Part shown: positions 1 through 64,000 of the stretch, in pieces
Numbering within the stretch: the stretch's first letter is position 1
Layout: every line of letters begins with the position of its first letter
The notes under the pieces: model-generated
Database searches by the model: none
What the model saw: the letters and a program-made list of their open reading frames with translations, nothing else
What the model was told of the DNA's origin: nothing
Assembly: GCA_014239265.1 (NCBI GenBank)
Contig: JAAZZH010000002.1
Span: forward strand, 49,554 to 113,553
Length of the DNA stretch: 64,000 nt
Direction of reading: 5' to 3'
Source: Actinomycetota bacterium
GTDB taxonomy: Bacteria; Actinomycetota; Acidimicrobiia; Actinomarinales; Actinomarinaceae
Made by a program: the position numbers and the translations under genes

Positions 1-1
1 A

Positions 2-661
2 TCCGAAAAACACAACACTTTACTGGTTCAAGAAGAAGGCTTAACTTTACCCTTCATTATTTTCGATGAAGAAAATGGAATCAAGATTTCTGAATATTAC
101 GAGATATACACCTATAAAGATAAAGACTTTAAAGATCCTGTTTTAAGAAACAATGCATTTCAAGAGCTTAAGAAGCTTCACAATTCCGAGATTGTTTTTC
201 AAAACAACTTTAAACCAACAGAAGTTTTTATAAGTATTACAGATAAGTCAAATCCCCTAGAAGAAGAGGCAAAAGAAGTGGGTCTTCAGGTAGTCCAAAA
301 ATTAAATGAAATAGGACTAGAGGAGAAGCCATGTCACCAAGATTTATACTCAAGAAATTTTGTTATCCATAAAGACAAAACTCTTCTCATTGATTGGGAA
401 TACTCATCAATGGGAGATAGCTATTTTGATTATGCTGATTTATTCTGGCAAAACAATTTTGAAACTGAGATAGATTTAAAAAATAAATCTTTAGACGAAC
501 TTGGAATCTCAACTGCGGATGAAATCGAGAAATTTGAGTATTTTGAAATACTATCAATGATTACATGGGGTTTATGGGCTATGCGTAGATCCCCATATGA
601 TAATGATGGGAAAATGTCATTAAATAAAGCATTAGATAAAGCCAACAATAAAAAACCTTAA
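2..661 (+). CDS. Choline/ethanolamine-kinase-like phosphotransferase (APH superfamily), 5' end outside the window
   Basis: Frame is open from the window edge to TAA 659-661; the ORF track only starts at an internal GTG at 278. Catalytic-loop motif CHQDLYSRNFV and ChoK-type motif LIDWEYSSMGDSYFDYA. Confidence 0.6.
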   Translation, partial: SEKHNTLLVQEEGLTLPFIIFDEENGIKISEYYEIYTYKDKDFKDPVLRNNAFQELKKLHNSEIVFQNNFKPTEVFISITDKSNPLEEEAKEVGLQVVQKLNEIGLEEKPCHQDLYSRNFVIHKDKTLLIDWEYSSMGDSYFDYADLFWQNNFETEIDLKNKSLDELGISTADEIEKFEYFEILSMITWGLWAMRRSPYDNDGKMSLNKALDKANNKKP

Positions 662-667
662 AAGATT

Positions 668-696
668 TTCAAATAATGACAGGAATGCGTTAGAAT
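668..696 (+). promoter_or_regulatory. Candidate sigma-70-type promoter for the bS22 gene (TTCAAA-N17-TAGAAT)
   Basis: TTCAAA 668-673, 17-nt spacer, TAGAAT 691-696, about 35 nt upstream of ATG 731. AT-rich background makes chance matches common. Confidence 0.25.
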
Positions 697-730
697 TTCG
701 CAGTTAGGTAAAAAGGAAAAAATTTAATTT

Positions 731-826
731 ATGGGATCTTTGATAAAGAAAAGACGTAAAAAAATGTCTAAACATAAATATAGAAAACGTCGTAAGTCAA
801 ACAGACATAAGAAGAAAAGCGTCTAG
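731..826 (+). CDS. Actinobacterial ribosomal protein bS22 (AURKAIP1/COX24-domain small basic protein), 31 aa
   Basis: Absent from the ORF track (<60 aa). ATG 731 to TAG 824-826 encodes MGSLIKKRRKKMSKHKYRKRRKSNRHKKKSV, matching the MGS(V/L)IKKRRK.MSK.K signature of mycobacterial bS22. AAGGA purine tract about 15 nt upstream. Confidence 0.8.
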   Translation: MGSLIKKRRKKMSKHKYRKRRKSNRHKKKSV

Positions 827-1683
827 ACTTCTCCAGACTCATTATTTAGAAACTCTTCAATTTGTTGAACTAGGCTATCATCTGAATCGTCTGAAAAGGT
901 ATCTTCAAGTGTTAATTCTACATCTTCAAGTTTTGCTACATATTCAGCTAAATCTTCTGAGTTTTCCATGGCTTTCTTAATTTTTGTTTCGAATTGTTGA
1001 CCCTCAGATTGTATACCAGTGTCGTCAATATCTATTTTTAATATTTCTGCAGATTTATGTAATAATGCACTTATTCCCTTTGGATAACCTCCTGAACTTA
1101 GATAATGAGGAACTGCCGCCCAAAGGCCAGAAGTTTCTATTCCGCTATTTCTTAGTTCATGTCCAACAACACTCGTGATACCAGTTGGTCCTGAATAGTT
1201 AGTAGGTAAAACATTGTATCTAGAATTAAATGTTGGATCATCACTGACACCAAAAATAGGAACAGGTAAGGTATGAGCTACTTGACCAAAAAATGCCCCA
1301 AGTGTAACGGCTTTTTTTACACCTAACTCAATCAGTGTATTAGCAATATTGTCAGCATATGTTTTCCACCTCATCGATGGCTCTTCACCAAAAACTAAAA
1401 TGATATCATTTGCTGACTTATAATCTTCAATTGAATAAAAAGATGTCTGAGGCCAGTGAAAGTTTCTTTCACCAATCTCTTTGACGTCAACAATAGGTCT
1501 TCTCATTTGATAATTATAAAAATTTTCAGAGTTAACTTCTGCAAACGGATCAACGTCATGGTTATTACAGAGATTCTCGATACATCCACTTGCAGTGTTG
1601 CCAGCATCACTCCAGCCTTCAAATGCTAAGACTGCTACTGGTTCAGATAGAAGTGGTTTTCGATTCCAAATTATATCTTCCAT
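823..1683 (-). CDS. PAC2 (proteasome assembly chaperone 2-like) family protein
   Basis: 286 aa ORF. N-terminal LAFEGWSDAGNTAS and overall layout typical of actinobacterial PAC2-family proteins; acidic C-terminal tail. Confidence 0.7.
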   Translation of the reverse strand: MEDIIWNRKPLLSEPVAVLAFEGWSDAGNTASGCIENLCNNHDVDPFAEVNSENFYNYQMRRPIVDVKEIGERNFHWPQTSFYSIEDYKSANDIILVFGEEPSMRWKTYADNIANTLIELGVKKAVTLGAFFGQVAHTLPVPIFGVSDDPTFNSRYNVLPTNYSGPTGITSVVGHELRNSGIETSGLWAAVPHYLSSGGYPKGISALLHKSAEILKIDIDDTGIQSEGQQFETKIKKAMENSEDLAEYVAKLEDVELTLEDTFSDDSDDSLVQQIEEFLNNESGEV

Positions 1684-1720
1684 ATCAAAAGATTAATCAT
1701 TGTAAGAATTTATCTAAAAA

Positions 1721-3787
1721 CTAATTTGTTAGTTTTCTTGAAGAGTTCAAGACTACTGAAATACTAGACATAGCCATTGCTAAGGCTCCCAACTTAGGAG
1801 AGATGCTTCCGGCAACAGCAATTGGAATCATAAGACTGTTGTAGACAAATGCAAGAAATAAATTTTGCCTAACCCTTCTACTACTTGTTACGGCTAAATC
1901 TCTTATATTAAGAATTTTTTCAATTCCACCTTCATGAATAACTATATCACTAGAAGCTTGTGCGATTTGGCTACTTATTGAAGTAGTAATGGCAACATCT
2001 GCTTGTTGCAGTGAAGGGGAGTCGTTAACTCCATCACCTATAAAAATAACACCTTCAGTTTCTTGAATAGCCTTCACATGGGCAAGCTTATCTTCGGGAG
2101 CTTGACTCCCTAATGCATTCTTAATACTTAACTCTTTTGCAAGAAGAGAAACTTTCTCTGAGCTATCACCTGATAAAATTAAAATCTCATAGTATTTTTT
2201 AATCTCAGTTATTAAATCTTGATCTACTGTTAAGTCTTCTTCAAGATGAATGTAGGCTTGTTGGTTATCAATTTTTACTTCAAGCACATTCTCGATTTCA
2301 TTTTTACCGACAATGCTAACATCAAGCCCGTTGACTGATCCATGAATTCCAGATCCGATGTCTTCTTTGACATTCTCTGAAGAAAAAAAAGACAAATTTC
2401 TTCTTTCTGATTCTAAGAGTAAACTTTTTGCGATAGGATGATTTGACCTTATCTCCAAGCTTGCAACGTATGATAAAATCTCATTTTCTGATAATTTGGT
2501 ATTTTCGGTGTCTATTTTTTTTATGCTAAAAATGCCAGACGTAAGAGTTCCAGTTTTATCAAATATAATTTTATTTATTTTTTTTACGTTTTGTAATTTA
2601 TCAAAATTTTTAAAAAGAAATCCATCTCGATAACCCAAGGTGGAAGCTTTATATAATGTTATCGGAGTGGCTAAGCCTAGTGCACATGGGCAAGCAATTA
2701 CTAGGACAGAGATTGCGATTTCTAATGATCTCATCAAATCAGTACCTTCTAATAAATACCGATACAAAAAAGTAGACATACTTAAAAGAAGAATTCCTGG
2801 AACGAAAAATTGAGTTATCCTATCAAGAGTTTTTTGAATAGATGGAGTTGAAGATTGTGCCTCTAAAATAAGTTGTTCTATAAAGTCATATGTCGAAACA
2901 CCTCCATCTTTAACTTCAACTTCTATATATCCATCTAAATTAATACTTCCAGCCAGAACACCATCTCCGGTTTTTTTATTAATTGGCTTTGACTCACCTG
3001 TAAGGAAGTCTTCATTAGTGGAGGAGGATCCAGCAGTAATAATTCCGTCAATCGGAATAATTTCACCTGGAGAAACGCCAATAAAGTCTCCACCATTTAA
3101 ATCTGATACTTTCTTCACCATAATCTTTCCATTGGATAATAATTTGGCATATTGGGGCTTCGAATTTTTAATTGCTTCAGATACATCGATAGAGTTTTGT
3201 ATTGAAATATCTTCAACTGCCTTACCAAATAGTACAAATGAAATTATGTAAGCTCCTGCATCAAGGAACATATCACTATTGCTAGAGGGGAGAAGAGAGA
3301 CTGCAACAGAACTTAAGCTTCCAAGAGATACCAGTGTGTCCATATTAAATTCAAAATGAGATATTTTTCTAACTGCTGAAATATGAAAACGTCTACCGAA
3401 TAGAAATATGACGGTGAAACCGAGCAAATATGCTAAAAATGAATTATTAGCATTAAACGCTTGAGAGACACCTACGGAGAAAGCTAGGGAAGAAAAAGGT
3501 ATAAGGAAAGTTTTACTGTAGTTTTCTTTTTCAGGAACTTTATTATCTGTAACTTTTGCTGAGTACCCAATAGCACTAATTTTTTCTATAACTTTATCAA
3601 CATTAAAATCTTTATCAGATTTAATTACTGCCTTTTTTAAAGGAAAATTTACAGAAACTGATTCTATTGATTCATTTTTCGATATGACTCTCTCTATTCT
3701 TGCAGCACAGGCCGCGCAAGTCATACCATCTAGGTCGAGTGATACTGTATTGCTATTTTGAGACAACAGAGTAGCCTTGTTCGTCAA
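1721..3787 (-). CDS. copA: Copper-translocating P1B-type ATPase
   Basis: N-terminal HMA domain GMTCAACAARIE, membrane CPC motif (VIACPCALGLATP), phosphorylation site DKTGTLT, SNHP and GDGVNDSP motifs. TTG start; overlaps copZ by 35 nt, so the exact start is uncertain. Confidence 0.9.
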   Translation of the reverse strand: MTNKATLLSQNSNTVSLDLDGMTCAACAARIERVISKNESIESVSVNFPLKKAVIKSDKDFNVDKVIEKISAIGYSAKVTDNKVPEKENYSKTFLIPFSSLAFSVGVSQAFNANNSFLAYLLGFTVIFLFGRRFHISAVRKISHFEFNMDTLVSLGSLSSVAVSLLPSSNSDMFLDAGAYIISFVLFGKAVEDISIQNSIDVSEAIKNSKPQYAKLLSNGKIMVKKVSDLNGGDFIGVSPGEIIPIDGIITAGSSSTNEDFLTGESKPINKKTGDGVLAGSINLDGYIEVEVKDGGVSTYDFIEQLILEAQSSTPSIQKTLDRITQFFVPGILLLSMSTFLYRYLLEGTDLMRSLEIAISVLVIACPCALGLATPITLYKASTLGYRDGFLFKNFDKLQNVKKINKIIFDKTGTLTSGIFSIKKIDTENTKLSENEILSYVASLEIRSNHPIAKSLLLESERRNLSFFSSENVKEDIGSGIHGSVNGLDVSIVGKNEIENVLEVKIDNQQAYIHLEEDLTVDQDLITEIKKYYEILILSGDSSEKVSLLAKELSIKNALGSQAPEDKLAHVKAIQETEGVIFIGDGVNDSPSLQQADVAITTSISSQIAQASSDIVIHEGGIEKILNIRDLAVTSSRRVRQNLFLAFVYNSLMIPIAVAGSISPKLGALAMAMSSISVVLNSSRKLTN

Positions 3788-3956
3788 GTAACGACTCTAT
3801 ATTTTTTAATTCGACACCATCAGATACAGTTAGAGAAACATTTTTAGTTTCGATATTTATATCTAAATTAGATACACCTGTTACATCCAGAGCTTTTTCG
3901 ATTGTTTCTTTACAATGCCCACAACTTATCTCTGGTACAGTGAAATTTAACTCCAT
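3753..3956 (-). CDS. copZ: Copper chaperone, heavy-metal-associated domain protein
   Basis: 67 aa with the CGHCKETIEKAL (CxxC) HMA motif, immediately upstream of copA on the same strand. Confidence 0.8.
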   Translation of the reverse strand: MELNFTVPEISCGHCKETIEKALDVTGVSNLDINIETKNVSLTVSDGVELKNIESLLDEQGYSVVSK

Positions 3957-4017
3957 AATGTTACATTAATATAATTTGGTTTTTAAACTATTTAGGTATT
4001 TGGGATGTTATTTAGAA

Positions 4018-4212
4018 TTAAGCAGTTTCTTGTAGAATACGTCCTCTTACTCTAGGGTATTTTACGGGAGCGTGATTAAAACAATGATCTCTTTTGTTAT
4101 ATATGCTAAGTTTTGTGCTGCATGATTCGTCTTTGCACACTCTGCCTTGGTCAAAACTTTTAGAAGGCCTTATACCGCCTTTAATTTGACTTGCTTTTAG
4201 TCCGTCAGTCAT
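4018..4212 (-). CDS. Small basic Cys3-His protein (C-x4-C-x12-C-x2-H), function unknown; paralog of 27572..27775
   Basis: 64 aa, AAGGA Shine-Dalgarno upstream of the ATG. Shares GRVC..SC.T..SIYNK...CF.H.PV.YPRVRG with the ORF upstream of dnaK. Shared residues use different synonymous codons (GRVC = ggc aga gtg tgc here, ggt cgt gtt tgt there), which indicates protein-level selection. Confidence 0.7.
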   Translation of the reverse strand: MTDGLKASQIKGGIRPSKSFDQGRVCKDESCSTKLSIYNKRDHCFNHAPVKYPRVRGRILQETA

Positions 4213-4228
4213 TTCTTTCCTTTTTACT

Positions 4229-4246
4229 TTGTGAATATATTCACAA
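4229..4246. promoter_or_regulatory. Perfect 18-bp palindrome containing a consensus CRP/FNR-family site (TGTGA-N6-TCACA)
   Basis: TTGTGAATATATTCACAA read directly from the sequence. Lies 17-34 nt upstream of the ATG of the small Cys3-His ORF and 37 nt downstream of the M3 peptidase stop. The only perfect TGTGA-N6-TCACA I found in the window. Confidence 0.45.
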
Positions 4247-4282
4247 GGGTAACAACATTATTCACGGGATGCAAGTTTTTCT

Positions 4283-6184
4283 TCAAAAATTACCCAATTT
4301 TTTTTGGTTCAAAAATGCTTCATCATTCCACTTTCTACCAAGAAAGTCTTCAACCATTTCTTCTGCACCCTTGGAACCACCAACTGAGAGAATTTTAGTT
4401 TTATACTCAATGCCAACCTCTTTTGACAAGACGCCTTCATCCTCAAATCTGCTAAATAAATCATCACCAATTATATCGGCCCACAAGTAACCATAATAAG
4501 CCGCATCGTATCCTCCCAACAAATGTCCAAAAGCACCAAGATGGTTAGTGTCGTTGGGATAATTTATTGTTGTTACAATTTGAGACTCTTGTTCAATTTC
4601 ATCTAGCGAATCATTAAAATTTATTCCATGTAAATGTTGATCAGCTAGCCCAAACGAAATTTGACGAAGGGTCAGTAAGCTAATTCCTATATTTTTTGAG
4701 GAGTTTAACCTTACGCACAGATCATGATCTAGTGTTTCTCCAGTATCAATATGCTTCGAGAACCTTTTTAAGCATTCACTCTTCCATACCCAGTGTTCCA
4801 TGATTTGACTTGGTGCTTCAACAAAATCCCATTCAACATTTGCTCCCAAAAAACGAGCAAATTTTGACTTTCCAATTCCGTTATGAAGAACATGGCCAAA
4901 TTCATGAAAAAGTGTTTCTACTTCATCAAAAGTCATGAGACCATTACCCGTATTTGGATTTGGGAAGTTAGCTACCATTGAACAAACTGGAAGGTTCATT
5001 TCATCTGCACTACCTGGTGAAATATCAAAAACCGCTGCATGGGTGTACTTTCCCTCTCTTGGGTACATGTCTAAATAAAAATAAGCCATTTTTTTATTAT
5101 TCTGATCTGAGATCGACCAAAGTTCAACATCTTCATGCCAGGCTGTACGAGAGTCTTCTTGATTAATAGAGATTTCAAAAACATCTTCACATATAGAGAA
5201 CATGGCTTCTTTTACATTGTGGATATAGAAATACTTTTTTATCTCATTATTATCAACCTGGCTCTGTTTATTCCTTTTTTTTGTAATAAAATATCTAATA
5301 TCCCAAGGAGCTATATCTGAGGGTTCAATATTGTCAGTTGCTAACTCTACTTTTTCATTTTGTGCAGCCTTTTGTAATTTAGGAACTAAATTGTCATACA
5401 TTTTTACGACATTTTCTGGACTTTTCGCCATTCTGTATTGAAGTCTATATTCTGCCCATGTATTAAAACCAAATAGGGTTGCTTTTTCATTTCTTAAAGC
5501 GACCGCTTCTTTTAAAATAGGTGAATTTTCCAATACTGCTCTATTATTAAATGCCTTCCACACTTTTTCTCTTGAATCACGAATCTGACAATTTTCTAAA
5601 ACTGCATTTATATCAGGATAAGCCATTGTCACAATGAAGTTTTCTTCTTCTTTTCTGAAATTATTCATTTCATCGATGCTCAAACCCTTTAATTGAGACT
5701 TACTCAGTATTACTTCAGACTTATCAGCTGCAATATTTTTCGAAAAATCAATTTCAAGATCAATTAATTTTTTTTCTATTTCAATTAAACGTGTTTTTTT
5801 ATCATGATCTAATTCATGTCCAGCATCAATGAAGTCTCTTATAACCTCATTAAAGTATTTGACTGATTCTTTATCCAAAGTATTTGTTTTGATTGATTTG
5901 AATTTTTCATAAAGCTCTATATCTGTTGTAACCTCTAATAAAAAATTTTCAATAATTGACTCTGCCTTATTGCTATAGTCTCTAATATCTTTTTCTTTGC
6001 TAACATCTGCCATAAAAGCTACTCTTCCAGATAAATCTGAAAGAGTTCTCTCAAATAAATCAAACAAATCTAGAGATGGGGTATCTTCATTTTTAATCTT
6101 CTGTATTTGCTCAAGACCAACTTTTAAAGTATTTTTTATATCATTTTCTAAATCTATTTTTGTTATTGCTGAATAATCAAACAT
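4283..6184 (-). CDS. M3-family zinc oligopeptidase (thimet oligopeptidase / Dcp-like)
   Basis: 633 aa, HEFGH zinc motif (LFHEFGHVLH) followed by a downstream Glu-containing region; length and layout typical of peptidase family M3. GGAG upstream of the start. Confidence 0.85.
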   Translation of the reverse strand: MFDYSAITKIDLENDIKNTLKVGLEQIQKIKNEDTPSLDLFDLFERTLSDLSGRVAFMADVSKEKDIRDYSNKAESIIENFLLEVTTDIELYEKFKSIKTNTLDKESVKYFNEVIRDFIDAGHELDHDKKTRLIEIEKKLIDLEIDFSKNIAADKSEVILSKSQLKGLSIDEMNNFRKEEENFIVTMAYPDINAVLENCQIRDSREKVWKAFNNRAVLENSPILKEAVALRNEKATLFGFNTWAEYRLQYRMAKSPENVVKMYDNLVPKLQKAAQNEKVELATDNIEPSDIAPWDIRYFITKKRNKQSQVDNNEIKKYFYIHNVKEAMFSICEDVFEISINQEDSRTAWHEDVELWSISDQNNKKMAYFYLDMYPREGKYTHAAVFDISPGSADEMNLPVCSMVANFPNPNTGNGLMTFDEVETLFHEFGHVLHNGIGKSKFARFLGANVEWDFVEAPSQIMEHWVWKSECLKRFSKHIDTGETLDHDLCVRLNSSKNIGISLLTLRQISFGLADQHLHGINFNDSLDEIEQESQIVTTINYPNDTNHLGAFGHLLGGYDAAYYGYLWADIIGDDLFSRFEDEGVLSKEVGIEYKTKILSVGGSKGAEEMVEDFLGRKWNDEAFLNQKKLGNF

Positions 6185-6221
6185 CTATCTCCTTTGAGTT
6201 TTTTATGATAGTATTTCTAAT

Positions 6222-6458
6222 ATGGATATCAAACTTGAATTTTGTGTAGTTTGAAACTACACACCTCGTGCAGTTAGTACGATTGAAGACATTTTAGAAA
6301 AATACGGACAAAAAGTTAAATCAATAAATTTGATTCCCGGATCAGGTGGGGTATTTGAATTTTATTTGAATGGAGAATTAATTTACTCCAAGCTTGAAAC
6401 CGGAAGACATACTGAAGAGGGAGAGATACTAAGTCTCATAGAAAAAGCACTTAGTTGA
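6222..6458 (+). CDS. SelW/Rdx-family selenoprotein (78 codons, Sec encoded by TGA 6252-6254)
   Basis: Not in the ORF track. Encodes MDIKLEFCVV-U-NYTPRAVSTIEDILEKYGQKVKSINLIPGSGGVFEFYLNGELIYSKLETGRHTEEGEILSLIEKALS. The TGA is at the second position of the Rdx CxxC/CxxU redox motif, and the frame stays open 67 codons beyond it. Hairpins surround the TGA. Confidence 0.8.
6243..6275 (+). promoter_or_regulatory. Candidate SECIS-type RNA structure(s) around the SelW-like UGA
   Basis: Perfect 9-bp stem TGTGTAGTT(6243-6251)/AACTACACA(6255-6263) with TGA as the 3-nt loop. Mutually exclusive alternative: AACTACAC(6255-6262)/GTGCAGTT(6268-6275), 7 of 8 positions paired, 5-nt loop ACCTC. No energies computed. 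Confidence 0.4.
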
Positions 6459-7189
6459 ACATTCCTTTCGATCTTTCAATTTTTGAACTATTTTTTATAG
6501 CACTGTTGTTATTTATTTCCTCATCTGTCCAAGGTGTTCTTGGATTTGGTTTCGCAGTCATTGCATCACCAATTATTGTCCAAATAGAACCTGCCTTAGT
6601 TCCTCAGCTACTTTCTCTTTTGGGCCTTCCTTTAGCATTAAGACTTTTTATTAGAGAAAAATCGAAAGTTAACTGGAAACCCATGAAATTTCTTATTGGT
6701 GGAAGAGTTATAGGTGGACCAATTGGTTTGCTATTCCTAACAACATTAGACCCAAATTTACTATCAATTTCTGTGGGGGTAATAGTACTAAGTGCTGGAC
6801 TCGGTTCGTATTTTGGTTGGAATGTAAAAAGAAACTCTATGAATTCACTTCTTGCAGGTACTTTTTCAGGAATATTTGGGATGATTGCTGCAATCGGGGG
6901 TCCACCTGTAGCAATTTTATATAGAGGAACTAAAGGAAGTGAATTTAGACCTTCTCTAAATGCTGTTTTTACCTTAGGAATACTGATCACTCTTTCTCTA
7001 TTGGCATTTACTGGAAATTTTGTACAAGACCACTTGGTTTTGTTTATGTATCTTGTTTTACCAGTTTTACTTGGGGTACGATTTTCAAGCCTACTATTTT
7101 CCAAGGTGTCAGATAAACTTATTGCCGATATGGTAACTTACTTTTCTATATTTTCAGGAGGAGTTGTAATCTTTAGGGCATTATTTTAA
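6455..7189 (+). CDS. TSUP (TauE/SafE) family anion permease
   Basis: 244 aa polytopic membrane protein with repeated glycine-rich helices (GVLGFGFAVIASP, IAAIGGPPVAILY) typical of the TauE/SafE family. TTG start overlaps the SelW-like stop by 4 nt. Confidence 0.75.
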   Translation: MNIPFDLSIFELFFIALLLFISSSVQGVLGFGFAVIASPIIVQIEPALVPQLLSLLGLPLALRLFIREKSKVNWKPMKFLIGGRVIGGPIGLLFLTTLDPNLLSISVGVIVLSAGLGSYFGWNVKRNSMNSLLAGTFSGIFGMIAAIGGPPVAILYRGTKGSEFRPSLNAVFTLGILITLSLLAFTGNFVQDHLVLFMYLVLPVLLGVRFSSLLFSKVSDKLIADMVTYFSIFSGGVVIFRALF

Positions 7190-7226
7190 TTTATTTCATC
7201 GATACTAATTACTAAGATGTGAACAT

Positions 7227-8735
7227 ATGTTATTCAAAGCAATATTCGCAGGGATATTATATTTTTTAAGCTTCCCTCCATTCGACTACTGGTATTTAAT
7301 ATTTCCTGCAATCTATTATTTCTACAGTTCGATAATTCAAATTGAAAAAGTATTCACGAAAGGGTTTATTTTTGGAAGCATTGCTTATGGGGTAATTTTA
7401 TTTGGAATTCAATCAATTGGGTATGAGGCATGGGTTCCTTTAACAATTCTTATGGGTTTGATGTACGGCTTATTCAGTAAGTTACTTGCTTTCATAGGTA
7501 CAAAAACTAATTATAATTTATTCGCTTTAATTGGAGTAATAAGCGGTTTTGGATTATTAAGATCTTACTTCCCCTTTGGAGGCTTTCCATGGGGGTACTC
7601 TTCAACAGTTTTATTAACTGGATATCAAGATAATATCTTCTTTTACTTCGTTCCTAAGATTTTCAAAACATTTGGACCGATTGGATACTCCTTACTAATA
7701 GAGAGTCTTATATTATTTTTATATCTTTTAATTAGAAATAGAAACAATTCAAGTGTTGAGCTAAAGAGACTCCCCATATTATTAGTTTTCCTAATTGTTC
7801 CTTTAGTCTTTACAACATTATCAACAGTTGATTCTCCCATCAAAGAAATTGAAGTCTCAATTATTCAGGGTAATAGTCCCTGCCCTGGTGCAAAGAATAA
7901 ATGTGAAGATGAGAGGCAACGGATTTATGATAATCATCTCTTACTTACCAAATCTTTAGAGAGTAAACCAAAATTTAAAGATGAAATCCCAAGGCTTATA
8001 CTCTGGGCTGAAAGTTCTAGTGGGTTTAAAAATGATCCAAAGAATAATGCCGAGACACTAAAAGAGATAATTTCTGAAGTAGAAAGACTTAATGCAGCAA
8101 TTTTAATTGGAGGAGATAGGCCATCCGCTCCGGGTGAATTCGAGAATTATGGAATCTTTATAAATGAAAATGGAAAAATTGGTGGAGAATACTTAAAGCA
8201 GCATCCTGTACCATTTGGAGAATATATTCCTTTTCGAAAATACTTAGATTGGATACCTCCTCTTTCTCTTGTCCCCAGGGATATGGTTCGAGGTACTCAA
8301 CAAGAAGTTTTCTCGACTAATAAAAATGATATTAAAATTTCCACAGTAATTTCTTTTGAGGGTTCTTTTGACAGATATATAAGAAATAGTGTTATTCAAG
8401 GAGCAGAGGTTGTTGTAATCTTAACAAATCAGGCAAGCTATGGAAAGAGTGGAATGTCAGACCAATTTATATTGATGTCTAGAGCTAATGCAATCTCAAA
8501 TAATAGAGATATTGCTCATGCCGCAATAACAGGAAAATCTGCCTTTATAAGTGGAATTGATGGAGAAATTTACAGTTCAACAGGTCTTTTTATGGATGCA
8601 GTATTAACTGAAAAAATTAAAACTTCAAATACCGTAACACTTTATACAAGATGGGGGAATTATTTAAATTATCTATTAATTCTTTTTGGAATTCTCAGTC
8701 TCTTTTGGCCAAAGAACACTCTAAAGAAAAATTAG
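7227..8735 (+). CDS. lnt: Apolipoprotein N-acyltransferase homolog (CN-hydrolase domain), with Ser at the catalytic Cys position
   Basis: N-terminal multi-TM region plus C-terminal nitrilase-type domain with Glu (LILWAESS) and Lys (YLKQHPVPFGEYIP) motifs. The expected ..C(F/Y)E.. nucleophile motif reads VISFEG (codon TCT). Confidence 0.75.
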   Translation: MLFKAIFAGILYFLSFPPFDYWYLIFPAIYYFYSSIIQIEKVFTKGFIFGSIAYGVILFGIQSIGYEAWVPLTILMGLMYGLFSKLLAFIGTKTNYNLFALIGVISGFGLLRSYFPFGGFPWGYSSTVLLTGYQDNIFFYFVPKIFKTFGPIGYSLLIESLILFLYLLIRNRNNSSVELKRLPILLVFLIVPLVFTTLSTVDSPIKEIEVSIIQGNSPCPGAKNKCEDERQRIYDNHLLLTKSLESKPKFKDEIPRLILWAESSSGFKNDPKNNAETLKEIISEVERLNAAILIGGDRPSAPGEFENYGIFINENGKIGGEYLKQHPVPFGEYIPFRKYLDWIPPLSLVPRDMVRGTQQEVFSTNKNDIKISTVISFEGSFDRYIRNSVIQGAEVVVILTNQASYGKSGMSDQFILMSRANAISNNRDIAHAAITGKSAFISGIDGEIYSSTGLFMDAVLTEKIKTSNTVTLYTRWGNYLNYLLILFGILSLFWPKNTLKKN

Positions 8736-8794
8736 AAAAGTTTTTTATAAAATTTAAGAAAACTTTTTTCCCATTTCTTTTCTCGAAAAATAAT

Positions 8795-10006
8795 TTATAT
8801 TTCCGAATCAATTATTGGTAAACCTCTTGCGGCAGCAGCCTCCACAGTACCATCCTGAAAAGCTCTGAGTCCAAATTTTGGCAATACTGCAAATATATGG
8901 TCAAATATATCAGATTGTATACCTTCATACTCAACCCAATCAATTGTATTTGTAAAAGTATATAACTCTACAGGAACTCCAGTGGAAGTTGGCGATAGTT
9001 GTCTCACTAATAAAGTCATAGTTTCTGTGTTGAGACCATCATGATTTTGTAAATATTTAACAAGATATGCCCTAAAAGTTCCAAGGTTAGTAAGTTTTCT
9101 TTTTTCTTTTTCTTCATCAACTGAAGAGTTGAATTCTTCAATATCTTTTATTTTTGTAGAGAGATATTTATTTACAGTAGAGATTTTCATTAGCTTATCA
9201 ATATCTTTTTGCTCCATAAACCTAACGCTTGATATATCAATGGAGATAGATCTTTTAATTCTTCTTCCTCCATATTCTGACATTCCTCGCCAGTTTTTTA
9301 CAGATGTGGTTACGATTTTTGAAGTAGGAATTGTTGTAATTGTTTTATCCCAGTTCTGAACTTTAACTGTATGTAAGGCAATATCTATAACATCTCCATC
9401 AGCCCCATATTCTGGTACCTCAATCCAGTCCCCATTATTAATTATGTTATTCTGGCCAATTTGTACCGATGCTATAAATGATAAGATTGTGTCCTGGAAA
9501 ACCAACAATAGAACTGCTGTAAGGGCACCTAAACCACTTATATAATAACTAACTGGTTGGCCAGTCATTATTGCAAAAATGATTATGAACATGAATGAGT
9601 TAACTACAATTTTAACAATCTGAACATAGCCTTTAATTGGTCTATTTTTCAATGAGTTAATATTTTCCGAAACCTTATTTAATACATTCAACATTTCGAG
9701 CAGAGTAAGGCCAACGAATAATGTTAAGAGTGCACTAGAGACTCTTTTAGAAATTTCAGTATTAAGTATTTCTAAATTGAATTGGGGTGTCGCAATTAAA
9801 AAATTAAATAAAACGAAAACGAATACATATGAAACTCTATTTAAAAATTTTTTATCTAAAAATAGGTCGTCTATATAGGTAGTTGTTTTGCTTGCTCCAC
9901 GTTTAATAATTGGAAAAACTATTGATCTAAGTATCAAGTAAGAAGCAATAAGAATTCCAATTAAATAGGCAAGTGTAGGTAAATCAGATGCTGTTAAATT
10001 ATTCAT
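8795..10006 (-). CDS. Mechanosensitive ion channel, MscS family
   Basis: 403 aa. N-terminal TM helices followed by the MscS beta-domain signature region (ILSFIASVQIGQNNIINNGDWIEV...GDVIDIALHTVKVQNWDKTITTIPTSKI). Confidence 0.75.
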   Translation of the reverse strand: MNNLTASDLPTLAYLIGILIASYLILRSIVFPIIKRGASKTTTYIDDLFLDKKFLNRVSYVFVFVLFNFLIATPQFNLEILNTEISKRVSSALLTLFVGLTLLEMLNVLNKVSENINSLKNRPIKGYVQIVKIVVNSFMFIIIFAIMTGQPVSYYISGLGALTAVLLLVFQDTILSFIASVQIGQNNIINNGDWIEVPEYGADGDVIDIALHTVKVQNWDKTITTIPTSKIVTTSVKNWRGMSEYGGRRIKRSISIDISSVRFMEQKDIDKLMKISTVNKYLSTKIKDIEEFNSSVDEEKEKRKLTNLGTFRAYLVKYLQNHDGLNTETMTLLVRQLSPTSTGVPVELYTFTNTIDWVEYEGIQSDIFDHIFAVLPKFGLRAFQDGTVEAAAARGLPIIDSEI

Positions 10007-10020
10007 ATCTTAATCCTACT

Positions 10021-10761
10021 CTAAAACCCTTTTTGTTGACTTTTCCATGGGGCAGGTACGTCGTTAATAAATTCTTCAACACTCGGACCACCTAGAGATT
10101 GAAGTTTATTTTGCCCAATGATATAGGTAATGACCAACAAAATTAATGTCGTCTGATTTGAGGATAAAAGCTTAATAGTGACAAGTATTTCAGGTGAGTT
10201 GAAAAAAATTATTTGTATTCCACCCTTTAGAGACAAGTATAAAGTCCAAATAATTGCAACTCTTGTATAAGCAGGACGAACAAGTTCATGAAGGTACCAC
10301 TCCTGAGGCCATTTTCTGATTGCTTTAGAACTATAAATAGTAAATGGTTTTTTAATCACTATTGAAGCAAAACCAACAACAGCAATAGCAATATCTCTAA
10401 CAATTCCAGGAATAAAAAAACCAGAGGCACTTCCTTGAACTCTCGCTAGGAGAAGCGCTACTAAGGTCCCAATTAATCCGTAAAAAACAAATTTTAAATT
10501 TTGTTTTCTTAAAAGCCGATATAGAAATAAAAGTAATAGCAAAATACCTGTAAATAAGATTGCGTGATTAAGAGTTGTAAAATTATTAATCACTACAAAA
10601 AAGAGCGGAGCAATTACCGAATCAAAGACTCCTTCTTGGTTAAAGTTTAATTCTTTTAACTCTTCTTTAATTTCTAAATATTTTTTATAAAACTTTTTCA
10701 ATTTATTTGAACTTATTATTGAAAGACATTTTATCATTTTCAATTGAAGTTTCGTTTTCAA
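10021..10761 (-). CDS. Integral membrane protein, DUF3159-like (actinobacterial)
   Basis: 246 aa ORF with about 5-6 hydrophobic helices; family assignment is from memory. Both ATG candidates (10761, 10737) overlap the 3' end of purB, so the start is uncertain. Confidence 0.45.
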   Translation of the reverse strand: MKTKLQLKMIKCLSIISSNKLKKFYKKYLEIKEELKELNFNQEGVFDSVIAPLFFVVINNFTTLNHAILFTGILLLLLFLYRLLRKQNLKFVFYGLIGTLVALLLARVQGSASGFFIPGIVRDIAIAVVGFASIVIKKPFTIYSSKAIRKWPQEWYLHELVRPAYTRVAIIWTLYLSLKGGIQIIFFNSPEILVTIKLLSSNQTTLILLVITYIIGQNKLQSLGGPSVEEFINDVPAPWKSQQKGF

Positions 10762-11977
10762 TAAAATCTGTAATTAAATTTACTTCAACCTTAAATGTTT
10801 CAGATAACTTATTTACCATATCTTTGGTTGAAAAATTTTTAAACGTCAGTTCTTGAATAGATCTATATGCTTCATCTCTATCTATATCATTCTTTACTAA
10901 GGCTGAAAGAATTTTTTGACTACTTAACTTATCTTCGGCATCATTTAGATTTTTTTCTATAGCTTTATAGTTTATGTGAAGACCATCAAAAATTTCTATT
11001 AAATCTTTCGTTATAAAACAAAGTAAGTTGAAAGCATCTGGAAGGATAATTCTTTCCACAGAGGAATTAGAAATATCTCGTTCATGCCAAAGAACTATGT
11101 TTTCCATACTACTTAAGGCGTAACCCCTAACAACTCTTGCTAATCCAGTAATCCTTTCACTTGTTATTGGATTTTTTTTGTGAGGCATAGCTGATGAACC
11201 TTTCTGGCCATCCTTGAAAGGTTCACTTAGCTCCGAAACCTCTGATCGCTGGTAACCCCTAATATTTGTTGCAACTCTTTCAAAACTACTAGCAAGGATT
11301 GCAAGACTCGTCACAACTTCTGCATATCTGTCTCTTGCAACGATCTGACTAGCAAAGATTTCAGGTTTTAGTCCAAGTTTATTCAGAGTTAGTTTTTCAA
11401 TATTTTCATCTACGACAGTGTGATTCCCAACAGGCCCACTTAGTTTACCTATAGCAATAGTTTCTACACACCCTTCTAAGCGCTCCTTATTTCTTTTTAT
11501 TTCGTGGTGCCAATTACCAAATATATTTCCTAAAAAAGTTGTTTCAGCGAACACCCCGTGAGTTCTACCAACTACAGGTGTATTCATCTCTTGCTTTGCC
11601 TTAGCCTCAATCTGTATTAAAAGTTCATCTAGTAATCCAATAGTTACAGATAAAGAATTTTTTATTAATAAGCTATTTGCAGTGTCAACTACATCAGAAC
11701 TAGTAAGCCCATAGTGAATCCAATTTGAATTATCACCAACTTTAGATTGAAGTATGTCTACAAAGGATGCTAGATCGTGATTTGTGATTTTCTCTCTATC
11801 GTAAACCTCTTCCTTTAAAACTTCAGTTTTTTCAATGATTGAAGAAATACCACCAGGAGAAATATTGTTTTCTTCAAGAGTCTCAAGGTATCTTTGCTCT
11901 ACAAGCTTCCATGTATCAAATTTGTTTTGATCATTCCAAATTTTTTCAATTTCGGGGTATTGGTATCTTTCAATCAT
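10703..11977 (-). CDS. purB: Adenylosuccinate lyase
   Basis: 424 aa. Fumarate-lyase signature GSSAMPHKKNP and overall PurB-like sequence. Overlaps purA by 8 nt. Confidence 0.95.
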   Translation of the reverse strand: MIERYQYPEIEKIWNDQNKFDTWKLVEQRYLETLEENNISPGGISSIIEKTEVLKEEVYDREKITNHDLASFVDILQSKVGDNSNWIHYGLTSSDVVDTANSLLIKNSLSVTIGLLDELLIQIEAKAKQEMNTPVVGRTHGVFAETTFLGNIFGNWHHEIKRNKERLEGCVETIAIGKLSGPVGNHTVVDENIEKLTLNKLGLKPEIFASQIVARDRYAEVVTSLAILASSFERVATNIRGYQRSEVSELSEPFKDGQKGSSAMPHKKNPITSERITGLARVVRGYALSSMENIVLWHERDISNSSVERIILPDAFNLLCFITKDLIEIFDGLHINYKAIEKNLNDAEDKLSSQKILSALVKNDIDRDEAYRSIQELTFKNFSTKDMVNKLSETFKVEVNLITDFIENETSIENDKMSFNNKFK

Positions 11978-13250
11978 CAGTGATAACTATATTTTGATTC
12001 CTTTCGGGTCCAACAGATATAAAAGTTATTGGAATTTGAATATATTCTTCAATAGCATTTATATATTTTTTAGCATTCTCGGGTAAGTCATTAAATTTTT
12101 TCACTGAAGTGATATCCTCACTCCAACCTTCAAAAGTATCATAAATTGGTTGAGCATCATAAAGCATATTTTGTTCATATGGATAATCATTAATTATTTC
12201 ATCTCCATTTTTATAACCAATTCCAAGTTTTAATTCTTCAAGCCCTGAAAGGACATCTAGTTTTGTAATAAATAATTCACTCAAAGAGTTAACCCTTACT
12301 GAATATTTTAAAGAAATTAGGTCAAGCCAGCCACACCTCCTTCTTCTACCTGTGACTACTCCAAACTCGGCTCCCTTTTCAATTAAGTATTCACCAATTT
12401 CATTTTTTTGCTCAGTTATAAAGGGACCACTTCCAACACGAGAAATATAAGCTTTAGTAACACCAACAATTTTATCTAAATTCAGCGGTCCAATACCAGA
12501 CCCTGTGGCTGCATTACCCGATGATGTATTTGAACTTGTAACAAAAGGATATGTTCCATGATCGATATCAAGTAAAGTTCCTTGAGCTCCTTCAAATAAA
12601 ATATTTTTATTTGCTTTTATTGCATCGGATATCATTAAAGAAGTATCTTTTACATGATTGTTAACAATATCTTTGTAGATTTTAAATTCATTAATTATTT
12701 CCTCAGGATCTAGAGGGTCTTTGTTATAGATTTTTGTTAAGATTTGATTCTTTTCTTTCACATTTATTTTCACCTTTTGTGCAAAGATCTCATCATTTAG
12801 TAAATCTTGTACTCTAATACCGTTTCTTTGAATTTTGTCGGCATAACAAGGTCCAATACCTTTTTTTGTTGTTCCAATTTTGTTTTCTCCTAAGCTCTCC
12901 TCAATAAGCTCATCAAGTAATTTGTGATAGGGCATAATTAGGTGTGCATTTGGAGAGATGGCTAATTTCTGTGTACTTACATTTTTGGAGTTAAGCATTG
13001 CAAGCTCTTGTTTTAGAAAGCCTAGGTCCACTACGCAACCTGATCCAATTACAGGTACACAATCAGGATATAAGACTCCAGAAGGAGTTAAAGAAAGTGC
13101 AAGTTTTTCATTCCCAACGACAATAGTGTGTCCAGCATTGTTTCCACCTTGAAATCTAACAACATAATCGGCTGAGGAAGCAAAAAAATCTGTGACTTTA
13201 CCCTTACCCTCATCTCCCCATTGGGCTCCGAGAACTACAGTGGCAGTCAT
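11970..13250 (-). CDS. purA: Adenylosuccinate synthetase
   Basis: 426 aa. P-loop GAQWGDEGKGK, GGNNAGHT and TTKKGIGP motifs. Confidence 0.95.
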   Translation of the reverse strand: MTATVVLGAQWGDEGKGKVTDFFASSADYVVRFQGGNNAGHTIVVGNEKLALSLTPSGVLYPDCVPVIGSGCVVDLGFLKQELAMLNSKNVSTQKLAISPNAHLIMPYHKLLDELIEESLGENKIGTTKKGIGPCYADKIQRNGIRVQDLLNDEIFAQKVKINVKEKNQILTKIYNKDPLDPEEIINEFKIYKDIVNNHVKDTSLMISDAIKANKNILFEGAQGTLLDIDHGTYPFVTSSNTSSGNAATGSGIGPLNLDKIVGVTKAYISRVGSGPFITEQKNEIGEYLIEKGAEFGVVTGRRRRCGWLDLISLKYSVRVNSLSELFITKLDVLSGLEELKLGIGYKNGDEIINDYPYEQNMLYDAQPIYDTFEGWSEDITSVKKFNDLPENAKKYINAIEEYIQIPITFISVGPERNQNIVITDD

Positions 13251-13400
13251 TTGAACTCCTTATGTACAACTTCAAATTTTAATGGTTATTTTTATTTATC
13301 TTTACTGATTTGTTAGTCATTTAGAAAATAATTGCAACTATTTATACATTAAATGAATATTTAGACTTATTAAGAGAAATTTCTATTACTATATTTAGAT

Positions 13401-13427
13401 TAGATTACTTTGCAATGAAGTAGTCTA
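13401..13427 (+). promoter_or_regulatory. 5'-UTR stem-loop upstream of the amino-acid binding-protein gene
   Basis: TAGATTACTT / AAGTAGTCTA, 10 bp including one G-U, with a 7-nt loop TGCAATG. Sits 22 nt upstream of the TTG start and just 5' of the AAAGGAGAAA Shine-Dalgarno. Confidence 0.3.
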
Positions 13428-13449
13428 CTTTTAATTAAAAGGAGAAACA

Positions 13450-14514
13450 TTGAATAAAAAAACAATCGTATCTCTGCTTGTACTCGCATTAGTAGCTGTA
13501 GCTTGCGCTACGGATACTACAGAAGATGCGGCAGTAGAAGTAGTTGTTGAAAAAACAACTCTTGAAACAGTTACCGACAGAGGATTCCTCAAGTGTGGTG
13601 TTTCAGGTTCTGCTGTAGCGTTCTCAGAGACTCAAGCCGACGGTTCTGTAACCGGTATTGATGCAGACTACTGTTATGCAGTAGCAGCAGCAGTATTCGG
13701 GGATTACAGTAAAGTTGAGTTCACTGCTTTGACAGCTGCTGAAAGATTTACAGCATTGTCAGCCGGTGAAGTTGACCTCTTAATAAGAAACACAACATGG
13801 ACACAATCTCGTGATACCGACCTAGGTAACGATTTTGGACCAACAACTTATTATGATGGACAACAGTTAATGGGTAGAAATTCCGACGGACTTTCAGGCT
13901 CATCATCTCTTGCTGATATCGACGGTTTAAGAGTTTGTACAAATGCTGGAACAACAACAGAGAAAAACATTACTGAAGGAGCAGGTCTTGTAGGAGCAAC
14001 TATAGAGCTTGTAACAGTTGAAGCATTCCCAGAAGCTATGGAGAAATTCAAAGCTGGAGAATGTGATCTTGTAACTACAGATGGTTCCGGTCTTGTTGGT
14101 AACAGAGCTAAAGAGGATAAGATGAATGACTGGGCAATTTTCCCAGCTACACCAATCTCTAAAGAACCTCTTGGACCTGTTTATCGTTCAAACGATAGCC
14201 AATGGGCAGACATTGTTAACTGGACAGTATATGCTACATTCATCGCTGATGAATATGGTGTAACACGTGCAAACATCGATTCATTTGACTATGAGGCTAA
14301 TCCAGAAATGGGACGTCTTACAGGAAAAAATGATGGTGAACTTCAAACAAGCATGGGCTTAAGTGCAGATGCTTACTATAACGTTATCAAGCAAGTTGGT
14401 AACTACGACGAGATTTATTCAAAGAACTTAAATCCAGTCGGACTTTATAGAGAAGGTTCAGCTAACGCACCTTGGACAGATGGCGGATTAATTTACGCAC
14501 CACCTGCAAGGTAA
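13450..14514 (+). CDS. General L-amino-acid ABC transporter substrate-binding lipoprotein (AapJ/BztA-like)
   Basis: 354 aa. Signal peptide with lipobox (LVAVAC), family-3 SBP fold motifs (GVSGSAVAFSE, DLLIRNTTWT). Followed by two permeases and an ATPase. Codon usage is visibly less AT-biased than the neighbours. Confidence 0.85.
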   Translation: MNKKTIVSLLVLALVAVACATDTTEDAAVEVVVEKTTLETVTDRGFLKCGVSGSAVAFSETQADGSVTGIDADYCYAVAAAVFGDYSKVEFTALTAAERFTALSAGEVDLLIRNTTWTQSRDTDLGNDFGPTTYYDGQQLMGRNSDGLSGSSSLADIDGLRVCTNAGTTTEKNITEGAGLVGATIELVTVEAFPEAMEKFKAGECDLVTTDGSGLVGNRAKEDKMNDWAIFPATPISKEPLGPVYRSNDSQWADIVNWTVYATFIADEYGVTRANIDSFDYEANPEMGRLTGKNDGELQTSMGLSADAYYNVIKQVGNYDEIYSKNLNPVGLYREGSANAPWTDGGLIYAPPAR

Positions 14515-14530
14515 AAACTTAAATGTTTTA

Positions 14531-14559
14531 AAAAAGGGGTCTCAGGACCCCTTTTTTTT
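14531..14559 (+). terminator. Rho-independent terminator/attenuator after the binding-protein gene
   Basis: AAAAAGGGGTC-TCAG-GACCCCTTTTTTTT: GC-rich 6-bp stem (extendable through the A/T flanks), 4-nt loop, 8-T run. Starts 17 nt after the stop codon. Confidence 0.8.
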
Positions 14560-14633
14560 ATTCTTTGAAAACTGCCTAGAAATGTAGTTACTCGGGTGCT
14601 ATCCTTTTCTAATACTGATGACTGAAAAAAAAT

Positions 14634-16172
14634 ATGAAATTTAACAAAGCTTTTTGGAGAGATGTACGATTTCTAAAATGGGCAGGACAGATTGCTTTTT
14701 TGCTCTTTCTTTTTAACTTAATTAGTAATTTTGTATCTCAAGCAATTGAAAACCTAAATGCAACTAACTTGCCCTTTTCTTGGAGATTTCTTGGTACTAC
14801 TCCCGGTGTTCTTATTTCCGAAGGCTTTGTAACATATCCCGAGTCAGGTTTACAGGCTTTACAGGTTGGAATGGCTAATATGTTACGTATTGCTATATCT
14901 GGTATTTTTGTAGCAACTATTCTTGGTACAGTAATTGGTGTTGCACGACTTTCTAAAAACTGGGTTGTACAAAGATCATCTTCAGGACTTGTGGAAACAG
15001 TTAGGAATATACCTTTATTAGTACAGATATTTTTTTGGCAAGCTGTCATTTTATCTTTCCCAAGACCAGAAGAGTATGACCGTGGAGAAATGATATTTGA
15101 TATTAGTGCAAAGGGTATAGCTTTTCCTTGGCTTGATGCTCAGGAAAGTAGCTGGTTATTTGGTGTTTGGTTTATTTTATCTTTCATTGCAGCCAGGAGA
15201 ATTTTTAAATGGAGGGTTTCTGTAATGGAGTCTGAAGGAAGAGAAGCTTATCCAGGCATAGCCTCATTTATAACATTTATATTATGGAACGTTGCAGGAT
15301 GGTTTGGCGGTTATAAAGCTGTAGGAGTTATAGGTTTTGCAGCATCACTGTTATCCGATGGTTTTGAATTATTACCCAGAATTGGAATTCAGTCGCTAAT
15401 AATATTTATCGGCTTTTATTATTCATATAAATACATTTCAAAGGAAATTAAAAGAACAAGAAGTGCAGAAAACAGAGGAATTCTTACAGATGATGACATT
15501 TTTAAAATTATCATGGCGGGGTTACTAGTTCTAATCCTTGCAATAGGTCTATTCCTGCCTTTCGGTATTACGATTTCAGATTTTCTTGTAGGAGATGAAC
15601 CTTTCTTTAAAGCAGATTGGGGAATACCACAATTTCTAGATGGTGTTCAAAATAGACTTAACTGGGAACTTACTGGAGAACCATTTACGTTAAGTTATCC
15701 AGAAATAATACAAGCTGGACAATCAAAATTTAGTAGGTATTCACCCGATGTAGGAAAAGTGATGAGCGTAGGCTACTTTGCAACATGGATGGGTGTAATC
15801 ATCTATACTTCAGTTTTTATTTCAGAAGTTGTAAGATCTGGAATCATGGCAGTTGCAAAAGGCCAATCAGAAGCTGGATTATCATTGGGCTTAAAAAGAA
15901 GCACACTTTTAAGGTTAATTGTATTACCTCAGGCACTTAGGATTATGTTGCCACCAATGGGAAATCAATACCTTAATCTAGCTAAGAATACATCATTAGG
16001 AATTGCTGTAGCATTTCCCGAGATTGTTGCTGTTGGGCAAACTATATATAACCAAGAAGGTCAAACAGTAGCTGTTTTCTTAATATGGATGGCCTTCTAC
16101 TCAACAGTAAGTCTTGTCTTATCCTCAATAATTAATTATTACAATAGAAAAATGAAGATGGTGGAAAGGTAA
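14634..16172 (+). CDS. Amino-acid ABC transporter permease (AapQ/BztB-like)
   Basis: 512 aa. C-terminal His/Glu/Gln/Arg-type permease domain (EAGLSLGLKRSTLLRLIVLPQALRIMLPPMGNQYLNLAKNTSL) preceded by extra TM helices. Confidence 0.8.
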   Translation: MKFNKAFWRDVRFLKWAGQIAFLLFLFNLISNFVSQAIENLNATNLPFSWRFLGTTPGVLISEGFVTYPESGLQALQVGMANMLRIAISGIFVATILGTVIGVARLSKNWVVQRSSSGLVETVRNIPLLVQIFFWQAVILSFPRPEEYDRGEMIFDISAKGIAFPWLDAQESSWLFGVWFILSFIAARRIFKWRVSVMESEGREAYPGIASFITFILWNVAGWFGGYKAVGVIGFAASLLSDGFELLPRIGIQSLIIFIGFYYSYKYISKEIKRTRSAENRGILTDDDIFKIIMAGLLVLILAIGLFLPFGITISDFLVGDEPFFKADWGIPQFLDGVQNRLNWELTGEPFTLSYPEIIQAGQSKFSRYSPDVGKVMSVGYFATWMGVIIYTSVFISEVVRSGIMAVAKGQSEAGLSLGLKRSTLLRLIVLPQALRIMLPPMGNQYLNLAKNTSLGIAVAFPEIVAVGQTIYNQEGQTVAVFLIWMAFYSTVSLVLSSIINYYNRKMKMVER

Positions 16173-17995
16173 TGCAAGATAATCAAACCCTAGAAAGTCC
16201 ACCAGAAGTACAGTTTGCTGGAGTATCAAGATGGCTTAAAGAAAATTTATTTTCAAGCATAAGCTCCTCTATTCTGACTGTACTTTCTATCGCTGCTGTA
16301 GTGAGTGTATTTCGAGCGATAATTGGATTTTTCATCTCTCCAGAGAGAGAGTGGACTGCAGTTACATATAATTTACAATTATACATGGTGCAGGCGTATC
16401 CAGAATCAGACTTCATAAGGGTATGGATAACCGTTGGATTATTAATATTTTTATTAGGACTTAGTTGGGGGTTCAATTCTCTCAAAGAAAAAGTAATAAT
16501 AAAAGAATGGTGTGACGGACTACTAAAAGGGATAAGTAGCTTCCTGTTCATTGTTTTGATTGCACCAACTTCTGTAGATGTTGAGGGAACTACTGTAGAA
16601 GTCTTTAGCAACAATACTAGATATATTTGTCTTGCTGTAGGTATTGGTTTAATTCTTACCGTGTATTTATTAAGAAAAACCTATCCAAAAAACGAGGTTG
16701 TAAGAGATAGAATTAGCTTTTTATACCTATCTTTGCTTGTTGGTTCGATTTGGATCATAAAAGTTCCTACTGTAACCTTCACATCATCAAACGAAAGGGT
16801 AGATCCAGACCCATTCCTCCCATTAGCCAATACAACAACCATTCCTTGGACAATTATTTTTGGCTTTATGATTTTTGCATATCTCACAGGAAGCTTCTTA
16901 AAAACAAAAGGTAAAAATTCTATGAGTAGATTAATTCTTTCCTCATGGGTTCTCGCTCCTTTAGTAATAGTGTCTTGGATATATAGAAAACCAGATTTTG
17001 GAATGTCAAACATCCTAACACTAGATATACCTATTGCAGCGGCATTCTCAATACTGGGTATTCTTGCAATAAGGACATTAAGTAGTGAGAAAATAGTACC
17101 TTATCAAAGATACATCACTTATGGAATGTTGGTTTTATCGGTAGTGATGTTCTTTCTACCAGTACTAAGACAGTTAAAAATACTATTTTTCATCACATGG
17201 CTTTTAGTTTCCGTAGCTCCAACAATTGCTAATTCCAAAGAGTCGGCAAAAAATCTTTCAATTGTATGGAGCGTAACAGTCTTTATTCTCATATTGCTAA
17301 TGAGAGGAGCATCATCCGAATCGTTAATAGTAGTTCCTGGATCTTCAATCTATGGTGGATTTACACTAACGTGGTTAATTGCATTTTTCGGAATTGCTAT
17401 CTCTTTTCCTTTTGGAGTTATTCTAGCTCTAGGAAGAACCTCTAAACTTCCAGTTATAAGGATAATTTGTACTGCAGTAATTGAATTAGTAAGATCCGTT
17501 CCGTTCATTACATGGCTATTTTTCGGAAGCGTTATGCTCACACTCTTTCTACCTAAAGGAGTAGAGTTTGATGAAGTGTTAAGAGCAATAGTTGTTACTG
17601 CTATCTTTAGTTCAGCTTATTTAGCAGAAAATGTTAGAGGTGGACTACAGTCGATTAGTAATGGTCAATTTGAAGCAGCTGATGCTGTGGGATTGAGCAC
17701 GCTACAGAGAATAACATTAATAATTATGCCACAAGCATTAAGAGCTGTTATCCCCCCAATTGTCAGCCAGGTTATAAGTCTATTTAAAGATACAAGTTTG
17801 GTAGCTATTGTAGGATTATTTGACCTTCTATATATTGGATCAAAAGTTATTCCTAACCAATCACAAGGTGCTAACTTTTTAGGAACAATACAAGAAAACA
17901 TACTTTTTTGTGCAATATTTTACTGGATATTTACATACAGCTTCGCAAGAAGAAGCATGAAAATTGAGAAACGATTAGGATTAGGGGAGAGATAA
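16172..17995 (+). CDS. Amino-acid ABC transporter permease (AapM/BztC-like) with a long N-terminal membrane extension
   Basis: 607 aa. The conserved permease core ([43 protein letters not shown]) occupies only about the last 230 aa. TAATG overlap with the upstream permease. Confidence 0.8.
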
Positions 17996-17997
17996 AT

Positions 17998-18726
17998 ATG
18001 AGCATAATCAAATCAGTTGACGTTAAAAAATGGTACGGTGACTTTCAAGCGCTTAAGGGTATAAGCATGGACGTTGCTGAGGGAGAAGTTTTAGTTATTG
18101 CAGGACCTTCAGGCTCTGGTAAATCAACTTTCATAAGGTGTATAAACAGACTGGAACAGCATCAAGATGGCCAGATATTTGTTGACGGTATCGAGTTAAC
18201 TAATGACTTAAAAAACATAGAAGCTATTCGTTCAGAGGTAGGAATGGTATTTCAGAGTTTTAACTTATTCCCACACCTTACTGTTTTACAAAACATCACA
18301 CTTGCTCCTATTTGGGTAAGAAAAAAGAGCAAAACCGAAGCTGAAGAAAAAGCTATGGAATTACTTGAACGTGTAGGAATTCCAGAACAAGCAGATAAGT
18401 TTCCAGGACAACTTTCAGGTGGACAGCAACAACGAGTAGCAATAGCGAGAGCTTTAGCTATGGAACCAAAGATAATGTTATTTGATGAACCAACATCAGC
18501 TTTAGACCCTGAAATGATTAAAGAAGTATTAGATGTAATGAAAGAACTGGCCAAATCAGGTATGACAATGATTGTTGTCACCCATGAAATGGGTTTTGCA
18601 AAAGAGGTTGCAGATAGAGTAATGCTTTTTGATGATGGTCAACTTGTTGAAGAAAACACACCAGATGAGTTTTTCAACAATCCAAAGAGTGATAGAACAA
18701 AGCTATTCTTGAGCCAGATTCTTTAA
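17998..18726 (+). CDS. Amino-acid ABC transporter ATP-binding protein (GlnQ/AapP-like)
   Basis: Walker [13 protein letters not shown] signature [15 protein letters not shown], Walker [12 protein letters not shown]. Confidence 0.9.
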
Positions 18727-19865
18727 AGCTCACTCCAAAGATTTTTCTCAGCTAAATCAATAATTGTTGCACCCATTGCGTATGCTCCATCATATATTGC
18801 TTTATGCCCTCCAGGGGTTAACGTAGCGGCTGCATACTCAGGTTGGTGATTAACAGCATCACCAGAATCTATTGAGAGCATTGGATGAATAGATGGCATC
18901 GCTAAAGATACATTTCCCATATCTGTAGACCCCAGACCTGGCCTAGCGGCCTCACTCTGCAGTATCATCTTTCTATCAACGGATAAAGAGTTTTCTTTAT
19001 AGAGTTCATACATTACTTTATTATTATCAATTTCCGTATACCTATAGTCTGGTGACTCTATCTTTACATCACATTTAGTGGACATTGCAGCTGCATTTAC
19101 AAAATTTTTAAAATCACTTTCAATTTTTAACAGATCATCTTCATTTAGTGCTCGGAGGTACCATTCTGAACTTGTGTATGAGGGAATTATATTCGGCTTA
19201 AAGCCACCGTTAGTAATAACTCCGTGCATTCTATTTGTGGATACCATTTGCTGTCTATAGGTTGATGCATTTACAAAAAGTTGGATTTGTGCATCTAAAG
19301 CATTAATACCTTGCTCAGGTGCTCCAGCAGCATGAGCATCTTTACCGAAAAATTCAACTTTGTATTGTTGGATTGTTGTAAAAGTTGGATTCACAACATT
19401 TTCAACTCCTGGGTGAATCATCATAGAACATACAGCATCTTCAAAATTTCCATTCTCCAAGAGTATAATTTTTCCACCGCCACCTTCCTCTGCAGGTGTA
19501 CCAAGTAACTTAACTCTGATACCCAACTCATCTGCAAGATCTTTAATAGCTAGGCCGGCACCAATTGATGCAGTTGCAATTACATTATGACCACATGCAT
19601 GGCCAATTTCAGGTAAAGCATCATATTCAACACACAGGACGACAAGTGGGCCTTCATTGCCGTAGGTAACTTCAAAAGCAGTATCAAGACCTCCAGTTGG
19701 ATAAGCAACCTTTCCATTGAAAGACTCAATAAAATTAACTAAATATTCTGATGTTTTAAACTCATTAAATCCCAGTTCTGGATTTTCGTACATCCAATCA
19801 CTAACTTCTGTAAGTTGCTTATGAATGGAATCTAGATTTGTTTTAAAAGTATTTTTTAATGTCAT
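18723..19865 (-). CDS. M20-family amidohydrolase/peptidase (AbgB-like)
   Basis: 380 aa. Metal-binding motif [15 protein letters not shown] and overall M20D-like layout. Its stop overlaps the convergent ABC ATPase stop by 4 nt. Confidence 0.75.
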
Positions 19866-21148
19866 TCACTTAGTTTAGTAAATGAATCTAATTCGTACAC
19901 CGATAATATGTTCCAAATCAACCAGTCCATCTCTAAGTCTGAAGCAGCTTTAATATTATTTTTTATATCTTCATTACTATGCCAAAAACCCTGCAAGTAA
20001 GGTCTAACTTTATCCTTATTCACACCTCTTTCCAATGCATCTGTTAGAGCAGCTGTTATGACCTCATAGGGATACTTATTAGGGTTGTCGTAGCCAAAAG
20101 AACCGTTTGAATAGTGTGATGGGTAAACCATTGGAGATATAAAATCTACATTTTCAACAATAGTTTCTAGATTCTGACCAATTCCCCCGTCCTGTTTATT
20201 GGTCAGAATATAGCCAAAAGTATCTGCTGAAAGTAAACAACCCTCATTCTGAATAAGCTGTCTAGATTTTGAGAGAAATGCATTAATAATATTTACCCTA
20301 TTTTCAAAATCAGTTTTAGTATCAAACTGCATAAATTGACTATTTGAGTCGGGATATCTGATGTAATCATATTGAATTTCATCAAAACCAAGTCTGCAGG
20401 CTTCCACCGCAATATTTATAATATAATTTTGAACTTTTGTACTCGACGGATCTAAAAAGAATTGACCATTTTGTGAATACGGTTTATTTAATCTTGAGTC
20501 AAAGACTGCTTCATCTGGAAAAACTTTTGCAAATATAGGATCTTGAAACACAACCAACCGAGCAATTAAATAAAGGTCTTTAATATCTCTAAGTTTCTGT
20601 ATGTCATCTTTAGTGAATTTAACTCTTTCATTAGAGAGATCTAAAACCTCGTCTATATCAGTATCAAAAAGTATATGACCATTGTCAGTCTTCACATCAA
20701 TTACAAGTGTATTTATATCAGTAATAGTCAATATCTCATCTATGCTTGCTCTTTTAGTCGGATTGTTGAACAAATATCCATTTAGGTAGATCCCCCTAAT
20801 CTGATTATGCTCCTCTTTAAATTTATTAAATCTTCTAGCTGCATATATTGCTGAATTTTTTAATGCTATTTCACTCAGTTGAATCTCTATGTCATTTACA
20901 AGAATTTCACTATACGTATCTAGATTTTTCGAAAATGAGGGCATGTTGTAATTTTCTACCAGCAACCTAATTTTATTTATTCGATCCTCTTGAGATGGAA
21001 TATAGATGGTTGTCCCTGGAGTCTTTACTTGAGGTATCATTATTTCGTAACTTTGAAACTCTTCGCTCATCTTTTGAGGGTATAAAAAAATAAGCAAAAA
21101 AGATGTTGATACGGTAAGCAGCAACATGTTTAATAAAACTTTCTTCAT
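19862..21148 (-). CDS. Secreted/membrane-anchored putative glycoside-hydrolase-like protein (DUF4015-like)
   Basis: 428 aa. N-terminal hydrophobic signal/anchor, TIM-barrel-like region (IRGIYLNGY...LVIDVKTDNGHILFDT...YDYIRYPD). Family call is from memory. 4-nt overlap with the M20 gene. Confidence 0.45.
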   Translation of the reverse strand: MKKVLLNMLLLTVSTSFLLIFLYPQKMSEEFQSYEIMIPQVKTPGTTIYIPSQEDRINKIRLLVENYNMPSFSKNLDTYSEILVNDIEIQLSEIALKNSAIYAARRFNKFKEEHNQIRGIYLNGYLFNNPTKRASIDEILTITDINTLVIDVKTDNGHILFDTDIDEVLDLSNERVKFTKDDIQKLRDIKDLYLIARLVVFQDPIFAKVFPDEAVFDSRLNKPYSQNGQFFLDPSSTKVQNYIINIAVEACRLGFDEIQYDYIRYPDSNSQFMQFDTKTDFENRVNIINAFLSKSRQLIQNEGCLLSADTFGYILTNKQDGGIGQNLETIVENVDFISPMVYPSHYSNGSFGYDNPNKYPYEVITAALTDALERGVNKDKVRPYLQGFWHSNEDIKNNIKAASDLEMDWLIWNILSVYELDSFTKLSE

Positions 21149-21210
21149 GTAATCAATTTTATTAGAGCAGTTTCTAATTAAAAGCTTTTAAATTAGTTTT
21201 ATAATGCTTT

Positions 21211-21960
21211 ATGCCTAAAAATTTATATCAAAAAGCAGAAAAGTTTTTTGAAGTTCCCGTAATGATTTCTGTTTTAATGCTGATACCTGTTTTGGTAATT
21301 GAGTATACACAACAGTCATTAGAGCCAGTAGCTTTATATTTAAACTGGGGAATATGGTCAGTTTTTTTAGCCGAGTATGCAGTCTTATTCTACTTTTCTG
21401 AAAACAAGATAGAGTTCATAAAATCTCACAAAATAGAGTTAGTTATTGTAATTTTTTCATTTCCAATTGTTCCAGAGGGCTTAGAGTCTTCTGGATTTTT
21501 AAGATTTGCAAGACTTCCGAGACTCTTAAACGGATTAAGATTTTTTAGATTGGCAGCTTTATTAAATCGATTTGCTTCGACCGTAAAAGCTATATTTGAC
21601 TCAAAAGGATTAAGATTTATCGTTTACGCAACCATAGGTATTGTCTTATTCTTTGGATTTCTTTTTTACATATCAGAACCAGATGTGCAGACTTACAGTG
21701 ATGGCTTGTGGTGGGCTCTCGTAACCATTACTACAGTTGGTTATGGAGATATTACTCCACTTACAAATCTTGGTCGTATTATTGCAAGTGCTTTAATGAT
21801 TATGGGCATAGGGTTTATTGCTACAATTACCGCAGCAGTATCTTCTTATTTTATTTCAAGTTTCGGAGATAGGGATATAACCATGAATGATTTAGCAAAA
21901 AAACTAGATAAACTAGAGATAGAAATTCAAAACTTAAAAAAGGAAAATAATGGCAAATGA
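21211..21960 (+). CDS. Voltage-gated-type potassium channel (compact 6TM-like)
   Basis: Selectivity filter TTVGYGD. S4-like arginine ladder FLRFARLPRLLNGLRFFRLAALLNRF. C-terminal coiled-coil-like tail. Confidence 0.8.
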   Translation: MPKNLYQKAEKFFEVPVMISVLMLIPVLVIEYTQQSLEPVALYLNWGIWSVFLAEYAVLFYFSENKIEFIKSHKIELVIVIFSFPIVPEGLESSGFLRFARLPRLLNGLRFFRLAALLNRFASTVKAIFDSKGLRFIVYATIGIVLFFGFLFYISEPDVQTYSDGLWWALVTITTVGYGDITPLTNLGRIIASALMIMGIGFIATITAAVSSYFISSFGDRDITMNDLAKKLDKLEIEIQNLKKENNGK

Positions 21961-23641
21961 ACAGTTAGTAAAGTTATCAAATGATTTTTTTCAACACTCC
22001 TTAGACTCTTCACCTACTTCGGCAATAATGCGAGGTCACAAAAGCTATTTTGATAAAATTGAAGAACTCACGGAAGAAAAGTTTGATCAAGAAACACAAT
22101 CAGTAAAAGAAGCAATATCTAGATTAAATGAGATTGATTTTGGCTCTCTTACTAATAGAGAAAAAGTCACCCATGGAATGCTTGAGTTTGCACTTAGTTC
22201 ACAAAAAGATTCCTTATTAGATAGGAGTTGGGAATTTTCAGCTGGTGTTGCAGGTTTTACTGGCTTTTTAATTGATTACAATCAGCAAATATTTGTTCCA
22301 GACTTGGAGTCGGCAGATTTACTTTTAAAAAGATTAGAACTTTACAAACGATTATTTAGTCAAATATCGAGTGTTCAGAAACTAGGATTGGAAAACAATA
22401 GGGTGGCTACCGAGAGGAATCTTTTAAGAACCATTGACCAACTAGAAAACTACTTAGATACAAATCTTGAAGCTGATCCATTACTTTTAGTTAATTTCGC
22501 ACCAGCGATTTCTGAATCTGAAATTTCTAATTGGAAAGATAAAGCAATGGGAATTATTGAAACTCACATTAGACCGAGTGTTTTATCATACTTAGAACTT
22601 CTAAGAACGGAACATCTTCCTAGTGGTAGGTCTGATGATAAACCAGGAATTATGTGGATCGAAGGAGGGGAAGATTCTTACTTAAGAAGTCTGAGAAAAT
22701 TTACAGGTCATAAAAATACAACCGTAAAAGAAGTGCATGAAATTGGTATGTCAGAAATTGAAAGATTGAAAAAAGAGTTTTTTGAAATAGGAAAAGATGT
22801 CTTTGATGAAGTCAATACACCTGAAGATGTAATTCATAAAATGCAAACGGACCCATCTATGAGGTACGAAAGTAAGGAACAAATGTTACAACTAGCCGTT
22901 GACACTATAGAGAGAGCATATAAACCTCTAGGAGAATGGTTTACTGTATTTCCAAAGTCTCCCTGCAAAGTTCTTCCAGTACCTTCTGCGGCTGAACAGC
23001 ATGCACCACCTGCTTATTACTATCCACCATTACCTGATGGGTCTAGAGATGGAACTTACTTTTTAAATACTTACAAAGCTGAAACGAAAAGTATTTTTGA
23101 AGCTGAATCTGTTGCTTTCCATGAAGCAATACCTGGACATCATCTAGATAGGACTATTGCTGTAGAGTTACAAGATGTTCCAGATTTTCAAAGATATGTT
23201 GCTTCAACCGCTTTTGTTGAAGGCTGGGGATTATATTCAGAACAACTAGCTAATGAAATGGGTCTTTACTCCAATGACGTACAACAACTTGGAAGACTTG
23301 GTAATGACGCATGGAGGGCGTGTCGTTTAGTACTAGACACAGGTATGCATGGTATGGGCTGGTCCAGAGATAAGGCTGTAGAATTTTTTAGAGCGAACTC
23401 ACCAATAGAAGAGCTAAATGCAAATGTTGAAACTGATAGGTATATTGCCTGGCCAGGACAAGCTTGCTCCTACAAGATGGGTCAACTAAAAATAGAAGAA
23501 CAAAGAAGAAAAGCTGAAAACGCCCTTGGTGAAAAATTTGATATTAGATACTTTCATGATGAAGTCTTATGCGATGGGGGAATAACACTTCCCATTTTAG
23601 AAAATAAGATTGATGCATTTATTGCAAAGCATAAAAGCTAA
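21950..23641 (+). CDS. DUF885-family protein (metallopeptidase-like)
   Basis: 563 aa with the HEAIPGHH motif characteristic of DUF885. Overlaps the channel gene by 11 nt. Confidence 0.65.
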   Translation: MANEQLVKLSNDFFQHSLDSSPTSAIMRGHKSYFDKIEELTEEKFDQETQSVKEAISRLNEIDFGSLTNREKVTHGMLEFALSSQKDSLLDRSWEFSAGVAGFTGFLIDYNQQIFVPDLESADLLLKRLELYKRLFSQISSVQKLGLENNRVATERNLLRTIDQLENYLDTNLEADPLLLVNFAPAISESEISNWKDKAMGIIETHIRPSVLSYLELLRTEHLPSGRSDDKPGIMWIEGGEDSYLRSLRKFTGHKNTTVKEVHEIGMSEIERLKKEFFEIGKDVFDEVNTPEDVIHKMQTDPSMRYESKEQMLQLAVDTIERAYKPLGEWFTVFPKSPCKVLPVPSAAEQHAPPAYYYPPLPDGSRDGTYFLNTYKAETKSIFEAESVAFHEAIPGHHLDRTIAVELQDVPDFQRYVASTAFVEGWGLYSEQLANEMGLYSNDVQQLGRLGNDAWRACRLVLDTGMHGMGWSRDKAVEFFRANSPIEELNANVETDRYIAWPGQACSYKMGQLKIEEQRRKAENALGEKFDIRYFHDEVLCDGGITLPILENKIDAFIAKHKS

Positions 23642-23739
23642 ACAAAAAGATAAGCAAGTTTTCTCCAGAACCAATTAATCGAACAAAACTAAATTTTTGT
23701 AAAAATGAAATAATATTTCCCGTATCCATAAAATTTACT

Positions 23740-24129
23740 TTATGGGGTTCTTCTAATTGTTTTCTCAGTTTTTTTTACTATTTCATTTTTGTAGCTTTGA
23801 TGAATTTCTTTCTCTTTGGTTTTAGAATCAATTTTTTGGTTTGAAATTTCATTTTCTAAAGAAATAATCTTATTCTGAAGTTCTTCAATTTTATCTCTCA
23901 TCTCATAAATTATTTTTATTCCGTCTAAATTGATTCCTCTTTGAGATAAATCCTGAATTTGAATTAGTTTATCTATATCACCTTGAGAGTATCTTCTAGT
24001 TCCTCCACCAGTTCTATAAGGTTTGATAAGCCCTTTTTCTTCATAACTTCTTATAGTTTGCTGGTGTATGCCCGAAAGCGTAGAAGCTACTGATATAAAA
24101 TAAATCGCAGTAGAACTTTCTCTATTCAT
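23740..24129 (-). CDS. hspR: Heat-shock transcriptional repressor HspR (MerR family)
   Basis: MerR-type HTH (ISVASTLSGIHQQTIRSYEEKGLIKPYRTGGGTRRYS) and last position in a dnaK-grpE-dnaJ operon. I prefer ATG 24129 (8-nt overlap with dnaJ) over the upstream TTG at 24162 used by the ORF track. Confidence 0.8.
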   Translation of the reverse strand: MNRESSTAIYFISVASTLSGIHQQTIRSYEEKGLIKPYRTGGGTRRYSQGDIDKLIQIQDLSQRGINLDGIKIIYEMRDKIEELQNKIISLENEISNQKIDSKTKEKEIHQSYKNEIVKKTEKTIRRTP

Positions 24130-25201
24130 ATAAATAATCTCTAGGAGTGTCTCCAGATTCAAATTGGTCTCTAAAGCTTTCCAAGTGTTTTTTAGCTGAT
24201 CTTGAAAGATTTTGTGGGGGATTTAAATAAACTTTTACATACAAATCTCCTGATCTCCTTCCTTGAGGAGTAATTCCTTCACCCTTAATTTTAAAAGTTT
24301 TACCACTGGGTGTTCCAGAAGGAATTTTAAGTGATATTTGTTTTTCTAAGGTTGGAATTTTAATTGTTGCACCTAATGCTGCTTCTGTAAATAGAAGTGG
24401 GACTTCTAACACTAAGTCACTACCACTTCTTTTAAAATATTTATGTGGCTCAACAGCTATTTGTACAAGCAAGTCCCCATCTGGAGCACCATTGTCACCT
24501 GTACCGCCATACCCACGAAGTCTGATAACTGTTCCATTATCTACACCGGCAGGAATCTTTACTTTGATTGTTTCACTCTTGATTACAACCCCTTGTGCTT
24601 TACAAGTTTTACACTGCTTGTCTATAACACTTCCCTGACCTCTACATGCTTGACATGGCTGTGCAAAGGAGAAAAAACCCTGATTTGAAGCTGTTTGACC
24701 CGAACCTCCACAAATATTACATGTATGATATGCAGTTCCATTTTCTGAACCATTCCCCCTGCAGTCTGAACAGGCAACCTCTTTCCTTAGTGGAACATTT
24801 GTTTCTAAACCAGATGCAGATTCTACAAATGAGATAGTTAAATTAGTTTGATAACTCTGGCCTTTCCTTCTTCCAGCTCCACCAAAACCAAAAATATCCC
24901 CTAAATTACCAAATATATCTCCAAGATCTTCGGCGTTGAATCCACCACCTTGACCGCTAAAAGCTGATGGCCCCATAGCCCGTACTTGATCATATTCCTG
25001 TCGCTTTTGCTCATCAGTAAGGATAGAACTAGCTTCGGATATATCTTTAAATTTTTTCTCAGCTTCTGGATCACCTGGATTAAGGTCTGGATGATTTTCC
25101 CTAGCTAACTTTTTGTAGTTTTTCTTTATTTCATCTATTGATGCATTCTGAGAGACACCAAGGACTTTATAAAAATCTTTTTCTAACCAGTCTCTATTCA
25201 C
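24122..25201 (-). CDS. dnaJ: Chaperone DnaJ
   Basis: J-domain with HPD (ENHPDLNP), G/F-rich region, four CxxCxGxG zinc-finger repeats (CSDCRGNG, CNICGGSG, CQACRGQG, CKTCKAQG). Confidence 0.95.
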   Translation of the reverse strand: MNRDWLEKDFYKVLGVSQNASIDEIKKNYKKLARENHPDLNPGDPEAEKKFKDISEASSILTDEQKRQEYDQVRAMGPSAFSGQGGGFNAEDLGDIFGNLGDIFGFGGAGRRKGQSYQTNLTISFVESASGLETNVPLRKEVACSDCRGNGSENGTAYHTCNICGGSGQTASNQGFFSFAQPCQACRGQGSVIDKQCKTCKAQGVVIKSETIKVKIPAGVDNGTVIRLRGYGGTGDNGAPDGDLLVQIAVEPHKYFKRSGSDLVLEVPLLFTEAALGATIKIPTLEKQISLKIPSGTPSGKTFKIKGEGITPQGRRSGDLYVKVYLNPPQNLSRSAKKHLESFRDQFESGDTPRDYLYE

Positions 25202-25727
25202 TGTGGACTTTTACCATTGCCGGTCGTAGTAGTCGACCATCTATTTCATAACCTTTTCTGAGGACCTCACCAACTAATTCTATATCACCTTCACCTGATT
25301 GCTCAACAGCTTCATGATAGGAGGGGTCAAAAGGTTCTCCAGTGCCAGGCACTTCTTTTACATTGAATGTATCAAGAAAAACTTGAGTCATTTTATAAAG
25401 AGCCTCTATTTCTTTCGGGGTACCATCTTGATTCATTGCAATCTCAAAATTATCTATTAGAGGAAGTAGTGTAGATATAATCATTGAAAGAGAAGATACC
25501 ATACTCATACTCTTTTCTTTTTCAGCTCTTTTTTTAAAATTTTCAAAATCTGCTGCAAGTCTTAAGTAATCATCTTTAATTTTTTCATATTGCTCTAAAG
25601 GAACCGAATGAACTTCCTCATCATTGATAGTCTCTTCTGAAACCTCTTCTTCTGAAACCTCTTCTTCTGAAACCTCTTCTTCTGAAACCTCTATATCTTC
25701 AGGATCAAGGGTTTCACCACTATTCAT
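25194..25727 (-). CDS. grpE: Nucleotide exchange factor GrpE
   Basis: 177 aa. GrpE core ([12 protein letters not shown] ... [16 protein letters not shown]) with an acidic repeat-containing N-terminus. Overlaps dnaJ and dnaK by 8 nt each. Confidence 0.9.
25632..25692. repeat. In-frame 15-nt tandem repeat (three perfect units plus partial flanks) in the grpE 5' region
   Basis: Unit CTCTTCTTCTGAAAC repeats perfectly at 25644-25658, 25659-25673 and 25674-25688. Encodes (EEVSE)n. Confidence 0.9.
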
Positions 25728-27537
25728 CTTCTTCTACAACTTCGCCGTCAACAACATCTTCATTTTCTGTGTCTTCAGAAGATGTATTTTCTGTATCTTG
25801 TTGTGCCTCAGCATAGAGCTTCTCAGCGAATGATTGACTTGATTTTGTTAGTTCCTCAATAGAATTTTTGATTTCATCAAGAGTAGCTTCTTCATTTTCA
25901 AGCACCTTAGAAAGAGCGTCCTTGCCATCAGTCATAGCTGTAATCTCTTCTTCAGTAGCTTTATCTTTATTTTCCTCAAGCATTTTTTCAGTAGAAGTAA
26001 CCATACCTTCAGCTAAGTTCCTAGTTTCAATAAGTTCTTTTTTCTGAGCATCTTCATTTGCATGAGTCTCAGCATCCTTAATCATTCTTTCTATTTCATC
26101 ATCCTCAAGTGCAGTTCCACCAGTGATGGTAATATTCTGCTCTTTACCAGTACCAAGATCTTTTGCATTCACATTAACAATTCCATTTGCATCAATATCG
26201 AATGTAACCTCAATTTGAGGGGTACCCTGCTTAGCAGATGGTATTTCAGTTAGTTTAAATTTACCTAGTGATTTATTACCCGAAGCCATTTCTCTTTCTC
26301 CTTGAAGAACATGGATTTCAACTTCTGTTTGACCATCTTCAGCAGTAGTAAATGTTTCAGATCTCTTAGTAGGAATTGTTGTGTTTCTTTCAATCATCTT
26401 TGCAACAATTCCACCTTTAGTCTCAACTCCTAGGGTCAATGGTGTAACATCAAGGAGTAATACATCTTTAACATCACCTTTTAATACACCTGCTTGAATA
26501 GCTGCTCCAGATGCAACTACTTCATCAGGATTGACTCCTTTGTGGGGATCTTTTCCAGTCATGGCTTTAACTAGAGCTTGGATAGATGGAATTCTTGTTG
26601 ATCCACCAACTAAAATTATATGATCAATATCTGAGAATGATAGACCTGCATCATCAATAGCCTTATTTACTGGTTCTTTTGTTCTATCTACTAAATCAGA
26701 AGTAATTTTTTCAAATTCACTTCTAGATAATTTTTCTAGTAAATGTTGTGGACCAGCATCATTAGCAGTAATAAAGGGTAAATTAATTTCTGTTTCGCTT
26801 GTTGAGGAAAGTTCAATTTTTGCTTTCTCTGCACCTTCTTTTATTCTTTGCATTGCCATCTTGTCACTTGAAATATCAATACCGGTTGATGATTTAAACT
26901 TTTCAACCAACCAATCCATTACTTTTTGGTCCCAATCATCACCACCAAGTTTAGAATCACCGGCTGTTGATTTCACCTCAAAGACACCTTCTGAAATTTC
27001 TAATACTGAAACGTCAAATGTTCCACCACCTAAGTCATAGACTAATATTTTTTGGTCTTCGCTATTTTCTAAACCATAAGCTAAAGACGCAGCAGTAGGT
27101 TCATTGATAATTCTTAATACATTTAGGCCTGCTATTTTCCCTGCCTCTTTTGTAGCCTGACGTTCAGCATCGTTAAAATATGCTGGAACAGTAATTACAG
27201 CTTCTGTCACATCTTCACCAAGGTAGGCTTCTGCATCTCTCTTTAATTTTTGTAAAATTCTTGCTGATATTTCTTGAGGTGTGTATTCACTTCCTTCAAA
27301 TTCTTGCTTCCAAGAGGTGCCTATCTCTCTCTTAATCGACCTTATTGTGTTATCAGGATTTGTTATTGCCTGCCTTTTAGCAAGTTCCCCAACAAGAACC
27401 TCTTCACCTTTAAATGCAACAATTGAAGGTGTAGTTCTATTTCCTTCTGCGTTTGCTACTACGGCGGGTTCGCCACCTTCTAATACTGCAACAACACTGT
27501 TTGTTGTTCCTAAATCAATTCCTACTGCTTTTCCCAT
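25720..27537 (-). CDS. dnaK: Chaperone DnaK (Hsp70)
   Basis: 605 aa. [17 protein letters not shown] and other canonical Hsp70 motifs. Confidence 0.97.
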
Positions 27538-27571
27538 TTTTAATTTCCTTTCTAAAAAATTTCTGTTTTGG

Positions 27572-27775
27572 TTAAATTTTTGGTTCTTGTTCTCTTGACA
27601 AATGTCCTCTAACCCTTGGATAGGAGACTGGAGAATGCAAGAAGCAATACTTTTTCTTGTTATAGATACTTATTTGAGTTTCACAAGATGAAAACTCACA
27701 AACACGACCAGATGTATATTTTTTTGATCGCCTAACTCCAGGTTTTACTGAAGAAGCTGTTAATGTACCACTCAT
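27572..27775 (-). CDS. Small basic Cys3-His protein (C-x4-C-x12-C-x2-H), first ORF of the dnaK operon; paralog of 4018..4212
   Basis: 67 aa, AAGGA Shine-Dalgarno. 34 nt upstream of dnaK on the same strand. Shares the GRVC..SC.T..SIYNK...CF.H.PV.YPRVRG core with the copper-locus paralog. Confidence 0.7.
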
Positions 27776-27811
27776 TATTATCCTTTCTTATCTATGTTAT
27801 ATTATACATAT

Positions 27812-27835
27812 AATCTAAGTATAATTACTTAGATT
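27812..27835. promoter_or_regulatory. Inverted repeat AATCTAAGT-N6-ACTTAGATT, candidate HspR operator (HAIR-like) overlapping a -10-like hexamer
   Basis: Perfect 9-bp arms read directly from the sequence, centred about 48 nt upstream of ATG 27775. On the coding (minus) strand the spacer region reads ..AATTATACTT.., containing TATACT. Resembles but does not match the Streptomyces HAIR (CTTGAGT-N7-ACTCAAG). Confidence 0.45.
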
Positions 27836-27938
27836 TATATAAAATATAATATAGTTAGAAAATTATGCAAACTTTTCAATAATTTTTTCTATAAATCATA
27901 GTGATATACATTCTTTTTAATAGTGATAATATTAAATA

Positions 27939-28718
27939 ATGGTTAATTTGGATATTCATATTGTTGGTGTTGGCAACCTTGGTTCATCATTATCAAACGG
28001 TTTAAATAACCTTAAAGATGATTTGAACATATACCTTTATGATCAAAATCCTGAGTCTTCGCCCTTAAAAAATTCTCATATTATGAATGAAATTAGTGAT
28101 ATCAAAGAAGGTGTTTTAGTTCTCTGTATAAAGCCTAAAGATATAAAACAGTTTATTAAATTAAATTCCCATAAAATTTCGGAAAATGTTCTTATTTGCA
28201 CGGTCTTAGCAGGTGTCGAAATAACTTACTTCCAAAGATACTTTAACAATAAAATAATTCGGTTAATGCCAAATTTATCAATTAAGGCAAACAATGGTTT
28301 TATTCCATTTACCAAAAATTATCAAGAAGACTATTTATCATTTCTTGAAGTTCTGGGGGGCCTTGGGACTATTGCAGAATATGATGAAAGTCTTTTTCAC
28401 ATAATAACCTCGGTTTTTGGAAGTGGTCCAGCTTGGTATTTGGAATTGTCATCAAAAATAGTTCAGGCAGCAGAGCTCTTAGGTTTAGATAAATCAGAAG
28501 CAAATAAAATAATTAAAGAGTTAGTTAAATCACTACCATCATTTATTTCTGATGATGAATTTAGTTCAACTGTAGATAAAATAAAATCACCTAACGGAAC
28601 TACTGAAGCCGGACTGAATTCGCTTGTTAACGATTCTTTTGATAAAATTATTTACAATGCAATTGAGTCTGCCACAAATAAATCACAACAAATTTCAAAT
28701 GAAATAAACAATGATTAA
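27939..28718 (+). CDS. proC: Pyrroline-5-carboxylate reductase
   Basis: 259 aa. N-terminal Rossmann motif IVGVGNLGSSL and C-terminal SPNGTTEAGL signature. Confidence 0.8.
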   Translation: MVNLDIHIVGVGNLGSSLSNGLNNLKDDLNIYLYDQNPESSPLKNSHIMNEISDIKEGVLVLCIKPKDIKQFIKLNSHKISENVLICTVLAGVEITYFQRYFNNKIIRLMPNLSIKANNGFIPFTKNYQEDYLSFLEVLGGLGTIAEYDESLFHIITSVFGSGPAWYLELSSKIVQAAELLGLDKSEANKIIKELVKSLPSFISDDEFSSTVDKIKSPNGTTEAGLNSLVNDSFDKIIYNAIESATNKSQQISNEINND

Positions 28719-30870
28719 TCAAAAAAAGCCAAAGCAAGTTAACGATTATGTCCTTTTATTTTCTGCTGGAAGTGCTGTTGGCACCTTATTTCTTTGGGCT
28801 GCAAGCTATATATTCCCAGAAGGAGATATTGTTGAAGGCAGAAGAGTATTTGAGAATATACCTAAATATTTACAATATGCTTTTTATCTATTAAGTGCAT
28901 CATCCGTATTTATAAGTGGATATCTTTTTTCATTAAGAGCAAAAAACTGGGCTCGTGGCACAAGTGAAAAAAGAAAGACTACTCTTGTATCTAAACTGAA
29001 GAACTTCTTTGATGGAATTCTTATGCGAACTGTTCTGAGATTCCGCGCAGCAGGATTAATGCACTCAATGATCTATGTTGGCTTTTTGGGTTTATTTGCA
29101 GGTACTATTACATTAGAGATTCATCATTTATTGCCACCATCTATGAAGTTTCTACAGGGCACAACTTATTTTGTGTATTCTTTTTCACTAGAAATAGCAT
29201 CTCTAATATATCTAGCTGGAATTGGTTGGGCTTTACTCAGAAGAATTTTTGGAACTGAATTCAGAATTAAAACTAAAACAAAAATGGATGATTTTTTGAC
29301 GCTTGGACTTCTAGGTTTTATGGGTCTTTCTGGATTAACGACTGAAGCTGGAAGAATAATTGTTGAGGGCTTTCCTGAGTATGAAAAATGGAGCTTTGTT
29401 GGATATTTCATAGCTGATATTTTACCAATTGAAAATGGTGTTCTCTTTCACAGAATATCTTGGATACTCCATGTTATTTCATTTTTTGTCTTTTTAATCG
29501 TACTACCTCAATCAAAGCTTAGACATATCATTACCTCTCCTGTAAATATGTTTCTTAGTCCAAAAGATAGACCCAAAGGAGCAATGAAAGACATAGGAAA
29601 TCTTCTCGAGGCAGAAGATATAGATACAGTTGGTGTAGAAGTTGTTGAAAACTTCTCATGGAAGCAACTTGTTGATCTTGATGCTTGCACTGTCTGTGGA
29701 AGATGTACATCTGTTTGCCCAGCTAACTTAACAGGAAAGCCTCTAGATCCTAGAGAAATTATTCTTAAAGTTGGACAAGTCATGTCTGAATCTGGCTCTC
29801 CAGCTGTTCCAGCAACAGTGTCAACACCTATTGATTTACAGGTTAAGACTTCAAATGTATTTGAAAGAATTACATCTGAAGAACTCTGGGCTTGTACGTC
29901 ATGTCGTGCTTGTGACGAAGTTTGTCCTGTAAACATTGAAATCTTGGACAAAATACTTGATATGAGAAGACATCTTGCACTAATGGCTTCAGATTTTCCA
30001 TCAGAACTTGGAAAGGCTTATGTAGCAATGGAAAATTCATCTAATCCATGGGGTGCATCTCAAAATGACAGAATGAAATGGTCTGAGGGTTTAGAATTTG
30101 AAGTTCCAATGCTGGGAGAAGAAAACAAAGAAGAAGTCGAGTACTTGTATTGGGTCGGTTGCGCAGGAGCATTTGATGACAGAAATGTTCCAGTCACAAA
30201 AGCAGTTGCAACCTTGTTGAAACGAGCAGGTGTTTCCTATGCAGTCTTAGGTCCAAAAGAAGTGTGTACTGGGGATTCAGCTAGAAGAACTGGAAATGAA
30301 TTTGTATTTCAGCAATTAGCTATTCAAAATATTGAGAATATGAATAATCTAAATGTTAAAAAAGTTATTACACAATGCCCACATTGTTTTAATACTATTG
30401 CTAATGAGTATCCTCAGCTCGGTGGTAACTTTGAAGTTATCCATCACAGTCAATTATTAACAGAACTCGTCCAGTCAGGAAAAATTGATGTTGGTACAAG
30501 TGAAGACCCTTATGTAATTACCTATCATGACTCTTGTTATCTGGGAAGACATAATGACATATACACTGCACCTAGGGAGATACTTGGAGCAATAGGAGGT
30601 ATAGAAGTTCGTGAAATGAAACGTCAGGGTACTAATAGTTTCTGTTGTGGAGCTGGTGGAGGAAGAATGTGGATGGAGGAGTCTACAGGAAAAAAAGTTA
30701 ATATTGAGAGATCTGAAGAAGCCATAGAAACAGGAGCCGACGAAGTCGCTGTAGCTTGTCCATTTTGTTATATCATGATGGACGATGGAGTCAAAGAACT
30801 TGGTAGAGGCGAATCTATAAAAGTAAGAGACGTTTCCTTAATACTCTTAGATAATCTTAAAAAAGATTAA
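28711..30870 (+). CDS. Membrane-bound Fe-S oxidoreductase (NarI-like membrane domain + 2x[4Fe-4S] + two CCG domains; HdrD/GlpC-like, Rv0338c-type)
   Basis: Ferredoxin motifs CTVCGRCTSVCP and CTSCRACDEVCP. CCG-domain motifs (YWVGCAG, FCCGAGGG). N-terminal polytopic region. 8-nt overlap with proC. Confidence 0.8.
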   Translation: MINQKKPKQVNDYVLLFSAGSAVGTLFLWAASYIFPEGDIVEGRRVFENIPKYLQYAFYLLSASSVFISGYLFSLRAKNWARGTSEKRKTTLVSKLKNFFDGILMRTVLRFRAAGLMHSMIYVGFLGLFAGTITLEIHHLLPPSMKFLQGTTYFVYSFSLEIASLIYLAGIGWALLRRIFGTEFRIKTKTKMDDFLTLGLLGFMGLSGLTTEAGRIIVEGFPEYEKWSFVGYFIADILPIENGVLFHRISWILHVISFFVFLIVLPQSKLRHIITSPVNMFLSPKDRPKGAMKDIGNLLEAEDIDTVGVEVVENFSWKQLVDLDACTVCGRCTSVCPANLTGKPLDPREIILKVGQVMSESGSPAVPATVSTPIDLQVKTSNVFERITSEELWACTSCRACDEVCPVNIEILDKILDMRRHLALMASDFPSELGKAYVAMENSSNPWGASQNDRMKWSEGLEFEVPMLGEENKEEVEYLYWVGCAGAFDDRNVPVTKAVATLLKRAGVSYAVLGPKEVCTGDSARRTGNEFVFQQLAIQNIENMNNLNVKKVITQCPHCFNTIANEYPQLGGNFEVIHHSQLLTELVQSGKIDVGTSEDPYVITYHDSCYLGRHNDIYTAPREILGAIGGIEVREMKRQGTNSFCCGAGGGRMWMEESTGKKVNIERSEEAIETGADEVAVACPFCYIMMDDGVKELGRGESIKVRDVSLILLDNLKKD

Positions 30871-31184
30871 GTATTATCCCCCATAAAGAAAACTTTCAAA
30901 TCTCCATTGGCTTTATTGATACTATAAATCACATAAAGAGCAGTTGTGAAATTCCCCAATACGATTAATCCAATAATCCAAAAAAATGTTTTTAACACAG
31001 TTTCTTTATAGGCAATCCATAAACCAAAAAGTGTAAATCCTGCATAGAGATCTACCAGAGACACGACCCCCCAGGGAAGTTGAGGAATAGGGGAATCAAG
31101 TAATGATACTTGAGTTTGTGCCCAATAAATAACGATTGCCATTGCTACTGCAATACAATATGAAATTAACTTTGCTATAGTCAT
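30867..31184 (-). CDS. Small integral membrane protein, function unknown
   Basis: 105 aa with about 3 predicted hydrophobic helices. Its stop overlaps the convergent Fe-S oxidoreductase stop by 4 nt. No family recognised with confidence. Confidence 0.4.
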   Translation of the reverse strand: MTIAKLISYCIAVAMAIVIYWAQTQVSLLDSPIPQLPWGVVSLVDLYAGFTLFGLWIAYKETVLKTFFWIIGLIVLGNFTTALYVIYSINKANGDLKVFFMGDNT

Positions 31185-31214
31185 ACACTGGATTCTAAGG
31201 TGTAAATAAATAAA

Positions 31215-31823
31215 ATGAGAAACAATACAATTTTTTATAAAGTGCTAAAACTTGATAAATATATTTACGGTGAGCTTGTCACTGAAAAATCATCACTTCA
31301 AAAAGGGATAGCAATTTGGCTCTCAGGATCAATAATCAGTACCTTAGCGGTAACGACCTTTCTTAAGAATCTTGTAATTTACGTGAAGGAGATTATTTCT
31401 GTATCTAGTGCAGAGCTTCCACAAGAAGCTGTTTTAGAATTTCAGACACTAATAATTGAAATTGAAGAAAGTTTTGAGTCAATAAATAATGTAAGTACAT
31501 TAATTTCAAGTCAACTCTTTGGTTTTTTTAATGTATTTATTTCAGTAGCGATAATTTATGCGGCATTGAAGTACTTCTTTAAGAAAGAACCAAATCTAAT
31601 TTTTATTGGGATTATTTATGGGTTTTCATCTGTTCCAATATTGTTAAACATACCAATTCTGTTTTTTAATTCAATTGCGCTTCAGGGAATAGTTTTACTT
31701 GTAACAAGTATATTTTCATTAGTATGCTTGGGTTCAGGGTTAAAACAGGTTTATATGTTAAGAAATATTGAAGCGATTTTATTAATTCTTTTTTCAGGAT
31801 TTTCTAGTCTGGTTGTTTTATGA
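31215..31823 (+). CDS. Integral membrane protein (Yip1-like topology), function unknown
   Basis: 202 aa. Soluble N-terminus followed by about 5 hydrophobic helices. ATGA overlap with the downstream MobA-like gene. Confidence 0.4.
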   Translation: MRNNTIFYKVLKLDKYIYGELVTEKSSLQKGIAIWLSGSIISTLAVTTFLKNLVIYVKEIISVSSAELPQEAVLEFQTLIIEIEESFESINNVSTLISSQLFGFFNVFISVAIIYAALKYFFKKEPNLIFIGIIYGFSSVPILLNIPILFFNSIALQGIVLLVTSIFSLVCLGSGLKQVYMLRNIEAILLILFSGFSSLVVL

Positions 31824-32416
31824 ATGCTGCAATAATATTGGCTGCTGGTGAATCATTAAGAATGGGGTTTCCTAAACAACTTGCTGAGTACAAGGGAAGT
31901 ACAATTCTTGAAACAACAATCAAAACAGTTTCGACCTACTTTGAAGATGCTGTTGTAGTTCTCGGCTACGACAGTGAGACAATAATTGAAAAGGTTGATT
32001 TTAAATCATCAGCGATACTAATAAATGAGAACTGGGACGAGGGAATAATTTCTTCGATCAGAACAGGTTTACATCACTTGAATCAAAATAAAAATTTTGA
32101 GAATGTTTTCATCTTTCTCGGAGATCAACCGTCTGTGGATGGTAAGGTAATTCAAAGACTTCTAAATACAAAGCATGATTTTGACGAGGTAATGATTCCA
32201 AAGTATAGGTACAAGTATGGCTATCCAGTAGTTGTACCAAAATATTTCTGGAATAAACTTGAACTAATTACCCAAGATAATTCTTCTGATGAGATTGATT
32301 CTGTTTTTGGAGAGTTTGATCTAATTAATTTTTTTGAATCCTCAGAATTCAAAACTAAAAGTATAAACTTCAATTTCTTAAGACCTACGGATTTCGATGA
32401 ACAGAAAGATTTTTAG
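31820..32416 (+). CDS. MobA/MocA-like nucleotidyltransferase (NTP_transf_3 family)
   Basis: N-terminal AAIILAAGESLRMGFPKQL motif typical of molybdenum-cofactor nucleotidyltransferase-like proteins. 198 aa. Confidence 0.65.
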   Translation: MNAAIILAAGESLRMGFPKQLAEYKGSTILETTIKTVSTYFEDAVVVLGYDSETIIEKVDFKSSAILINENWDEGIISSIRTGLHHLNQNKNFENVFIFLGDQPSVDGKVIQRLLNTKHDFDEVMIPKYRYKYGYPVVVPKYFWNKLELITQDNSSDEIDSVFGEFDLINFFESSEFKTKSINFNFLRPTDFDEQKDF

Positions 32417-32477
32417 AGTGGGAAAAACTCTTCAAATTTTTACTTAATTTATATTAATTTTTTTGTAAAATCTAATA

Positions 32478-32882
32478 ATGACTTCAATAGATTCTATAAA
32501 TGGAATGACACACACCGAGGCTACCAAGCTAAGGAGAGCCAGGGTTCGAACAACAGTAACTTTTTTACAAATAGCGTCAACCAGGTCTGGAAGAGCCCTA
32601 CTTACTAAGGAGACAGGCATAACATCTCCTAAACTTTTACACTGGGCTAAGAGAGCTGAGCTAATGAAAATAAATAATCTTGGACGAGACTATGCCGACC
32701 TCTTAGAGGCATCCGGTGTTGAGAGTATTGCTGAACTAAAAAGAAGAAATCCAGAATCTCTTCATGAAACACTTGATCTAATCAATAAAAAGAAAAAAAT
32801 AGTTGATCGGATGCCATCAATTAAACGAGTTTCAAAATGGATTGAAGAGTCGAAAGATATAAAAATTACAGTATCTTCTTAG
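32478..32882 (+). CDS. DUF4332 domain protein (helix-hairpin-helix-like)
   Basis: 134 aa. DYADLLEASGVESIAELKRRNPESLHETL resembles the DUF4332 core. Confidence 0.6.
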   Translation: MTSIDSINGMTHTEATKLRRARVRTTVTFLQIASTRSGRALLTKETGITSPKLLHWAKRAELMKINNLGRDYADLLEASGVESIAELKRRNPESLHETLDLINKKKKIVDRMPSIKRVSKWIEESKDIKITVSS

Positions 32883-32907
32883 TTAATCAACAATCTATCA
32901 TTGTATT

Positions 32908-34617
32908 GTGAATACAAAAACCATAAGATTAACCGGTGCCCAACTTTCTTTCTCTGTGGGAGCTATTCAGGAAAACAAAACCAAAATTCTAAATACTCTA
33001 GAGGAATCCGAAAAAATACAATCTGACATTGTTATTTTTCCTGAACTTTCAATAACTGGATATCCTCCGGAAGATTTACTTCTAAGAGAAAGTTTTGTGG
33101 GTAAAAACTTTGCAGTATTAGAAGAAATAGCAGAATTTTCTGGTGCAACCAGTGCAATAATTGGTTTTGTTGATAGAAGTTTAGATGAAAATTCTACGGA
33201 CAATTTTGAAAGAAAAATCTCAAACGCCGCAGCTATTGTTCAAAATGGAGATGTAAAAGGTATCTACCATAAGTGCTTTCTTCCAAATTACTCAGTTTTT
33301 GATGAAGCAAGATATTTCTCAAAAGGAAGTAAACCAGCAGATTTATTTTGGTATGACGATGTAGCTATTGGAATTAATATTTGTGAAGATATTTGGATTG
33401 ATAATGGCCCAGCGGACCTTCAAGTTAATGCTGGTGCATCAATAATTGTCAATATTAATGCTTCACCATTCGATATTAATAAATCTAATTCACGAAGAAA
33501 ACAAGTCGCAGAAAAAGCCAAGAAGTTAAATGTTCCAATAATATACTTAAATATGGTTGGAGGACAAGATGAACTTGTTTTTGATGGCGGTTCTTTTGTT
33601 GTAAATGCATCAGGTGAAATCATTTATCAAGCGAGTCAATTTCAGGAAGAAGTGTTTTCATTCGATCTAGAAGTACAGGTGAAAGATATAATTTCTGATT
33701 CAAAACTTACTTTGAACACAAAAAAAGATTCTATTCCAGAATTACAGTCTCATAAAACTTTTAATGAACTTGAGTCAATGTATGAGGCTCTTAAATTAGG
33801 TGTTGCTGATTATGTACAAAAAAATAACTTTCAAAAAGTTCTAGTTGGGCTTTCAGGAGGAATAGACTCGGCCCTTACAGCTACAATTGCGGTCGACGCA
33901 CTGAGTTCAGAAAATGTTATAGGAATAGCAATGCCTTCAAAATATAATCCAGACAGCTCACTTGAGGATGCAAAAAATCTGGCTACAAACTTGGGTATAG
34001 AATTTAAAATTATTGAAATTGAGGATACTGTAGAAACACTAAGAACTCTTTTAAAAACTACACTTGAGGAACCACTTGCTGGTGTTACCGATGAAAACAT
34101 TCAATCAAGGATAAGGGGAAATATAATTATGGGTCTCTCAAATCAACTAGGGGCAATGGTATTATCAACTGGGAATAAATCTGAGATGGCTGTTGGGTAT
34201 TCCACATTGTATGGTGACCTAGCAGGAGGATTTGCACTACTTAAAGATGTATATAAAACTGAAGTATATAAACTTTCCGAATTTCGAAATGAAGAATCAA
34301 TCGTAATTCCACTAAATTCTATTAGTAAAGAACCCAGCGCAGAACTAAGCGACAATCAATTTGATTCCGACTCCCTTCCTGACTATGAATTACTGGACAA
34401 AATATTAAAAATGTATATTGAATCTGACTTTTCTTCTGAAAAAATAATCGCTTCAGGAATTGAAAGCAACATTGTATATGACGTGTTAGAAAAAGTTGAC
34501 AAAAATGAATATAAAAGGAAACAAGTTGCACCTGGAGTAAAATTAACAGAAAGAGCTTTTGGCAAAGATAGAAGAATGCCAATTACTAATACGTATATAA
34601 GAGAAAGATATTTATAA
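32908..34617 (+). CDS. nadE: Glutamine-dependent NAD+ synthetase
   Basis: N-terminal CN-hydrolase domain with intact Glu/Lys/Cys motifs (VIFPELS, YHKCFLPNYSVFDE, NICEDIW). C-terminal PP-loop GLSGGIDSAL. Confidence 0.9.
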   Translation: MNTKTIRLTGAQLSFSVGAIQENKTKILNTLEESEKIQSDIVIFPELSITGYPPEDLLLRESFVGKNFAVLEEIAEFSGATSAIIGFVDRSLDENSTDNFERKISNAAAIVQNGDVKGIYHKCFLPNYSVFDEARYFSKGSKPADLFWYDDVAIGINICEDIWIDNGPADLQVNAGASIIVNINASPFDINKSNSRRKQVAEKAKKLNVPIIYLNMVGGQDELVFDGGSFVVNASGEIIYQASQFQEEVFSFDLEVQVKDIISDSKLTLNTKKDSIPELQSHKTFNELESMYEALKLGVADYVQKNNFQKVLVGLSGGIDSALTATIAVDALSSENVIGIAMPSKYNPDSSLEDAKNLATNLGIEFKIIEIEDTVETLRTLLKTTLEEPLAGVTDENIQSRIRGNIIMGLSNQLGAMVLSTGNKSEMAVGYSTLYGDLAGGFALLKDVYKTEVYKLSEFRNEESIVIPLNSISKEPSAELSDNQFDSDSLPDYELLDKILKMYIESDFSSEKIIASGIESNIVYDVLEKVDKNEYKRKQVAPGVKLTERAFGKDRRMPITNTYIRERYL

Positions 34618-34620
34618 AAA

Positions 34621-35448
34621 GTGTATCTAATTAATGGTATAGAAGTTAGTAAGGATAACTTTAATACGCCAATAGAAAGCCTCTCTTTTTGGAGAGGAGA
34701 TGGTATTTTTGAAGCTATCCGTATTCATAATGGTTTTCTTTTTGCAGTAGACAGACACCTTAAACGTTTTGAAAGATCCGCTAATAAGATGTTATTCAAG
34801 AATATTGATTTTAACTCTATAAAGAAAGATCTTATAAAATTAGCCTCAAACTTTACTGAGGGTTACGTAAGGGTAATAATAAGCCGATCCGAGACTGTTG
34901 AAAGTTATGATGTCTATATGTTCCATCAAAAACCGGTAGACATTCCAGAAAACTATTCCCTACAGACACAATTAAGCCCATGGCATCCTGGGGGTGATTT
35001 TCTACTAGAGGAAAATCAGATTATTGGCACAAAGTCAACTTCCTATGCTTTGAATGTTACTCAGACACGCTTAGCTGAACAAAATGGCTTTACAGATGCC
35101 TTACTCTTAAATCGAAACAATATAATCCTTGAAGGCCCCACATTTTCTCTTGGGTGGATAAAGGATGATACAGTTTATATTCCTGATTTAGACTTAGGAA
35201 TACTTGATTCGATAACAAGACAATACATCAATCTTTTTGGAGCTAAAGGACAGTTAAACGTCATAGAAAGTCGGATAACTGCTGATGAGATTTATGAAAT
35301 GGATACAGTTTTTGTGTTATCCACAGCTAAACATGGAAAATTTGTAAATAAAATCGATGAAAAAGTGTATGAACAAAGCCCGGTATTGAAACTAATACAA
35401 GAATGTTTCATAGAAGAAATAGAAGCTGAAAAGCAAATTAGTAATTAG
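34621..35448 (+). CDS. Class IV (fold type IV) aminotransferase / aminodeoxychorismate-lyase-like
   Basis: 275 aa. RGDGIFEAIRI and HLKRFERSA motifs typical of the IlvE/PabC/Dat family. GTG start 3 nt after the nadE stop. Confidence 0.75.
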   Translation: MYLINGIEVSKDNFNTPIESLSFWRGDGIFEAIRIHNGFLFAVDRHLKRFERSANKMLFKNIDFNSIKKDLIKLASNFTEGYVRVIISRSETVESYDVYMFHQKPVDIPENYSLQTQLSPWHPGGDFLLEENQIIGTKSTSYALNVTQTRLAEQNGFTDALLLNRNNIILEGPTFSLGWIKDDTVYIPDLDLGILDSITRQYINLFGAKGQLNVIESRITADEIYEMDTVFVLSTAKHGKFVNKIDEKVYEQSPVLKLIQECFIEEIEAEKQISN

Positions 35449-35460
35449 GTGGGAGGTGTG

Positions 35461-36489
35461 ATGAGACTGACTGAGTATTCTCGTGGATCTGGTTGAGCTT
35501 GTAAACTATCACCTAGTGAGCTTGCACAAGTTTTGTCGCAATTTAAAAATCATAAAGCCTTATCTGCCAGCAGTGTATCTGTAGGTTTAAACAACCCCGA
35601 TGACGCTGGAGTCGTAAGAACTAGTGGTGAAAATCTTATCCAATCTATAGATTTCTTTACTCCAATTTTAGATAATCCTTATGACTGGGGCAGAGTAGCA
35701 GCCGCAAATGCATTATCTGACATCTATGCCATGGGTGGAGAGCCTCTGTCGGCTTTACAGTTAGTTTGTTGGCCTAGAGACCATATTAGTTTTGATATTC
35801 TAGGAGAGGTTATTAGAGGTGGATTAGATGTCATGGAGCAAGCTAAATGCTCGGTGATAGGAGGACACAGTATTGATGATAATGAACCTAAGTACGGCTT
35901 TTCTGTAACAGGAGTAGCAAAAGAAAGAGTCTTTCTAAACAATACAATTAAAGATGGCGACAAGTTATTTTTATCTAAACCACTGGGTACTGGTGTAATA
36001 TCAACCGCAATTAAAAAAGGTAAAGCTAGCTCTGAGATAATTAATAAAGCTACAACAGTAATGACGACTTTGAACAATTCTGCTGCTGACGTTGCCCATA
36101 AATATAATGCAAATGCAGTAACTGATATTACAGGATTTGGGTTATTCGGTCATTTGAGTGAGATGTTAAAAAATACAAATCTTGGAGCAAACATTTATAG
36201 TAAAAACATCCCTGCAATTGAAGGAGTTCAAGAACTAATTCTGAACGGCTTCTTTTCATCAGGAAGCCAAAGAAACCTTGACCATGTTAAAGAATTGATA
36301 ATTGACAACGCATCAGACCAAAACCTTATAAAGCTTTGTTGTGATGCTCAGACAAGTGGGGGTTTACTTATTGCTGTACCAAAAGACCAAAATATTGACA
36401 TTGTAGAGATTAAAGAAAGTATGGGTTTGGAACTTTGGGAAATAGGTGAAATAAATACTGACTATATCGAAAAGATAAATATTATTTAG
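35461..36489 (+). CDS. selD: Selenide, water dikinase (selenophosphate synthetase), itself a selenoprotein (Sec at TGA 35494-35496)
   Basis: GGAGG 35452-35456 then ATG 35461: MRLTEYSRGSG-U-ACKLSPSELAQVL..., in frame with the 318-aa ORF the track starts at TTG 35533. The TGA falls at the catalytic Cys/Sec of the N-terminal G(C/U)xCK loop. AIR-synthase-like body (DDAGV, DIYAMGG). Confidence 0.85.
35497..35531 (+). promoter_or_regulatory. Candidate SECIS element downstream of the selD UGA
   Basis: Lower stem GCTTGT(35497-35502)/ACAAGT(35526-35531), 6 bp including one G-U. Upper stem TCAC(35509-12)/GTGA(35516-19) with loop CTA; apex about 18 nt after the UGA. Not energy-evaluated. Confidence 0.35.
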
Positions 36490-36494
36490 TAATA

Positions 36495-37415
36495 ATGATT
36501 AAAAAATTAACAAAATATTTTGCTTTCGCTACTTTGTTGAAAAATTTAATTGGCACTAAAAAAGCTCAGACCGAGGGCTTAACTCAAATTCACCCAACAA
36601 AAATACCTGGGAGAACAGTTTTTGTGCGAGAAAAAGAATACTTTATTCGTGAATCTTACGTAGGTAACACAATCCCAATTATCTTTCTACACAGTTGGGG
36701 CTCTGACTCACTAGGAAGTTGGTTTAAAATTCTCCCTTTCTATGAAGAAAAAAATTCTTTTGTAACAATCGATATGAAAAATCACGGAAAATCTGACTCA
36801 AGTTGGAAGAGGTGGGATGTTGATGAAAACGCAGATGTAGTAATCAGCATATTAGATCAACTAGACATAGAGAAATGCAATATAGTTGGATGGTCAATGG
36901 GAAGTGCGGTAGCACTTAGCATTTCAAGGAAGAAGAGAGAGCTTGTAAATAAAATGGTTCTCATTACACCATTTAGTTGGCTCGGAGGTGCTGTATATAA
37001 AGATAAACCCCTCTTTAAATTTTTTGTAGCAACGGTGAGAATCAGAGAGAGATTATTTCCAAACATGAATCCAAAATCTAAATATTCACATTTACGTAAA
37101 ACTGGTGCATTGGGAAATGAATACACTGACTGGGCCTGGAATAATTTACATAAATCTAAAGACGACTTCATATATGAGGATGGTGGAAGATATGTTGTGC
37201 CATACGATGCAAGACCCTGGTTAAAAGAAATTGATACAGAGACATTAGTCATCACGGGTGGAAAAGATAATTTAGTGCCTGAGGAGACTTCTCAAGAAGT
37301 TATAAAAGATCTAGCAAATGTAAATGAAATAATCTTTGATAATGCAGCTCACTCAATTCCATGGACACATGACGAACAATTATTAATTGAATTAGACTCT
37401 TTTTTTAAAGAATGA
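36495..37415 (+). CDS. Alpha/beta-fold hydrolase
   Basis: 306 aa. Nucleophile elbow GWSMGS, HSWG oxyanion region, C-terminal His (AAHSIPW). Confidence 0.7.
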   Translation: MIKKLTKYFAFATLLKNLIGTKKAQTEGLTQIHPTKIPGRTVFVREKEYFIRESYVGNTIPIIFLHSWGSDSLGSWFKILPFYEEKNSFVTIDMKNHGKSDSSWKRWDVDENADVVISILDQLDIEKCNIVGWSMGSAVALSISRKKRELVNKMVLITPFSWLGGAVYKDKPLFKFFVATVRIRERLFPNMNPKSKYSHLRKTGALGNEYTDWAWNNLHKSKDDFIYEDGGRYVVPYDARPWLKEIDTETLVITGGKDNLVPEETSQEVIKDLANVNEIIFDNAAHSIPWTHDEQLLIELDSFFKE

Positions 37416-38542
37416 AGAATGTACTTTTCATAGCTCCTACAACTTACAAACTTCCTCTTGATAAGAATATGCGTAAAAAATTTGAGTACTTGTCAGAAAT
37501 TTCCAATCTAAATGTAATTGCATTTGCAAATGAAAAAAAAGAAATGAATTTGGAGAATGCGAACCTTTACTTTTTCAAGAAAACAAAAAGCCGATTTTAT
37601 AATTATTTAAAGATAATGGTAGTTTCTTTGATTTCTATGAGGAAAATTATAAAAGATAACAATATAGAAATAGTCTGTTTTCAAGATCCAGTATCAAGCT
37701 TTCTTTCAATGCTGATTGTGAAAAAGAGATATAAAAGCATCAAAGTAATTGTAGAAACACATGGGGATTTTATAGAAACTCTTGGCTTAGAAAAAAACTT
37801 ATTATTCCCGAGTCTATACAAATATGTCTTCCAAAGGTTATCAAGATATACGATTCATAATGCAGATATTATTAGGGCAGTGTCATCCTCAACTGAAGCT
37901 CAGGTAAGAAAAATAAATAAGTCAAAAACTATCGTACGCTTTCCGGCTTGGGTCGATTTTGATGACTTTAAAGATATTAAAATTAATAGAGATAAAGATT
38001 CAAAATTTCGAATCTTATTCATAGGAAGTGTGACAGATAGAAAAAAGCCTCATTTAATTGTTGAAGCATTAAATTCTATTAAAAAAGAAAATGTTGAACT
38101 TTTAATTGTAGGGCCAACACCTAATTCCAAATATTTAGAAACTTTAAAAAACTTAATAAGTGAATATGCCTTAGACGACAATGTTAAATTCTTTGGAGAA
38201 GTAGACAGGGAAAGGGTAAAAAGTTTTTATTCTGAAATTAACTTAATGATTTTACCATCTGTATCAGAGGGTCTTGCAAGGGTTATATTTGAATCACAAG
38301 CTACGGCCTGCCCCGTTCTGGTAACCGATGCACCTGGCATGGGGGATATTGTTATAGAAGGTCAGACTGGCTATATCTTTGAAAGCAACAGTATCGAAAG
38401 TTTAGCTACAAAGATAAACCAAGTCGAAGAAAATTATGAAGAGGCGAAACACATAGGCACTAACGCAAAAGATTTTATTCTAAAAAACTATTCAACAGAA
38501 AACTTTAAGTTTAGTTTTAAAAAGATTTTCGATAGCGTTTAA
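37412..38542 (+). CDS. Glycosyltransferase, GT4 family (GT-B fold)
   Basis: 376 aa. C-terminal EX7E-type region (PSVSEGLARVIFESQATACPVLVTD). ATGA overlap with the hydrolase gene. Confidence 0.75.
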   Translation: MKNVLFIAPTTYKLPLDKNMRKKFEYLSEISNLNVIAFANEKKEMNLENANLYFFKKTKSRFYNYLKIMVVSLISMRKIIKDNNIEIVCFQDPVSSFLSMLIVKKRYKSIKVIVETHGDFIETLGLEKNLLFPSLYKYVFQRLSRYTIHNADIIRAVSSSTEAQVRKINKSKTIVRFPAWVDFDDFKDIKINRDKDSKFRILFIGSVTDRKKPHLIVEALNSIKKENVELLIVGPTPNSKYLETLKNLISEYALDDNVKFFGEVDRERVKSFYSEINLMILPSVSEGLARVIFESQATACPVLVTDAPGMGDIVIEGQTGYIFESNSIESLATKINQVEENYEEAKHIGTNAKDFILKNYSTENFKFSFKKIFDSV

Positions 38543-38598
38543 GACATCTAACAGCCAATTTTATAAAAATTGTCCACTGTTATTGCTATTCTTGAATC

Positions 38599-39621
38599 AT
38601 GGACATTGTACTTTATATAGTAAACATTATTCTTATGGCTACGGTTGTGTATTTTGTTACACGAAAAGAAGAGGTGCCAGAAAAAGATGATGAGTATCTA
38701 ATAAAGGGAATAGTCAGTGAGTTAATTGAAAATGAAGAATCTCAGATTTATAAGCTGTTAGATAAATCAGATAAAACTGTAAAAGATTTTTTAGAAAAAA
38801 CAGGTGAGATTAAAAGTTCAATATCTGGTGTTGATCAACAAACTAGAAACCTTATATCGGTACTAAATAACAACCAGAGCAGGGGACAGTGGGCTGAATT
38901 CCAAGTTGAAGACTTATTAGGAATCATGGAATATAAAGATGGAATACATTACGAATCCCAAAAAATTATGAATAGTGGAACAAAGCCGGACTTCACATTT
39001 TATTTACCAGATAATAAAACAATCAACATGGATTCAAAGTTTCCACTAAATCTATACATGCAGCTCTCTAAGCTAAATTTAGATTTAGAAGATGAGACCC
39101 TTGATGAGATATCACGCAAGCAAATCACTGAAAGCATAAAAACAAAAAACCGAGAATTTATTGATAAAGCAATTAAAACAAAAATTGATGAAACTTCAGG
39201 TAGAGAGGGATATATTTCAGCCGAAGAGGACACTGTTGACTTCGTCCTGATGTACATTCCTCTTGAAAACTTATACCACTTTTTACTTACTTCCGAAATC
39301 GGAGCAGCCAGAACTCCAGTAATACAATATGCCTTTTCAAAAAAAGTAATCCTAGTGAGTCCTCAAACACTCATGGCTTATCTAGAGACTATTAGGCATT
39401 CGATGAAGCTATTCAGTCTTCAAACTGACACAAAAAATATCCTTCTTGCTCATGAAAAAGTTAAAAGTGAAGTCAATAAATTTATCGATTCATTTGATGA
39501 AGTTACAAAACGGTTAGATCAAACAGTTGATTCATTTGAGAAACTAAAAACTACAAGGAAAAATAAATTAGAAAAATCTTTCGACGAATTAAATCAAGTT
39601 AATAAAAATAGCGAGGGCTAG
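38599..39621 (+). CDS. rmuC: DNA recombination protein RmuC
   Basis: 340 aa. N-terminal TM anchor, coiled-coil region, RmuC nuclease-like core (RGQWAEFQVEDLL ... PDFTFYLPDNKTINMDSKFPL ... DFVLMYIPLE). Confidence 0.8.
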   Translation: MDIVLYIVNIILMATVVYFVTRKEEVPEKDDEYLIKGIVSELIENEESQIYKLLDKSDKTVKDFLEKTGEIKSSISGVDQQTRNLISVLNNNQSRGQWAEFQVEDLLGIMEYKDGIHYESQKIMNSGTKPDFTFYLPDNKTINMDSKFPLNLYMQLSKLNLDLEDETLDEISRKQITESIKTKNREFIDKAIKTKIDETSGREGYISAEEDTVDFVLMYIPLENLYHFLLTSEIGAARTPVIQYAFSKKVILVSPQTLMAYLETIRHSMKLFSLQTDTKNILLAHEKVKSEVNKFIDSFDEVTKRLDQTVDSFEKLKTTRKNKLEKSFDELNQVNKNSEG

Positions 39622-39629
39622 TAGAGCTA

Positions 39630-40022
39630 TTAGTACGTATCTATTAAATTACTGACAACCATTATGCATTTATCATCAATGTAATTCTTTCTATTAGAAT
39701 CTAAATATTCTGAAATTTCAGCACTTTCTGCTCCAGGTTGGTACCAAAAATTATCGTAACCTTTTTCAACCAAGTCCTTAGTAATTTTGAATCCAATACT
39801 TGGAGGTACTACAAAATTTATAATTGAGGGACAGTCTGATATTTCCTGGACAGTTTTAAATACTTTTCTACCCTCTATTTCTACTTCTTTGTTGTTCACA
39901 GGAATTACGTCATAATCCTTACTAACAAGATCTATAAGTATTTTGTATCCAAACTTATTTTTATTTGTACTGGCACCAATTAGGGCAATAGAATTATTTT
40001 TATCTTTTAGAAGCTCAATCAA
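39630..40022 (-). CDS. CoA-binding domain protein (YccU/YneT-like)
   Basis: 130 aa. IALIGASTNKNKFGYKI Rossmann-like CoA-binding motif. TTG start directly abuts, in frame, the TAA stop of the upstream acyl-CoA dehydrogenase. Confidence 0.65.
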   Translation of the reverse strand: MIELLKDKNNSIALIGASTNKNKFGYKILIDLVSKDYDVIPVNNKEVEIEGRKVFKTVQEISDCPSIINFVVPPSIGFKITKDLVEKGYDNFWYQPGAESAEISEYLDSNRKNYIDDKCIMVVSNLIDTY

Positions 40023-41822
40023 TTAAAAGTTTTCAGATTTAATACTGTAAAGAGTATCCTTGCCAGCTTTTATAGATGAAGTATACCCAGATGCTAAAGG
40101 CAACAACTGTTCCATGTAAAACTTGGAGAGAGTAATCTTGTCAGCATAAAATTCATCTTTTGTTTCTTCTAATTTTTGTTTTGCTAATATTGCTGCCTTT
40201 GCCATGTAATATCCTCCAATTACTTGGCCAAACATTTTCATATAAGGTGTTGCTGCGGAGCTAGCGTCTACAAGCTCTCCCTCGAGCATTTTCCCACCAA
40301 GCCAAAGTGTTACTTCAGATAGATTATTTACTTCAACCTCTAGCAATGATGCCATATTTTGTAATTCCTCATCGCCATTTTTCATAGTTTCAACGGTTTC
40401 ATTTACCTCAGTGAGCAAACGCTGCATGGCTTGACCTCCGTCTAAAGGTAATTTTCTAAACATTAAATCTAGTGCTTGAATTCCATTTGTACCTTCATAG
40501 ATAGGTGCAATTCTTGAATCTCTTAAGTATTGAGCAACTCCAGTCTCTTCTACATAGCCCATTCCACCATAAACTTGTATAGCTATAGAACTTAGTTCAA
40601 CTCCTAAATCTGAAACCCAGGCTTTAGTTACAGGAGTGAGGATTCCACATCTTTCTTCACCAAAAGCTTTAGTTTCCTCATCCTCGGCAAAATATTCTAA
40701 ATCCATCATTAATTGGTTGTCATACATAAGGTATCTCATTGCATCGGTGTAGGACTTCATTGTCATTAACATTCTTCTAACATCTGCATGATCAATAATT
40801 GTTGAATTTTTCGCATCTTCTTTACTCATCCCAACAGGACGGCCTTGTACTCGATCTCGAGCATATTGAGCAGCTCCCTGGAAGGCAGGTACAGCACAAG
40901 ATAGGCCTTGTCCACCTACCCAAACTCTTGCTTCATTCATCATTGTGAACATGTAAGTTAAACCTCTATTTTCTTCACCAACCAAGTAACCCACGGCCCC
41001 TTCATTACCCCCATACTCCATAACACAGGTAGGGCTAGCGTGTATTCCTAGTTTTTCTTCGATCGAGAGACACTTAACTTCGTTTCTTTCTCCAAGTGAG
41101 CCATCATCATTTACTATGAACTTAGGAACAATAAACATTGAAATTCCCTTAGTTCCTTCTGGCGAACCGGGAGTCTTTGCAAGAACAAGATGTATTATAT
41201 TTTCAGTCATGTCATGCTCTCCAAAAGTAATCCATACTTTTGTACCTGTAATTCTATAGCTTCCATCTTCGCTTTTTTCAGCTTTAGTTGTAATAGTTCC
41301 AAGGTCTGAACCTGCTTGTGGTTCGCTGAGGTTCATTGTTCCAGTCCATTCACCAGAAACTAGTTTTGGAAGAAATTTATCTTTTTGTTCTTGGCTTCCA
41401 TGAAAATTAAGAGCTGAAATTGCTCCTGCACTTAGTCCGGGAGCCAAGCCAAATGCCAAATTTGCAGAGCTTAGAATTTCTAGTGTTCCACCCGATAGAA
41501 CGACAGGCATACCACCACCACCTATCTCAGAAGGAAGTGAAATAGATGACCACCCTGCTTCAGCAAATTTCTTGTAGGCATCAACAAATCCTTCGGGCAT
41601 AGTTACAACAGAATCTTTTATTGTTGCACCCTTTTCGTCGCCTACTGCATTAATTGGCGCTAAGACTTCTTCTGCAAACTTTCCACATTCTTCCATTGTT
41701 GGGATAACAATATCTTCTGAAAAATCGCTAAATTGACTAATTTTTGAAAGAACATCGTAGGAATTAATAACTTGATACCCGAATATGATATCTTTTACCG
41801 GAGCTTTATAATTTACAGCCAT
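40023..41822 (-). CDS. Long-form acyl-CoA dehydrogenase (with N- and C-terminal extension domains)
   Basis: 599 aa. ACAD core including the catalytic region YEGTNGIQALD and FAD-binding segments. Confidence 0.85.
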   Translation of the reverse strand: MAVNYKAPVKDIIFGYQVINSYDVLSKISQFSDFSEDIVIPTMEECGKFAEEVLAPINAVGDEKGATIKDSVVTMPEGFVDAYKKFAEAGWSSISLPSEIGGGGMPVVLSGGTLEILSSANLAFGLAPGLSAGAISALNFHGSQEQKDKFLPKLVSGEWTGTMNLSEPQAGSDLGTITTKAEKSEDGSYRITGTKVWITFGEHDMTENIIHLVLAKTPGSPEGTKGISMFIVPKFIVNDDGSLGERNEVKCLSIEEKLGIHASPTCVMEYGGNEGAVGYLVGEENRGLTYMFTMMNEARVWVGGQGLSCAVPAFQGAAQYARDRVQGRPVGMSKEDAKNSTIIDHADVRRMLMTMKSYTDAMRYLMYDNQLMMDLEYFAEDEETKAFGEERCGILTPVTKAWVSDLGVELSSIAIQVYGGMGYVEETGVAQYLRDSRIAPIYEGTNGIQALDLMFRKLPLDGGQAMQRLLTEVNETVETMKNGDEELQNMASLLEVEVNNLSEVTLWLGGKMLEGELVDASSAATPYMKMFGQVIGGYYMAKAAILAKQKLEETKDEFYADKITLSKFYMEQLLPLASGYTSSIKAGKDTLYSIKSENF

Positions 41823-41861
41823 TATTTAATTTTACTATAAAGTAAATAAAACGCCCAATTT

Positions 41862-42731
41862 TTATCTTGGACTAACATCTACAAGTTCTGATATTTCAGC
41901 TATTTTTTCAAGAGTAGGCAGTTCACCTGTACCCGCTAAGATGGCCCCTGCAGCACATGCATTTTTTATAGTTGAAATGATATCCTCAACTCCATTTGCG
42001 GCAATATAAGCAGCTGTTACATCTCCAGCACCTGTTGCATTAACTGTTTTAAAGTCAGGTGGCGTAATCTCTATAGCACCTTCCGAGCTGATTAATCTTG
42101 CAGGCAAGTTTGAGTGTGTTAACAATATTCTTGATACAAGTTCGTTATTCAATAAATTTTCAGCTTCTATTACGTCTATCTCATCTTTGCTAACAACCAA
42201 AAAATCAATTTCATAATCGATTGGATATTCGTATCCTGCTTGGACAACGAAAACACCACTTTTTTTAATCTCAGTTATCGAGTTTTTAACATTAGGTATG
42301 GAGTACCTGTCAACAAGAAGAGACTGAAAGTTTTTTACTTCAGAGAGCTTATTCCAGGTGCAGTTTGAATAACCCGAAGACACAATAGTTCTTTCACCAT
42401 CTCTATCAACAAAGATAGAGCATGTCGGAGTTGGGTTATCAGTCAAGATTATCTCTTCATGTAAAATATTTTTCTCTCTCAGCTCACTCAGTAAATATTC
42501 ACCTAGAGCATCTTTGCCAATACTGTTACCTAGAACAGAAACAGACATTCCCCAGTTGGCAATATTTTCAGCACAGTTTATTGCAGTTCCTCCAGCTCTG
42601 ATATTGTAATTATTACTTCTAATATCTCCTCCAGCCTCAGGGAGATCATCAATAAAATATATAAGATCAGGATTTAAAGTTCCATAACATAAAGTTTTTT
42701 CATAAACCATAGCTCTTTTATAATATATCAA
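41862..42731 (-). CDS. PfkB-family carbohydrate/nucleoside kinase (ribokinase-like)
   Basis: 289 aa. GGTAINCA and C-terminal TGAGDVTAAY anion-hole motif. The start may be the internal ATG at 42710. Confidence 0.75.
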   Translation of the reverse strand: MIYYKRAMVYEKTLCYGTLNPDLIYFIDDLPEAGGDIRSNNYNIRAGGTAINCAENIANWGMSVSVLGNSIGKDALGEYLLSELREKNILHEEIILTDNPTPTCSIFVDRDGERTIVSSGYSNCTWNKLSEVKNFQSLLVDRYSIPNVKNSITEIKKSGVFVVQAGYEYPIDYEIDFLVVSKDEIDVIEAENLLNNELVSRILLTHSNLPARLISSEGAIEITPPDFKTVNATGAGDVTAAYIAANGVEDIISTIKNACAAGAILAGTGELPTLEKIAEISELVDVSPR

Positions 42732-42753
42732 AACAATACGAAAGGTATTAAAA

Positions 42754-43119
42754 ATGAAAGTTGCTTACATTCTCAATTCGCCAAATGCGGCTAATTATAA
42801 AGTTGGAGAAATGATACTTCCACAATTGGAAGCTGATAACCATGGTGTTGAAGTAGTAGGTATTTTCTTTTTTGACGACAATACAATGTTGCTCCAAAAA
42901 GGAAATCCTAAAGGAGAAAGGTTAGCAAAAGTTGCTGCTGAAAAAGGAATGCTATTGATGATGTGTGATCAATGTGCAAACCAACGAGGTCTTGCATCTA
43001 AAAATGCAGAGGGTGGTTATACCCCTGAAGGAACAGTTGAGGGAGTAGCCGCAGGTTGTTTCCCAGACTTGTACCAAGCCTTATCTGGCAACATGCCTGA
43101 TCAAGTTATATCTTTATAA
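42754..43119 (+). CDS. DsrE/TusD-like small sulfur-relay-fold protein
   Basis: 121 aa. Rossmann-like beta-alpha start (KVAYILNS), conserved Cys pair MMCDQCANQRG. Family call is tentative. Confidence 0.5.
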   Translation: MKVAYILNSPNAANYKVGEMILPQLEADNHGVEVVGIFFFDDNTMLLQKGNPKGERLAKVAAEKGMLLMMCDQCANQRGLASKNAEGGYTPEGTVEGVAAGCFPDLYQALSGNMPDQVISL

Positions 43120-45084
43120 CTAAACTAGACCACTTATAACAGCTGTAAGGATGAGGATTAGTAAATAACTTATTAGTCCTCCTCCAATAGCTGCGTATTT
43201 CATTGTCTTCGATATAGAGCTTGGTCCAATCAAATGGTATGCAAGAACTCCAAAAAATGGTACTAAAAATACAACAGCTAACCATATATATTTTTTTGCA
43301 CCTTCAACTTGCTTGTTAGTGTTTAAATCATACAACGCAAGAGCTGTCCATGCTGAATAAAGCACAAACGGCATCAAGTATCCATATAACTGAAACAATA
43401 ACTGCCAAATACTTGGACTTGAAATAGGCACTCCACTCATTATTATCTCCTTTTTTGCTTCATATAAATTATCTAAATTTTGGTCATCCATTAAGTCATA
43501 GGGAAGTGTTATTGCCTCTAAATCTGGAACATAAAAAAGATTCACAGCTGGATTAGGTATATTGATATTTTGAAATGCCATGTTTGTTTGTTCTTTAGGC
43601 CACGGGTACTCTTTGTATCTATTTTTATCAAGTTCTTGATTTTGTGCATCTGCAAAAAATCCAGCGAGCATCATTAGCCCTGAAACATCACCTTGAAGAG
43701 GAAATCTGGATAAAAGACCACCCTCTTCAATAGAGGAACAACTATGCAGCTGTTCAAGAAGAGGTGGTGTCGAAGTTTGATAGACATTACCCTCATAGCA
43801 ATTCCCCGGACCCCAAGGTCCAGCCAGTGCCAAATCTGTGTAGCCTGAGTCAAGAACAACATTGTCTTTTACTTGAACATGTTGGGAAAAATATAATTTT
43901 GCATCAAGCATAGGGCTAGCAACTATTCCATACTTATCGTGATTAATCACAATATTCTTTTCTATAATGTCGCCAACTCTTCCAGGTACAACTATTCCCA
44001 TCCCCTTTGCCACTAAGCCGAAACGGTTAGTAGGAGCTTCATAGTTATTATTATCGATGACTAAATTACCTATTATTGTTGTCTCTCTACCTGGAGGATT
44101 TAGTTCAGAATCTAATGTATTTGGTACAATCCCTGACATATTATTTTGCCAAATATTATTGTATAAATAAAGATGACCTCCAGCGTTGGTTCCAGAGTAT
44201 CCAAGAGCATTTCCTTCAATGACATTATCATAAATTAATGTGTTGCAGGGATAACATTGTCCAATGTAAATTCCACTATCAGGATGACCTGATGCGTATA
44301 TATTATCAAATATTCCATCAGTTGAGTCAAATGCATAAACGCCATAATCGCCATTATTGTAAACCGTTAAATATGATCCCTTGAAACCCTTTGATCCATT
44401 CCAGTAAACACCATTCAGGGAAAAATTTCTTACTGATAGATTTTCAACACTTACACCGTCTGTGTCATAAATTTGAATGCCATTTTCTCTCATAAATTCA
44501 CCATCAATGATTACTGAGTTTCTATCAGTACCTCTAATTGTTAGATAAGGGGTGGTTACTGTGACACTTTCGTTATAAACACCTGGACTTATCAGTATTA
44601 AATCTCCAGTAAAAGCATCATCTACTGCATCTTGGATAGTCTCAAAACTCTTACCTGCACCAACTTCTAATACATTTGAACTAGTCACATAATTGACTTC
44701 CTCAACAGGGGCTGTATATTCAACATCGCCTACAATTATTGTCCCAACCATGCCTTTGTTATTTGTTCCGTGATACGGGCAGTAGTATTCATAAATACCT
44801 GGTTCATCAAAGGTATATTCATATTGATCACCTTTGGTAATAATTCCGTATTCAAAATAATCTGAAGAAATTGCCTGCCATGAACCATCGCTTGCGATTA
44901 CATTATGATTATTAGAACCACCAGACTCCCAAACTACAGTTGAACCTACAGGTACATTGATGACTTTTGGCGAAAACTCATCATCAACTATCCTAATTAT
45001 TAGCGAACCCTCAGAAGACGCATCTCCATTGCCACATGCAGCCAAAAAGATTATTAAAAGGGTTAATTTAAAATGCTTAATCAC
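43120..45084 (-). CDS. Lipoprotein with cupredoxin domain + right-handed parallel beta-helix (NosD-like) + C-terminal PLDc_N-like membrane anchor
   Basis: Lipobox LAAC. Type-1 copper ligand pattern (NNHNV ... YYCPYHGTNNKGM). Repeated N/G/I-rich beta-helix turns (SVENLSVRNFSLNGVYW, NNGDYGVYA, SGIYIGQ, GNALGYSG...). C-terminal helices WLAVVFLVPFFGVLAYHLIG. Confidence 0.6.
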   Translation of the reverse strand: MIKHFKLTLLIIFLAACGNGDASSEGSLIIRIVDDEFSPKVINVPVGSTVVWESGGSNNHNVIASDGSWQAISSDYFEYGIITKGDQYEYTFDEPGIYEYYCPYHGTNNKGMVGTIIVGDVEYTAPVEEVNYVTSSNVLEVGAGKSFETIQDAVDDAFTGDLILISPGVYNESVTVTTPYLTIRGTDRNSVIIDGEFMRENGIQIYDTDGVSVENLSVRNFSLNGVYWNGSKGFKGSYLTVYNNGDYGVYAFDSTDGIFDNIYASGHPDSGIYIGQCYPCNTLIYDNVIEGNALGYSGTNAGGHLYLYNNIWQNNMSGIVPNTLDSELNPPGRETTIIGNLVIDNNNYEAPTNRFGLVAKGMGIVVPGRVGDIIEKNIVINHDKYGIVASPMLDAKLYFSQHVQVKDNVVLDSGYTDLALAGPWGPGNCYEGNVYQTSTPPLLEQLHSCSSIEEGGLLSRFPLQGDVSGLMMLAGFFADAQNQELDKNRYKEYPWPKEQTNMAFQNINIPNPAVNLFYVPDLEAITLPYDLMDDQNLDNLYEAKKEIIMSGVPISSPSIWQLLFQLYGYLMPFVLYSAWTALALYDLNTNKQVEGAKKYIWLAVVFLVPFFGVLAYHLIGPSSISKTMKYAAIGGGLISYLLILILTAVISGLV

Positions 45085-45113
45085 ATCACTATTTTAGCAA
45101 GTAATATGATGGC

Positions 45114-45377
45114 ATGGATAACAAAGTATGGGTTTGCCCAAAATGTAGTACCTCTGGTTCAATTCAGGACAAGAAAGATAAAACACGCAACAAAGAAGTT
45201 GTATCGACATCACACACAAGAGAGAAAGTCTCAATGACTAGTGGTGGACTCTCAAAATTTTTTAATGTTCAAAATCAGAAATTTTATGTAATTACTTGCA
45301 GTAAATGTTCATATTCAGAGTTTTATAGAGCTGATGTAAAAGCTTGGGAAAATATTATCGACTTTTTTGGAAACTAG
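45114..45377 (+). CDS. Zinc-ribbon protein (Zn_ribbon_13/DUF2082-like)
   Basis: 87 aa. CPKC ... CSKC cysteine pairs with an intervening GGLSKFFNVQNQKF motif. Confidence 0.6.
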   Translation: MDNKVWVCPKCSTSGSIQDKKDKTRNKEVVSTSHTREKVSMTSGGLSKFFNVQNQKFYVITCSKCSYSEFYRADVKAWENIIDFFGN

Positions 45378-45440
45378 ACGAGTTTTAAATAAAAAATCAA
45401 AAATATTTATAAAATATAACAACCCTATACTTACTTCCTT

Positions 45441-47264
45441 ATGGCAAAAGAAACTATTAGAAATATTGCAATCATCGCACATGTTGACCATGGAAAAACA
45501 ACTTTAGTTGACGGACTTCTACAGCAAAGTGGGACATTTAGCGATCATCAAGTATTAGAAGATAGAGTAATGGACTCAGGAGATCTTGAAAAAGAAAGAG
45601 GCATTACCATAACCTCAAAAAATACAGCAATTCACTATAACGATATAAAAATTAATATTGTAGACACCCCAGGCCATGCTGATTTTGGTGGAGAGGTTGA
45701 AAGAAGTCTTAATTTAGTCGATGGAGTACTTCTCCTGGTTGACTCCAGTGAGGGTCCGTTACCTCAAACAAGATTTGTTTTAAAAAAAGCACTAGAAAGA
45801 GATTTACCCGTAATTTTGGTAATCAATAAAATTGACAGACCAGATGCTCGAATTGATGAGGTAGTAGAAGAAGTATATGATTTGTTCATTGATTTAGATG
45901 CAAACGATAAACAGATAGAATTTCCAATTCTCTACACGAATGCAAAAGATGGTATTGCTCATGAGTCTTTAGGTGATGAGTCAAACGATCTAATTCCATT
46001 GTTAAATTTAATAACTACTTTTTTTAGTGGGCCCAATACAGATGACTCCCTTAGTCCACAATTTTTAGTAACCAACCTTTCTTATGACTCCTATGTCGGT
46101 CAGGTTGCCATAGGGAGGTTAGACAACGGAATACTTGAGATGAATAAACAATATAGTTTATGCGGAAAAGAACAAACAGTAAATAATCAAAAGTTTTCAG
46201 CTATGTATACATTTAAAGGCCTTGAAAAGGTAAAAGTCGACACACTTGAATCAGGAGACATAATTGCTATTGCCGGTATAGATAATGTACAGATTGGCGA
46301 CACCATTTCCAGTAATGAGAATCCAAACCCTCTTCCAAGAATTGAAATTGATGAACCAACAGTCTCAATTTTTTTCCATGTAAACAATGGACCATTTGCG
46401 GGTAGAGAAGGTAAATATGTAACCTCAAGAAATATCAGTGACAGGTTACAGAAAGAAATCTTAAGTAATGTATCTTTACAAATTATCCCAAGTGAGAAAA
46501 CAGATGTTTTTGAGGTTAGGGGTCGAGGAGAGCTTCAAATGGCAGTACTAATTGAAACCATGAGAAGAGAAGGATATGAGTTTATGGTTTCTAGACCTGA
46601 AGTCATCGTTAAAGAAATTGATGGAAAAAAAAGTGAACCTATGGAAAAAGTTTTTATTGATACGCCCGAAGACTATGTAGGCGTAGTCACAGAAAAGCTT
46701 TCTAAGAGAAAAGGCAAAATGACAAATCTCATGAATAATGGTTTTGGAAGAGCAACTCTTGAATTCTCGATTCCCTCTAGGGGCTTAATTGGTTTTAGGA
46801 ATCAATTCTTAACAGATACAAGAGGTTCAGGCATAATGAACTCTTTATTTGATGGCTACGCACCATGGGCTGGTGAAATACCTCAAAGAACAAATGGAGT
46901 ATTGATTTCTGATAGAAATGGAAAGGTCACCCCTTACGCAAGTCTTGCAATGGTTGACAGAGGTATTCTTTTCATCCCTCCAGGTACAGAAGTATTTGAG
47001 GGAATGATTATCGGAGAAAGAAATAATGAAGGCGATTTAGAGGTAAATATTACAAAAGAAAAGAAACTTACAAACCATCGCGCGTCAGGATCAGATGAAA
47101 CAATCCCACTTAGACCCCCACAACTAATGTCTTTAGATCAGTGCATAGAATTTATTTCAGAGGGTGAGTTTGTAGAAGTCACACCAGAGTCAATAAGATT
47201 AAGAAAATCTGAACTTAATGCTACCCAACGTGCATTAAATAAAAAGAAAGAGAAAACCAGATAA
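45441..47264 (+). CDS. typA: Translational GTPase TypA/BipA
   Basis: 607 aa. G1 AHVDHGKTT, G3 DTPGHADF, G4 NKID, EF-G-like domain layout. Confidence 0.95.
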   Translation: MAKETIRNIAIIAHVDHGKTTLVDGLLQQSGTFSDHQVLEDRVMDSGDLEKERGITITSKNTAIHYNDIKINIVDTPGHADFGGEVERSLNLVDGVLLLVDSSEGPLPQTRFVLKKALERDLPVILVINKIDRPDARIDEVVEEVYDLFIDLDANDKQIEFPILYTNAKDGIAHESLGDESNDLIPLLNLITTFFSGPNTDDSLSPQFLVTNLSYDSYVGQVAIGRLDNGILEMNKQYSLCGKEQTVNNQKFSAMYTFKGLEKVKVDTLESGDIIAIAGIDNVQIGDTISSNENPNPLPRIEIDEPTVSIFFHVNNGPFAGREGKYVTSRNISDRLQKEILSNVSLQIIPSEKTDVFEVRGRGELQMAVLIETMRREGYEFMVSRPEVIVKEIDGKKSEPMEKVFIDTPEDYVGVVTEKLSKRKGKMTNLMNNGFGRATLEFSIPSRGLIGFRNQFLTDTRGSGIMNSLFDGYAPWAGEIPQRTNGVLISDRNGKVTPYASLAMVDRGILFIPPGTEVFEGMIIGERNNEGDLEVNITKEKKLTNHRASGSDETIPLRPPQLMSLDQCIEFISEGEFVEVTPESIRLRKSELNATQRALNKKKEKTR

Positions 47265-47327
47265 CTCAGTCTGTAGAGCACTTGTCTGAAAAACAAGGGG
47301 TCGGCAGTTCGATTCTGCCTCTGGCCA
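47255..47327 (+). tRNA. tRNA-Phe(GAA)-like gene with a non-canonical 5' half (possible pseudogene)
   Basis: Manual cloverleaf, 73 nt. Anticodon stem CTTGT/ACAAG, loop CTGAAAA (GAA). T-arm GGCAG-TTCGATT-CTGCC; acceptor 3' strand TCTGGCC plus A. The 5' strand AACCAGA gives A-C mismatches at 1:72 and 2:71, the D-stem has A10-C25, and the D-loop reads TCTGT (no G18). Overlaps the typA stop by 10 nt. No encoded CCA. Confidence 0.6.
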
Positions 47328-47833
47328 CTAATTACAATAAGTTTTTCATAGAAATATCAAAAACCATAAGTAAAAAAACTATAATTATCAATATCAGAAA
47401 AGTACTCCCCAACTCAATAGAAAATAAAATTCCTAATAATAGATTTGTTTACTATTTTGCTTGGTTGCTCCTAGGATTTAATTTTTTTAGAAGCTTAGAG
47501 CATATATTTAATGAAGATGGTGGAGCTGAATCTATAGCTGGGTTACCGCTTAGCACTTATTCACCTGAAGCTGCAAACAATATAGTTTCCATATTTGCTC
47601 AATGGGGTTTTTCTCAATTAGTTTTGTCTTGTATTTTATTACTTGTAATTATAAAAATGAGAGAACTCATACCTCTTATGTTGTTATTTATTGCTTTAGA
47701 GAACATCTTAAGAGGTGCGGTAGGGTTGTATAAACCTTTAATTTTAGGAGATTCACCTCCGGGCGCAATTTCTCCAATTATTGGACTTGTTACCTTAGCT
47801 GTGTTCTTTATTTCAATTAAAGAAAACAGCTAA
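47282..47833 (+). CDS. Small polytopic membrane protein, function unknown (start codon unresolved)
   Basis: About 4 hydrophobic helices in the C-terminal two-thirds. The only canonical start in frame (TTG 47282) lies inside the tRNA-like gene; no ATG/GTG/TTG follows until inside the first helix. Confidence 0.45.
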   Translation: MSEKQGVGSSILPLATNYNKFFIEISKTISKKTIIINIRKVLPNSIENKIPNNRFVYYFAWLLLGFNFFRSLEHIFNEDGGAESIAGLPLSTYSPEAANNIVSIFAQWGFSQLVLSCILLLVIIKMRELIPLMLLFIALENILRGAVGLYKPLILGDSPPGAISPIIGLVTLAVFFISIKENS

Positions 47834-47888
47834 TTAAAAAAGTTCGTATTTGATTTTGTGCTAGCTTTCTTCTTGATATTCTCTAAAT

Positions 47889-48740
47889 TTATAAAGCTTG
47901 AATCCAATCTTCAGGATTATCATCAACAAAAAAGTCTGAAACAAGTGTCGCATCTGAATCAATAGCATATTGATCAAAGTCTGTAACACCCTCTTCTTCT
48001 AAAACATCTTGGTCTAAAAAGAAATTTCCTGTACAGGTTGAAGAATCTCTTTTTAGTACTGCATATGCAGCATCTGCGTATATAGATGGTTTTCTAGACC
48101 CTTTTACCAACTCTGCACCAATAACATTTCTAACGGCTGCTGTGTCTAAAGATGTCCTTGGCCACAAGCAATTTGAAGCAATACCATCTTTTTGAAATTC
48201 TTCAGCAAGTCCGTGGGCTACCAAAGACATTCCATATTTAGCTGTTGTATAAGCCAAGGTAATCCCAAACCATTTTCTAGAAATATCCAAAGGTGGTGAT
48301 AAAGTCAGAATATGTGCGTTTTCACTTTCCTTTAGATGTGGAATACATTGTTGACTTAATAGAAATGTTCCACGTACATTAATATTATGCATTAGGTCAT
48401 ATCTTTTCATAGGAGTGTTTACGGTATCAGACAAGTGAATTGCACTTGCATTATTTATGCAAATATCGATTCCTCCAAATTTTTCTACACCTTGGGCAAC
48501 AGCTGAAGCAACTTGTTCTTCGAATCTTATATCACAAACCACAGGTAAGGCATTTCCTCCGACTGCCTCAATTTCTTCAGCAGCTGTGTAGATAGTTCCA
48601 GGCAGGGTTGGATGAGGTTCAGTAGTTTTTGCTAGTATGATTACATTTGCTCCGTCTTTACCCAGTGTTTTTGCAATCTCTAGACCTACACCTCTAGAGC
48701 CACCACTCATGATTATTGTTTTATTTTTAAAATTTTCCAT
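47889..48740 (-). CDS. Short-chain dehydrogenase/reductase (HSDL2-like SDR)
   Basis: SGGSRGVG cofactor motif, NNAS, catalytic YTTAKYG (YxxxK). Confidence 0.8.
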   Translation of the reverse strand: MENFKNKTIIMSGGSRGVGLEIAKTLGKDGANVIILAKTTEPHPTLPGTIYTAAEEIEAVGGNALPVVCDIRFEEQVASAVAQGVEKFGGIDICINNASAIHLSDTVNTPMKRYDLMHNINVRGTFLLSQQCIPHLKESENAHILTLSPPLDISRKWFGITLAYTTAKYGMSLVAHGLAEEFQKDGIASNCLWPRTSLDTAAVRNVIGAELVKGSRKPSIYADAAYAVLKRDSSTCTGNFFLDQDVLEEEGVTDFDQYAIDSDATLVSDFFVDDNPEDWIQAL

Positions 48741-48752
48741 AGATGTATTCTA

Positions 48753-50015
48753 TTAAAATTGAGTCTCTTCTGTGGAGTTTTTCTTAGAAAGAAGTTCTGA
48801 ATCATCACCCATAACTATTTCCCCAATAGATTCGAAATAATCCCCACCAACTTCTTGTTGATGTTTAATAGCTGTATATCCTTCTTTGGAGAGTTTTAAT
48901 TCATACTCTTGTAAGTCAACAATTGCCTTCATGTTCCCACCTTTGTAATTATTTGCCAGGTTATACATAGAGCTAGACATTGAATGAAAACCAGCTAAAG
49001 AAACAAATTGCAATCTATAACCAAATTCAGAGAGATTCTTTTGAAAATTTGTTATCTCTATATCTGTAAATTTATCTGTCCAGTTAAACGACGGAGAGCA
49101 GTTATAGGCAAGAATTTTGTCAGGGTAATGTTTTTTTATTTCTGATGCAAATTCCTGTGCAAATCCAAGATCGGGAGTATTTGTTTCACACCAAATAACA
49201 TCAGCATATTTTGCATAAGCTAAAGATTTTGTGATTGCCATTTCTTCATTTTTTACAATTGGGTAATAGCCATCAGACGATCTTTTATTACTCAAAAAAG
49301 GCCTATCAGTTTCGTCAAAATCAGAAGTCATTAGTTTTGCATTTAGTGAATCTGTTCTTGCGATAAGAACAATCGGAGATCCAAGAACATCTGAAGCAAG
49401 TCTTGCTGAAGTTAATTTATTTATATATTCATGGGTTGGAATCACTACCTTTCCACCCATGTGCCCACACTTTTTTTCAGAAGCTAGCTGATCTTCAAAA
49501 TGTAATCCCGCCACTCCTGATTTAATAAATTGAGAAGTTAATTCAAAAACATTGTAGACACCACCAAAACCTGATTCAGCGTCAGCGATAACTGGAGGTA
49601 CAGCTTTTTTTTCTAATTCAACCATTTTTCTTAATAGCGTGTTATTAATTTTTTCTACAAAATTTGGACCACTGTTTGAAGGGTATAAAGATAAATCAGG
49701 ATAAGTGTTCGTTCCACCGTTACTTTCTGCAGCTACTTGCCACCCACTTACATAAATAAATTCATAATCTAGGTTGAACATTTGTAGTGCTTGTTGAGCT
49801 GTTATCGCACCTAGCCCAGAAATAAATTGATCATCTCTGTTTAAAAGTGACCAGAGCTTTTCAGCCCCAGTTTTTGATATGGGACTAATTGTTTCAAAAG
49901 GAGCTCTTAATTTTTTTATGTCATTTGACGAATATCTTCTAGAGATATTTTTCCAACGATCTGATTCAATATAGCTCTCTATACTTTCAAGTTCATCAAA
50001 AGCTTCATTCATCAT
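48753..50015 (-). CDS. aceA: Isocitrate lyase
   Basis: 420 aa with the diagnostic KKCGHMGGK active-site motif. Confidence 0.95.
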   Translation of the reverse strand: MMNEAFDELESIESYIESDRWKNISRRYSSNDIKKLRAPFETISPISKTGAEKLWSLLNRDDQFISGLGAITAQQALQMFNLDYEFIYVSGWQVAAESNGGTNTYPDLSLYPSNSGPNFVEKINNTLLRKMVELEKKAVPPVIADAESGFGGVYNVFELTSQFIKSGVAGLHFEDQLASEKKCGHMGGKVVIPTHEYINKLTSARLASDVLGSPIVLIARTDSLNAKLMTSDFDETDRPFLSNKRSSDGYYPIVKNEEMAITKSLAYAKYADVIWCETNTPDLGFAQEFASEIKKHYPDKILAYNCSPSFNWTDKFTDIEITNFQKNLSEFGYRLQFVSLAGFHSMSSSMYNLANNYKGGNMKAIVDLQEYELKLSKEGYTAIKHQQEVGGDYFESIGEIVMGDDSELLSKKNSTEETQF

Positions 50016-50021
50016 AAAAAG

Positions 50022-51068
50022 TTAAAGTTGACTAGCAGCAACTGAAGCGATAATGACCGTAAGTGTGATTATTCCTAGGGCAGTAATAAGTACTTCATTT
50101 TTTGTAATTTTTATTTTTGGACCAGCACTCATCACTGCAGAAAATGTCAAGATTGCTGCTGAGATTATCAAGGCAAAGAGCGGTGCGTAATCATGAAAGT
50201 TTATGAAAACTTGTGCAATTAAAAATGCTATTAAACCACCAACCATGATTGCGCTTAAAGGTATGACAGCCGAACCTGTAATTCTATTTCTTATAATTTG
50301 CGCTTCCTCTTCTTCAAAAACGTCAAGTCCCTTGGGTACTCCCAGAACCACTGAAAGCATGGAAATTAGAGCCTGGAATATAGTAGAAAGCAGAAGTATC
50401 CTCCAGAAGGATCCGAAAACTGGTAATAGGAAAACAGTAGGATCTTCAGGAAGGATTGGCTCAATAGTTTGCCCAATCGAAGAAGTTATAAAGAATCCGG
50501 AGATGGATCCAAAAATAAGTCCCAAACCAATTCCTTGAAAAATAGACTCTCTATCTGTTGTTTTTATCCCGTGTCCAATAAAGTTTGACTCTAATAATTT
50601 CTTAATATTTACAGTATTGAGAACTCCAAAAAATGTTGTTAATGCAGTAAGGGCAGCAATATAAGTAGTTTTTTGATAGTCAGTTATAAGGTTAAAAGTT
50701 TCGGATTCGAGGATTAACCCATCATAAAGATAAGTGCTGATGGCAATTGCTTGTATGAATCCAGTTACAACCCCAAAGAGCGAACCATACTGGACTGCAC
50801 GGCCAATTTTTGAAAATAGGTCTGCAGGGGGTTCAATAGCTTCTTCGATAACAGGTGCTACCACAGCTTCTTCGATAACAGGTGCTACCACAGCTTCTTC
50901 GATAACAGGTGTAGGGGCAACTTCTGTGGGTGTACCACCTGACCAGCTAGACAGAACTGCATTTACATCTGTACCATTTGCTTCTGCTCTTGCTTGAGCT
51001 GACCTAGAGACAAGCATTTGAGGAACACCAGTAGTGTTGCTAATCTCTTCTATAAGTTTTTCATCCAT
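50022..51068 (-). CDS. Membrane protein with soluble N-terminal domain, PVIEEAVVA repeat linker and about 8 TM helices; co-directional with the cta operon
   Basis: 348 aa. N-terminus GVPQMLVSRSAQARAEANGTDVNAVLSSWSGG, tandem peptide repeats, then a hydrophobic body. 17 nt downstream of ctaG and 6 nt upstream of aceA. Confidence 0.5.
   Translation of the reverse strand: MDEKLIEEISNTTGVPQMLVSRSAQARAEANGTDVNAVLSSWSGGTPTEVAPTPVIEEAVVAPVIEEAVVAPVIEEAIEPPADLFSKIGRAVQYGSLFGVVTGFIQAIAISTYLYDGLILESETFNLITDYQKTTYIAALTALTTFFGVLNTVNIKKLLESNFIGHGIKTTDRESIFQGIGLGLIFGSISGFFITSSIGQTIEPILPEDPTVFLLPVFGSFWRILLLSTIFQALISMLSVVLGVPKGLDVFEEEEAQIIRNRITGSAVIPLSAIMVGGLIAFLIAQVFINFHDYAPLFALIISAAILTFSAVMSAGPKIKITKNEVLITALGIITLTVIIASVAASQL
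50838..50911. repeat. In-frame 27-nt tandem repeat (about 2.7 units)
   Basis: AGCTTCTTCGATAACAGGTGCTACCAC at 50838-50864 and 50865-50891, plus the first 20 nt of a third unit. Encodes PVIEEAVVA repeats. Confidence 0.9.
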
Positions 51069-51085
51069 AATGTTCTTATTAAATT

Positions 51086-51865
51086 TTAGTCGTTAGTGGA
51101 AGTTCTAACTACATCATCAAAGGTTTTTTCAGTTTTGTACCATTTCATCCAAGTTATAAGTATAAAGATCCAGAGTATCAATCCTCCGCCAAGCTTGAGA
51201 ACAAGACCAGCCATGGTTTGATCGTTAATTACGGAAACATTAAAAATATTATCAACTTCGAGGTATGCAGAATAAAGTGGTTCAGTTCCAAAAGCTAAAA
51301 AGCTAGCGGGAATTGTTGGTAGTAATGATTGCATAAAAAGGTAAGCTATTTTTCCAGGATCACTTAATTGTTTAATTTCTTTGGTGAGCCCAATAACAGG
51401 AATCCACATATTTAGAGAGACTAAAAGCATTACACCGTGAATAAAAAAATGAAAAACAGTGTTTGTGACCATAAGGTTGATAACCGTTGTCCAATGCATT
51501 CCAACCATGACAAAATTAAATAAGAAAAATGCAACAACAGGTTTGGTGGTAATTTGCAATAGGGCAATTAAAGGTCTGATCGAAATGAGTTTCTTTTGAG
51601 CACTATTTAAACCATTAAGCAAAAGAGGGGGAGCAATCAATGCTAAAACTAAGTGCTCAGCTGAGTGAACCGAAAATAAGTATTTCTCACCGATATCGTG
51701 AATTGGCCAATCCGTAAAAAGCCATAAGATAAAAAGACCAGAATACCATGATTTTCTTTTGCTCTTTTTTATTGAAGAATTATCAGTGGAGTATTCGAAA
51801 AAAATTATAAGTGTAACAATGAGTGCCCAGACATCATAATGAGGGTGCCAAACTAGATTTTCCAT
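51086..51865 (-). CDS. ctaG: Cytochrome c oxidase assembly factor CtaG (caa3-type)
   Basis: 259 aa polytopic protein directly following the oxidase subunit genes. Caa3_CtaG-like helix pattern with conserved His residues (HSAEH). Confidence 0.7.
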   Translation of the reverse strand: MENLVWHPHYDVWALIVTLIIFFEYSTDNSSIKKSKRKSWYSGLFILWLFTDWPIHDIGEKYLFSVHSAEHLVLALIAPPLLLNGLNSAQKKLISIRPLIALLQITTKPVVAFFLFNFVMVGMHWTTVINLMVTNTVFHFFIHGVMLLVSLNMWIPVIGLTKEIKQLSDPGKIAYLFMQSLLPTIPASFLAFGTEPLYSAYLEVDNIFNVSVINDQTMAGLVLKLGGGLILWIFILITWMKWYKTEKTFDDVVRTSTND

Positions 51866-52164
51866 TAAATAAAGTTTGCAGCTGCTCTTTCAAACATAAC
51901 AATAGCAAATAGAATAAGAGCTAGAATCATTCCACCTGTGAAAAATTTATTAATTAAAGAATCTTCGAATCTCAAGTGCATAAACCAGCCAACTACAATC
52001 ACAAATTTTCCAACAGCTAAAATTATGAGCAAGGGATCAGTAAATACTCCGACTACGTCTTCGGTGTAATATAAGGCAACCTCGATAGCTGTTAATGCAC
52101 CTAAAACTAGTGCTATTTGAACATACTGAACTGGCTTTGGGTGGGGTTTGTGATCAACAGACAT
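51865..52164 (-). CDS. ctaF: Cytochrome c oxidase subunit IV (Bacillus-type COX4_pro)
   Basis: I prefer ATG 52164 (MSVDHKPHPKPVQY...), a TAATG overlap with ctaE, over the longer ORF-track start at 52200. About 99 aa, three helices, typical of prokaryotic subunit IV. Confidence 0.6.
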   Translation of the reverse strand: MSVDHKPHPKPVQYVQIALVLGALTAIEVALYYTEDVVGVFTDPLLIILAVGKFVIVVGWFMHLRFEDSLINKFFTGGMILALILFAIVMFERAAANFI

Positions 52165-52748
52165 TATATTAAGTACACAACTGTAAAAAGTACAATCCAA
52201 ACGATATCAACAAAATGCCAATACAAGGCTACAAATTCTAGGTTCATACCACCATCCAAAGAAAGTCCATTTTGTCTCTGACCTATGCTCCAGAGAGCAA
52301 TGAGAAGAACTACTCCTATGAATACATGAAGACCGTGAAAACCCGTCAAAACATAAAAAGTTGAGCTAAAGATGTTTGAAGAAAGTACGAATCCTTTATG
52401 ATAAAACTCCGTAAACTCATAGATTTGTCCAGCTAAAAAAACAGCACCTAACATTGCAGTGGAGAGTAACCAGACTCTTGTCTTTTCCTGATCACCATTC
52501 TCTAAAGCATTATGAGCAAGAACCATAGTCAAAGAGCTCATTAACAAGACGAAAGAGCTAACAGATGTAAAAGGTATGTCGTAAACATCAGAAAGTTTAA
52601 TCCCTGGAAAGTCTCTCCCTTTAAATATCATAAATGTGGTTATTAACGTTCCAAAGAATAATATTTCAGTAGAAAGAAATACCCACATCCCAAGTTTTCT
52701 TGTTTCAACCCCTGTAGGTTCATGTGGGTAAGAGTGAGAATCACTCAT
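52164..52748 (-). CDS. ctaE: Cytochrome c oxidase subunit III
   Basis: 194 aa, five helices. HGLHVFIGV and YWHFVDIVW motifs. Confidence 0.85.
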   Translation of the reverse strand: MSDSHSYPHEPTGVETRKLGMWVFLSTEILFFGTLITTFMIFKGRDFPGIKLSDVYDIPFTSVSSFVLLMSSLTMVLAHNALENGDQEKTRVWLLSTAMLGAVFLAGQIYEFTEFYHKGFVLSSNIFSSTFYVLTGFHGLHVFIGVVLLIALWSIGQRQNGLSLDGGMNLEFVALYWHFVDIVWIVLFTVVYLI

Positions 52749-54702
52749 TTTCAGAATCTTCTGTAAACTCTTCTTCTAAAGGCTCTGTACCCCAACCAAA
52801 ACTACCTATAAGTATTAACAATCCACCTACTATTGCTAAAGGAAGGGACTTATAAATCACAGCATATCCGAGAAATGGTAAACCAGAAGCCAGAATTATC
52901 GGAAAATATGATGGATTTGGAAGTTCTATATCTTCTTTTGGATTCAATCCTTCTTCTTCAAGCTCGAGTAAAAGAGCATCAGTCGTATCTCTTTTAACAG
53001 GTCGACCATCTTCATCTTCGTCATATTTCATGTGCCAGAAATCATCAAGAGACTTTACTTCTGGGGCTTTTGAGAAGTTCCATACAGGTGTAGGAGAAGG
53101 TATACTCCACTCAATTGTTCTTGCATCCCAAGGGTCAAAACCAGCTTCAGGGCCTTTTCTTCTAGAATAAATCCAGTTTGCCATAAATACTAAAATTGAA
53201 AGAGCAATGATAAATGCACCGATGGAAACTATTAAGTTCCAGAATGCTAAGTTCGTTTCTTCTGCATAAACCCAGGTTCTTCTTACTTGACCCTGTAGCC
53301 CAAGCCAATGCATTGGACCAAAAGTAAGATTAAACCCAATCATCATTAGCCAAAAATGTATTTTTCCAAGGGTCTCGTTATACATTTTCCCCCAAACTTT
53401 TGGAAACCAATAATAAAGGCCCGAAAAAATGCCAAACATTGCACCACCAAATAAAACGTAGTGAAAGTGGGCAACTACATAGTAGGTATCAGTCTGTTGT
53501 GTATCAGCTGGAACAATTGCGTGAGTGACACCGCTTAAACCACCAATTAAAAACATTCCAATAAATCCTAAAGAGAAAAGCATCGGAGTTTTCATACTTA
53601 ATTTGCCACCCCATATAGTTCCAAGCCAATTAAATATCTTAACACCCGTTGGCACAGCAATAACCATTGTTGATAGACCAAACCCAGCTTGCGCCACTGG
53701 ACTTATTGCGGAAGCAAACATATGATGTGCCCAGACTCCAAATCCAATAAACGCAATTCCGAAACCAGCAAATACTATTGCAGGGTAACCAAAGAGAGGT
53801 TTTCTGGAAAATGTAGGTAGTACTTCAGAAACTATACCAAAGGCGGGAAGTATTAGGATATAAACCTCAGGATGACCAAAGAGCCAGAATAAATGCTGCC
53901 AGAGTATTGGGTCTCCACCACCTTCTGTCAAGAAGAAAGTTGTTCCAAATTGTCTATCGAAAGTTACATAGAATAGAGCTATTGCAATTATTGGTAGAGA
54001 GAATGCTAGTAAAAAAGAAACGGCGAAGGTCATCCAAGTGAAAACTGGCATCCTCATGAATCGCATCCCTTTTGTCCTCATATTAAGAATTGTTGTTATA
54101 AAGTTAAAAGCTGAAACTAAAGAAGCAATACCGAGTATTTGTAATCCAATCGCCCAATAGTCCATAGCTGTACCTGGTGAGTACTTCATTCCGGCATTAG
54201 GTTGATAGCCAAACCAACCTCCATTTGGAGCAGAACCGAGGCGACTCACCTCTTCTGCTAGATAACCACCTTCTGGAGCTCCGGCAGTTCCGAATAGAAA
54301 AGTAGAGTATAGGAAGACACCACCAAAAATAAAAATCCAGAAAGAAAGTGCATTTAATCTTGGAAAAGCAACATCTCTGGCTCCAATTTGCAAGGGAAGT
54401 AAGTAATTAAAAAATGCTGCACTAATTGGCATGATTGCAAGAAATATCATGGTTGTTCCATGCATAGTGAACATTGCATTATATTCAGCAGCACTTAAAA
54501 AATTATTATCTGGTGATGCAAGCTGTATTCTTAATAAAAGAGCTTCAATCCCTCCAACTAATAAAAAGAAAAATGCTGCATAGCCGTACATTATTCCTAT
54601 ACGTTTATGATCAACAGTGGTTATCCAACTCCAAATACCTGTCTCAGAAGAGGGTCTTTTAAAAATATTAGATTGTTTCCTAGGTTGTATAATCTTTGTC
54701 AT
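52741..54702 (-). CDS. ctaD: Cytochrome c oxidase subunit I with a C-terminal two-helix extension
   Basis: 653 aa. WLFGHPEVYILILP, HHMF and VAHFHYV motifs. About 90 extra C-terminal residues with two hydrophobic helices. Confidence 0.95.
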   Translation of the reverse strand: MTKIIQPRKQSNIFKRPSSETGIWSWITTVDHKRIGIMYGYAAFFFLLVGGIEALLLRIQLASPDNNFLSAAEYNAMFTMHGTTMIFLAIMPISAAFFNYLLPLQIGARDVAFPRLNALSFWIFIFGGVFLYSTFLFGTAGAPEGGYLAEEVSRLGSAPNGGWFGYQPNAGMKYSPGTAMDYWAIGLQILGIASLVSAFNFITTILNMRTKGMRFMRMPVFTWMTFAVSFLLAFSLPIIAIALFYVTFDRQFGTTFFLTEGGGDPILWQHLFWLFGHPEVYILILPAFGIVSEVLPTFSRKPLFGYPAIVFAGFGIAFIGFGVWAHHMFASAISPVAQAGFGLSTMVIAVPTGVKIFNWLGTIWGGKLSMKTPMLFSLGFIGMFLIGGLSGVTHAIVPADTQQTDTYYVVAHFHYVLFGGAMFGIFSGLYYWFPKVWGKMYNETLGKIHFWLMMIGFNLTFGPMHWLGLQGQVRRTWVYAEETNLAFWNLIVSIGAFIIALSILVFMANWIYSRRKGPEAGFDPWDARTIEWSIPSPTPVWNFSKAPEVKSLDDFWHMKYDEDEDGRPVKRDTTDALLLELEEEGLNPKEDIELPNPSYFPIILASGLPFLGYAVIYKSLPLAIVGGLLILIGSFGWGTEPLEEEFTEDSENE

Positions 54703-55715
54703 TTAAGCGTTCCCAAATATGCAATCAATGCATTTATTTCTTTCTCAGTTAATTCTAGATTAGGCATGAAAGTACCGGGTTTTATCTCAGCAGGATTTGC
54801 AAGCCATTTTGTTAGATTTTCTCGATTATTTTTTAACGCTGCACCAGCAAACACATTTCTATTTGCAAAATGAGTCAAGTTTGGTGCAATTCTATCTCCT
54901 TGGACATCCCATACACCATCAATTACATGGCACTGCGTACAACCTGCATTTAGATAAACAAGTTGACCCTCAGCGGCTAGTGAGGATTCAGGTAATTCCT
55001 TCTCAGCATAAGACTGTTCATTTTTTACCCAAGATGCAAAATCTGCTTCAGTCATAGAAATAACACGACCTCGCATTTTTGAATGACTTAAACCGCAATA
55101 CTCTCCACATTGAGCCCAAAATTCTTCAGGAGAATCTGCCTGAAGATTAAGATAAGTTTTTTGTCCTGGTACTAAGTATTTCTTCCCATTTAACTTTGGA
55201 ACCCAATAGTTGTGTAATACATCATTTGACCACATCTCAAGTCTCACGGGTTGATCTTCTGGTATAACTAAAACATTGGCAGTTGTAATACCAAAGTCTG
55301 GATATTTGTATTCAAACCACCACTGATGTCCTATAACTTCAATTTTTAAAGCATCTTCAGGTTCTCGAGCTAGGTCGAAAATAGTTTGTACGGTTGGGAC
55401 AGCTATGGCAGCTAAAATCATAACTGGAATTATGGTCCAAAGTATTTCTAAAAAGTTGTTTCCATGAATTTGTTTTGGTTCAGGGCTTCCTTCTCTTTCT
55501 TTAAAATAAAATACCGAAAAAAGTAATGCACCTTGAACGATTACGAAAACACCTACAGCAATCCAAAAGGTGAGCCAAAAAAGTTCATCTATACTTCTTG
55601 CATATGGACCTGCAGGACTCAACGAGTCAAGTGGAGCATCTTCTATACACGATGATAGAAAGATAAAACTCAACCAATAAATTTTCTTATGTCTAAACAT
55701 TTTATTCACAAACAA
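54699..55715 (-). CDS. ctaC: Cytochrome c oxidase subunit II with fused C-terminal cytochrome c domain (caa3-type)
   Basis: CuA site H...CGEYCGLSHSKM. C-terminal haem c motif CTQCH with a downstream Met (GTFMPN). Confidence 0.9.
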   Translation of the reverse strand: MFVNKMFRHKKIYWLSFIFLSSCIEDAPLDSLSPAGPYARSIDELFWLTFWIAVGVFVIVQGALLFSVFYFKEREGSPEPKQIHGNNFLEILWTIIPVMILAAIAVPTVQTIFDLAREPEDALKIEVIGHQWWFEYKYPDFGITTANVLVIPEDQPVRLEMWSNDVLHNYWVPKLNGKKYLVPGQKTYLNLQADSPEEFWAQCGEYCGLSHSKMRGRVISMTEADFASWVKNEQSYAEKELPESSLAAEGQLVYLNAGCTQCHVIDGVWDVQGDRIAPNLTHFANRNVFAGAALKNNRENLTKWLANPAEIKPGTFMPNLELTEKEINALIAYLGTLK

Positions 55716-55770
55716 CCCTTTAGGATAGCGTTCAAACTATATATAGTGTAATCATAAGTAGTATGAGTTA

Positions 55771-56658
55771 ATGTTATCAAACAAAATTTCTTTGGTAAAA
55801 AAATATATAAAACTCTCTAAATTACGAGTTGTAGAGTTACTACTTGTCACTACCGTTCCCAGCATGATTGTTTCTCTCTATTCTATGCCCCCGTTAAATC
55901 TGGTTGCCTACACTTTAATCGGAGGAACATTGCTAGCTGTAAGCGCAAATGTGATGAATCAGGTATTCGAAATTGATAGAGATAAACTTATGACAAGAAC
56001 TTCAGATCGGCCACTTGTCACTGGAGATCTTCAAAAATCTAGTGCCATAATTTATTCCATAGCGATGGGAGTAATTGGTTTCATGGTTTTATATTTCTTG
56101 ACTACCCCAACAGCAGCATTAATAGGTCTTATTGCAAATCAGTTTTACATATTTGTTTATACATTGATTTTAAAGCCCAGAACAAATCAAAATATTGTAA
56201 TAGGTGGAGCGGCAGGAGCAGCTCCAGTATTAATTGGATGGACGGCAACAGGAAGTGCACTTGACGTAGGAGCTTGGTTACTATTTCTACTTGTTTTCAT
56301 GTGGACACCTGCACATTTTTGGGCACTGTCTATAGAAAATGAGTCTGACTACAAAAATGCAGATTTTCCAATGCTCCCCACCCAAGAAACTCACGAAAGG
56401 TCATCTATATATATTGCAATTTATTCCTGTGCTACAGTTTTGATATCAATAGCTGCAGCCCCAGTTTTACAATTAGGTATTGTGTATTTGTTAATATCGA
56501 TTTCTCTAGGAACAAATCTTATGTATAAATCTTTTAGCCTTTATAAAAAAAATATACAACCAATTAAATATTTTGTCTTTTCAAATACTTATCTTGCTGT
56601 TATATTTTTAGGAATAGTTGCAGACATAATGTGGACTTTAAGAGGTGTTGTTACATGA
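55771..56658 (+). CDS. ctaB: Protoheme IX farnesyltransferase (heme O synthase)
   Basis: 295 aa UbiA-family prenyltransferase (NQVFEIDRDKLMTRTSDRPL). Divergent from ctaC. Confidence 0.9.
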   Translation: MLSNKISLVKKYIKLSKLRVVELLLVTTVPSMIVSLYSMPPLNLVAYTLIGGTLLAVSANVMNQVFEIDRDKLMTRTSDRPLVTGDLQKSSAIIYSIAMGVIGFMVLYFLTTPTAALIGLIANQFYIFVYTLILKPRTNQNIVIGGAAGAAPVLIGWTATGSALDVGAWLLFLLVFMWTPAHFWALSIENESDYKNADFPMLPTQETHERSSIYIAIYSCATVLISIAAAPVLQLGIVYLLISISLGTNLMYKSFSLYKKNIQPIKYFVFSNTYLAVIFLGIVADIMWTLRGVVT

Positions 56659-57485
56659 ATGAAATATTCCTTGCCATTACGTACCCTCCAATCCCAATTA
56701 CACAGCTAGGGCCAGTGGCATTTTCACTGCACGGAGTATTTGCTGCAGTAGGATTTTATTTTGGATCTACATATGCCATCAAGTTGTGTGAAAAGGATGG
56801 ACATGATGAGCAGTTGTTTTCAGATGCGTTTACTTGGGCAATCTTTGGTGCAATTATTGGCGCTAGGTTTTTCACTATTCCCGCTCATATTGGAGATCCA
56901 GGTTACGGTTTAGATGATGTATTTTCTGTGGCCGGCAGCTATTCAATCATGGGAGGCATGTCCGGAGGTATCATTGCAGCGTATTTAAGAATTGTAATAA
57001 TAGGTAAAGCAGAATTTAATACTTATAGTGATTATGCTGCTCCAGCTTTAATTATGGGCATTGCAATTGGAAGAATAGGAGATCTTGCAATCGTAGAGCA
57101 TCTTGGTAGAGCAACTAATTTTGTTTTTGGATATGAGATTAAACCTGGTTATGACGTTGCCCCCCAGCACAATGCACTCGAGTGCGTAGCACCAGAAGTT
57201 TCATGTGGTACTTTTCATCATGTTGCCATGTATGATTTAATTCTTGCAACAATTTTCTTTTTCATATTTAGGTATTTACAAAAAAATCTAAATTTAGGAA
57301 GTGGTTCATGGATAGGTCTTTGGGCAATATGGTACGGGGTACAGCGAATGATACTAGACACTTTAAGATTTGGAATGGGTGACGCAACAATTGGTAACTT
57401 TACATGGAATCAAATCGGAGGAGCAACCCTGGCTACTATTGGATTGATTATCTTTTTAAGATTTAAGAATATTAGAACAGGCTGA
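56655..57485 (+). CDS. lgt: Prolipoprotein diacylglyceryl transferase
   Basis: MNEIF...FSLHGVFAAVGFYFG start and the GRIGD motif region. I prefer ATG 56655 (ATGA overlap with the ctaB stop) over ORF-track ATG 56631. Confidence 0.85.
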   Translation: MNEIFLAITYPPIPITQLGPVAFSLHGVFAAVGFYFGSTYAIKLCEKDGHDEQLFSDAFTWAIFGAIIGARFFTIPAHIGDPGYGLDDVFSVAGSYSIMGGMSGGIIAAYLRIVIIGKAEFNTYSDYAAPALIMGIAIGRIGDLAIVEHLGRATNFVFGYEIKPGYDVAPQHNALECVAPEVSCGTFHHVAMYDLILATIFFFIFRYLQKNLNLGSGSWIGLWAIWYGVQRMILDTLRFGMGDATIGNFTWNQIGGATLATIGLIIFLRFKNIRTG

Positions 57486-58395
57486 CTATAAACAAAGAAT
57501 AAGCCGCCAACATGGAATAACCCACCAATGGACTTCTTTTAATGGTACTCCTTGAAATTATAATTACTACTAAAGAGATAAAGTACATCATAAACATCTG
57601 AATAGTTACATCAGATTCTATGTTTCCTGGTTGAATTATTATAGAAGCACCTCCAACGAGCCCAATGTTAAATAAATTAGATCCAAAAATATTTCCAAAA
57701 ACTAAATCAGGTTTTTTCAATCTCGCAGCAGAAATAGTTCCAGCTACCTCAGGAAGACTGGTTCCGAGTGCTACCACTGTAACGCCAATAACTATTGATG
57801 AAATGCCAAATAGTTCAGCTAGTTGTATTGCATTATCAACAACCAATGAGCTTCCATATACTGTTGCAATTAGAGATAGCAATGCTTTTGGCCACACATT
57901 AGTAATAACCTCATCTAAATATTCCTCTTCGTCAATAGCTTCTTCATTTACCAATTTGTAAGTTATTGCACATACAAGTACTAACAATGTAACACCAAGA
58001 ACTAGCGGAAATTCATTGATCAACATGTAACTAGATACAAAAACTGTTGTAACAATCATCATCCAGAAGGATGAAGTAGGATTTAGCTTAATTTTTTTGT
58101 TGTAAGACTTATCGATAAAAAGATACAAAACAGCAACCACTAGTAGTGAATTCGCAATATTTGAACCGATTATATTTCCTATACCAAGTGATAAATTTCC
58201 ATTCAAAGCAGCGCCCGTACTTGCAAAAAGTTCAGGTGCTGAAGTGCCAAAACCAATAAAAGTTGCACCAATAATAGATTGGGGAATGTTAAGCTTTACC
58301 GCAATTTGAACAGCAGACTTAACCATTACATCAGCACCTTTTACTAAAAGGATGAAACCTACAGCAAGGCCAAGGAGAATAATTAAAATATCCAT
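57472..58395 (-). CDS. Sodium/calcium exchanger family protein (CaCA, YrbG-like)
   Basis: Two alpha-repeat motifs GFGTSAPELF and ALGTSLPEVA. About 10 TM helices. Confidence 0.8.
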   Translation of the reverse strand: MDILIILLGLAVGFILLVKGADVMVKSAVQIAVKLNIPQSIIGATFIGFGTSAPELFASTGAALNGNLSLGIGNIIGSNIANSLLVVAVLYLFIDKSYNKKIKLNPTSSFWMMIVTTVFVSSYMLINEFPLVLGVTLLVLVCAITYKLVNEEAIDEEEYLDEVITNVWPKALLSLIATVYGSSLVVDNAIQLAELFGISSIVIGVTVVALGTSLPEVAGTISAARLKKPDLVFGNIFGSNLFNIGLVGGASIIIQPGNIESDVTIQMFMMYFISLVVIIISRSTIKRSPLVGYSMLAAYSLFIVSLF

Positions 58396-58401
58396 TTATT
58401 T

Positions 58402-59220
58402 TTAATTCTTGGAGTCTCTCCAGGCTATCCACTCTTTAACGTCAGTTAAATCATATCCAGGACCATTTACCGCAAGAGTTACTTCTGTTGCTCCAGCTTC
58501 AATAAGTTCATCAGCCAAATCAATTCTTTTTATATCAATACCAATCGATCTCTTAATCTCTTTCGGGTCTCTACCGATTTCTTTACACCAATTATCTAGG
58601 ACTTTATTCTTATGAGCCACAGTTTCTATACCTGATCTTTCTTCAGTTTTTGTAGCAAAACCATGCCAGATATCAGCGTATTGAGCAGTGATTCTAAGGG
58701 TAACTTTTTCACCACCACCACCAATTAATATTGGTATTTTTCTTTTAGGCTGGGGGTTAAGCTCCTTCATTCTCTTAACAATTCTCTCAAGAGATCTTTC
58801 GAGTGCGTGAAGTCGGGAAATTGCAGTACCAAATTCATAACCGTATTCCTCATAATCTTGTTCAAACCACCCTGAACCAATACCCAATATTGCTCGTCCG
58901 TTCGAGATATGGTCGACAGTTCTTGCCATATCTGCAAGCAGTTCAGGATTTCTATAAGAGTTACAAGTTACAAGTGGCCCTATATCAACTTTACTTGTGA
59001 CCTCTCCCCAGCTAGATAGCATTGTCCAACATTCGAAGTGTTTTCCTTCTCTTCTTTCGCCTTCACCCCACTGAGTACCGTCTTCTTTGTAGAGAGGGTA
59101 GAAATGATCCCAATTATAAATAGCATCTGCTCCTATTTCCTCAGCCTCTATTGCAGCCTGTCTAATCTGATCATATTCAGCGTGCTGAGGTTGTAAAAAT
59201 ACGGCTATTCTAGGTTTCAT
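58402..59220 (-). CDS. Luciferase-like monooxygenase family oxidoreductase (probably F420-dependent)
   Basis: 272 aa TIM-barrel LLM-like sequence (GRAILGIGSGWFEQDYEEYGYEF). Cofactor assignment is an inference from the actinobacterial context. Confidence 0.6.
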   Translation of the reverse strand: MKPRIAVFLQPQHAEYDQIRQAAIEAEEIGADAIYNWDHFYPLYKEDGTQWGEGERREGKHFECWTMLSSWGEVTSKVDIGPLVTCNSYRNPELLADMARTVDHISNGRAILGIGSGWFEQDYEEYGYEFGTAISRLHALERSLERIVKRMKELNPQPKRKIPILIGGGGEKVTLRITAQYADIWHGFATKTEERSGIETVAHKNKVLDNWCKEIGRDPKEIKRSIGIDIKRIDLADELIEAGATEVTLAVNGPGYDLTDVKEWIAWRDSKN

Positions 59221-59241
59221 TTCTTATCTCCTATTCTTATA

Positions 59242-61779
59242 TTATTTTTCAAGGATACTTTCATCCAAAGTACTATTTATATGTATCACTAGATTCATAT
59301 TAGCTTCAAGCTTTTCTAATTTTTGCGCCATAAGTTTTTCTGCTGACGGTAAAGGATTCGCCATTATGAATGATCTTATATCATCGCCCAGCTCGCGGTC
59401 AAAAATTGCATCAAGACCAGAAAGTAATCTTGAAGCTGTCCATTCTGGCATAATTCCTAATAAACCTGAATAATTATCTTTAATCTCATTCCAAGAGTCT
59501 TTCCCTGTAACTTTATTTGCAATCATTGATGCCAAGATATACGGACAATCAGCCCCTCTTATTGTGCCATCTAGCATTGATTGAACAATGATTTTGCCAG
59601 CATTAGGGTCTCTAACTACTCCTAGAATTGCCCTATACCTTCCTTCAATCTGTGGTGATCCAGCATTTAAGAATTTCTCCAAAAATTGTTCAATTTTTAT
59701 TTCTGGATCTAGTGCAGAGATGTATAAAGTAGTGTTGTAGAGGCTGCCATCTTCAATATTTTCGATACTTCCATCTTTGAATTTACTACTATAGAAATCT
59801 ACAAAAGATTCTTCATTTTCTATTGTTCCTATTAATTTATTAACAGTCGCCCTTAACTCTTTGATTTCCATAGAGTCAGAATCTTTTATTTCTTTACCTA
59901 AATCATTTTTAATTGAATCAATAAGTTCATTGAAATAATTAACAAAAGATACATTACTATCATTTGGAAGGATTTTAGACAAAGAGGAAATTATTCCAGC
60001 TATATAAGCCCAAATATTAGGGTCTCTTTCTGACTTATAAATTGGCAAAAATTCTAAGAATTCATTAATTGAAAACTTTCCAATAGTTACTGATTTCCAA
60101 GTGTCCTCTAGAAGTCTATATTTTTCTAATGAATTAAGCTCATTAAAGTTTTCTTTTATCTTTGTAAATATTTCGGCATCATAAACAACATGATAAAAAG
60201 CCCAGCCACCATTATTAATAAAAGGTATTTCGCCCAATGCGTCTAATTCAATTGTTTTTGAGTTTTGTACAAGTGTATGAACTTTTCCTGTATCTAAAAA
60301 CCTGACATTAACAGGTATTTCCCAAAGTGAATCATCAGTTGAGCCATCGATCAAAAATTTTGACTGTTCCAGAATAAATTTACTACCTGATTTACTTACA
60401 TTAATAATTGGAAATCCTGGTTGCTTAATCCAGGTTGGCAACATTTTATTTAAAGGAAGTTTACTTGCTTCACTTAAAGATTCCCATAAATCTGAAGAAT
60501 GAGTGTTTTCAAATTTGTATTTGTTTAGATATTGCTGCACACCTTCTTGAAAAACCTCTTCTCCAACAAACATCTCAAACATCCTTAATACAGTCGACCC
60601 TTTTTCATATGTAAGAACATCAAACATTTCTTCAGCTTGTTCTGGAGTCTCTACTTCAAACTCAACAGGTCGAGAGTTTTTTAATGAGTCAACTCCAAAT
60701 CCTGCACTCCTAGAAAGGTTCATTTCACTCCACTGATCAAATTCGGGATAGGTTCCATTAGCTGCAATTGCTTCCATCAAACTTGCAAAAGCTTCATTAA
60801 GCCATATACCATCCCACCATTTCATCGTAACTAAATCTCCAAACCACATATGTGCAAGCTCGTGTGCAATAACACTTACGGACCTTGACAGTTCCTGGCG
60901 AGTAGCCTTGGACTCATCAATAAGAAGCAAGCTTTCACGAAAAGTTACAGCCCCTACATTTTCCATAGCTCCCATGGCAAAATCAGGTATAGCAATGAGA
61001 TCAAGCTTTGAACCGGGATAAGGTATTTGATAATAATTTTCAAAAAACTCTAAGATTTTCATACCAGCAGTACCAGCAAAACTAGTTTGATGAGAAAAAC
61101 CAGGTCTATGAATTATTCTTATTTGTGTATCACCAACGCTGCCTACCTCGGTAACCTCAAGTTCACCTATAACAAAAGCTACAAGATAGGTTGACATTTT
61201 CATTGAATCTACAAATAATGTTTCAACCCTACCGTCCTTTAATTTATTTTCTCTGAGCACTTTTTCATTAGATACCCTCAGGTACTTTTCGTCTGATGTC
61301 AAGGATATGGAAAATACTGCTTTATATTCAGGCTCATCCCAGCAGGGAAAAGCATTTCTTGCTGAAGTGGGTTCAAACTGAGTTGTGGCAATCCATTTTT
61401 CATTATCATTTAAATCTAAAAACTGGCTTTTATAAAATCCTTTTAAATCATTAGTAATAGTTGAATTGAATTCAAGCTGTAGTGAGTAGTTCCCAACAGG
61501 TATATTTTCACTTGCAGTAAAAGATATTCTCTCTAGGTCCTCCAAGTATTCAAAAGTAAGATCGAATTCTTTGCCATCTTCATTAAAAAGTAATGTGCTA
61601 ATTATTTCAATATCTATGGCGTTAACTTCAAAAGATTTAGTCTCTTTTATTATCTCAAGTTCAACATCTTGAGAACCAGTATATTTAAAATTGGATAAGT
61701 CGATGTCAAGTTTGACTTCGTAGCGTATAGGTTTTGCCACCTTTGGCAGTATTGCTTTATTCATTCTCTCTCCAATCAA
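59242..61779 (-). CDS. pepN: Aminopeptidase N (M1 family)
   Basis: GAMEN exopeptidase motif and HELAHMWFGD...E zinc motif. The start may be ATG 61764 rather than 61779 (overlap with gnd). Confidence 0.9.
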   Translation of the reverse strand: MIGERMNKAILPKVAKPIRYEVKLDIDLSNFKYTGSQDVELEIIKETKSFEVNAIDIEIISTLLFNEDGKEFDLTFEYLEDLERISFTASENIPVGNYSLQLEFNSTITNDLKGFYKSQFLDLNDNEKWIATTQFEPTSARNAFPCWDEPEYKAVFSISLTSDEKYLRVSNEKVLRENKLKDGRVETLFVDSMKMSTYLVAFVIGELEVTEVGSVGDTQIRIIHRPGFSHQTSFAGTAGMKILEFFENYYQIPYPGSKLDLIAIPDFAMGAMENVGAVTFRESLLLIDESKATRQELSRSVSVIAHELAHMWFGDLVTMKWWDGIWLNEAFASLMEAIAANGTYPEFDQWSEMNLSRSAGFGVDSLKNSRPVEFEVETPEQAEEMFDVLTYEKGSTVLRMFEMFVGEEVFQEGVQQYLNKYKFENTHSSDLWESLSEASKLPLNKMLPTWIKQPGFPIINVSKSGSKFILEQSKFLIDGSTDDSLWEIPVNVRFLDTGKVHTLVQNSKTIELDALGEIPFINNGGWAFYHVVYDAEIFTKIKENFNELNSLEKYRLLEDTWKSVTIGKFSINEFLEFLPIYKSERDPNIWAYIAGIISSLSKILPNDSNVSFVNYFNELIDSIKNDLGKEIKDSDSMEIKELRATVNKLIGTIENEESFVDFYSSKFKDGSIENIEDGSLYNTTLYISALDPEIKIEQFLEKFLNAGSPQIEGRYRAILGVVRDPNAGKIIVQSMLDGTIRGADCPYILASMIANKVTGKDSWNEIKDNYSGLLGIMPEWTASRLLSGLDAIFDRELGDDIRSFIMANPLPSAEKLMAQKLEKLEANMNLVIHINSTLDESILEK

Positions 61780-63148
61780 TGTGTATGTATTCTTCCGAAT
61801 CTAACAGCTGTACAGTATGGCTTCCAAAGTAATCTCTTTGTGCCTGAATTAAATTAGAAGGATTACTGCTAGAGCTTATGTTCAAATACCAATTTAGACT
61901 GGATGATAATACTGGTAGAGAAATATTATTTAACATTGAGCTACTAACTACATCTTTGACAACACTTAAGTTATCTTTCAACAGATTATGTAAAGATTCT
62001 GATTTTAAGAAATCTTCAGCTGTTTTGTCAATCTCCAATAACTCATCAAGCATCTGAGATCTAATAATGCATCCTCCACTCCAGTTATTAAAAATATCCG
62101 AATAGTTAATAGATAAACTGTTAACTTCACTGTATTTGTGAATTATTTTAAGCCCCTGAACCATTGCAGCTACTCTCCCAAAATAAAGAGCCTTACTGAG
62201 GTTTGATTCATTAATAATTTTATTAAATGAATGGTCGAGTTCTAACTTGGTATCTTCACTTTCATTAGTAGCTTTTTTCCAAGTATCACCAGCATTACTT
62301 TGGACTCTTGCATCGTAGGCAGCGTATATTGAGGGCGCTGAAATACCTAATTCGAATGAAGTTTCTATGGTTAGTTTTCCGGTTCCCTTATTGTTAGCAA
62401 AAGGTTTTATCAAATCTAAAGTAAAGACTTCACCATCTTTCTTTCTTAGTATTTCACTTGTGATTTCAATTAGATAGGACGATTGATTCATCCCTTTTAG
62501 GGATTCAAAAAACTCTGCAATTTCAATATTGCTATATTCAGCGTACTTTAAGAGATAGTAAGCCTCTGTAATTAACTGCATCTCTGCATATTCAATACCA
62601 TTGTGAACCATTTTTATAAAATGACCAGATCCGTGGCCTTTGTAAAACCCTATACAATCATTGGGTGCTTTTGCAGAAATTGCGCTCAGTAGTTCAACCA
62701 ATTCATCGCTGAGATTATTAGCTGAGCCTATCATGATAGCTGGTCCATGTCTGGCACCCTCTTCTCCACCAGAAACACCCATACCAATAAATTCGATGGA
62801 CTTTGATGAAAGAATATTTCCATGGTTTTCACTTTCTTGATAAAATGAATTGCCACCATCAATAATTACATCGCCCTCATCTAGTAGATTGGCAAGTTGG
62901 TTTATGACAGAGTGAGTAGGCTGTCCAGAGGGGATCATTAATAAGATGTTGCGGGGGCGTTCAAGATTATCTATGAGCTCTTCTAATTCTGTGAACCCAG
63001 AAAACATACCACTAAATTCTTCACTAATTGCATCTATTTTCTCCTGAGAGCCATTGAATGCTTTTACAAAAGTTCCCTTTTCAGCAATGTTAAGGGCGAT
63101 ATTTTTCCCCATAACACCAAGGCCAATCAAACCAATTTCACTTAACAT
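61757..63148 (-). CDS. gnd: 6-phosphogluconate dehydrogenase (decarboxylating)
   Basis: GLIGLGVMGKNIALN Rossmann motif, GHFIKMVHNGIEYAEMQLI signature. Confidence 0.9.
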   Translation of the reverse strand: MLSEIGLIGLGVMGKNIALNIAEKGTFVKAFNGSQEKIDAISEEFSGMFSGFTELEELIDNLERPRNILLMIPSGQPTHSVINQLANLLDEGDVIIDGGNSFYQESENHGNILSSKSIEFIGMGVSGGEEGARHGPAIMIGSANNLSDELVELLSAISAKAPNDCIGFYKGHGSGHFIKMVHNGIEYAEMQLITEAYYLLKYAEYSNIEIAEFFESLKGMNQSSYLIEITSEILRKKDGEVFTLDLIKPFANNKGTGKLTIETSFELGISAPSIYAAYDARVQSNAGDTWKKATNESEDTKLELDHSFNKIINESNLSKALYFGRVAAMVQGLKIIHKYSEVNSLSINYSDIFNNWSGGCIIRSQMLDELLEIDKTAEDFLKSESLHNLLKDNLSVVKDVVSSSMLNNISLPVLSSSLNWYLNISSSSNPSNLIQAQRDYFGSHTVQLLDSEEYIHIDWRENE

Positions 63149-64000
63149 TTTTTGATTCCTTCATAAGTTTCAAATCTAATAATTTGTGTATTAATTTACT
63201 TCTCATTCTTATTTCTAATAGTAATAAATCAGAACTATTTGTAACTTCTAAAATTTCACCGAATCTATTAACTTTTTCTAAATCTTTTGGCTCTACCAAA
63301 AAGGAATCTTGTTGAACCTCACCATATATTTCGCTCGAAATTCTTTCTACAAGTTTTTCGATTCCTGTATTTTTCAGAGAGGAGATAAAAAGTGCTTGAG
63401 GATACCTCTCAGTTAGGTCATTTAATGAAGCCCTGTCAAGCCTGTCTATTTTATTAAATACCATTATTTCATTTGCACTAACATTTATTTGTTCAAGAAT
63501 GTTTCTAACAGTACCTATGTGCATCTGAGGTATAGCAGTTGCTGCATCTACTACATGTATTAATAGGTCGGCACTAGTTGCTACTAAAAGGGTAGATTTA
63601 AAAGACTCTATTAAGGTTGTTGGAAGATTTTGTATAAAACCAACGGTATCTGACAAAATTAACGGTTCTTGTACATTTTTTATTGGAAGCTCTCTTTGTA
63701 GTGAATCCACAGTCGCAAATAGTTCGTCTGCTATGTAAGCCTCTGAATTTGTTAATGATCTTAATAATGTAGATTTACCGGCATTGGTATATCCAACGAT
63801 TGAGACTAAAGGTGTATTATTTTTTTCTCTAGAGCTAGCCTGAAGAACTCTTTGTTTTTCAATTTTTCTCAATTCTTTACGAAGCTTATTTATACGATTA
63901 TCAATTAATCTGCTGTCTGTTTCTAGCTTGGCCTCACCTGGCCCTCTAGTGCCGATACCGCCACCCTGTTGATTTAATGTTTTACCCAATCCTGCAAGCC
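63138..64000 (-). CDS. hflX: GTPase HflX, N-terminus outside the window
   Basis: GGGIGTRGPGEAKLETD motif, G1 GYTNAGKST, G4 NKID. The frame stays open to the window edge beyond the TTG the ORF track uses. Confidence 0.85.
   Translation of the reverse strand, partial: LAGLGKTLNQQGGGIGTRGPGEAKLETDSRLIDNRINKLRKELRKIEKQRVLQASSREKNNTPLVSIVGYTNAGKSTLLRSLTNSEAYIADELFATVDSLQRELPIKNVQEPLILSDTVGFIQNLPTTLIESFKSTLLVATSADLLIHVVDAATAIPQMHIGTVRNILEQINVSANEIMVFNKIDRLDRASLNDLTERYPQALFISSLKNTGIEKLVERISSEIYGEVQQDSFLVEPKDLEKVNRFGEILEVTNSSDLLLLEIRMRSKLIHKLLDLKLMKESKNVK

What the first reader, a model, noticed from the sequence alone, without database searches (positions are those of the whole stretch)
4018..4212. 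Paralogous family of small Cys3-His proteins (second copy at 27572..27775)
Two 64/67-aa basic proteins share GRVC-x4-C-x-T-x2-SIYNK-x3-CF-x-H-x-PV-x-YPRVRG, a C-x4-C-x12-C-x2-H ligand pattern suggestive of a zinc (or copper) ribbon. Conserved residues use different synonymous codons in the two copies, and both have AAGGA ribosome-binding sites, so both look like genuine genes under protein-level selection. I cannot place them in a named family. Duplicates are unusual in a genome this compact. Both copies sit at the head of stress operons (copZ-copA and dnaK-grpE-dnaJ-hspR), which suggests a small regulator, metal sensor or co-chaperone.
Basis: partly seen in the sequence, partly recalled or inferred. 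Interest (0 to 1): 0.65.

Follow-up and report, generated by a model that had tools for sequence, protein, structure and literature searches.

The report
Small zinc-knuckle stress protein family
The two small Cys3-His genes are real, strongly conserved paralogues of a large unnamed family of about 65-residue basic zinc-knuckle proteins. The family occurs in marine and soil Actinomycetota and some of their phages, and is wired into the heat-shock and thiol-oxidative stress regulons. Its biochemical job is still unknown.

Summary
ORFs 4018..4212(-) and 27572..27775(-) are 53% identical (E 1e-25). Both are under purifying selection across about 80 Ca. Actinomarina genomes (pN/pS 0.09-0.15).

They belong to a family of at least 1,151 50%-identity clusters with no Pfam, NCBIfam or PDB match. 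In 275 of 276 members the spacing is C-x4-C-x12-C-x2-H. Members have exactly three Cys, a median pI of 10 and a net charge of +8.

- **Copy B** is the first gene of an HspR-type dnaK-grpE-dnaJ-hspR operon. A HAIR-like palindrome is conserved in all 56 unique upstream sequences aligned.
- **Copy A** has its own promoter, followed by an invariant TGTGA-N6-TCACA palindrome. It is the orthologue of a gene that sits next to csoR-copZ-copA in most high-GC relatives, separated from it by a terminator. The window has lost csoR.
- **High-GC relatives** carry either a GGAACA-N16-CGTT (sigmaH/sigmaE-type) promoter (27 of 57 upstream regions versus fewer than 1 expected) or sit directly after a sigma/RsrA-like anti-sigma pair (five lineages).
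- **Phage-like contigs** also carry members.

Best reading: a stress-induced, Zn(Cys3His) nucleic-acid- or transcription-machinery-binding small protein, possibly redox- or copper-labile. The regulon wiring is well supported. The mechanism is inferred.

The parts
4018..4212 (-). Copy A: 64-aa basic (pI 9.8) Cys3-His zinc-knuckle protein. It is the orthologue of the csoR-copZA-linked gene of high-GC Acidimicrobiia.
   Evidence: ORF. Homologues at 55-68% identity in high-GC relatives. pN/pS 0.086. Ligands C26, C31, C44 and H47 are invariant.
4218..4222 (-). Ribosome-binding site AAGGA of copy A.
   Evidence: Sequence read.
4229..4246 (-). Perfect palindrome TTGTGAATATATTCACAA (CRP/GlxR-type TGTGA-N6-TCACA). 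It abuts the -10 element and is a putative repressor operator of copy A.
   Evidence: It is the only perfect TGTGA-N6-TCACA in the window. It is invariant in all 22 unique Actinomarina upstream sequences while the flanks vary. CRP consensus from PMC10187061. The binding protein was not identified.
4246..4274 (-). Putative sigmaA-type promoter of copy A: -35 TTGCAT (4269..4274), 17-nt spacer, -10 TACCCT (4246..4251, of the TAnnnT type).
   Evidence: TTGCA and TAnnnT are conserved at fixed spacing in the alignment of 22 loci. No TSS data.
27572..27775 (-). Copy B: 67-aa basic (pI 10.0) Cys3-His zinc-knuckle protein. It is the first gene of the dnaK-grpE-dnaJ-hspR operon.
   Evidence: ORF. Orthologues lie in the same position in the 57 genome loci L008-L064 plus L002-L004. 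dnaK follows after 18-35 nt with its own RBS and no terminator. pN/pS 0.10-0.155.
27781..27785 (-). Ribosome-binding site AAGGA of copy B.
   Evidence: Sequence read.
27813..27834 (-). Palindrome ATCTAAGT-N6-ACTTAGAT, resembling the HAIR operator of HspR. It lies between the -10 element and the RBS of copy B.
   Evidence: It is the only perfect match in the window. It is conserved in all 56 unique upstream sequences. More distant relatives have TCTTAGT-N7-ACT(A/T)AGA. HAIR consensus CTTGAGT-N7-ACTCAAG (PMC6102357). hspR (MerR family) closes the same operon.
27843..27871 (-). Putative sigmaA-type promoter of the copy B-dnaK operon: TTTGCA, 17-nt spacer, TATATT.
   Evidence: Promoter scan. TTTGCAT and TATATT are conserved across loci.
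23740..27537 (-). dnaK (25720..27537), grpE (25194..25727), dnaJ (24122..25201) and hspR (23740..24162), co-transcribed with copy B.
   Evidence: ORFs. Pfam assignments of the orthologues in L002-L004.
1721..3956 (-). copZ (3753..3956) and copA (1721..3787), downstream of copy A. No csoR lies between them and copy A, unlike in high-GC relatives.
   Evidence: ORFs. tblastn found no CsoR anywhere in the window. The relatives' arrangement is shown.

Best explanation
The two ORFs encode paralogous members of a large, unnamed family of about 65-residue, strongly basic proteins. These proteins fold around one Zn(Cys3His) knuckle (C-x4-C-x12-C-x2-H), flanked by a disordered basic N-terminal arm (R-P-S-K-x-F/Y) and a basic C-terminal P-R-x-R-G segment.

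The family is a component of the actinobacterial heat/thiol-oxidative stress response.
- In high-GC Acidimicrobiia it is transcribed from a sigmaH/sigmaE-type promoter, or together with the sigmaR/H - RsrA/RshA-like pair.
- In the streamlined Ca. Actinomarina, which keeps only two sigma factors, copy B has been placed under an HspR-type operator at the head of the dnaK operon.
- Copy A is placed under a sigmaA promoter with a CRP-type operator, next to copZ-copA.

The most likely mode of action is as follows. On stress the protein is made in quantity. It binds nucleic acid, or the transcription/translation machinery, through its basic and aromatic surface. The thiolate-rich zinc site is a possible point of inactivation or switching by oxidants or Cu(I).

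- **Shown:** the genes, the selection, ligand invariance, family size, synteny and promoter/operator conservation.
- **Inferred:** zinc binding, the identity of the regulators, and nucleic-acid or machinery binding.
- **Speculative:** redox or copper lability.
For: **Real genes and paralogy**
-.

**Family**
- 1,151 representative clusters at E<=1e-3, and 135 at E<=1e-10.
- Every member that carries a source name is called a hypothetical protein.
- Invariant in 79 sequences: R15, R24, C26, C31, S36, Y38, N39, C44, H47, P49, P53, R56 and G57.
- Spacing is 4/12/2 in 275 of 276 members; 269 of 276 have exactly 3 Cys; median pI 10.0; net charge +8.
- AF2 model with a 79-sequence alignment: mean pLDDT 76.7, core 86-88, with short beta bridges around the first two Cys, as in a zinc knuckle.

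**Stress wiring**
- GGAA[CT]-N16-18-[CG]GTT occurs in 27 of 57 unique upstream regions, against 0.3 (shuffles) and 0.7 (random windows) expected. In about 20 of them it ends 37-41 nt before the ATG (overall range 15-79; the 68-79 nt cases lie inside the upstream anti-sigma gene).
- The form matches GGAACA-N16-CGTT of the C. glutamicum dnaK, clgR and dnaJ2 sigmaH/sigmaE promoters (PMC10012870) and the M. tuberculosis SigH consensus GGAAYR-N17-GTT (PMC4803200).
- An ECF sigma - HxxxCxxC anti-sigma - small gene triad occurs in five lineages (GC 47-73%) with different downstream genes.
- Copy B lies behind a conserved HAIR-like palindrome at the head of dnaK-grpE-dnaJ-hspR in all loci.
- Actinomarinales have only 2 sigma factors and 29-48 paralogues per genome (PMC7771536). 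This explains the loss of the ECF promoter and makes retention of two copies notable.

**Phage copies**
- P0365 is BAR34125.1 from a uvMED phage. Loci L179-L183 and L187-188 look like phage: densely packed small ORFs, a PHROG exonuclease match and a weak tail-fibre match.
- The best BFVD fold matches are uncultured Caudovirales proteins.
Against: - No metal, nucleic-acid or protein binding was tested.
- Neither AF2 model found a solved-structure relative, so the fold assignment rests on the motif alone.
- The window itself has no sigmaH/E-type promoter in front of either copy. The regulon assignment for this organism therefore rests on the HspR-like and CRP-like palindromes, whose binding proteins are assumed.
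- The tight, long-range synteny with csoR-copZ-copA could mean a copper-specific role rather than a general stress role.
- Phage carriage and basic charge would fit a ribosome- or RNA-binding protein as well as a DNA- or RNAP-binding one.
Confidence: 0.5

Rival explanations
1. Copper-specific factor. The protein senses or buffers Cu(I) at its Cys3His site and regulates or assists copZ-copA. In Actinomarina, copy A would have taken over from the lost CsoR.
For: - Copy-A-type genes lie immediately beside csoR-copZ-copA in most of 80 metagenome loci and in L001, L005, L094 and L098.
- This includes variants where CsoR is replaced by a MerR-type regulator (L160, L173), is absent (L137-142, L161-178), or where the small gene is inverted in place (L098, L177).
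- The window has no csoR.
- Thiolate-rich sites bind Cu(I) (general knowledge).
Against: - In the high-GC relatives read directly (L001, L005-L007) a hairpin terminator follows the small gene. csoR then has its own promoter with a GC-rich CsoR-box-like palindrome. The two are therefore separate units.
- M3 peptidase and PAC2 are conserved on either side too. The link may be plain vertical synteny.
- No conserved palindrome precedes copZ in Actinomarina.
- Other family members sit at dnaK, after sigma/anti-sigma pairs, or in phages.
- No similarity to CsoR, HMA or TRASH/YHS domains.
Confidence: 0.12
2. Redox module of the sigmaR/H-RsrA pathway. It would be a zinc-thiolate switch protein that modulates the sigma/anti-sigma pair, for example as a zinc or disulfide relay or as an anti-anti-sigma factor.
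For: - The gene lies 28-112 nt after an RsrA/RshA-like HxxxCxxC anti-sigma gene in five divergent lineages.
- A sigmaH/E-type promoter is found elsewhere in the family.
- The Cys3His site is chemically like the ZAS Cys3His site (general knowledge).
Against: - Actinomarinales keep two copies although they have only two sigma factors, and no ECF sigma or ZAS gene is present in the window.
- Phages carry the gene without a sigma/anti-sigma pair.
- The strong positive charge is not explained.
Confidence: 0.13
3. Hsp70 escort or co-chaperone. A small zinc-finger partner of DnaK, analogous in role to mitochondrial Hep1/Zim17.
For: - Copy B is translated from the same mRNA as DnaK, directly upstream, in every Actinomarinales genome examined.
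Against: - Only the derived paralogue is dnaK-linked. 196 of 237 other family members are closer to copy A.
- Those of known context sit elsewhere.
- No DNL zinc-finger match.
- The high charge and the phage copies are unexplained.
Confidence: 0.07
4. Stress-specific ribosome- or RNA-binding protein. A zinc-knuckle nucleic-acid chaperone, or an accessory ribosomal protein made under heat or oxidative stress.
For: - About 65 aa, pI about 10, conserved aromatic and Arg residues, and almost no regular secondary structure in the AF2 model, as in small ribosomal proteins.
- Very low pN/pS.
- The SigH regulon of M. tuberculosis includes the zinc-binding ribosomal protein gene rpmE (PMC4803200).
Against: - No similarity to any ribosomal protein family.
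- Never found in ribosomal gene clusters in the loci examined.
- This rival overlaps with the best explanation and cannot be separated from it by sequence alone.
Confidence: 0.15

Closest known systems
First zinc site (Cys3His) of plant SBP-box domains, and the related EsV-1-7 and WRKY19 cysteine motifs
   Same: - The ligand order is the same: C-x4-C ... C-x2-H.
- The local pattern R-x-C-x4-C-x-(T/V)-x-L-(S/T)...Y...C-x2-H-A is similar.
- The context is basic.
- These were the best, though weak, profile matches: PDB 8j49 at E 0.41; Pfam EsV_1_7_cys at E 0.01 in 4 of 43 members; Zf_WRKY19 in 3 of 43.
   Different: - The loop is 12 residues, not 16, in 275 of 276 members.
- There is no second zinc site.
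- hhalign probability is only 15.5%.
- Those motifs are eukaryotic or from giant viruses, and in SBP they form part of a 76-aa two-zinc DNA-binding domain.
- This is a resemblance of motif. Membership was not shown.
RbpA (actinobacterial RNA-polymerase-binding protein, a sigmaR target in Streptomyces)
   Same: - A small actinobacterial protein under the thiol-oxidative sigma factor.
- The Streptomyces form binds zinc through Cys and His (from memory, not tested here).
- It has a basic linker.
   Different: - No sequence match (no Pfam hit).
- About half the length.
- No recognisable sigma-interaction domain.
ZAS anti-sigma factors RsrA/RshA
   Same: - A Cys3His-type zinc-thiolate site.
- Same operon in five lineages.
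- Same stress regulon.
   Different: - No HxxxCxxC motif.
- No zf-HC2 match.
- Basic instead of acidic or neutral.
- Present where no ECF sigma gene is nearby.
WhiB-like (Wbl) proteins
   Same: - Small Cys-rich actinobacterial regulators that are also carried by actinophages, including Actinomarinales phages (PMC7771536).
   Different: - Wbl proteins have four Cys holding a [4Fe-4S] cluster; this family has three Cys and one His.
- No Pfam Whib match.
CsoR / CopZ copper-homeostasis proteins
   Same: - Genomic neighbours in most Acidimicrobiia loci.
- Cys/His ligands.
   Different: - No homology.
- A different transcription unit.
- Paralogues and relatives occur in non-copper contexts.

Membership tests
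SBP-box / EsV-1-7 / Zf_WRKY19 Cys3His zinc motif | C-x4-C-x16-C-x2-H spacing | tested here: not met
   The spacing is C-x4-C-x12-C-x2-H in 275 of 276 members.
SBP-box / EsV-1-7 / Zf_WRKY19 Cys3His zinc motif | Significant profile match to the family model | tested here: not met
   The window proteins had zero Pfam hits at E<=10. The best member hits were E 0.01 (EsV_1_7_cys, 4 of 43) and 0.089 (Zf_WRKY19, 3 of 43). The PDB SBP chain scored E 0.41. hhalign probability was 15.5%.
SBP-box domain | A second zinc site (C-x2-C-x3-H-x11-C) and a domain of about 76 aa | tested here: not met
   Only 3 Cys in 269 of 276 members.
CsoR (Trns_repr_metal, PF02583) | Profile match and a helical Cu(I) C-H-C site | tested here: not met
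   No Pfam hit. True CsoR genes are separate neighbours in relatives.
HMA / CopZ metallochaperone (PF00403) | MxCxxC motif in a ferredoxin-like fold | tested here: not met
   No CxxC in the sequences and no Pfam hit.
ZAS anti-sigma (zf-HC2, PF13490) | HxxxCxxC motif | tested here: not met
   The motif is absent from the small proteins. It is present in the upstream neighbour gene in five lineages.
WhiB-like (PF02467) | Four conserved Cys (C-xn-C-x2-C-x5-C) for a [4Fe-4S] cluster | tested here: not met
   Three Cys plus one His. No Pfam hit.
RbpA (PF13397) | Profile match and a C-terminal sigma-interaction domain | tested here: not met
   No Pfam hit at E<=10. The protein ends about 15 residues after the zinc site.
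Hep1/Zim17 DNL zinc finger (PF05180) | Two CxxC pairs and a DNL motif | tested here: not met
   No CxxC and no Pfam hit.
SigH/SigR/SigE-type regulon (functional grouping) | GGAA(C/T)-N16-18-(C)GTT promoter at a suitable distance upstream | tested here: met
   Met for high-GC relatives: 27 of 57 unique upstream regions versus fewer than 1 expected, with about 20 of them 37-41 nt before the ATG. Not met for the two window copies, which have sigmaA-like promoters. Sigma dependence itself is not testable here.
HspR regulon | HAIR inverted repeat (CTTGAGT-N7-ACTCAAG) overlapping the promoter, with hspR in the operon | tested here: inconclusive
   Copy B is preceded by TCTAAGT-N6-ACTTAGA, 9 nt after the -10 element, conserved in all 56 unique sequences. 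An N7 version occurs in L002 and L062. hspR closes the operon. Each half-site matches 4-5 of 7 positions, and binding was not tested.
CRP/GlxR regulon | TGTGA-N6-TCACA site near the promoter | tested here: inconclusive
   A perfect site lies at 4230..4245, is unique in the window and is invariant in 22 Actinomarina sequences. Related GTGA-N6-TCAC sites occur in L098, L118 and L177. No crp gene was located, and binding was not tested.

The most novel reading that the evidence does not exclude
The family is a previously unrecognised class of global stress modulator in Actinomycetota. It would be a Zn(Cys3His) switch protein that binds DNA or RNA polymerase and retunes transcription when its zinc site is attacked by oxidants or Cu(I). 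That would make it functionally parallel to RbpA or WhiB. It has been captured by marine actinophages for host takeover.
Probability: 0.2. Interest if true: 0.75.

Novelty: new variant of a known kind. Interest (0 to 1): 0.55.

Why it matters
Ca. Actinomarinales are among the most streamlined and abundant marine bacteria. They have about 1,100 genes, two sigma factors and about 40 paralogues, yet they keep two copies of this 65-residue protein. One copy sits at the very front of the dnaK operon.

The same protein is wired to the sigmaH/R-RsrA system, or to a sigmaH/E promoter, across Acidimicrobiia. It lies beside the copper-efflux operon in most high-GC loci examined.

A conserved but unannotated member of the heat, thiol-oxidative and copper stress network would fill a gap in how these uncultured lineages, and their phages, manage stress. 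It would also add a bacterial Cys3His knuckle family to the protein-family databases.

Tried and rejected
- **Family libraries.** Pfam, NCBIfam and PHROG scans of both proteins gave nothing significant. PHROG's best hit was E 0.04.
- **Solved structures.** PDB sequence and profile searches gave nothing below E 0.19.
- **Fold searches.** Foldseek of both AF2 models against the PDB gave no match below E 6. BFVD gave only two short, marginal phage matches.
- **SBP homology.** hhalign against an SBP fragment gave 15.5% probability, so homology is not claimed.
- **Annotated phages and plasmids.** tblastn of family members against INPHARED phages and PLSDB plasmids found no match. The phage members are known only from metagenomic contigs.
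- **Related-locus searches.** Searches with the broad alignments A3 and A4 failed for lack of a conserved stretch.
- **Viral contigs with the high-GC alignment.** None found.
- **sigmaH/E motif in the window.** One chance-level hit, inside a coding region.
- **Rfam scan of the window.** Only a tRNA, so no known RNA element explains the conserved upstream blocks.
- **Palindrome TAATGTAACATTA before the window's copZ.** Considered as an operator and rejected, because it is not conserved in other Actinomarina genomes.
- **Reading copy B as a leader peptide or uORF of dnaK.** Rejected on family-wide ligand conservation and pN/pS.

Full report
**1. The observation**

Both ORFs exist on the minus strand at the stated coordinates: 4018..4212 (64 aa, copy A) and 27572..27775 (67 aa, copy B).
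- They align without gaps at 33/62 identities, E 1e-25.
- Of the 33 identical residues, 24 use different codons, and nucleotide identity is only 55%.
- Each has AAGGA 6-8 nt before the ATG.
- In all six frames of the 64-kb window, C-x4-C-x12-C-x2-H occurs only in these two ORFs.
- Pfam and NCBIfam return nothing even at E<=10.

The window comes from Ca. Actinomarina. A 97%-identical protein carries that name, and 80 matching genome loci are Actinomarina or Actinomarinales SAGs and MAGs.

**2. They are real genes**

Orthologues of both copies are found about 24 kb apart on the same contigs in many Actinomarina genomes.
- Among 23 unique copy A sequences, pN/pS is 0.086.
- Among 28 and 16 unique copy B sequences it is 0.155 and 0.096.
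- Synonymous divergence is about 0.55-0.6.

**3. The family**

A profile search of 1.84 billion representative proteins found 1,151 clusters at E<=1e-3 and 135 at E<=1e-10. Nearly all are 60-70 aa.

Every member that carries a source name is a hypothetical protein. The organisms named are Actinomycetota MAGs, mainly Acidimicrobiia. Two archaeon-labelled records look like binning errors. L071 encodes a protein identical to Actinomarina copy A.

In a 79-sequence alignment the invariant positions are R15, R24, C26, C31, S36, Y38, N39, C44, H47, P49, P53, R56 and G57.

Among 276 members:
- the spacing is 4/12/2 in 275;
- 269 have exactly three Cys;
- median pI is 10.0 and median net charge is +8.

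AlphaFold2 with that alignment gives mean pLDDT 76.7, and 86-88 for residues 21-50. The only regular structure is short beta bridges bracketing the first two Cys and in the PRVRG segment. That fits a zinc knuckle with extended basic arms.

No solved structure matches.

The nearest motif is the first Cys3His site of SBP domains and the EsV-1-7 and WRKY19 motifs. Those have a 16-residue loop, and hhalign probability is 15.5%. I treat this as a resemblance and do not claim membership.

**4. Copy B**

In the window, and in all copy B orthologue loci, the gene lies 18-35 nt upstream of dnaK. In the window the gap is 34 nt. dnaK has its own RBS and there is no terminator. grpE, dnaJ and a MerR-family hspR follow.

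The 56 unique upstream sequences share three elements in order:
- TTTGCAT;
- TATATT;
- nine bases later, the palindrome ATCTAAGT-N6-ACTTAGAT (window 27813..27834).

More distant low-GC relatives (L002, L062) have TCTTAGT-N7-ACT(A/T)AGA. This resembles the HspR operator HAIR, CTTGAGT-N7-ACTCAAG (PMC6102357).

So copy B is the first cistron of an HspR-type heat-shock operon. The operator assignment is an inference.

**5. Copy A**

Twenty-two unique Actinomarina upstream sequences vary freely except for a 29-nt block, TGTTAAGCTTGTGAATATATTCACAAAGT, and an upstream TTGCA. I read this as:
- -35 TTGCAT (4269..4274);
- a 17-nt spacer;
- -10 TAnnnT (4246..4251);
- immediately afterwards the perfect palindrome TTGTGAATATATTCACAA (4229..4246).

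Its core, TGTGA-N6-TCACA, is the CRP/GlxR consensus (PMC10187061). It is the only perfect site in the window. Its position suggests repression. Which protein binds it is unknown.

Downstream, 10 of the 22 sequences carry a clear hairpin terminator (AAGCCCCTA...TAGGGGCTTTTTT) before copZ. The window does not, and its gap to copZ is 61 nt.

**6. Copy A's relatives and the copper operon**

High-GC orthologues are 55-68% identical to copy A. They sit in the block M3 peptidase - small gene - csoR - copZ - copA - PAC2.

A census of 80 metagenome loci shows csoR starting about 260-300 nt after the zinc motif in most loci that have enough flank. The variants are:
- a MerR-type regulator instead of CsoR (L160, L173);
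- no regulator (L137-142 and the Actinomarinales-like L161-178);
- the small gene inverted in place (L098, L177);
- a few loci without cop genes.

In L001 and L005 a GC-rich hairpin terminator follows the small gene. csoR then has its own promoter region with a CCCCACC...GGTGGGG palindrome of the CsoR-box kind (the box assignment is from memory).

The two are therefore neighbours but separate units. The flanking M3 peptidase and PAC2 genes are conserved too, so the association may be inherited synteny. The window has no csoR anywhere.

**7. The stress-regulon link**

Upstream of the high-GC orthologues there is a recurrent GGGAACAAA-N13-GACGTTGA.
- The strict pattern GGAA[CT]-N16-18-[CG]GTT occurs in 27 of 57 unique upstream regions. 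Expected counts are 0.3 in shuffles and 0.7 in random windows of the same loci.
- In about 20 of them the motif ends 37-41 nt before the ATG. The overall range is 15-79 nt, and the 68-79 nt cases fall inside the upstream anti-sigma gene.
- Many other regions carry one-base variants (GGAAG, GGAAA).
- This matches the sigmaH/sigmaE promoter form of C. glutamicum: GGAACA-N16-CGTT for dnaK, clgR and dnaJ2 (PMC10012870).
- It also matches M. tuberculosis SigH: GGAAYR-N17-GTT (PMC4803200).

Independently, the gene lies 28-112 nt after a short HxxxCxxC anti-sigma gene of the RsrA/RshA kind.
- This holds in five lineages (GC 47-73%), whose small proteins are 49-68% identical.
- In the loci with enough flank (L090, L096, L185) an ECF sigma gene precedes the anti-sigma gene.
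- The downstream genes differ between lineages: cydABDC in some, and Zincin_2-tilS-hpt-folE in another.

Actinomarinales have only two sigma factors and 29-48 paralogues per genome (PMC7771536). That fits the replacement of the ECF promoter by sigmaA promoters with operators. It also makes the retention of two copies notable.

Copy B looks like the derived duplicate. Of 237 other members, 196 are closer to copy A, and copy B's best outside matches are A-type sequences.

**8. Phage copies**

The cluster containing P0169, P0364 and P0365 includes BAR34125.1 from an uncultured Mediterranean phage.
- Its loci are IMG/VR contigs and 28-44-kb contigs.
- They consist of dense small ORFs with a PHROG exonuclease match, an SLT lysozyme domain and a weak tail-fibre match.
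- A second phage-like group carries P0352.
- The top BFVD fold matches are uncultured Caudovirales proteins.
- Deposited phage genomes and plasmids gave no match.

**9. Interpretation**

Shown:
- a real, selected paralogue pair;
- a large unnamed family with an invariant Cys3His pattern and a basic character;
- conserved operator-like palindromes in Actinomarina;
- sigmaH/E-type promoters and sigma-antisigma linkage elsewhere;
- cop synteny;
- phage carriage.

Inferred:
- one zinc per protein;
- HspR and a CRP-type protein as the regulators in Actinomarina;
- induction by heat and thiol stress.

The most likely mechanism is a stress-induced protein that binds nucleic acid, or the transcription/translation machinery, through its Arg/Lys and aromatic surface (F/Y20, Y38, F/Y43, Y/F52, R-x-R-G). 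Its thiolate-rich zinc site would be a plausible target of oxidants or Cu(I).

The rivals are a copper-specific factor, a module of the sigma/anti-sigma switch, a DnaK escort, and a ribosome/RNA-binding protein. They are not excluded and are scored in the rival explanations.

**10. Novelty**

The fold class (a small zinc knuckle) and the regulons are known kinds. The family itself, its fixed 4/12/2 Cys3His pattern, its place in these regulons and its phage copies are not described in any library or paper I could search. I rate it a new variant of a known kind, of moderate interest.

Noticed in passing
window 3957..4017; compare L001 6196..6349 and L005 6199..6431: The window has no csoR between the small gene and copZ, nor anywhere else in its 64 kb. 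High-GC relatives have a terminator, a CsoR-box-like palindrome and csoR at this position. Actinomarinales-like metagenome loci (L161-L178) also lack csoR, so copZ-copA may be unregulated or differently regulated in this order.
   Followed up: partly
L179-L183 (gene at L181 8001..8183) and L187/L188 (gene at L187 5001..5201): Family members occur on phage-like marine contigs. One is deposited as a uvMED phage protein, BAR34125.1. They sit among small early-type genes next to an exonuclease. The hosts are not identified.
   Followed up: partly
L090 about 4907..4933, L096 about 3904..3930, L153 about 357..383: A GGAAC-N17-CGTT motif lies inside the 3' part of the RsrA-like anti-sigma gene, 68-79 nt before the small gene. 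It could be an internal sigmaH/E-type promoter, or simply a by-product of the conserved PPELF...L coding sequence.
   Followed up: no
L065-L067, L070, L074, L082, L084-L087: first ~80 nt after the copy A stop codon: About half of the Actinomarina genomes carry a GC-rich insert of about 70 nt here. It has a C-run, a short hairpin (AAATCTCCCCC..GAGATTT) and a terminator hairpin (AAGCCCCTA..TAGGGGCTT). The window lacks it. It is an unusual GC-rich element in a 33-35% GC genome.
   Followed up: no
L071 (NYXO01000052.1, labelled Methanobacteriota archaeon) and P0323 (labelled Halobacteriales archaeon): L071, an archaeon-labelled MAG record, encodes a protein identical to Actinomarina copy A and so looks like a binning error. 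P0323, labelled Halobacteriales archaeon, is a family member too; its locus was not examined, so misbinning there is only suspected.
   Followed up: partly
L098, L118 and L177, upstream of the small gene: GTGA-N6-TCAC palindromes overlap the -35 element of the ECF-type promoter (for example CGTGAAATATGTCACG in L177). The CRP-type site of Actinomarina copy A may therefore be older than the loss of the ECF promoter.
   Followed up: no
L160 and L173, about 340-360 nt after the zinc motif of the small gene: A MerR-family gene takes the place of csoR between the small gene and copZ-copA. tblastn matched it with the window's HspR as query. It is probably a CueR-like copper regulator.
   Followed up: no
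L184 4001..4207: One divergent member (P0094) sits in a mobile or defence-like region with a DDE transposase, a PhdYeFM antitoxin and a DNA methyltransferase. This differs from the stress contexts seen elsewhere.
   Followed up: no

Follow-up and report, generated by a model that had tools for sequence, protein, structure and literature searches.

The 270-bp gap between an M3 peptidase ORF and a TauE/TSUP transporter ORF in 64,000 nucleotides of Actinomycetota DNA (the whole stretch is referred to below as the window) very probably holds a genuine selenocysteine (Sec)-decoded gene of Candidatus Actinomarina, the predicted product being a 78-residue SelW-like protein of the Rdx family with a putative thioredoxin-like fold (Table 1). 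The evidence comprises membership of the Rdx family, conservation of an in-frame UGA, coding constraint on both sides of that codon, a SECIS hairpin under selection and a conserved operon.

Table 1. Coordinates of the SelW-like locus, its RNA hairpins, the downstream genes and selD in the window.
Feature	Position	Strand	Description	Evidence
SelW-like (Rdx family) selenoprotein gene, predicted	6222..6458	+	78 codons including one putative Sec codon, then TGA stop	translation, HMM matches, homologues
In-frame UGA, probably read as Sec	6252..6254	+	codon 11; second redox position of C-V-V-U	alignment, conservation
Perfect 9-bp hairpin UGUGUAGUU-UGA-AACUACACA	6243..6263	+	putative Sec codon forms the 3-nt loop	fold, covariation, resampling
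Bacterial SECIS mini-hairpin UCGUGC-AGUUA-GUACGA	6266..6282	+	11 nt after UGA; GU in apical loop	fold, covariation, resampling
TTGA overlap	6455..6458	+	TSUP TTG start overlaps SelW-like UGA stop	25/25 sequences
TSUP/TauE-family membrane transporter	6455..7189	+	downstream partner	Pfam TauE 69.9 bits
Apolipoprotein N-acyltransferase (Lnt)	7227..8735	+	third gene of the block	Pfam LNT_N and CN_hydrolase
SelD, selenophosphate synthetase, Sec form (GSG-U-ACKL)	35461..36489	+	TGA at 35494-35496	translation, orthologues, hairpin

Reading frame, family and conservation of the TGA

From an ATG at 6222 the frame reads MDIKLEFCVV, meets the TGA at 6252-6254 and continues with 67 sense codons (NYTPRAVSTIEDILEKYGQKVKSINLIPGSGGVFEFYLNGELIYSKLETGRHTEEGEILSLIEKALS, which begin NYTPRAV and end KALS) as far as a terminal TGA at 6456-6458. 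An initial annotation had proposed a hidden selenoprotein gene at this place, and re-translation returned exactly the coordinates, strand and sequence that it gave. Its description of the surroundings is likewise correct: ORF coordinates and Pfam matches place an M3 peptidase on the minus strand (4283-6184) to the left of the gap and the TSUP gene on the plus strand to its right, and the gene is indeed missed by ORF callers, the mechanical ORF list containing as the sole conventional ORF in the gap a 42-residue frame with a TTG start (6330-6458). The annotation had also stressed that the frame stays open for 67 codons past the TGA in AT-rich DNA, as re-translation confirmed; the GC content of the window is 32-37%, and at 33-34%, the composition used for our own arithmetic, stops would make up about 7% of random codons and an open run of 67 codons would arise by chance with a probability of about 0.006. 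No other hidden Sec gene was found in the remaining intergenic gaps of more than 150 bp in the window, which hold only small ordinary ORFs, and a promoter and terminator scan gave no informative signal. A conserved TATGAT/TATAGT-like box does sit about 12 nt before the ATG and hints at a near-leaderless mRNA.

For profile and structure searches of the 78-residue product the Sec position was written as Cys. The assignment to the Rdx family made in the initial annotation stands: the product scores 69.2 bits against Pfam Rdx (PF10262; gathering cutoff 22.6, E = 3.7e-19), the match covering residues 3-74 of 78 and profile positions 2-73 of 74, and 62.3 bits against NCBIfam TIGR02174 (CXXU_selWTH; cutoff 34.2, profile positions 1-74 of 74). 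Because of the Rdx family match the gene lies far beyond what chance would yield. The threshold of the equivalog NF041051 (SelTWH_Campy) was missed (79.8 bits, cutoff 88), and by this score the gene is a relative of that group and no member of the equivalog.

Seven solved Rdx/SelW-related structures match the product by sequence (2fa8, 2ojl, 3dex, 2p0g, 2ljk, 2oka and 2obk). As anticipated, the TGA occupies the second redox position of the CxxC/CxxU motif: it aligns with the second Cys of CxxC in the Rdx protein Atu0228 (2fa8; YCTQCNW against FCVV(U)NY), C8-V-V-U11 falls residue by residue on the CTQC of both 2fa8 and 2ojl, and neither C8 nor the TGA position varies among 22 aligned homologues. 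An AlphaFold (AF2) model with 22 homologues as input was of moderate quality (pLDDT 68.8, pTM 0.60, strand 1 not modelled), and the 21 best Foldseek PDB matches of this moderate model are all Rdx/SelW-related (probability up to 0.98, E ~0.04). The Cys-form structures Atu0228 (2fa8), BpR68 (2ojl), SAV_2001 (3dex) and VcR75 (2p0g) share the core (E = 2e-7 to 7e-6) and are the best structural matches, with their CxxC aligned to the CxxU here; they differ in using Cys, in being ~25 residues longer and in showing only ~25% identity. The predicted product most likely acts as a small cytosolic thiol/selenol oxidoreductase.

A survey that took one genome per GTDB species yielded 80 loci, 24 from Actinomarina and 56 from other phyla. 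The 24 closest (76-94% identity) belong to Candidatus Actinomarina / OCS155 single-cell genomes and MAGs, which bears out the suspicion of a streamlined low-GC actinobacterial host; one of them, L017, is labelled Marinoscillum, is evidently misbinned and is counted among the 24. In every one of the 80 loci, which come from Actinomarina, Poribacteria, Chloroflexota, Planctomycetota, Acidobacteriota and Bacillaceae, the U of CxxU is encoded as TGA, never as TGT or TGC.

Mean pairwise codon diversity was computed on 24 of the 25 Actinomarina sequences, L017 being omitted because it contains Ns. At codon positions 1/2/3 it amounts to 0.117/0.000/0.278 before the TGA (codons 1-10), 0.080/0.024/0.295 in codons 12-30 and 0.246/0.107/0.465 in codons 31-78; in the 5' flank of the gene it is 0.494. 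Third-position diversity exceeds that at the first and second positions on both sides of the TGA, and therefore the frame is under purifying selection on both sides, most strongly around the TGA itself. Both the frame and its conservation thus continue 3' of the TGA, as the initial annotation's Sec reading of it requires.

RNA hairpins around the UGA

RNA folding predicts two adjacent hairpins at this codon, with a fold z of -4.15 for the two together. As the criterion for a bacterial SECIS we used a stem-loop just downstream of the UGA with its apical loop 16-37 nt away, a G in the loop and covariation. The second hairpin (17 nt, 6 bp) has an 11-nt spacer, the loop AGUUA and a covarying stem, and it lies in the segment (6240-6300) that the initial annotation had named for a SECIS search. 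The helix is 100% paired in 15 distinct Actinomarina sequences. Its closing pair at the stem base is U-A in eight of these and C-G in seven, a compensatory switch in which Pro stays the same (CCU/CCC) while Ile and Val alternate (AUU/GUU), and one G-U pair of the stem becomes G-C across the Actinomarina sequences. The stem is built from rare codons (CGT, 7% of Arg; ACG, 5% of Thr; CCC, 12% of Pro), of which CGT and ACG are invariant. When codons were redrawn synonymously from the window's own codon usage, equal or greater stability was reached in <=0.1% of trials (p <= 0.001) in six lineages. The SECIS hairpin is under selection, including at synonymous sites.

The spacing of 11 nt from UGA to helix is the optimum of the E. 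coli fdhF SECIS. Also like fdhF, the element is a mini-helix inside the coding region with G-U in its apical loop; unlike fdhF, its helix is shorter (6 bp), it has no evident bulged U and its loop is AGUUA where E. coli has GGUC, and whereas the lower stem of fdhF continues from the UGA, here the 9 nt flanking the UGA on each side can pair with one another. Loci of the other phyla carry a hairpin over the same P-R-A-V-S codons with the apical loop ~4 nt further 3' (GCCGUCAGUUUGACGG), and relative to this Poribacteria/Planctomycetota type the Actinomarina loop is shifted ~4 nt upstream. Rfam returned only tRNA-Phe at gathering thresholds and, at E <= 10, nothing meaningful around the SelW-like gene; to our knowledge, bacterial SECIS elements are not modelled in Rfam. 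The same outcome, no SECIS in Actinomarina with Rfam models, is described in a recent preprint (bioRxiv 10.64898/2026.04.03.716425).

The first hairpin, which holds the UGA in its loop, is 91% paired across the Actinomarina sequences and shows one double change, G-C (11 sequences) against A-U (4), corresponding to Val GUA/Tyr UAC and Ile AUA/Tyr UAU. The protein sequence C-V-V/N-Y-T already dictates five of the nine pairs, and as many UGA-spanning pairs turn up in roughly one synonymous resample out of two. In synonymous resampling most lineages give an energy p of 0.006-0.05, but L001, L002 and L004-L010 give 0.19-0.92; among the 56 loci of other phyla two reach p < 0.05, which is no excess. 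Given the codon-dictated pairs, the weak resampling p and the lack of signal in other phyla, we rejected the idea that this hairpin is a novel recoding element: most of it follows from the codons, any selection on it is weak at best, and a role as an accessory element is a weak possibility.

Sec machinery and competing readings of the UGA

The window encodes a second selenoprotein gene, selD, which is also part of the Sec machinery. Its translation starts MRLTEYSRGSG-TGA-ACKLSP and puts Sec at the catalytic position. The initial annotation had listed a Sec-containing selD here, and it holds up well: the TGA is kept in 49/49 sequences (the window and 48 metagenomic orthologues with the N-terminus on the contig, 50-98% identical and all of 32-34% GC), and the gene has a covarying hairpin of its own, 4-6 bp long and beginning 12-15 nt after the UGA, with the compensatory variants UCAC/GUGA, CUCGC/GCGAG and CUCUCC/GGAGAG.

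Searches of the 64-kb window for selA, selB and selC by motif, by tblastn with Bacillaceae SelA queries (from loci L039, L072 and L074) and with ARAGORN found none of the three, nor did they occur within 10 kb of selD in 49 selD-centred metagenomic loci. Their presence in the host lineage is reported by one unreviewed preprint of April 2026, "Actinomarina, resolved" (bioRxiv 10.64898/2026.04.03.716425), which finds selC, selA and selD in 84/84 complete Actinomarina genomes, describes selB in these genomes as divergent (score 268, below the threshold of 306) and predicts about five selenoproteins per genome.

Of the readings that compete with Sec decoding, the one that survives best is that the UGA is read by a near-cognate tRNA (Trp or Cys) or otherwise recoded, the hairpin being a mere stimulator of read-through. 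It gains what plausibility it has from the fact that Sec insertion in the SelW-like protein is deduced from sequence, and from the report of Actinomarina selB as only a divergent, below-threshold match. We give it a slim chance, considering that the UGA stands exactly where the Rdx family uses Sec or Cys, that the hairpin combines the canonical SECIS spacing with GU in its loop, that the window also encodes a Sec-type SelD, the enzyme supplying the selenium donor, and that selC and selA are reported (in the preprint) for all complete Actinomarina genomes.

The chance is slimmer still that the locus is a pseudogene, i.e. a former Cys-form Rdx gene in which TGT or TGC mutated to a nonsense TGA. 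Such a mutation takes one base change, and the gene is left uncalled by standard tools; yet a broken gene would not be expected to share its TGA across all 24 species-level Actinomarina genomes and all 56 loci from other phyla, where Cys never replaces it, to remain under purifying selection for 67 codons past it, to keep a downstream hairpin selected at synonymous sites, or to have its stop still overlapped by the TSUP start in 25/25 sequences.

An alternative genetic code in which TGA encodes Trp or Gly (tables 4 or 25) is barely credible, even though the database record would seem to favour it. A large protein database holds 114 clusters of homologous proteins, nearly all Actinomarina-like, and every full-length homologue is deposited with W at the TGA position: these entries read FCVVWNYT and KALSW, followed by a short tail, with W at both TGA positions. 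However, they also run through the true stop into tails that differ by species and are non-conserved (ALSW-TFLSIFQFLN, -PSPLT, -HIHLIFP), and because of this run-through W at both TGAs is, to judge from the sequences, a gene-calling artefact of a table in which TGA means Trp (code 4). One entry, P0024, is the translation of locus L009 with both stops as W. The genome itself does not use TGA as a sense codon throughout its ordinary genes, as table 4 or 25 would have it: the 44 long ORFs in the window stop at TAA (24), TAG (10) and TGA (10), and reading under code 11 packs the window tightly with ORFs. Furthermore, the TGA aligns with a catalytic Cys and not with Trp or Gly. Incidentally, the W entries record the presence of the TGA in every case. 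More than 100 protein clusters are thus exposed as an annotation error, stored with Trp at both TGAs and with a spurious C-terminal tail.

Negligible, finally, is the prospect that only the 42-residue ORF (TTG 6330 to 6458) is expressed and that the upstream similarity is a relic: the ORF is the sole conventional one in the gap and a few database entries (P0113, P0114) contain nothing but this fragment, but the N-terminal 36 codons with the ATG and CxxU are more conserved (second-position diversity 0.0-0.024 against 0.107), the Pfam match begins at residue 3 of the full product and runs to residue 74, and the fragment would lack the redox centre.

Under Sec decoding, which we favour, a ribosome that reaches the UGA at codon 11 would have the SECIS hairpin at the mRNA entry site, where the hairpin would recruit SelB-GTP with Sec-tRNA(Sec), so that Sec would be inserted in place of termination. 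The second UGA, at 6456, lacks such a hairpin and would terminate translation. In the finished protein the C-V-V-U redox centre would presumably cycle between the selenenylsulfide and the selenol/thiol form.

The downstream operon and the place of the gene among known selenoproteins

TTGA stands at the junction of the SelW-like gene and TSUP in all 25 Actinomarina sequences, and the tblastn match to TSUP starts at the overlap nucleotide in 23 of the 24 species loci. TSUP lies directly downstream of the SelW-like gene in 24/24 Actinomarina loci and in 0/56 loci of other phyla, so that the arrangement is absent from the other phyla sampled; Lnt follows TSUP in 24/24 Actinomarina loci, and the upstream neighbour varies, being the M3 peptidase in 12/24. 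The TSUP TTG start has no evident Shine-Dalgarno sequence. In sequence terms the overlap implies translational coupling of the two genes, and because the UGA at 6456 overlaps the TTG start, ribosomes that finish the selenoprotein would probably re-initiate on TSUP. No gene adjacency is universal in Actinomarina according to the preprint (bioRxiv 10.64898/2026.04.03.716425), and against this background the strict adjacency of the SelW-like gene and TSUP stands out.

Elsewhere the neighbourhood differs. The SelW-like gene adjoins selA in five Bacillaceae genomes, is flanked by trpS and dtd in Anaerolineae and has unrelated neighbours in Poribacteria; across the 56 loci of other phyla we found no shared functional partner and no TSUP nearby. 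A literature search turned up no work linking TSUP transporters to selenium.

The preprint lists a K07090 (TSUP) "selenoprotein" group, which we considered as possible read-through into TSUP and rejected: the TSUP frame upstream of its TTG is full of TAA and TAG stops in all 25 sequences and cannot extend upstream. The group may instead have arisen in mapping, from the 4 nt that the two genes share on the same strand.

A further proposal, that the SelW-like gene and TSUP form one translationally coupled functional module in which Sec decoding at UGA-11 gates TSUP translation, is rather unlikely on present evidence. The SelW-like protein could then be a selenol-based redox partner of a TSUP transporter handling sulfite, selenite or organosulfonate at the membrane. 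If the proposal were true, TSUP production would be gated by Sec insertion and hence by selenium supply. Ribosomes stopping at UGA-11 would be ~200 nt short of the TTG start, and the UGA-loop hairpin could tune the decision between Sec and termination.

SelW-like (CxxU) proteins have been known as a bacterial selenoprotein family since 2005 and are the most abundant one in marine metagenomes, with descriptions from genomes and from the Sargasso Sea and Global Ocean Sampling (GOS) metagenomes (Zhang, Fomenko, Gladyshev 2005; Zhang, Gladyshev 2008; PMC1088965, PMC2398784); Global Ocean Sampling contributed 427 SelW-like sequences, with SelD in second place (PMC2398784). The gene described here resembles the known bacterial SelW-like genes (PF10262, TIGR02174) in its domain and length class, in placing CxxU right behind the first strand, in a SECIS that lies within the reading frame close behind the UGA, and in its marine surface habitat; it differs in being tied to a named organism, Actinomarina. 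SelW-like proteins and SelD, the most widespread selenoproteins in the marine surveys, are both encoded in the window.

For Actinomarina itself, deep-Sep predicts an "uncharacterized" 78-residue selenoprotein with one U as the commonest family, in 59 + 35 genomes (bioRxiv 10.64898/2026.04.03.716425). Genus, length and the single U agree with our gene, which is here, unlike in the preprint, assigned to the Rdx/SelW-like family and provided with a covarying SECIS; judging from length and abundance, the preprint's family is almost certainly the gene at 6222-6458. The Sec trait of Actinomarina was thus published months earlier, and the SelW-like gene is an organism-assigned addition to a known family. 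The additions made here are modest: the gene is placed in a family, covariation supports a SECIS in each of two genes, a conserved TTGA-overlapped operon with TSUP and Lnt is described, and the W entries are recognised as a database artefact.

The understanding of selenocysteine decoding is unchanged by this finding. It supplies a family and a SECIS for the commonest "uncharacterized" selenoprotein that the preprint predicts in an abundant, very small free-living marine bacterium. Two of the recovered selD loci have accessions with the prefix AACY02, which we take to denote GOS/Sargasso assemblies; both carry Sec-type selD and fit a contribution of Actinomarinales to the marine selenoprotein signal. 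Actinomarina may be a major source of the marine SelW-like and SelD reads that have topped surveys since 2005 without a taxonomic owner, and the invariant overlap with TSUP gives a lead, open to experiment, on what bacterial SelW-like proteins do.

Flanks and public entries of the SelW-like gene

In the 18 nt immediately 5' of the SelW-like ATG (window 6204-6221) and in the corresponding flanks of the 24 Actinomarina species loci L001-L024, a box resembling TATGAT / TATAGT is conserved ~12-18 nt upstream of the start codon; these flanks lack an evident Shine-Dalgarno sequence. The consensus promoter scan passed over this box. Because the box lies so close to the ATG and a Shine-Dalgarno sequence is not evident, the sequence suggests that the SelW-like mRNA has a very short leader or none at all.

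The UGA of the SelW-like gene also forms the loop of a perfect hairpin (see table) that abuts the SECIS hairpin with a gap of 2 nt. It shows one compensatory pair, and its pairing is largely set by the C-V-V/N-Y-T codons.

Public protein entries misrepresent the product. Those in homologue clusters P0001-P0103 were called under a TGA=Trp code, giving W at the selenocysteine position, and run past the real stop, which adds 5-14 spurious residues; others are fragments of 42-54 aa, cluster P0107 is frameshifted and P0104, starting MCIRDS, is adaptor-contaminated.

Beyond Actinomarina, five Bacillaceae genomes (L039, L072-L075; Nanhaiella, Bacillus and Aquibacillus) carry selA 0.4-0.9 kb downstream of the SelW-like Sec gene.

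Further ORFs in the window

Features of the window with their coordinates
Feature	Position	Strand	Detail
UGA-loop hairpin of the SelW-like gene	6243-6263		9 bp, perfect; 3-nt loop = Sec UGA
selD, Sec form	35461-36489		TGA at 35494-35496
Small paralogous ORF	4018-4212	-	64 aa
Small paralogous ORF	27572-27775	-	67 aa
ORF with two CxxC pairs	45114-45377	+	87 aa; VCPKC … CSKC
Cupredoxin/plastocyanin domain, NosD-like beta-helix and PLDc_N motif	43120-45084	-	654 aa

The two small paralogous ORFs, each alone in its intergenic gap, share the motif GRVC..xSCxTxxSIYNKxxxCFxHxPVxYPRVRG, and their products look like Cys-rich zinc-ribbon proteins. The 87-aa product, encoded within the 356-bp gap 5' of typA/bipA, likewise resembles a zinc-ribbon protein. 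The domain combination of the 654-aa protein is unusual given a genome of ~1.1 Mb.

The Sec form of selD

The selD TGA is kept in 49/49 sequences, namely that of the window and 48 metagenomic orthologues of 50-98% identity from among loci L081-L129, with compensatory changes in a hairpin beginning 12-15 nt 3' of the UGA. A preprint on complete Actinomarina genomes reports Sec-form selD in only about half of the genomes, the remainder presumably carrying Cys (bioRxiv 10.64898/2026.04.03.716425). This figure may be an artefact of grouping on the first 20 residues (MRLT/LRLT/VRLT starts).

Conservation of the selW-like/TSUP/lnt block

The order of the SelW-like gene, the TauE-family transporter gene TSUP and lnt (window 6455-8735 for TSUP-lnt) is unchanged across the 24 species. 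An Actinomarina-type block, 76% identical to the query, stands on L017 (NZKG01000031.1), deposited as a Marinoscillum sp. MAG; this contig is therefore probably misbinned. The stop of the SelW-like gene overlaps the TSUP start as TTGA in all 25 sequences. According to the same preprint (bioRxiv 10.64898/2026.04.03.716425), none of the gene adjacencies is universal; it also has a "K07090 selenoprotein" group. This 4-nt same-strand overlap may affect both the statement and the group.

Follow-up and report, generated by a model that had tools for sequence, protein, structure and literature searches.

The window analysed here, a stretch of 64,000 nt on the forward strand of contig JAAZZH010000002.1 (GCA_014239265.1, positions 49,554 to 113,553), derives from Candidatus Actinomarina of the order Actinomarinales, with a low genomic G+C content (~0.34). 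On its plus strand, selD lies in a tight run of genes assigned by Pfam, consisting of a glutamine-dependent NAD synthase (NAD synthase/CN-hydrolase; 32908-34617), a class IV aminotransferase (34621-35448), selD (35461-36489), an alpha/beta hydrolase (36495-37415) and a GT4 glycosyltransferase (37412-38542). Successive genes are separated by gaps of 3, 12 and 5 nt as far as the hydrolase gene, which is overlapped by 4 nt by that of the glycosyltransferase; the order and spacings (3, 12, 5 and -4 nt) set out in an earlier note on this DNA are borne out by the coordinates and Pfam matches. On the same contig, 29 kb from selD, is a SelW-like/Rdx gene on the plus strand (6222-6458) encoding 78 aa with the motif CVV-U, in which Sec11 would be specified by TGA 6252-6254. 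The truncated product called for this gene matches Pfam Rdx and its TGA is conserved among relatives from many phyla, and the SelW-like call that the earlier note had used as cross-support therefore corresponds to a real gene.

The selD frame opens at ATG 35461-35463, runs across a TGA at codon 12 (35494-35496) and remains open until TAG 36487-36489, spanning 342 codons that would encode 342 residues including Sec12. A Shine-Dalgarno box (GGAGG, 35452-35456) is located 4 nt upstream of this start codon. The ORF list instead begins the gene 72 bases downstream at TTG 35533-35535, the codon for Leu25 and a spurious start also chosen by many gene callers, which gives a product of 318 aa and has no Shine-Dalgarno box before it. 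Missing from this product is an N-terminal segment of 24 codons (35461-35532) containing the Sec/Lys loop GSG-U-ACK, and the read-through protein begins MRLTEYSRGSG-U-ACKLSPSELAQVL. The sequence confirms the earlier observation that the listed ORF starts at TTG 35533 while its frame extends through the TGA to an ATG preceded by GGAGG.

Homology identifies the read-through product as full-length SelD, selenide water dikinase (TIGR00476 / EC 2.7.9.3). It matches the TIGR00476 selD model with 371 bits (cut-off 125), in an alignment that starts at residue 2 of the protein and covers model positions 1-310, and NF002098 with 333.2 bits (cut-off 299), while the called product and its homologs have the PurM-like two-domain architecture of PF00586 (AIRS) and PF02769 (AIRS_C). 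The match to E. coli SelD (PDB 3u0o) extends across residues 1-331 (E = 5e-75), and in this phmmer alignment residue 1 of the protein falls on chain residue 6, so that U12 lies opposite Cys17, and K15 opposite Lys20, in the E. coli GAGCGCK loop. In the Aquifex aeolicus enzyme (2yye), the segment aligned to GSG-U-ACK is SSGCAAK. Further downstream, DDAGV, IDFF, SDIYAMGG and TDITGFG, which we take to be Asp-containing ATP/metal-binding motifs, align with DDAAV, TDFF, SDIFAMGG and TDVTGFG in E. coli SelD. The earlier proposal that restoring the N-terminus recovers SelD's catalytic loop is upheld by the U12/K15 correspondence and by a TIGR00476 match that starts at model position 1, with the loop encoded by 35461-35532.

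Conservation and decoding of the TGA codon

The window locus was compared with 43 selD loci, each from a distinct GTDB species of Actinomarinales, drawn from single-cell genomes and metagenome-assembled genomes (MAGs) produced by different groups. The related SelD proteins share 57-99% identity, and TGA occupies codon 12 in 43/43 loci, with a Cys form found in none of these species-level loci. Every locus also has the peptide [MLV]RLT[EQ][YF]S[HR]G[SA]G ahead of the TGA and, 4-5 nt before the start, a box reading GGAGG or GGGGG; the start is TTG or GTG in 28 of the 43. Wherever enough flanking sequence was available, the NAD synthase and aminotransferase genes upstream are unchanged in order and spacing, and the synteny with the hydrolase and GT4 genes downstream is kept. 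Among codons 2-11 of the related loci, all ten third positions are variable, as compared with three first positions and two second positions, a pattern indicating that purifying selection acts on the codons upstream of the UGA.

These data bear directly on the reading of the TGA as a true stop, by which the protein would be the 318-aa product from TTG 35533 and the 33 nt upstream would be non-coding or encode a leader peptide. TTG 35533 or a similar downstream start is used in the ORF list and in 52 of the 120 nearest entries in the databases; however, a protein starting there lacks the Sec/Cys17-Lys20 loop, whose alignment partner in the solved SelD structures is the catalytic loop, and the Shine-Dalgarno box is strong before ATG 35461 and absent before TTG 35533. 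The protein-level conservation and synonymous drift of the 11 codons upstream of the TGA across 43 species, together with the position of TTG 35533 inside a conserved hairpin stem described below, also argue against this reading, which we consider highly improbable.

An organism-wide change of genetic code would instead make the TGA a standard codon for Trp (code 4) or Gly (code 25) and place that residue at position 12. The low G+C content is in line with such a change, and many short contigs have been called with code 4, giving GSGWACK in 68 database entries. Against it, TGA terminates 11 of the 54 long ORFs in the window, several of them where genes overlap in the usual ATGA or TTGA manner, and under code 11 the long ORFs are uninterrupted by TGA; apart from selD, none of the other long ORFs in the window has a plausible TGA-crossing or N-terminal extension. 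An enzyme with Trp or Gly in place of the catalytic Cys/Sec would not be functional, and a tRNA-Sec with a UCA anticodon is reported from every complete genome of the genus (bioRxiv 10.64898/2026.04.03.716425). The stop-codon usage effectively refutes TGA as a standard amino acid codon here, and the chance that the code has changed is vanishingly small.

It is equally hard to credit that selD is a pseudogene, or that faulty sequencing or assembly has turned a Cys codon (TGC or TGT) into TGA, a reading that has nothing in its favour beyond the in-frame stop itself. The 318-aa downstream product recurs in identical form in 337 indexed blocks of the collection, and the 24 contigs that were read and the three places shown stem from independent samples. 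The TGA recurs in 43/43 species, in single-cell genomes as well as MAGs from different groups, and selD is otherwise intact and under purifying selection. The recurrence in independent assemblies refutes both a pseudogene and a sequencing error.

Candidate SECIS elements

Two mutually exclusive folds downstream of the UGA were evaluated as selenocysteine insertion sequence (SECIS) candidates using dinucleotide shuffles, synonymous-codon randomisation, slid controls and RNAalifold consensus. The best-supported candidate, from an RNAalifold consensus of 18 distinct sequences, is the plus-strand hairpin 35522-35541, UUGCACAA-GUU-UUGU(C)GCAA, which has a stem of 8 base pairs, interrupted by a 1-nt bulge at 35537, and a GUU apical loop at 35530-35532, 33 nt 3' of the UGA. 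Pairing is kept in 98.6% of cells, and there are two compensatory pairs, 35526/35536 changing from A-U to U-A and 35529/35533 from A-U to G-C, each a single evolutionary event in one clade. The observed values were matched in 0/500 shuffles, slid controls were paired at no more than 51%, and the probability of all 8 pairs under synonymous-codon randomisation was 0.0004; the stem is built from rare TTG and TCG codons. Base-pairing in this hairpin is under selection, and the hairpin is most likely the site for SelB.

The published bacterial SECIS model (bSECISearch; PMC13188914) calls for a loop of 3-9 nt, a stem of 4-16 bp, a G among the two opening nucleotides of the loop, a spacing of 16-37 nt from the UGA and a minimum free energy (MFE) threshold of -7.5 kcal/mol. 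Hairpin 35522-35541 resembles this model in its 3-nt loop, its 8-bp stem, a loop that opens with G and then U, and its 33-nt spacing. It departs from the model in that this spacing is near the far limit and that the hairpin alone reaches only -4.3 kcal/mol, above the threshold, in an A+T-rich genome; it also follows a second small hairpin and competes with a stabler nested fold. When both hairpin 35522-35541 and the adjacent small hairpin are enforced, the best fold has -7.7 kcal/mol, compared with -9.9 kcal/mol for the competing nested structure.

That structure, the minimum-energy fold on the plus strand (35495-35533), is formed by a helix of 35495-35502 with 35526-35533 around an apical hairpin at 35509-35519 (UCAC-CUA-GUGA), and it could itself be the functional SECIS, leaving hairpin 35522-35541 incidental. 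In addition to being the MFE structure in the window, it has counterparts that are the MFE folds of most relatives, and all 16 of 16 distinct sequences are stabler than their own synonymous randomisations (mean z = -1.44). Its arrangement resembles that of E. coli fdhF, and the apical hairpin lies 11-12 nt from the UGA, equal to the SelW-like SECIS hairpin; the E. coli minimal SECIS is found at this same distance. In some clades the apical hairpin is kept despite amino-acid changes, for example as CUCGC/GCGAG or CUCUCC/GGAGAG. However, its loop (CUA, ACCAA or CAA) lacks G at both of its opening nucleotides in every clade and so fails the bacterial SECIS rule, its register moves between clades with 80% of cells paired and no same-register covariation, and the outer helix varies among clades as well. 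In the window lineage the apical hairpin is at chance level (P = 0.27), and the z-scores of the fold are -0.33 against dinucleotide shuffles and -1.24 against synonymous-codon randomisation. This fold also leaves unexplained the compensatory synonymous changes at 35529/35533 and the rare TTG and TCG codons of the other stem. We regard it as unlikely, though by no means negligible, that the UGA-adjacent fold is the functional element. A stem-loop candidate following the UGA, as put forward in the earlier note, does exist, but it is unremarkable as a minimum-energy fold and hairpin 35522-35541 is better supported.

The SelW-like gene provides a point of comparison within the same genome and, as a second selenoprotein gene with a CxxU motif and a covarying hairpin, a separate indication that Sec is used. 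Its SECIS hairpin on the plus strand (6266-6282, UCGUGC-AGUUA-GUACGA) is 100% paired, with a compensatory change from U-A to C-G, and its AGUUA loop is similar to the (A)GUU(U) loop of hairpin 35522-35541. The distance from UGA to SECIS loop is 17 nt in the SelW-like gene versus 33 nt in selD. A Rfam scan of the window returned a single tRNA and no SECIS family, which is unsurprising given how poorly Rfam models bacterial SECIS elements. Between Actinomarina and other phyla, the AGUU loop of the SelW-like SECIS differs in codon register, so that a codon-based alignment of this element would not be structurally consistent.

Selenocysteine machinery and relation to known Sec-SelD

Selenocysteine-containing SelD was reportedly described in Haemophilus influenzae by Guimaraes et al. 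in 1996, a study cited in the 2026 preprint, and the Sec type has been a known form of the enzyme since that year; in Aquifex aeolicus SelD (PDB 2yye/2zod/2zau) the corresponding residue is Sec13. The window SelD is like these bacterial Sec-SelD proteins in belonging to TIGR00476 with a PurM-like AIRS/AIRS_C fold, and in that its UGA, followed by x-x-Lys, occupies the site of E. coli Cys17 within the glycine-rich N-terminal loop. Its identity with E. coli SelD is ~42% by tblastn and, judged by eye, similar with the Aquifex enzyme. The G-U-A-C-K of the window has a Cys two residues past the Sec, as in E. coli C17-G-C19-K, whereas the Aquifex loop reads G-U-A-A-K. A further difference is the host, which here is a marine, aerobic photoheterotroph of ultra-small size.

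Taken together, it is very probable that selD of Candidatus Actinomarina is in the selenoprotein form, with its UGA decoded as Sec, although insertion at codon 12 itself is something we infer from sequence. Translation would start at ATG 35461, UGA codon 12 would be decoded with Sec-tRNA(Sec) brought by SelB, and the ribosome would read on to the TAG ending at 36489, producing a SelD of 342 residues whose flexible N-terminal loop, GSG-U-ACK, is predicted to hold the catalytic Sec (~E. coli Cys17) and Lys (~Lys20). SelB would most likely be recruited by the in-CDS mRNA hairpin 35522-35541 through its GUU loop past the UGA, with the small hairpin 35509-35519 occupying the space between.

The genes for Sec insertion are not found near selD. 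No selA, selB or tRNA-Sec was found within the 64-kb window or, in the 43 genomes, within the 10 kb flanking selD on each side, and the 10 kb to the left of the window contain no sel genes, judging by the Pfam labels of called genes only. ARAGORN detected no tRNA-Sec in the window and the 43 loci, and NCBIfam searches of 20 large window ORFs identified no SelA or SelB, with ORF 45441-47264 assigned to TypA/BipA. With E. coli SelA and SelB as queries, tblastn of the window and of loci L001-L046 produced TypA cross-hits only, and tblastn against plasmids recovered only distant Cys-type selD genes. In the preprint "Actinomarina, resolved" (bioRxiv 10.64898/2026.04.03.716425), selC, selA, selD and a divergent selB are reported in 84/84 complete Actinomarina genomes, and on this basis selA, selB and selC are presumably present in the genome of the window. 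The earlier note had regarded an absence of Sec-insertion genes from a closed genome as counter-evidence; the outcome is favourable according to these published genomes, rather than our own data. SelD contains Sec in every Sec-decoding bacterium without FdhA (PMC1794560).

Sec-type selD in Actinomarina is already known and conceptually not new, because the same preprint of April 2026 names it, describing a Sec-form selD with an "MRLT* prefix, 342-346 aa" and a deep-Sep prediction. The preprint assigns the Sec form to about half of the genomes and presumes the rest to be Cys, whereas TGA is invariant across the species compared here; it reports no SECIS with Rfam models, whereas a comparatively supported candidate hairpin is described here. 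The abundance of Sec-type SelD in marine metagenomes has been known since at least 2008 from GOS data, in which SelW-like (427 sequences) and SelD (357) are the most widespread selenoprotein families of the ocean surface (Zhang and Gladyshev 2008, PMC2398784). Those Sargasso Sea and GOS reads were without organism assignment, whereas the SelW-like and SelD pair is placed here in Ca. Actinomarina. The additions to prior knowledge are small, namely the TGA without any Cys form in 43 of 43 species, the SECIS candidate and a systematic mis-annotation in databases.

The need of SelD, which makes the selenium donor, for Sec, and the lack of any Cys copy seen in the clade, would make the Sec pathway dependent on itself. 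A broader reading, which we offer tentatively and do not ourselves favour as a whole, is that SelD in Actinomarinales is Sec-only with no Cys back-up and that selenium assimilation is obligately self-dependent, operating by way of a weak, distal tandem SECIS; the GUU-loop hairpin, missed by standard SECIS models, may in this joint proposal accompany the divergent SelB of the genus. If true, obligate self-dependence would occur in a free-living ocean bacterium that ranks among the smallest and the most abundant. A streamlined marine actinobacterium of ~1 Mb appears to invest in a Sec system whose selenium-activating enzyme is itself Sec-dependent, and a Sec-dependent SelD in Actinomarina would bear on the selenium demand of surface-ocean picoplankton.

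Public databases represent this protein incorrectly throughout its nearest neighbourhood. None of the best 120 database proteins has Cys at residue 12; 68 have W at this position as a result of code-4 translation, and the other 52 are truncated. Truncated database entries include ones of 317-318 aa that start with MSQFKN or MKQFEQ. The closest 120 public proteins thus include no correct entry, with 52 lacking the catalytic loop and 68 bearing a spurious Trp, and because the entries are truncated or Trp-bearing, pipelines that use them misdescribe the enzyme and undercount selenoproteins.

The selD reading frame and its catalytic loop

The selenophosphate synthetase gene selD lies on the positive strand at 35461-36489, starting with an ATG (35461) behind a Shine-Dalgarno sequence GGAGG (35452-35456), crossing an in-frame TGA at 35494-35496 and staying open from that codon to a TAG stop (36487-36489). 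Translated with the TGA as selenocysteine (Sec, U), the product is MRLTEYSRGSG-U-ACKLSPSELAQVLSQFKN..., 342 residues in length. An earlier note had claimed that selD is itself a selenoprotein whose N-terminus is cut off in the ORF list, and the ATG, the GGAGG and the frame across the TGA are all present in the sequence as it described; the mechanical ORF list does start the gene at TTG 35533, for a product of 318 aa.

The read-through protein scores 371 bits against TIGR00476 (cut-off 125), with model position 1 falling on protein residue 2. Its best match among solved structures is E. coli SelD (3u0o, E = 5e-75), which aligns from residue 1 and pairs U12 with Cys17 and K15 with Lys20 in its GAGCGCK loop. 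Aquifex aeolicus SelD aligns at the catalytic loop via SSGCAAK, and the window protein also has the Asp-containing motifs DDAGV, IDFF, SDIYAMGG and TDITGFG. By sequence comparison, the predicted product with the TGA read through is full-length SelD. The A. aeolicus SelD structures are of a Sec13 enzyme. The loop alignments to the E. coli and Aquifex proteins indicate that 35461-35532 encodes the catalytic loop and that the 318-aa ORF is without it, bearing out the proposal that the restored N-terminus is the catalytic Cys/Sec loop, so that the alignment check named in the note comes out in its favour.

The in-frame TGA and proposed Sec decoding in Actinomarina

TGA is a normal stop codon in the window, ending 11 of the 54 long ORFs (TAA 30, TAG 13), and no other long window ORF has a credible extension across a TGA. 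Reassignment of TGA to an amino acid under genetic code 4 or 25 is therefore ruled out.

A scan of GTDB species representatives yielded 43 distinct selD loci, nearly all labelled Actinomarina, Actinomarinales or Acidimicrobiia, with 57-99% protein identity to the window SelD; the closest is the single-cell genome AG-313-L19 (99%), and the source organism is Candidatus Actinomarina, order Actinomarinales. Codon 12 is TGA in 43/43 loci, each with the preceding peptide [MLV]RLT[EQ][YF]S[HR]G[SA]G and an SD box 4-5 nt ahead of the start, which is ATG in 16, TTG in 18 and GTG in 10 of the 44 sequences including the window. Within codons 2-11, all ten third positions vary, as opposed to three first and two second positions, and six of the ten codons vary only synonymously; this dominance of third-position variation shows that the segment ahead of the TGA is translated. 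An identical 318-aa downstream product has index entries in 337 blocks of the assembly collection. Those of its contigs that were read derive from independent samples, TARA among them, and an assembly error or pseudogene is excluded. Three short contigs with the typical Actinomarinales selD cluster (L022, L026 and L045) bear the MAG labels Methanosarcinales archaeon, Methanobacteriota archaeon and Melainabacteria, probably through mis-binning.

The neighbours and spacings that the earlier note listed were likewise recovered: a NAD synthase/CN-hydrolase gene (32908-34617), a class IV aminotransferase gene (34621-35448), selD, an alpha/beta hydrolase gene (36495-37415) and a GT4 glycosyltransferase gene (37412-38542), separated by gaps of 3, 12 and 5 nt and a 4-nt overlap. 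Wherever the flanks of the 43 loci reach far enough, this order and spacing is kept. Near-identical gene spacing was observed over the region corresponding to window 32908-39621 in the related loci (L004-L046), with RmuC next after GT4 in most. The April 2026 preprint 'Actinomarina, resolved' (bioRxiv 10.64898/2026.04.03.716425) reports that no gene adjacency is universal within the genus.

Among the 120 closest proteins of the public collection, neither Cys nor U occurs at the Sec position. Trp stands there (GSGWACK) in 68 entries of 340-350 aa because gene callers used code 4 on low-GC contigs, and the N-terminal loop is absent from the other 52, most of which begin MSQFKN or MKQFEQ and have 316-319 aa, with a few shorter fragments. 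The N-terminus is thus wrong in all 120 entries.

Genes for tRNA-Sec, selA and selB were not found in the 64-kb window, in the 10-kb flanks of selD from the 43 genomes, or, going by Pfam labels of called genes, in the 10-kb stretch to the left of the window. The ORF at 45441-47264 is TypA and not SelB. According to the preprint, all 84 complete Actinomarina genomes have selC, selA and selD together with a divergent selB, and about five selenoproteins each. Absence of the Sec-insertion genes from a closed genome had been named as evidence against the Sec reading, and this published count, which is not our own computation, answers the point in its favour.

The selD observation is thus confirmed and its Sec interpretation supported. 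Sec-type SelD is a classical case (Guimaraes et al. 1996, cited in the preprint), found in all Sec-decoding bacteria without FdhA (PMC1794560), and no selenoproteins are more widespread in ocean metagenomes than SelW-like proteins and SelD (PMC2398784). Since the preprint also gives the Sec form explicitly for Actinomarina ('MRLT* prefix, 342-346 aa'), the finding is correct but already known. The preprint infers a Cys form for about half of genomes, whereas here all 43 species have the TGA and the 120 closest proteins include no Cys form, a small addition; beside the preprint's lower Sec-form count, we note that 28/43 loci start with TTG or GTG.

SECIS candidates downstream of the selD UGA

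The minimum-energy fold after the UGA is nested, with an outer helix pairing 35495-35502 with 35526-35533 and an apical hairpin at 35509-35519. The stem-loop proposed in the earlier note exists as this fold, but its energy of -9.9 kcal/mol is unremarkable (z = -0.33 against dinucleotide shuffles and -1.24 against synonymous-codon randomisation), and the comparative signal lies instead at 35522-35541. The nested fold shows no same-register covariation in its apical hairpin and no G in the first two apical loop positions in any clade, and we consider it a live but rather doubtful candidate for the functional SECIS.

RNAalifold on 18 distinct sequences identified the hairpin 35522-35541, UUGCACAA-GUU-UUGU(C)GCAA, with 98.6% of cells paired; none of 500 shuffles reached the observed values, and slid controls were at most 51% paired. 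Pair 35526/35536 is A-U in the window clade and U-A elsewhere, and pair 35529/35533 alternates between A-U and G-C through two synonymous changes. With amino acids fixed and window codon usage, all eight pairs formed in 0.04% of trials, and the stem is built from rare codons (TTG, 9% of Leu; TCG, 5% of Ser; ACG, 5% of Thr). The 3-nt loop with G then U, 8-bp stem and 33-nt spacing fit the bacterial SECIS model of PMC13188914 (UGA spacing 16-37 nt). The hairpin alone is worth -4.3 kcal/mol, less stable than the model's threshold of -7.5 kcal/mol; with a small upstream hairpin the best fold reaches -7.7 kcal/mol. The loop context A-GUU-U resembles both AGUUA of the SelW-like SECIS in the same genome and AGUUU of SelW-like genes in other phyla. 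Support for 35522-35541 is real but thin, as the two compensatory changes represent one evolutionary event each, and we lean modestly towards this hairpin as the likely SelB site. It adds a concrete selD SECIS candidate to a gene for which Rfam models had given no SECIS.

The SelW-like gene and other window genes

The SelW-like/Rdx gene (6222-6458, positive strand) encodes 78 aa with the motif C-V-V-U, its Sec11 corresponding to TGA 6252-6254. Gene callers leave only a 42-aa Rdx fragment, and this truncated product is matched by Pfam Rdx. The TGA is kept in homologs of many phyla, and the SelW-like call that the earlier note links with selD is real. Seventeen nt after the UGA, the hairpin 6266-6282 (UCGUGC-AGUUA-GUACGA) is 100% paired across 12 distinct Actinomarina sequences, with a compensatory U-A to C-G change and one pair going from G-U to G-C. 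The gene is a second predicted selenoprotein gene of the window and a separate line of evidence that this genome decodes Sec. Given its matching length, the 'uncharacterised 78-aa' family that is the most abundant among the selenoproteins of the preprint is probably SelW-like/Rdx, a further small addition.

The Sec-UGA itself forms the apical loop (3 nt) of a hairpin with 9 bp (6243-6263, positive strand; UGUGUAGUU-UGA-AACUACACA) directly 5' of the SECIS hairpin. Its helix is 92.9% paired in 14 distinct Actinomarina sequences, with one compensatory G-C to A-U pair, and the two-hairpin region has an energy of -16 kcal/mol (z = -2.19). The AGUU loop of the SelW-like SECIS (6272-6276) is 4 nt nearer the UGA in Actinomarina than in other phyla, with loop codons GCA-GUU-AGU as against AGU-UUG (AGUUU) in those phyla (window compared with loci L086-L130); the loop motif is retained and its codon context shifted. 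The TGA stop of this gene overlaps the TTG start of a TauE-family gene (6455-7189) as TTGA.

Two paralogous small Cys-rich ORFs on the negative strand (about 4018-4212 and 27572-27775) encode called products of 64 and 67 aa with no Pfam match, both of which contain the motif C-x(4,5)-C-x(3)-[IL]S-I-Y-N-K-x(4)-C-x(2)-H-x-P-V-x-Y-P-R-V-R-G. Weak matches far under cut-off were seen between the 719-aa CCG/4Fe-4S (HdrD-like) protein (28711-30870, positive strand) and NCBIfam 'diclust_near_Sec', and between the N-terminal HMA domain of a copper P-type ATPase (1721-3787, negative strand) and 'UxxU_metal_bind (seleno)protein'.
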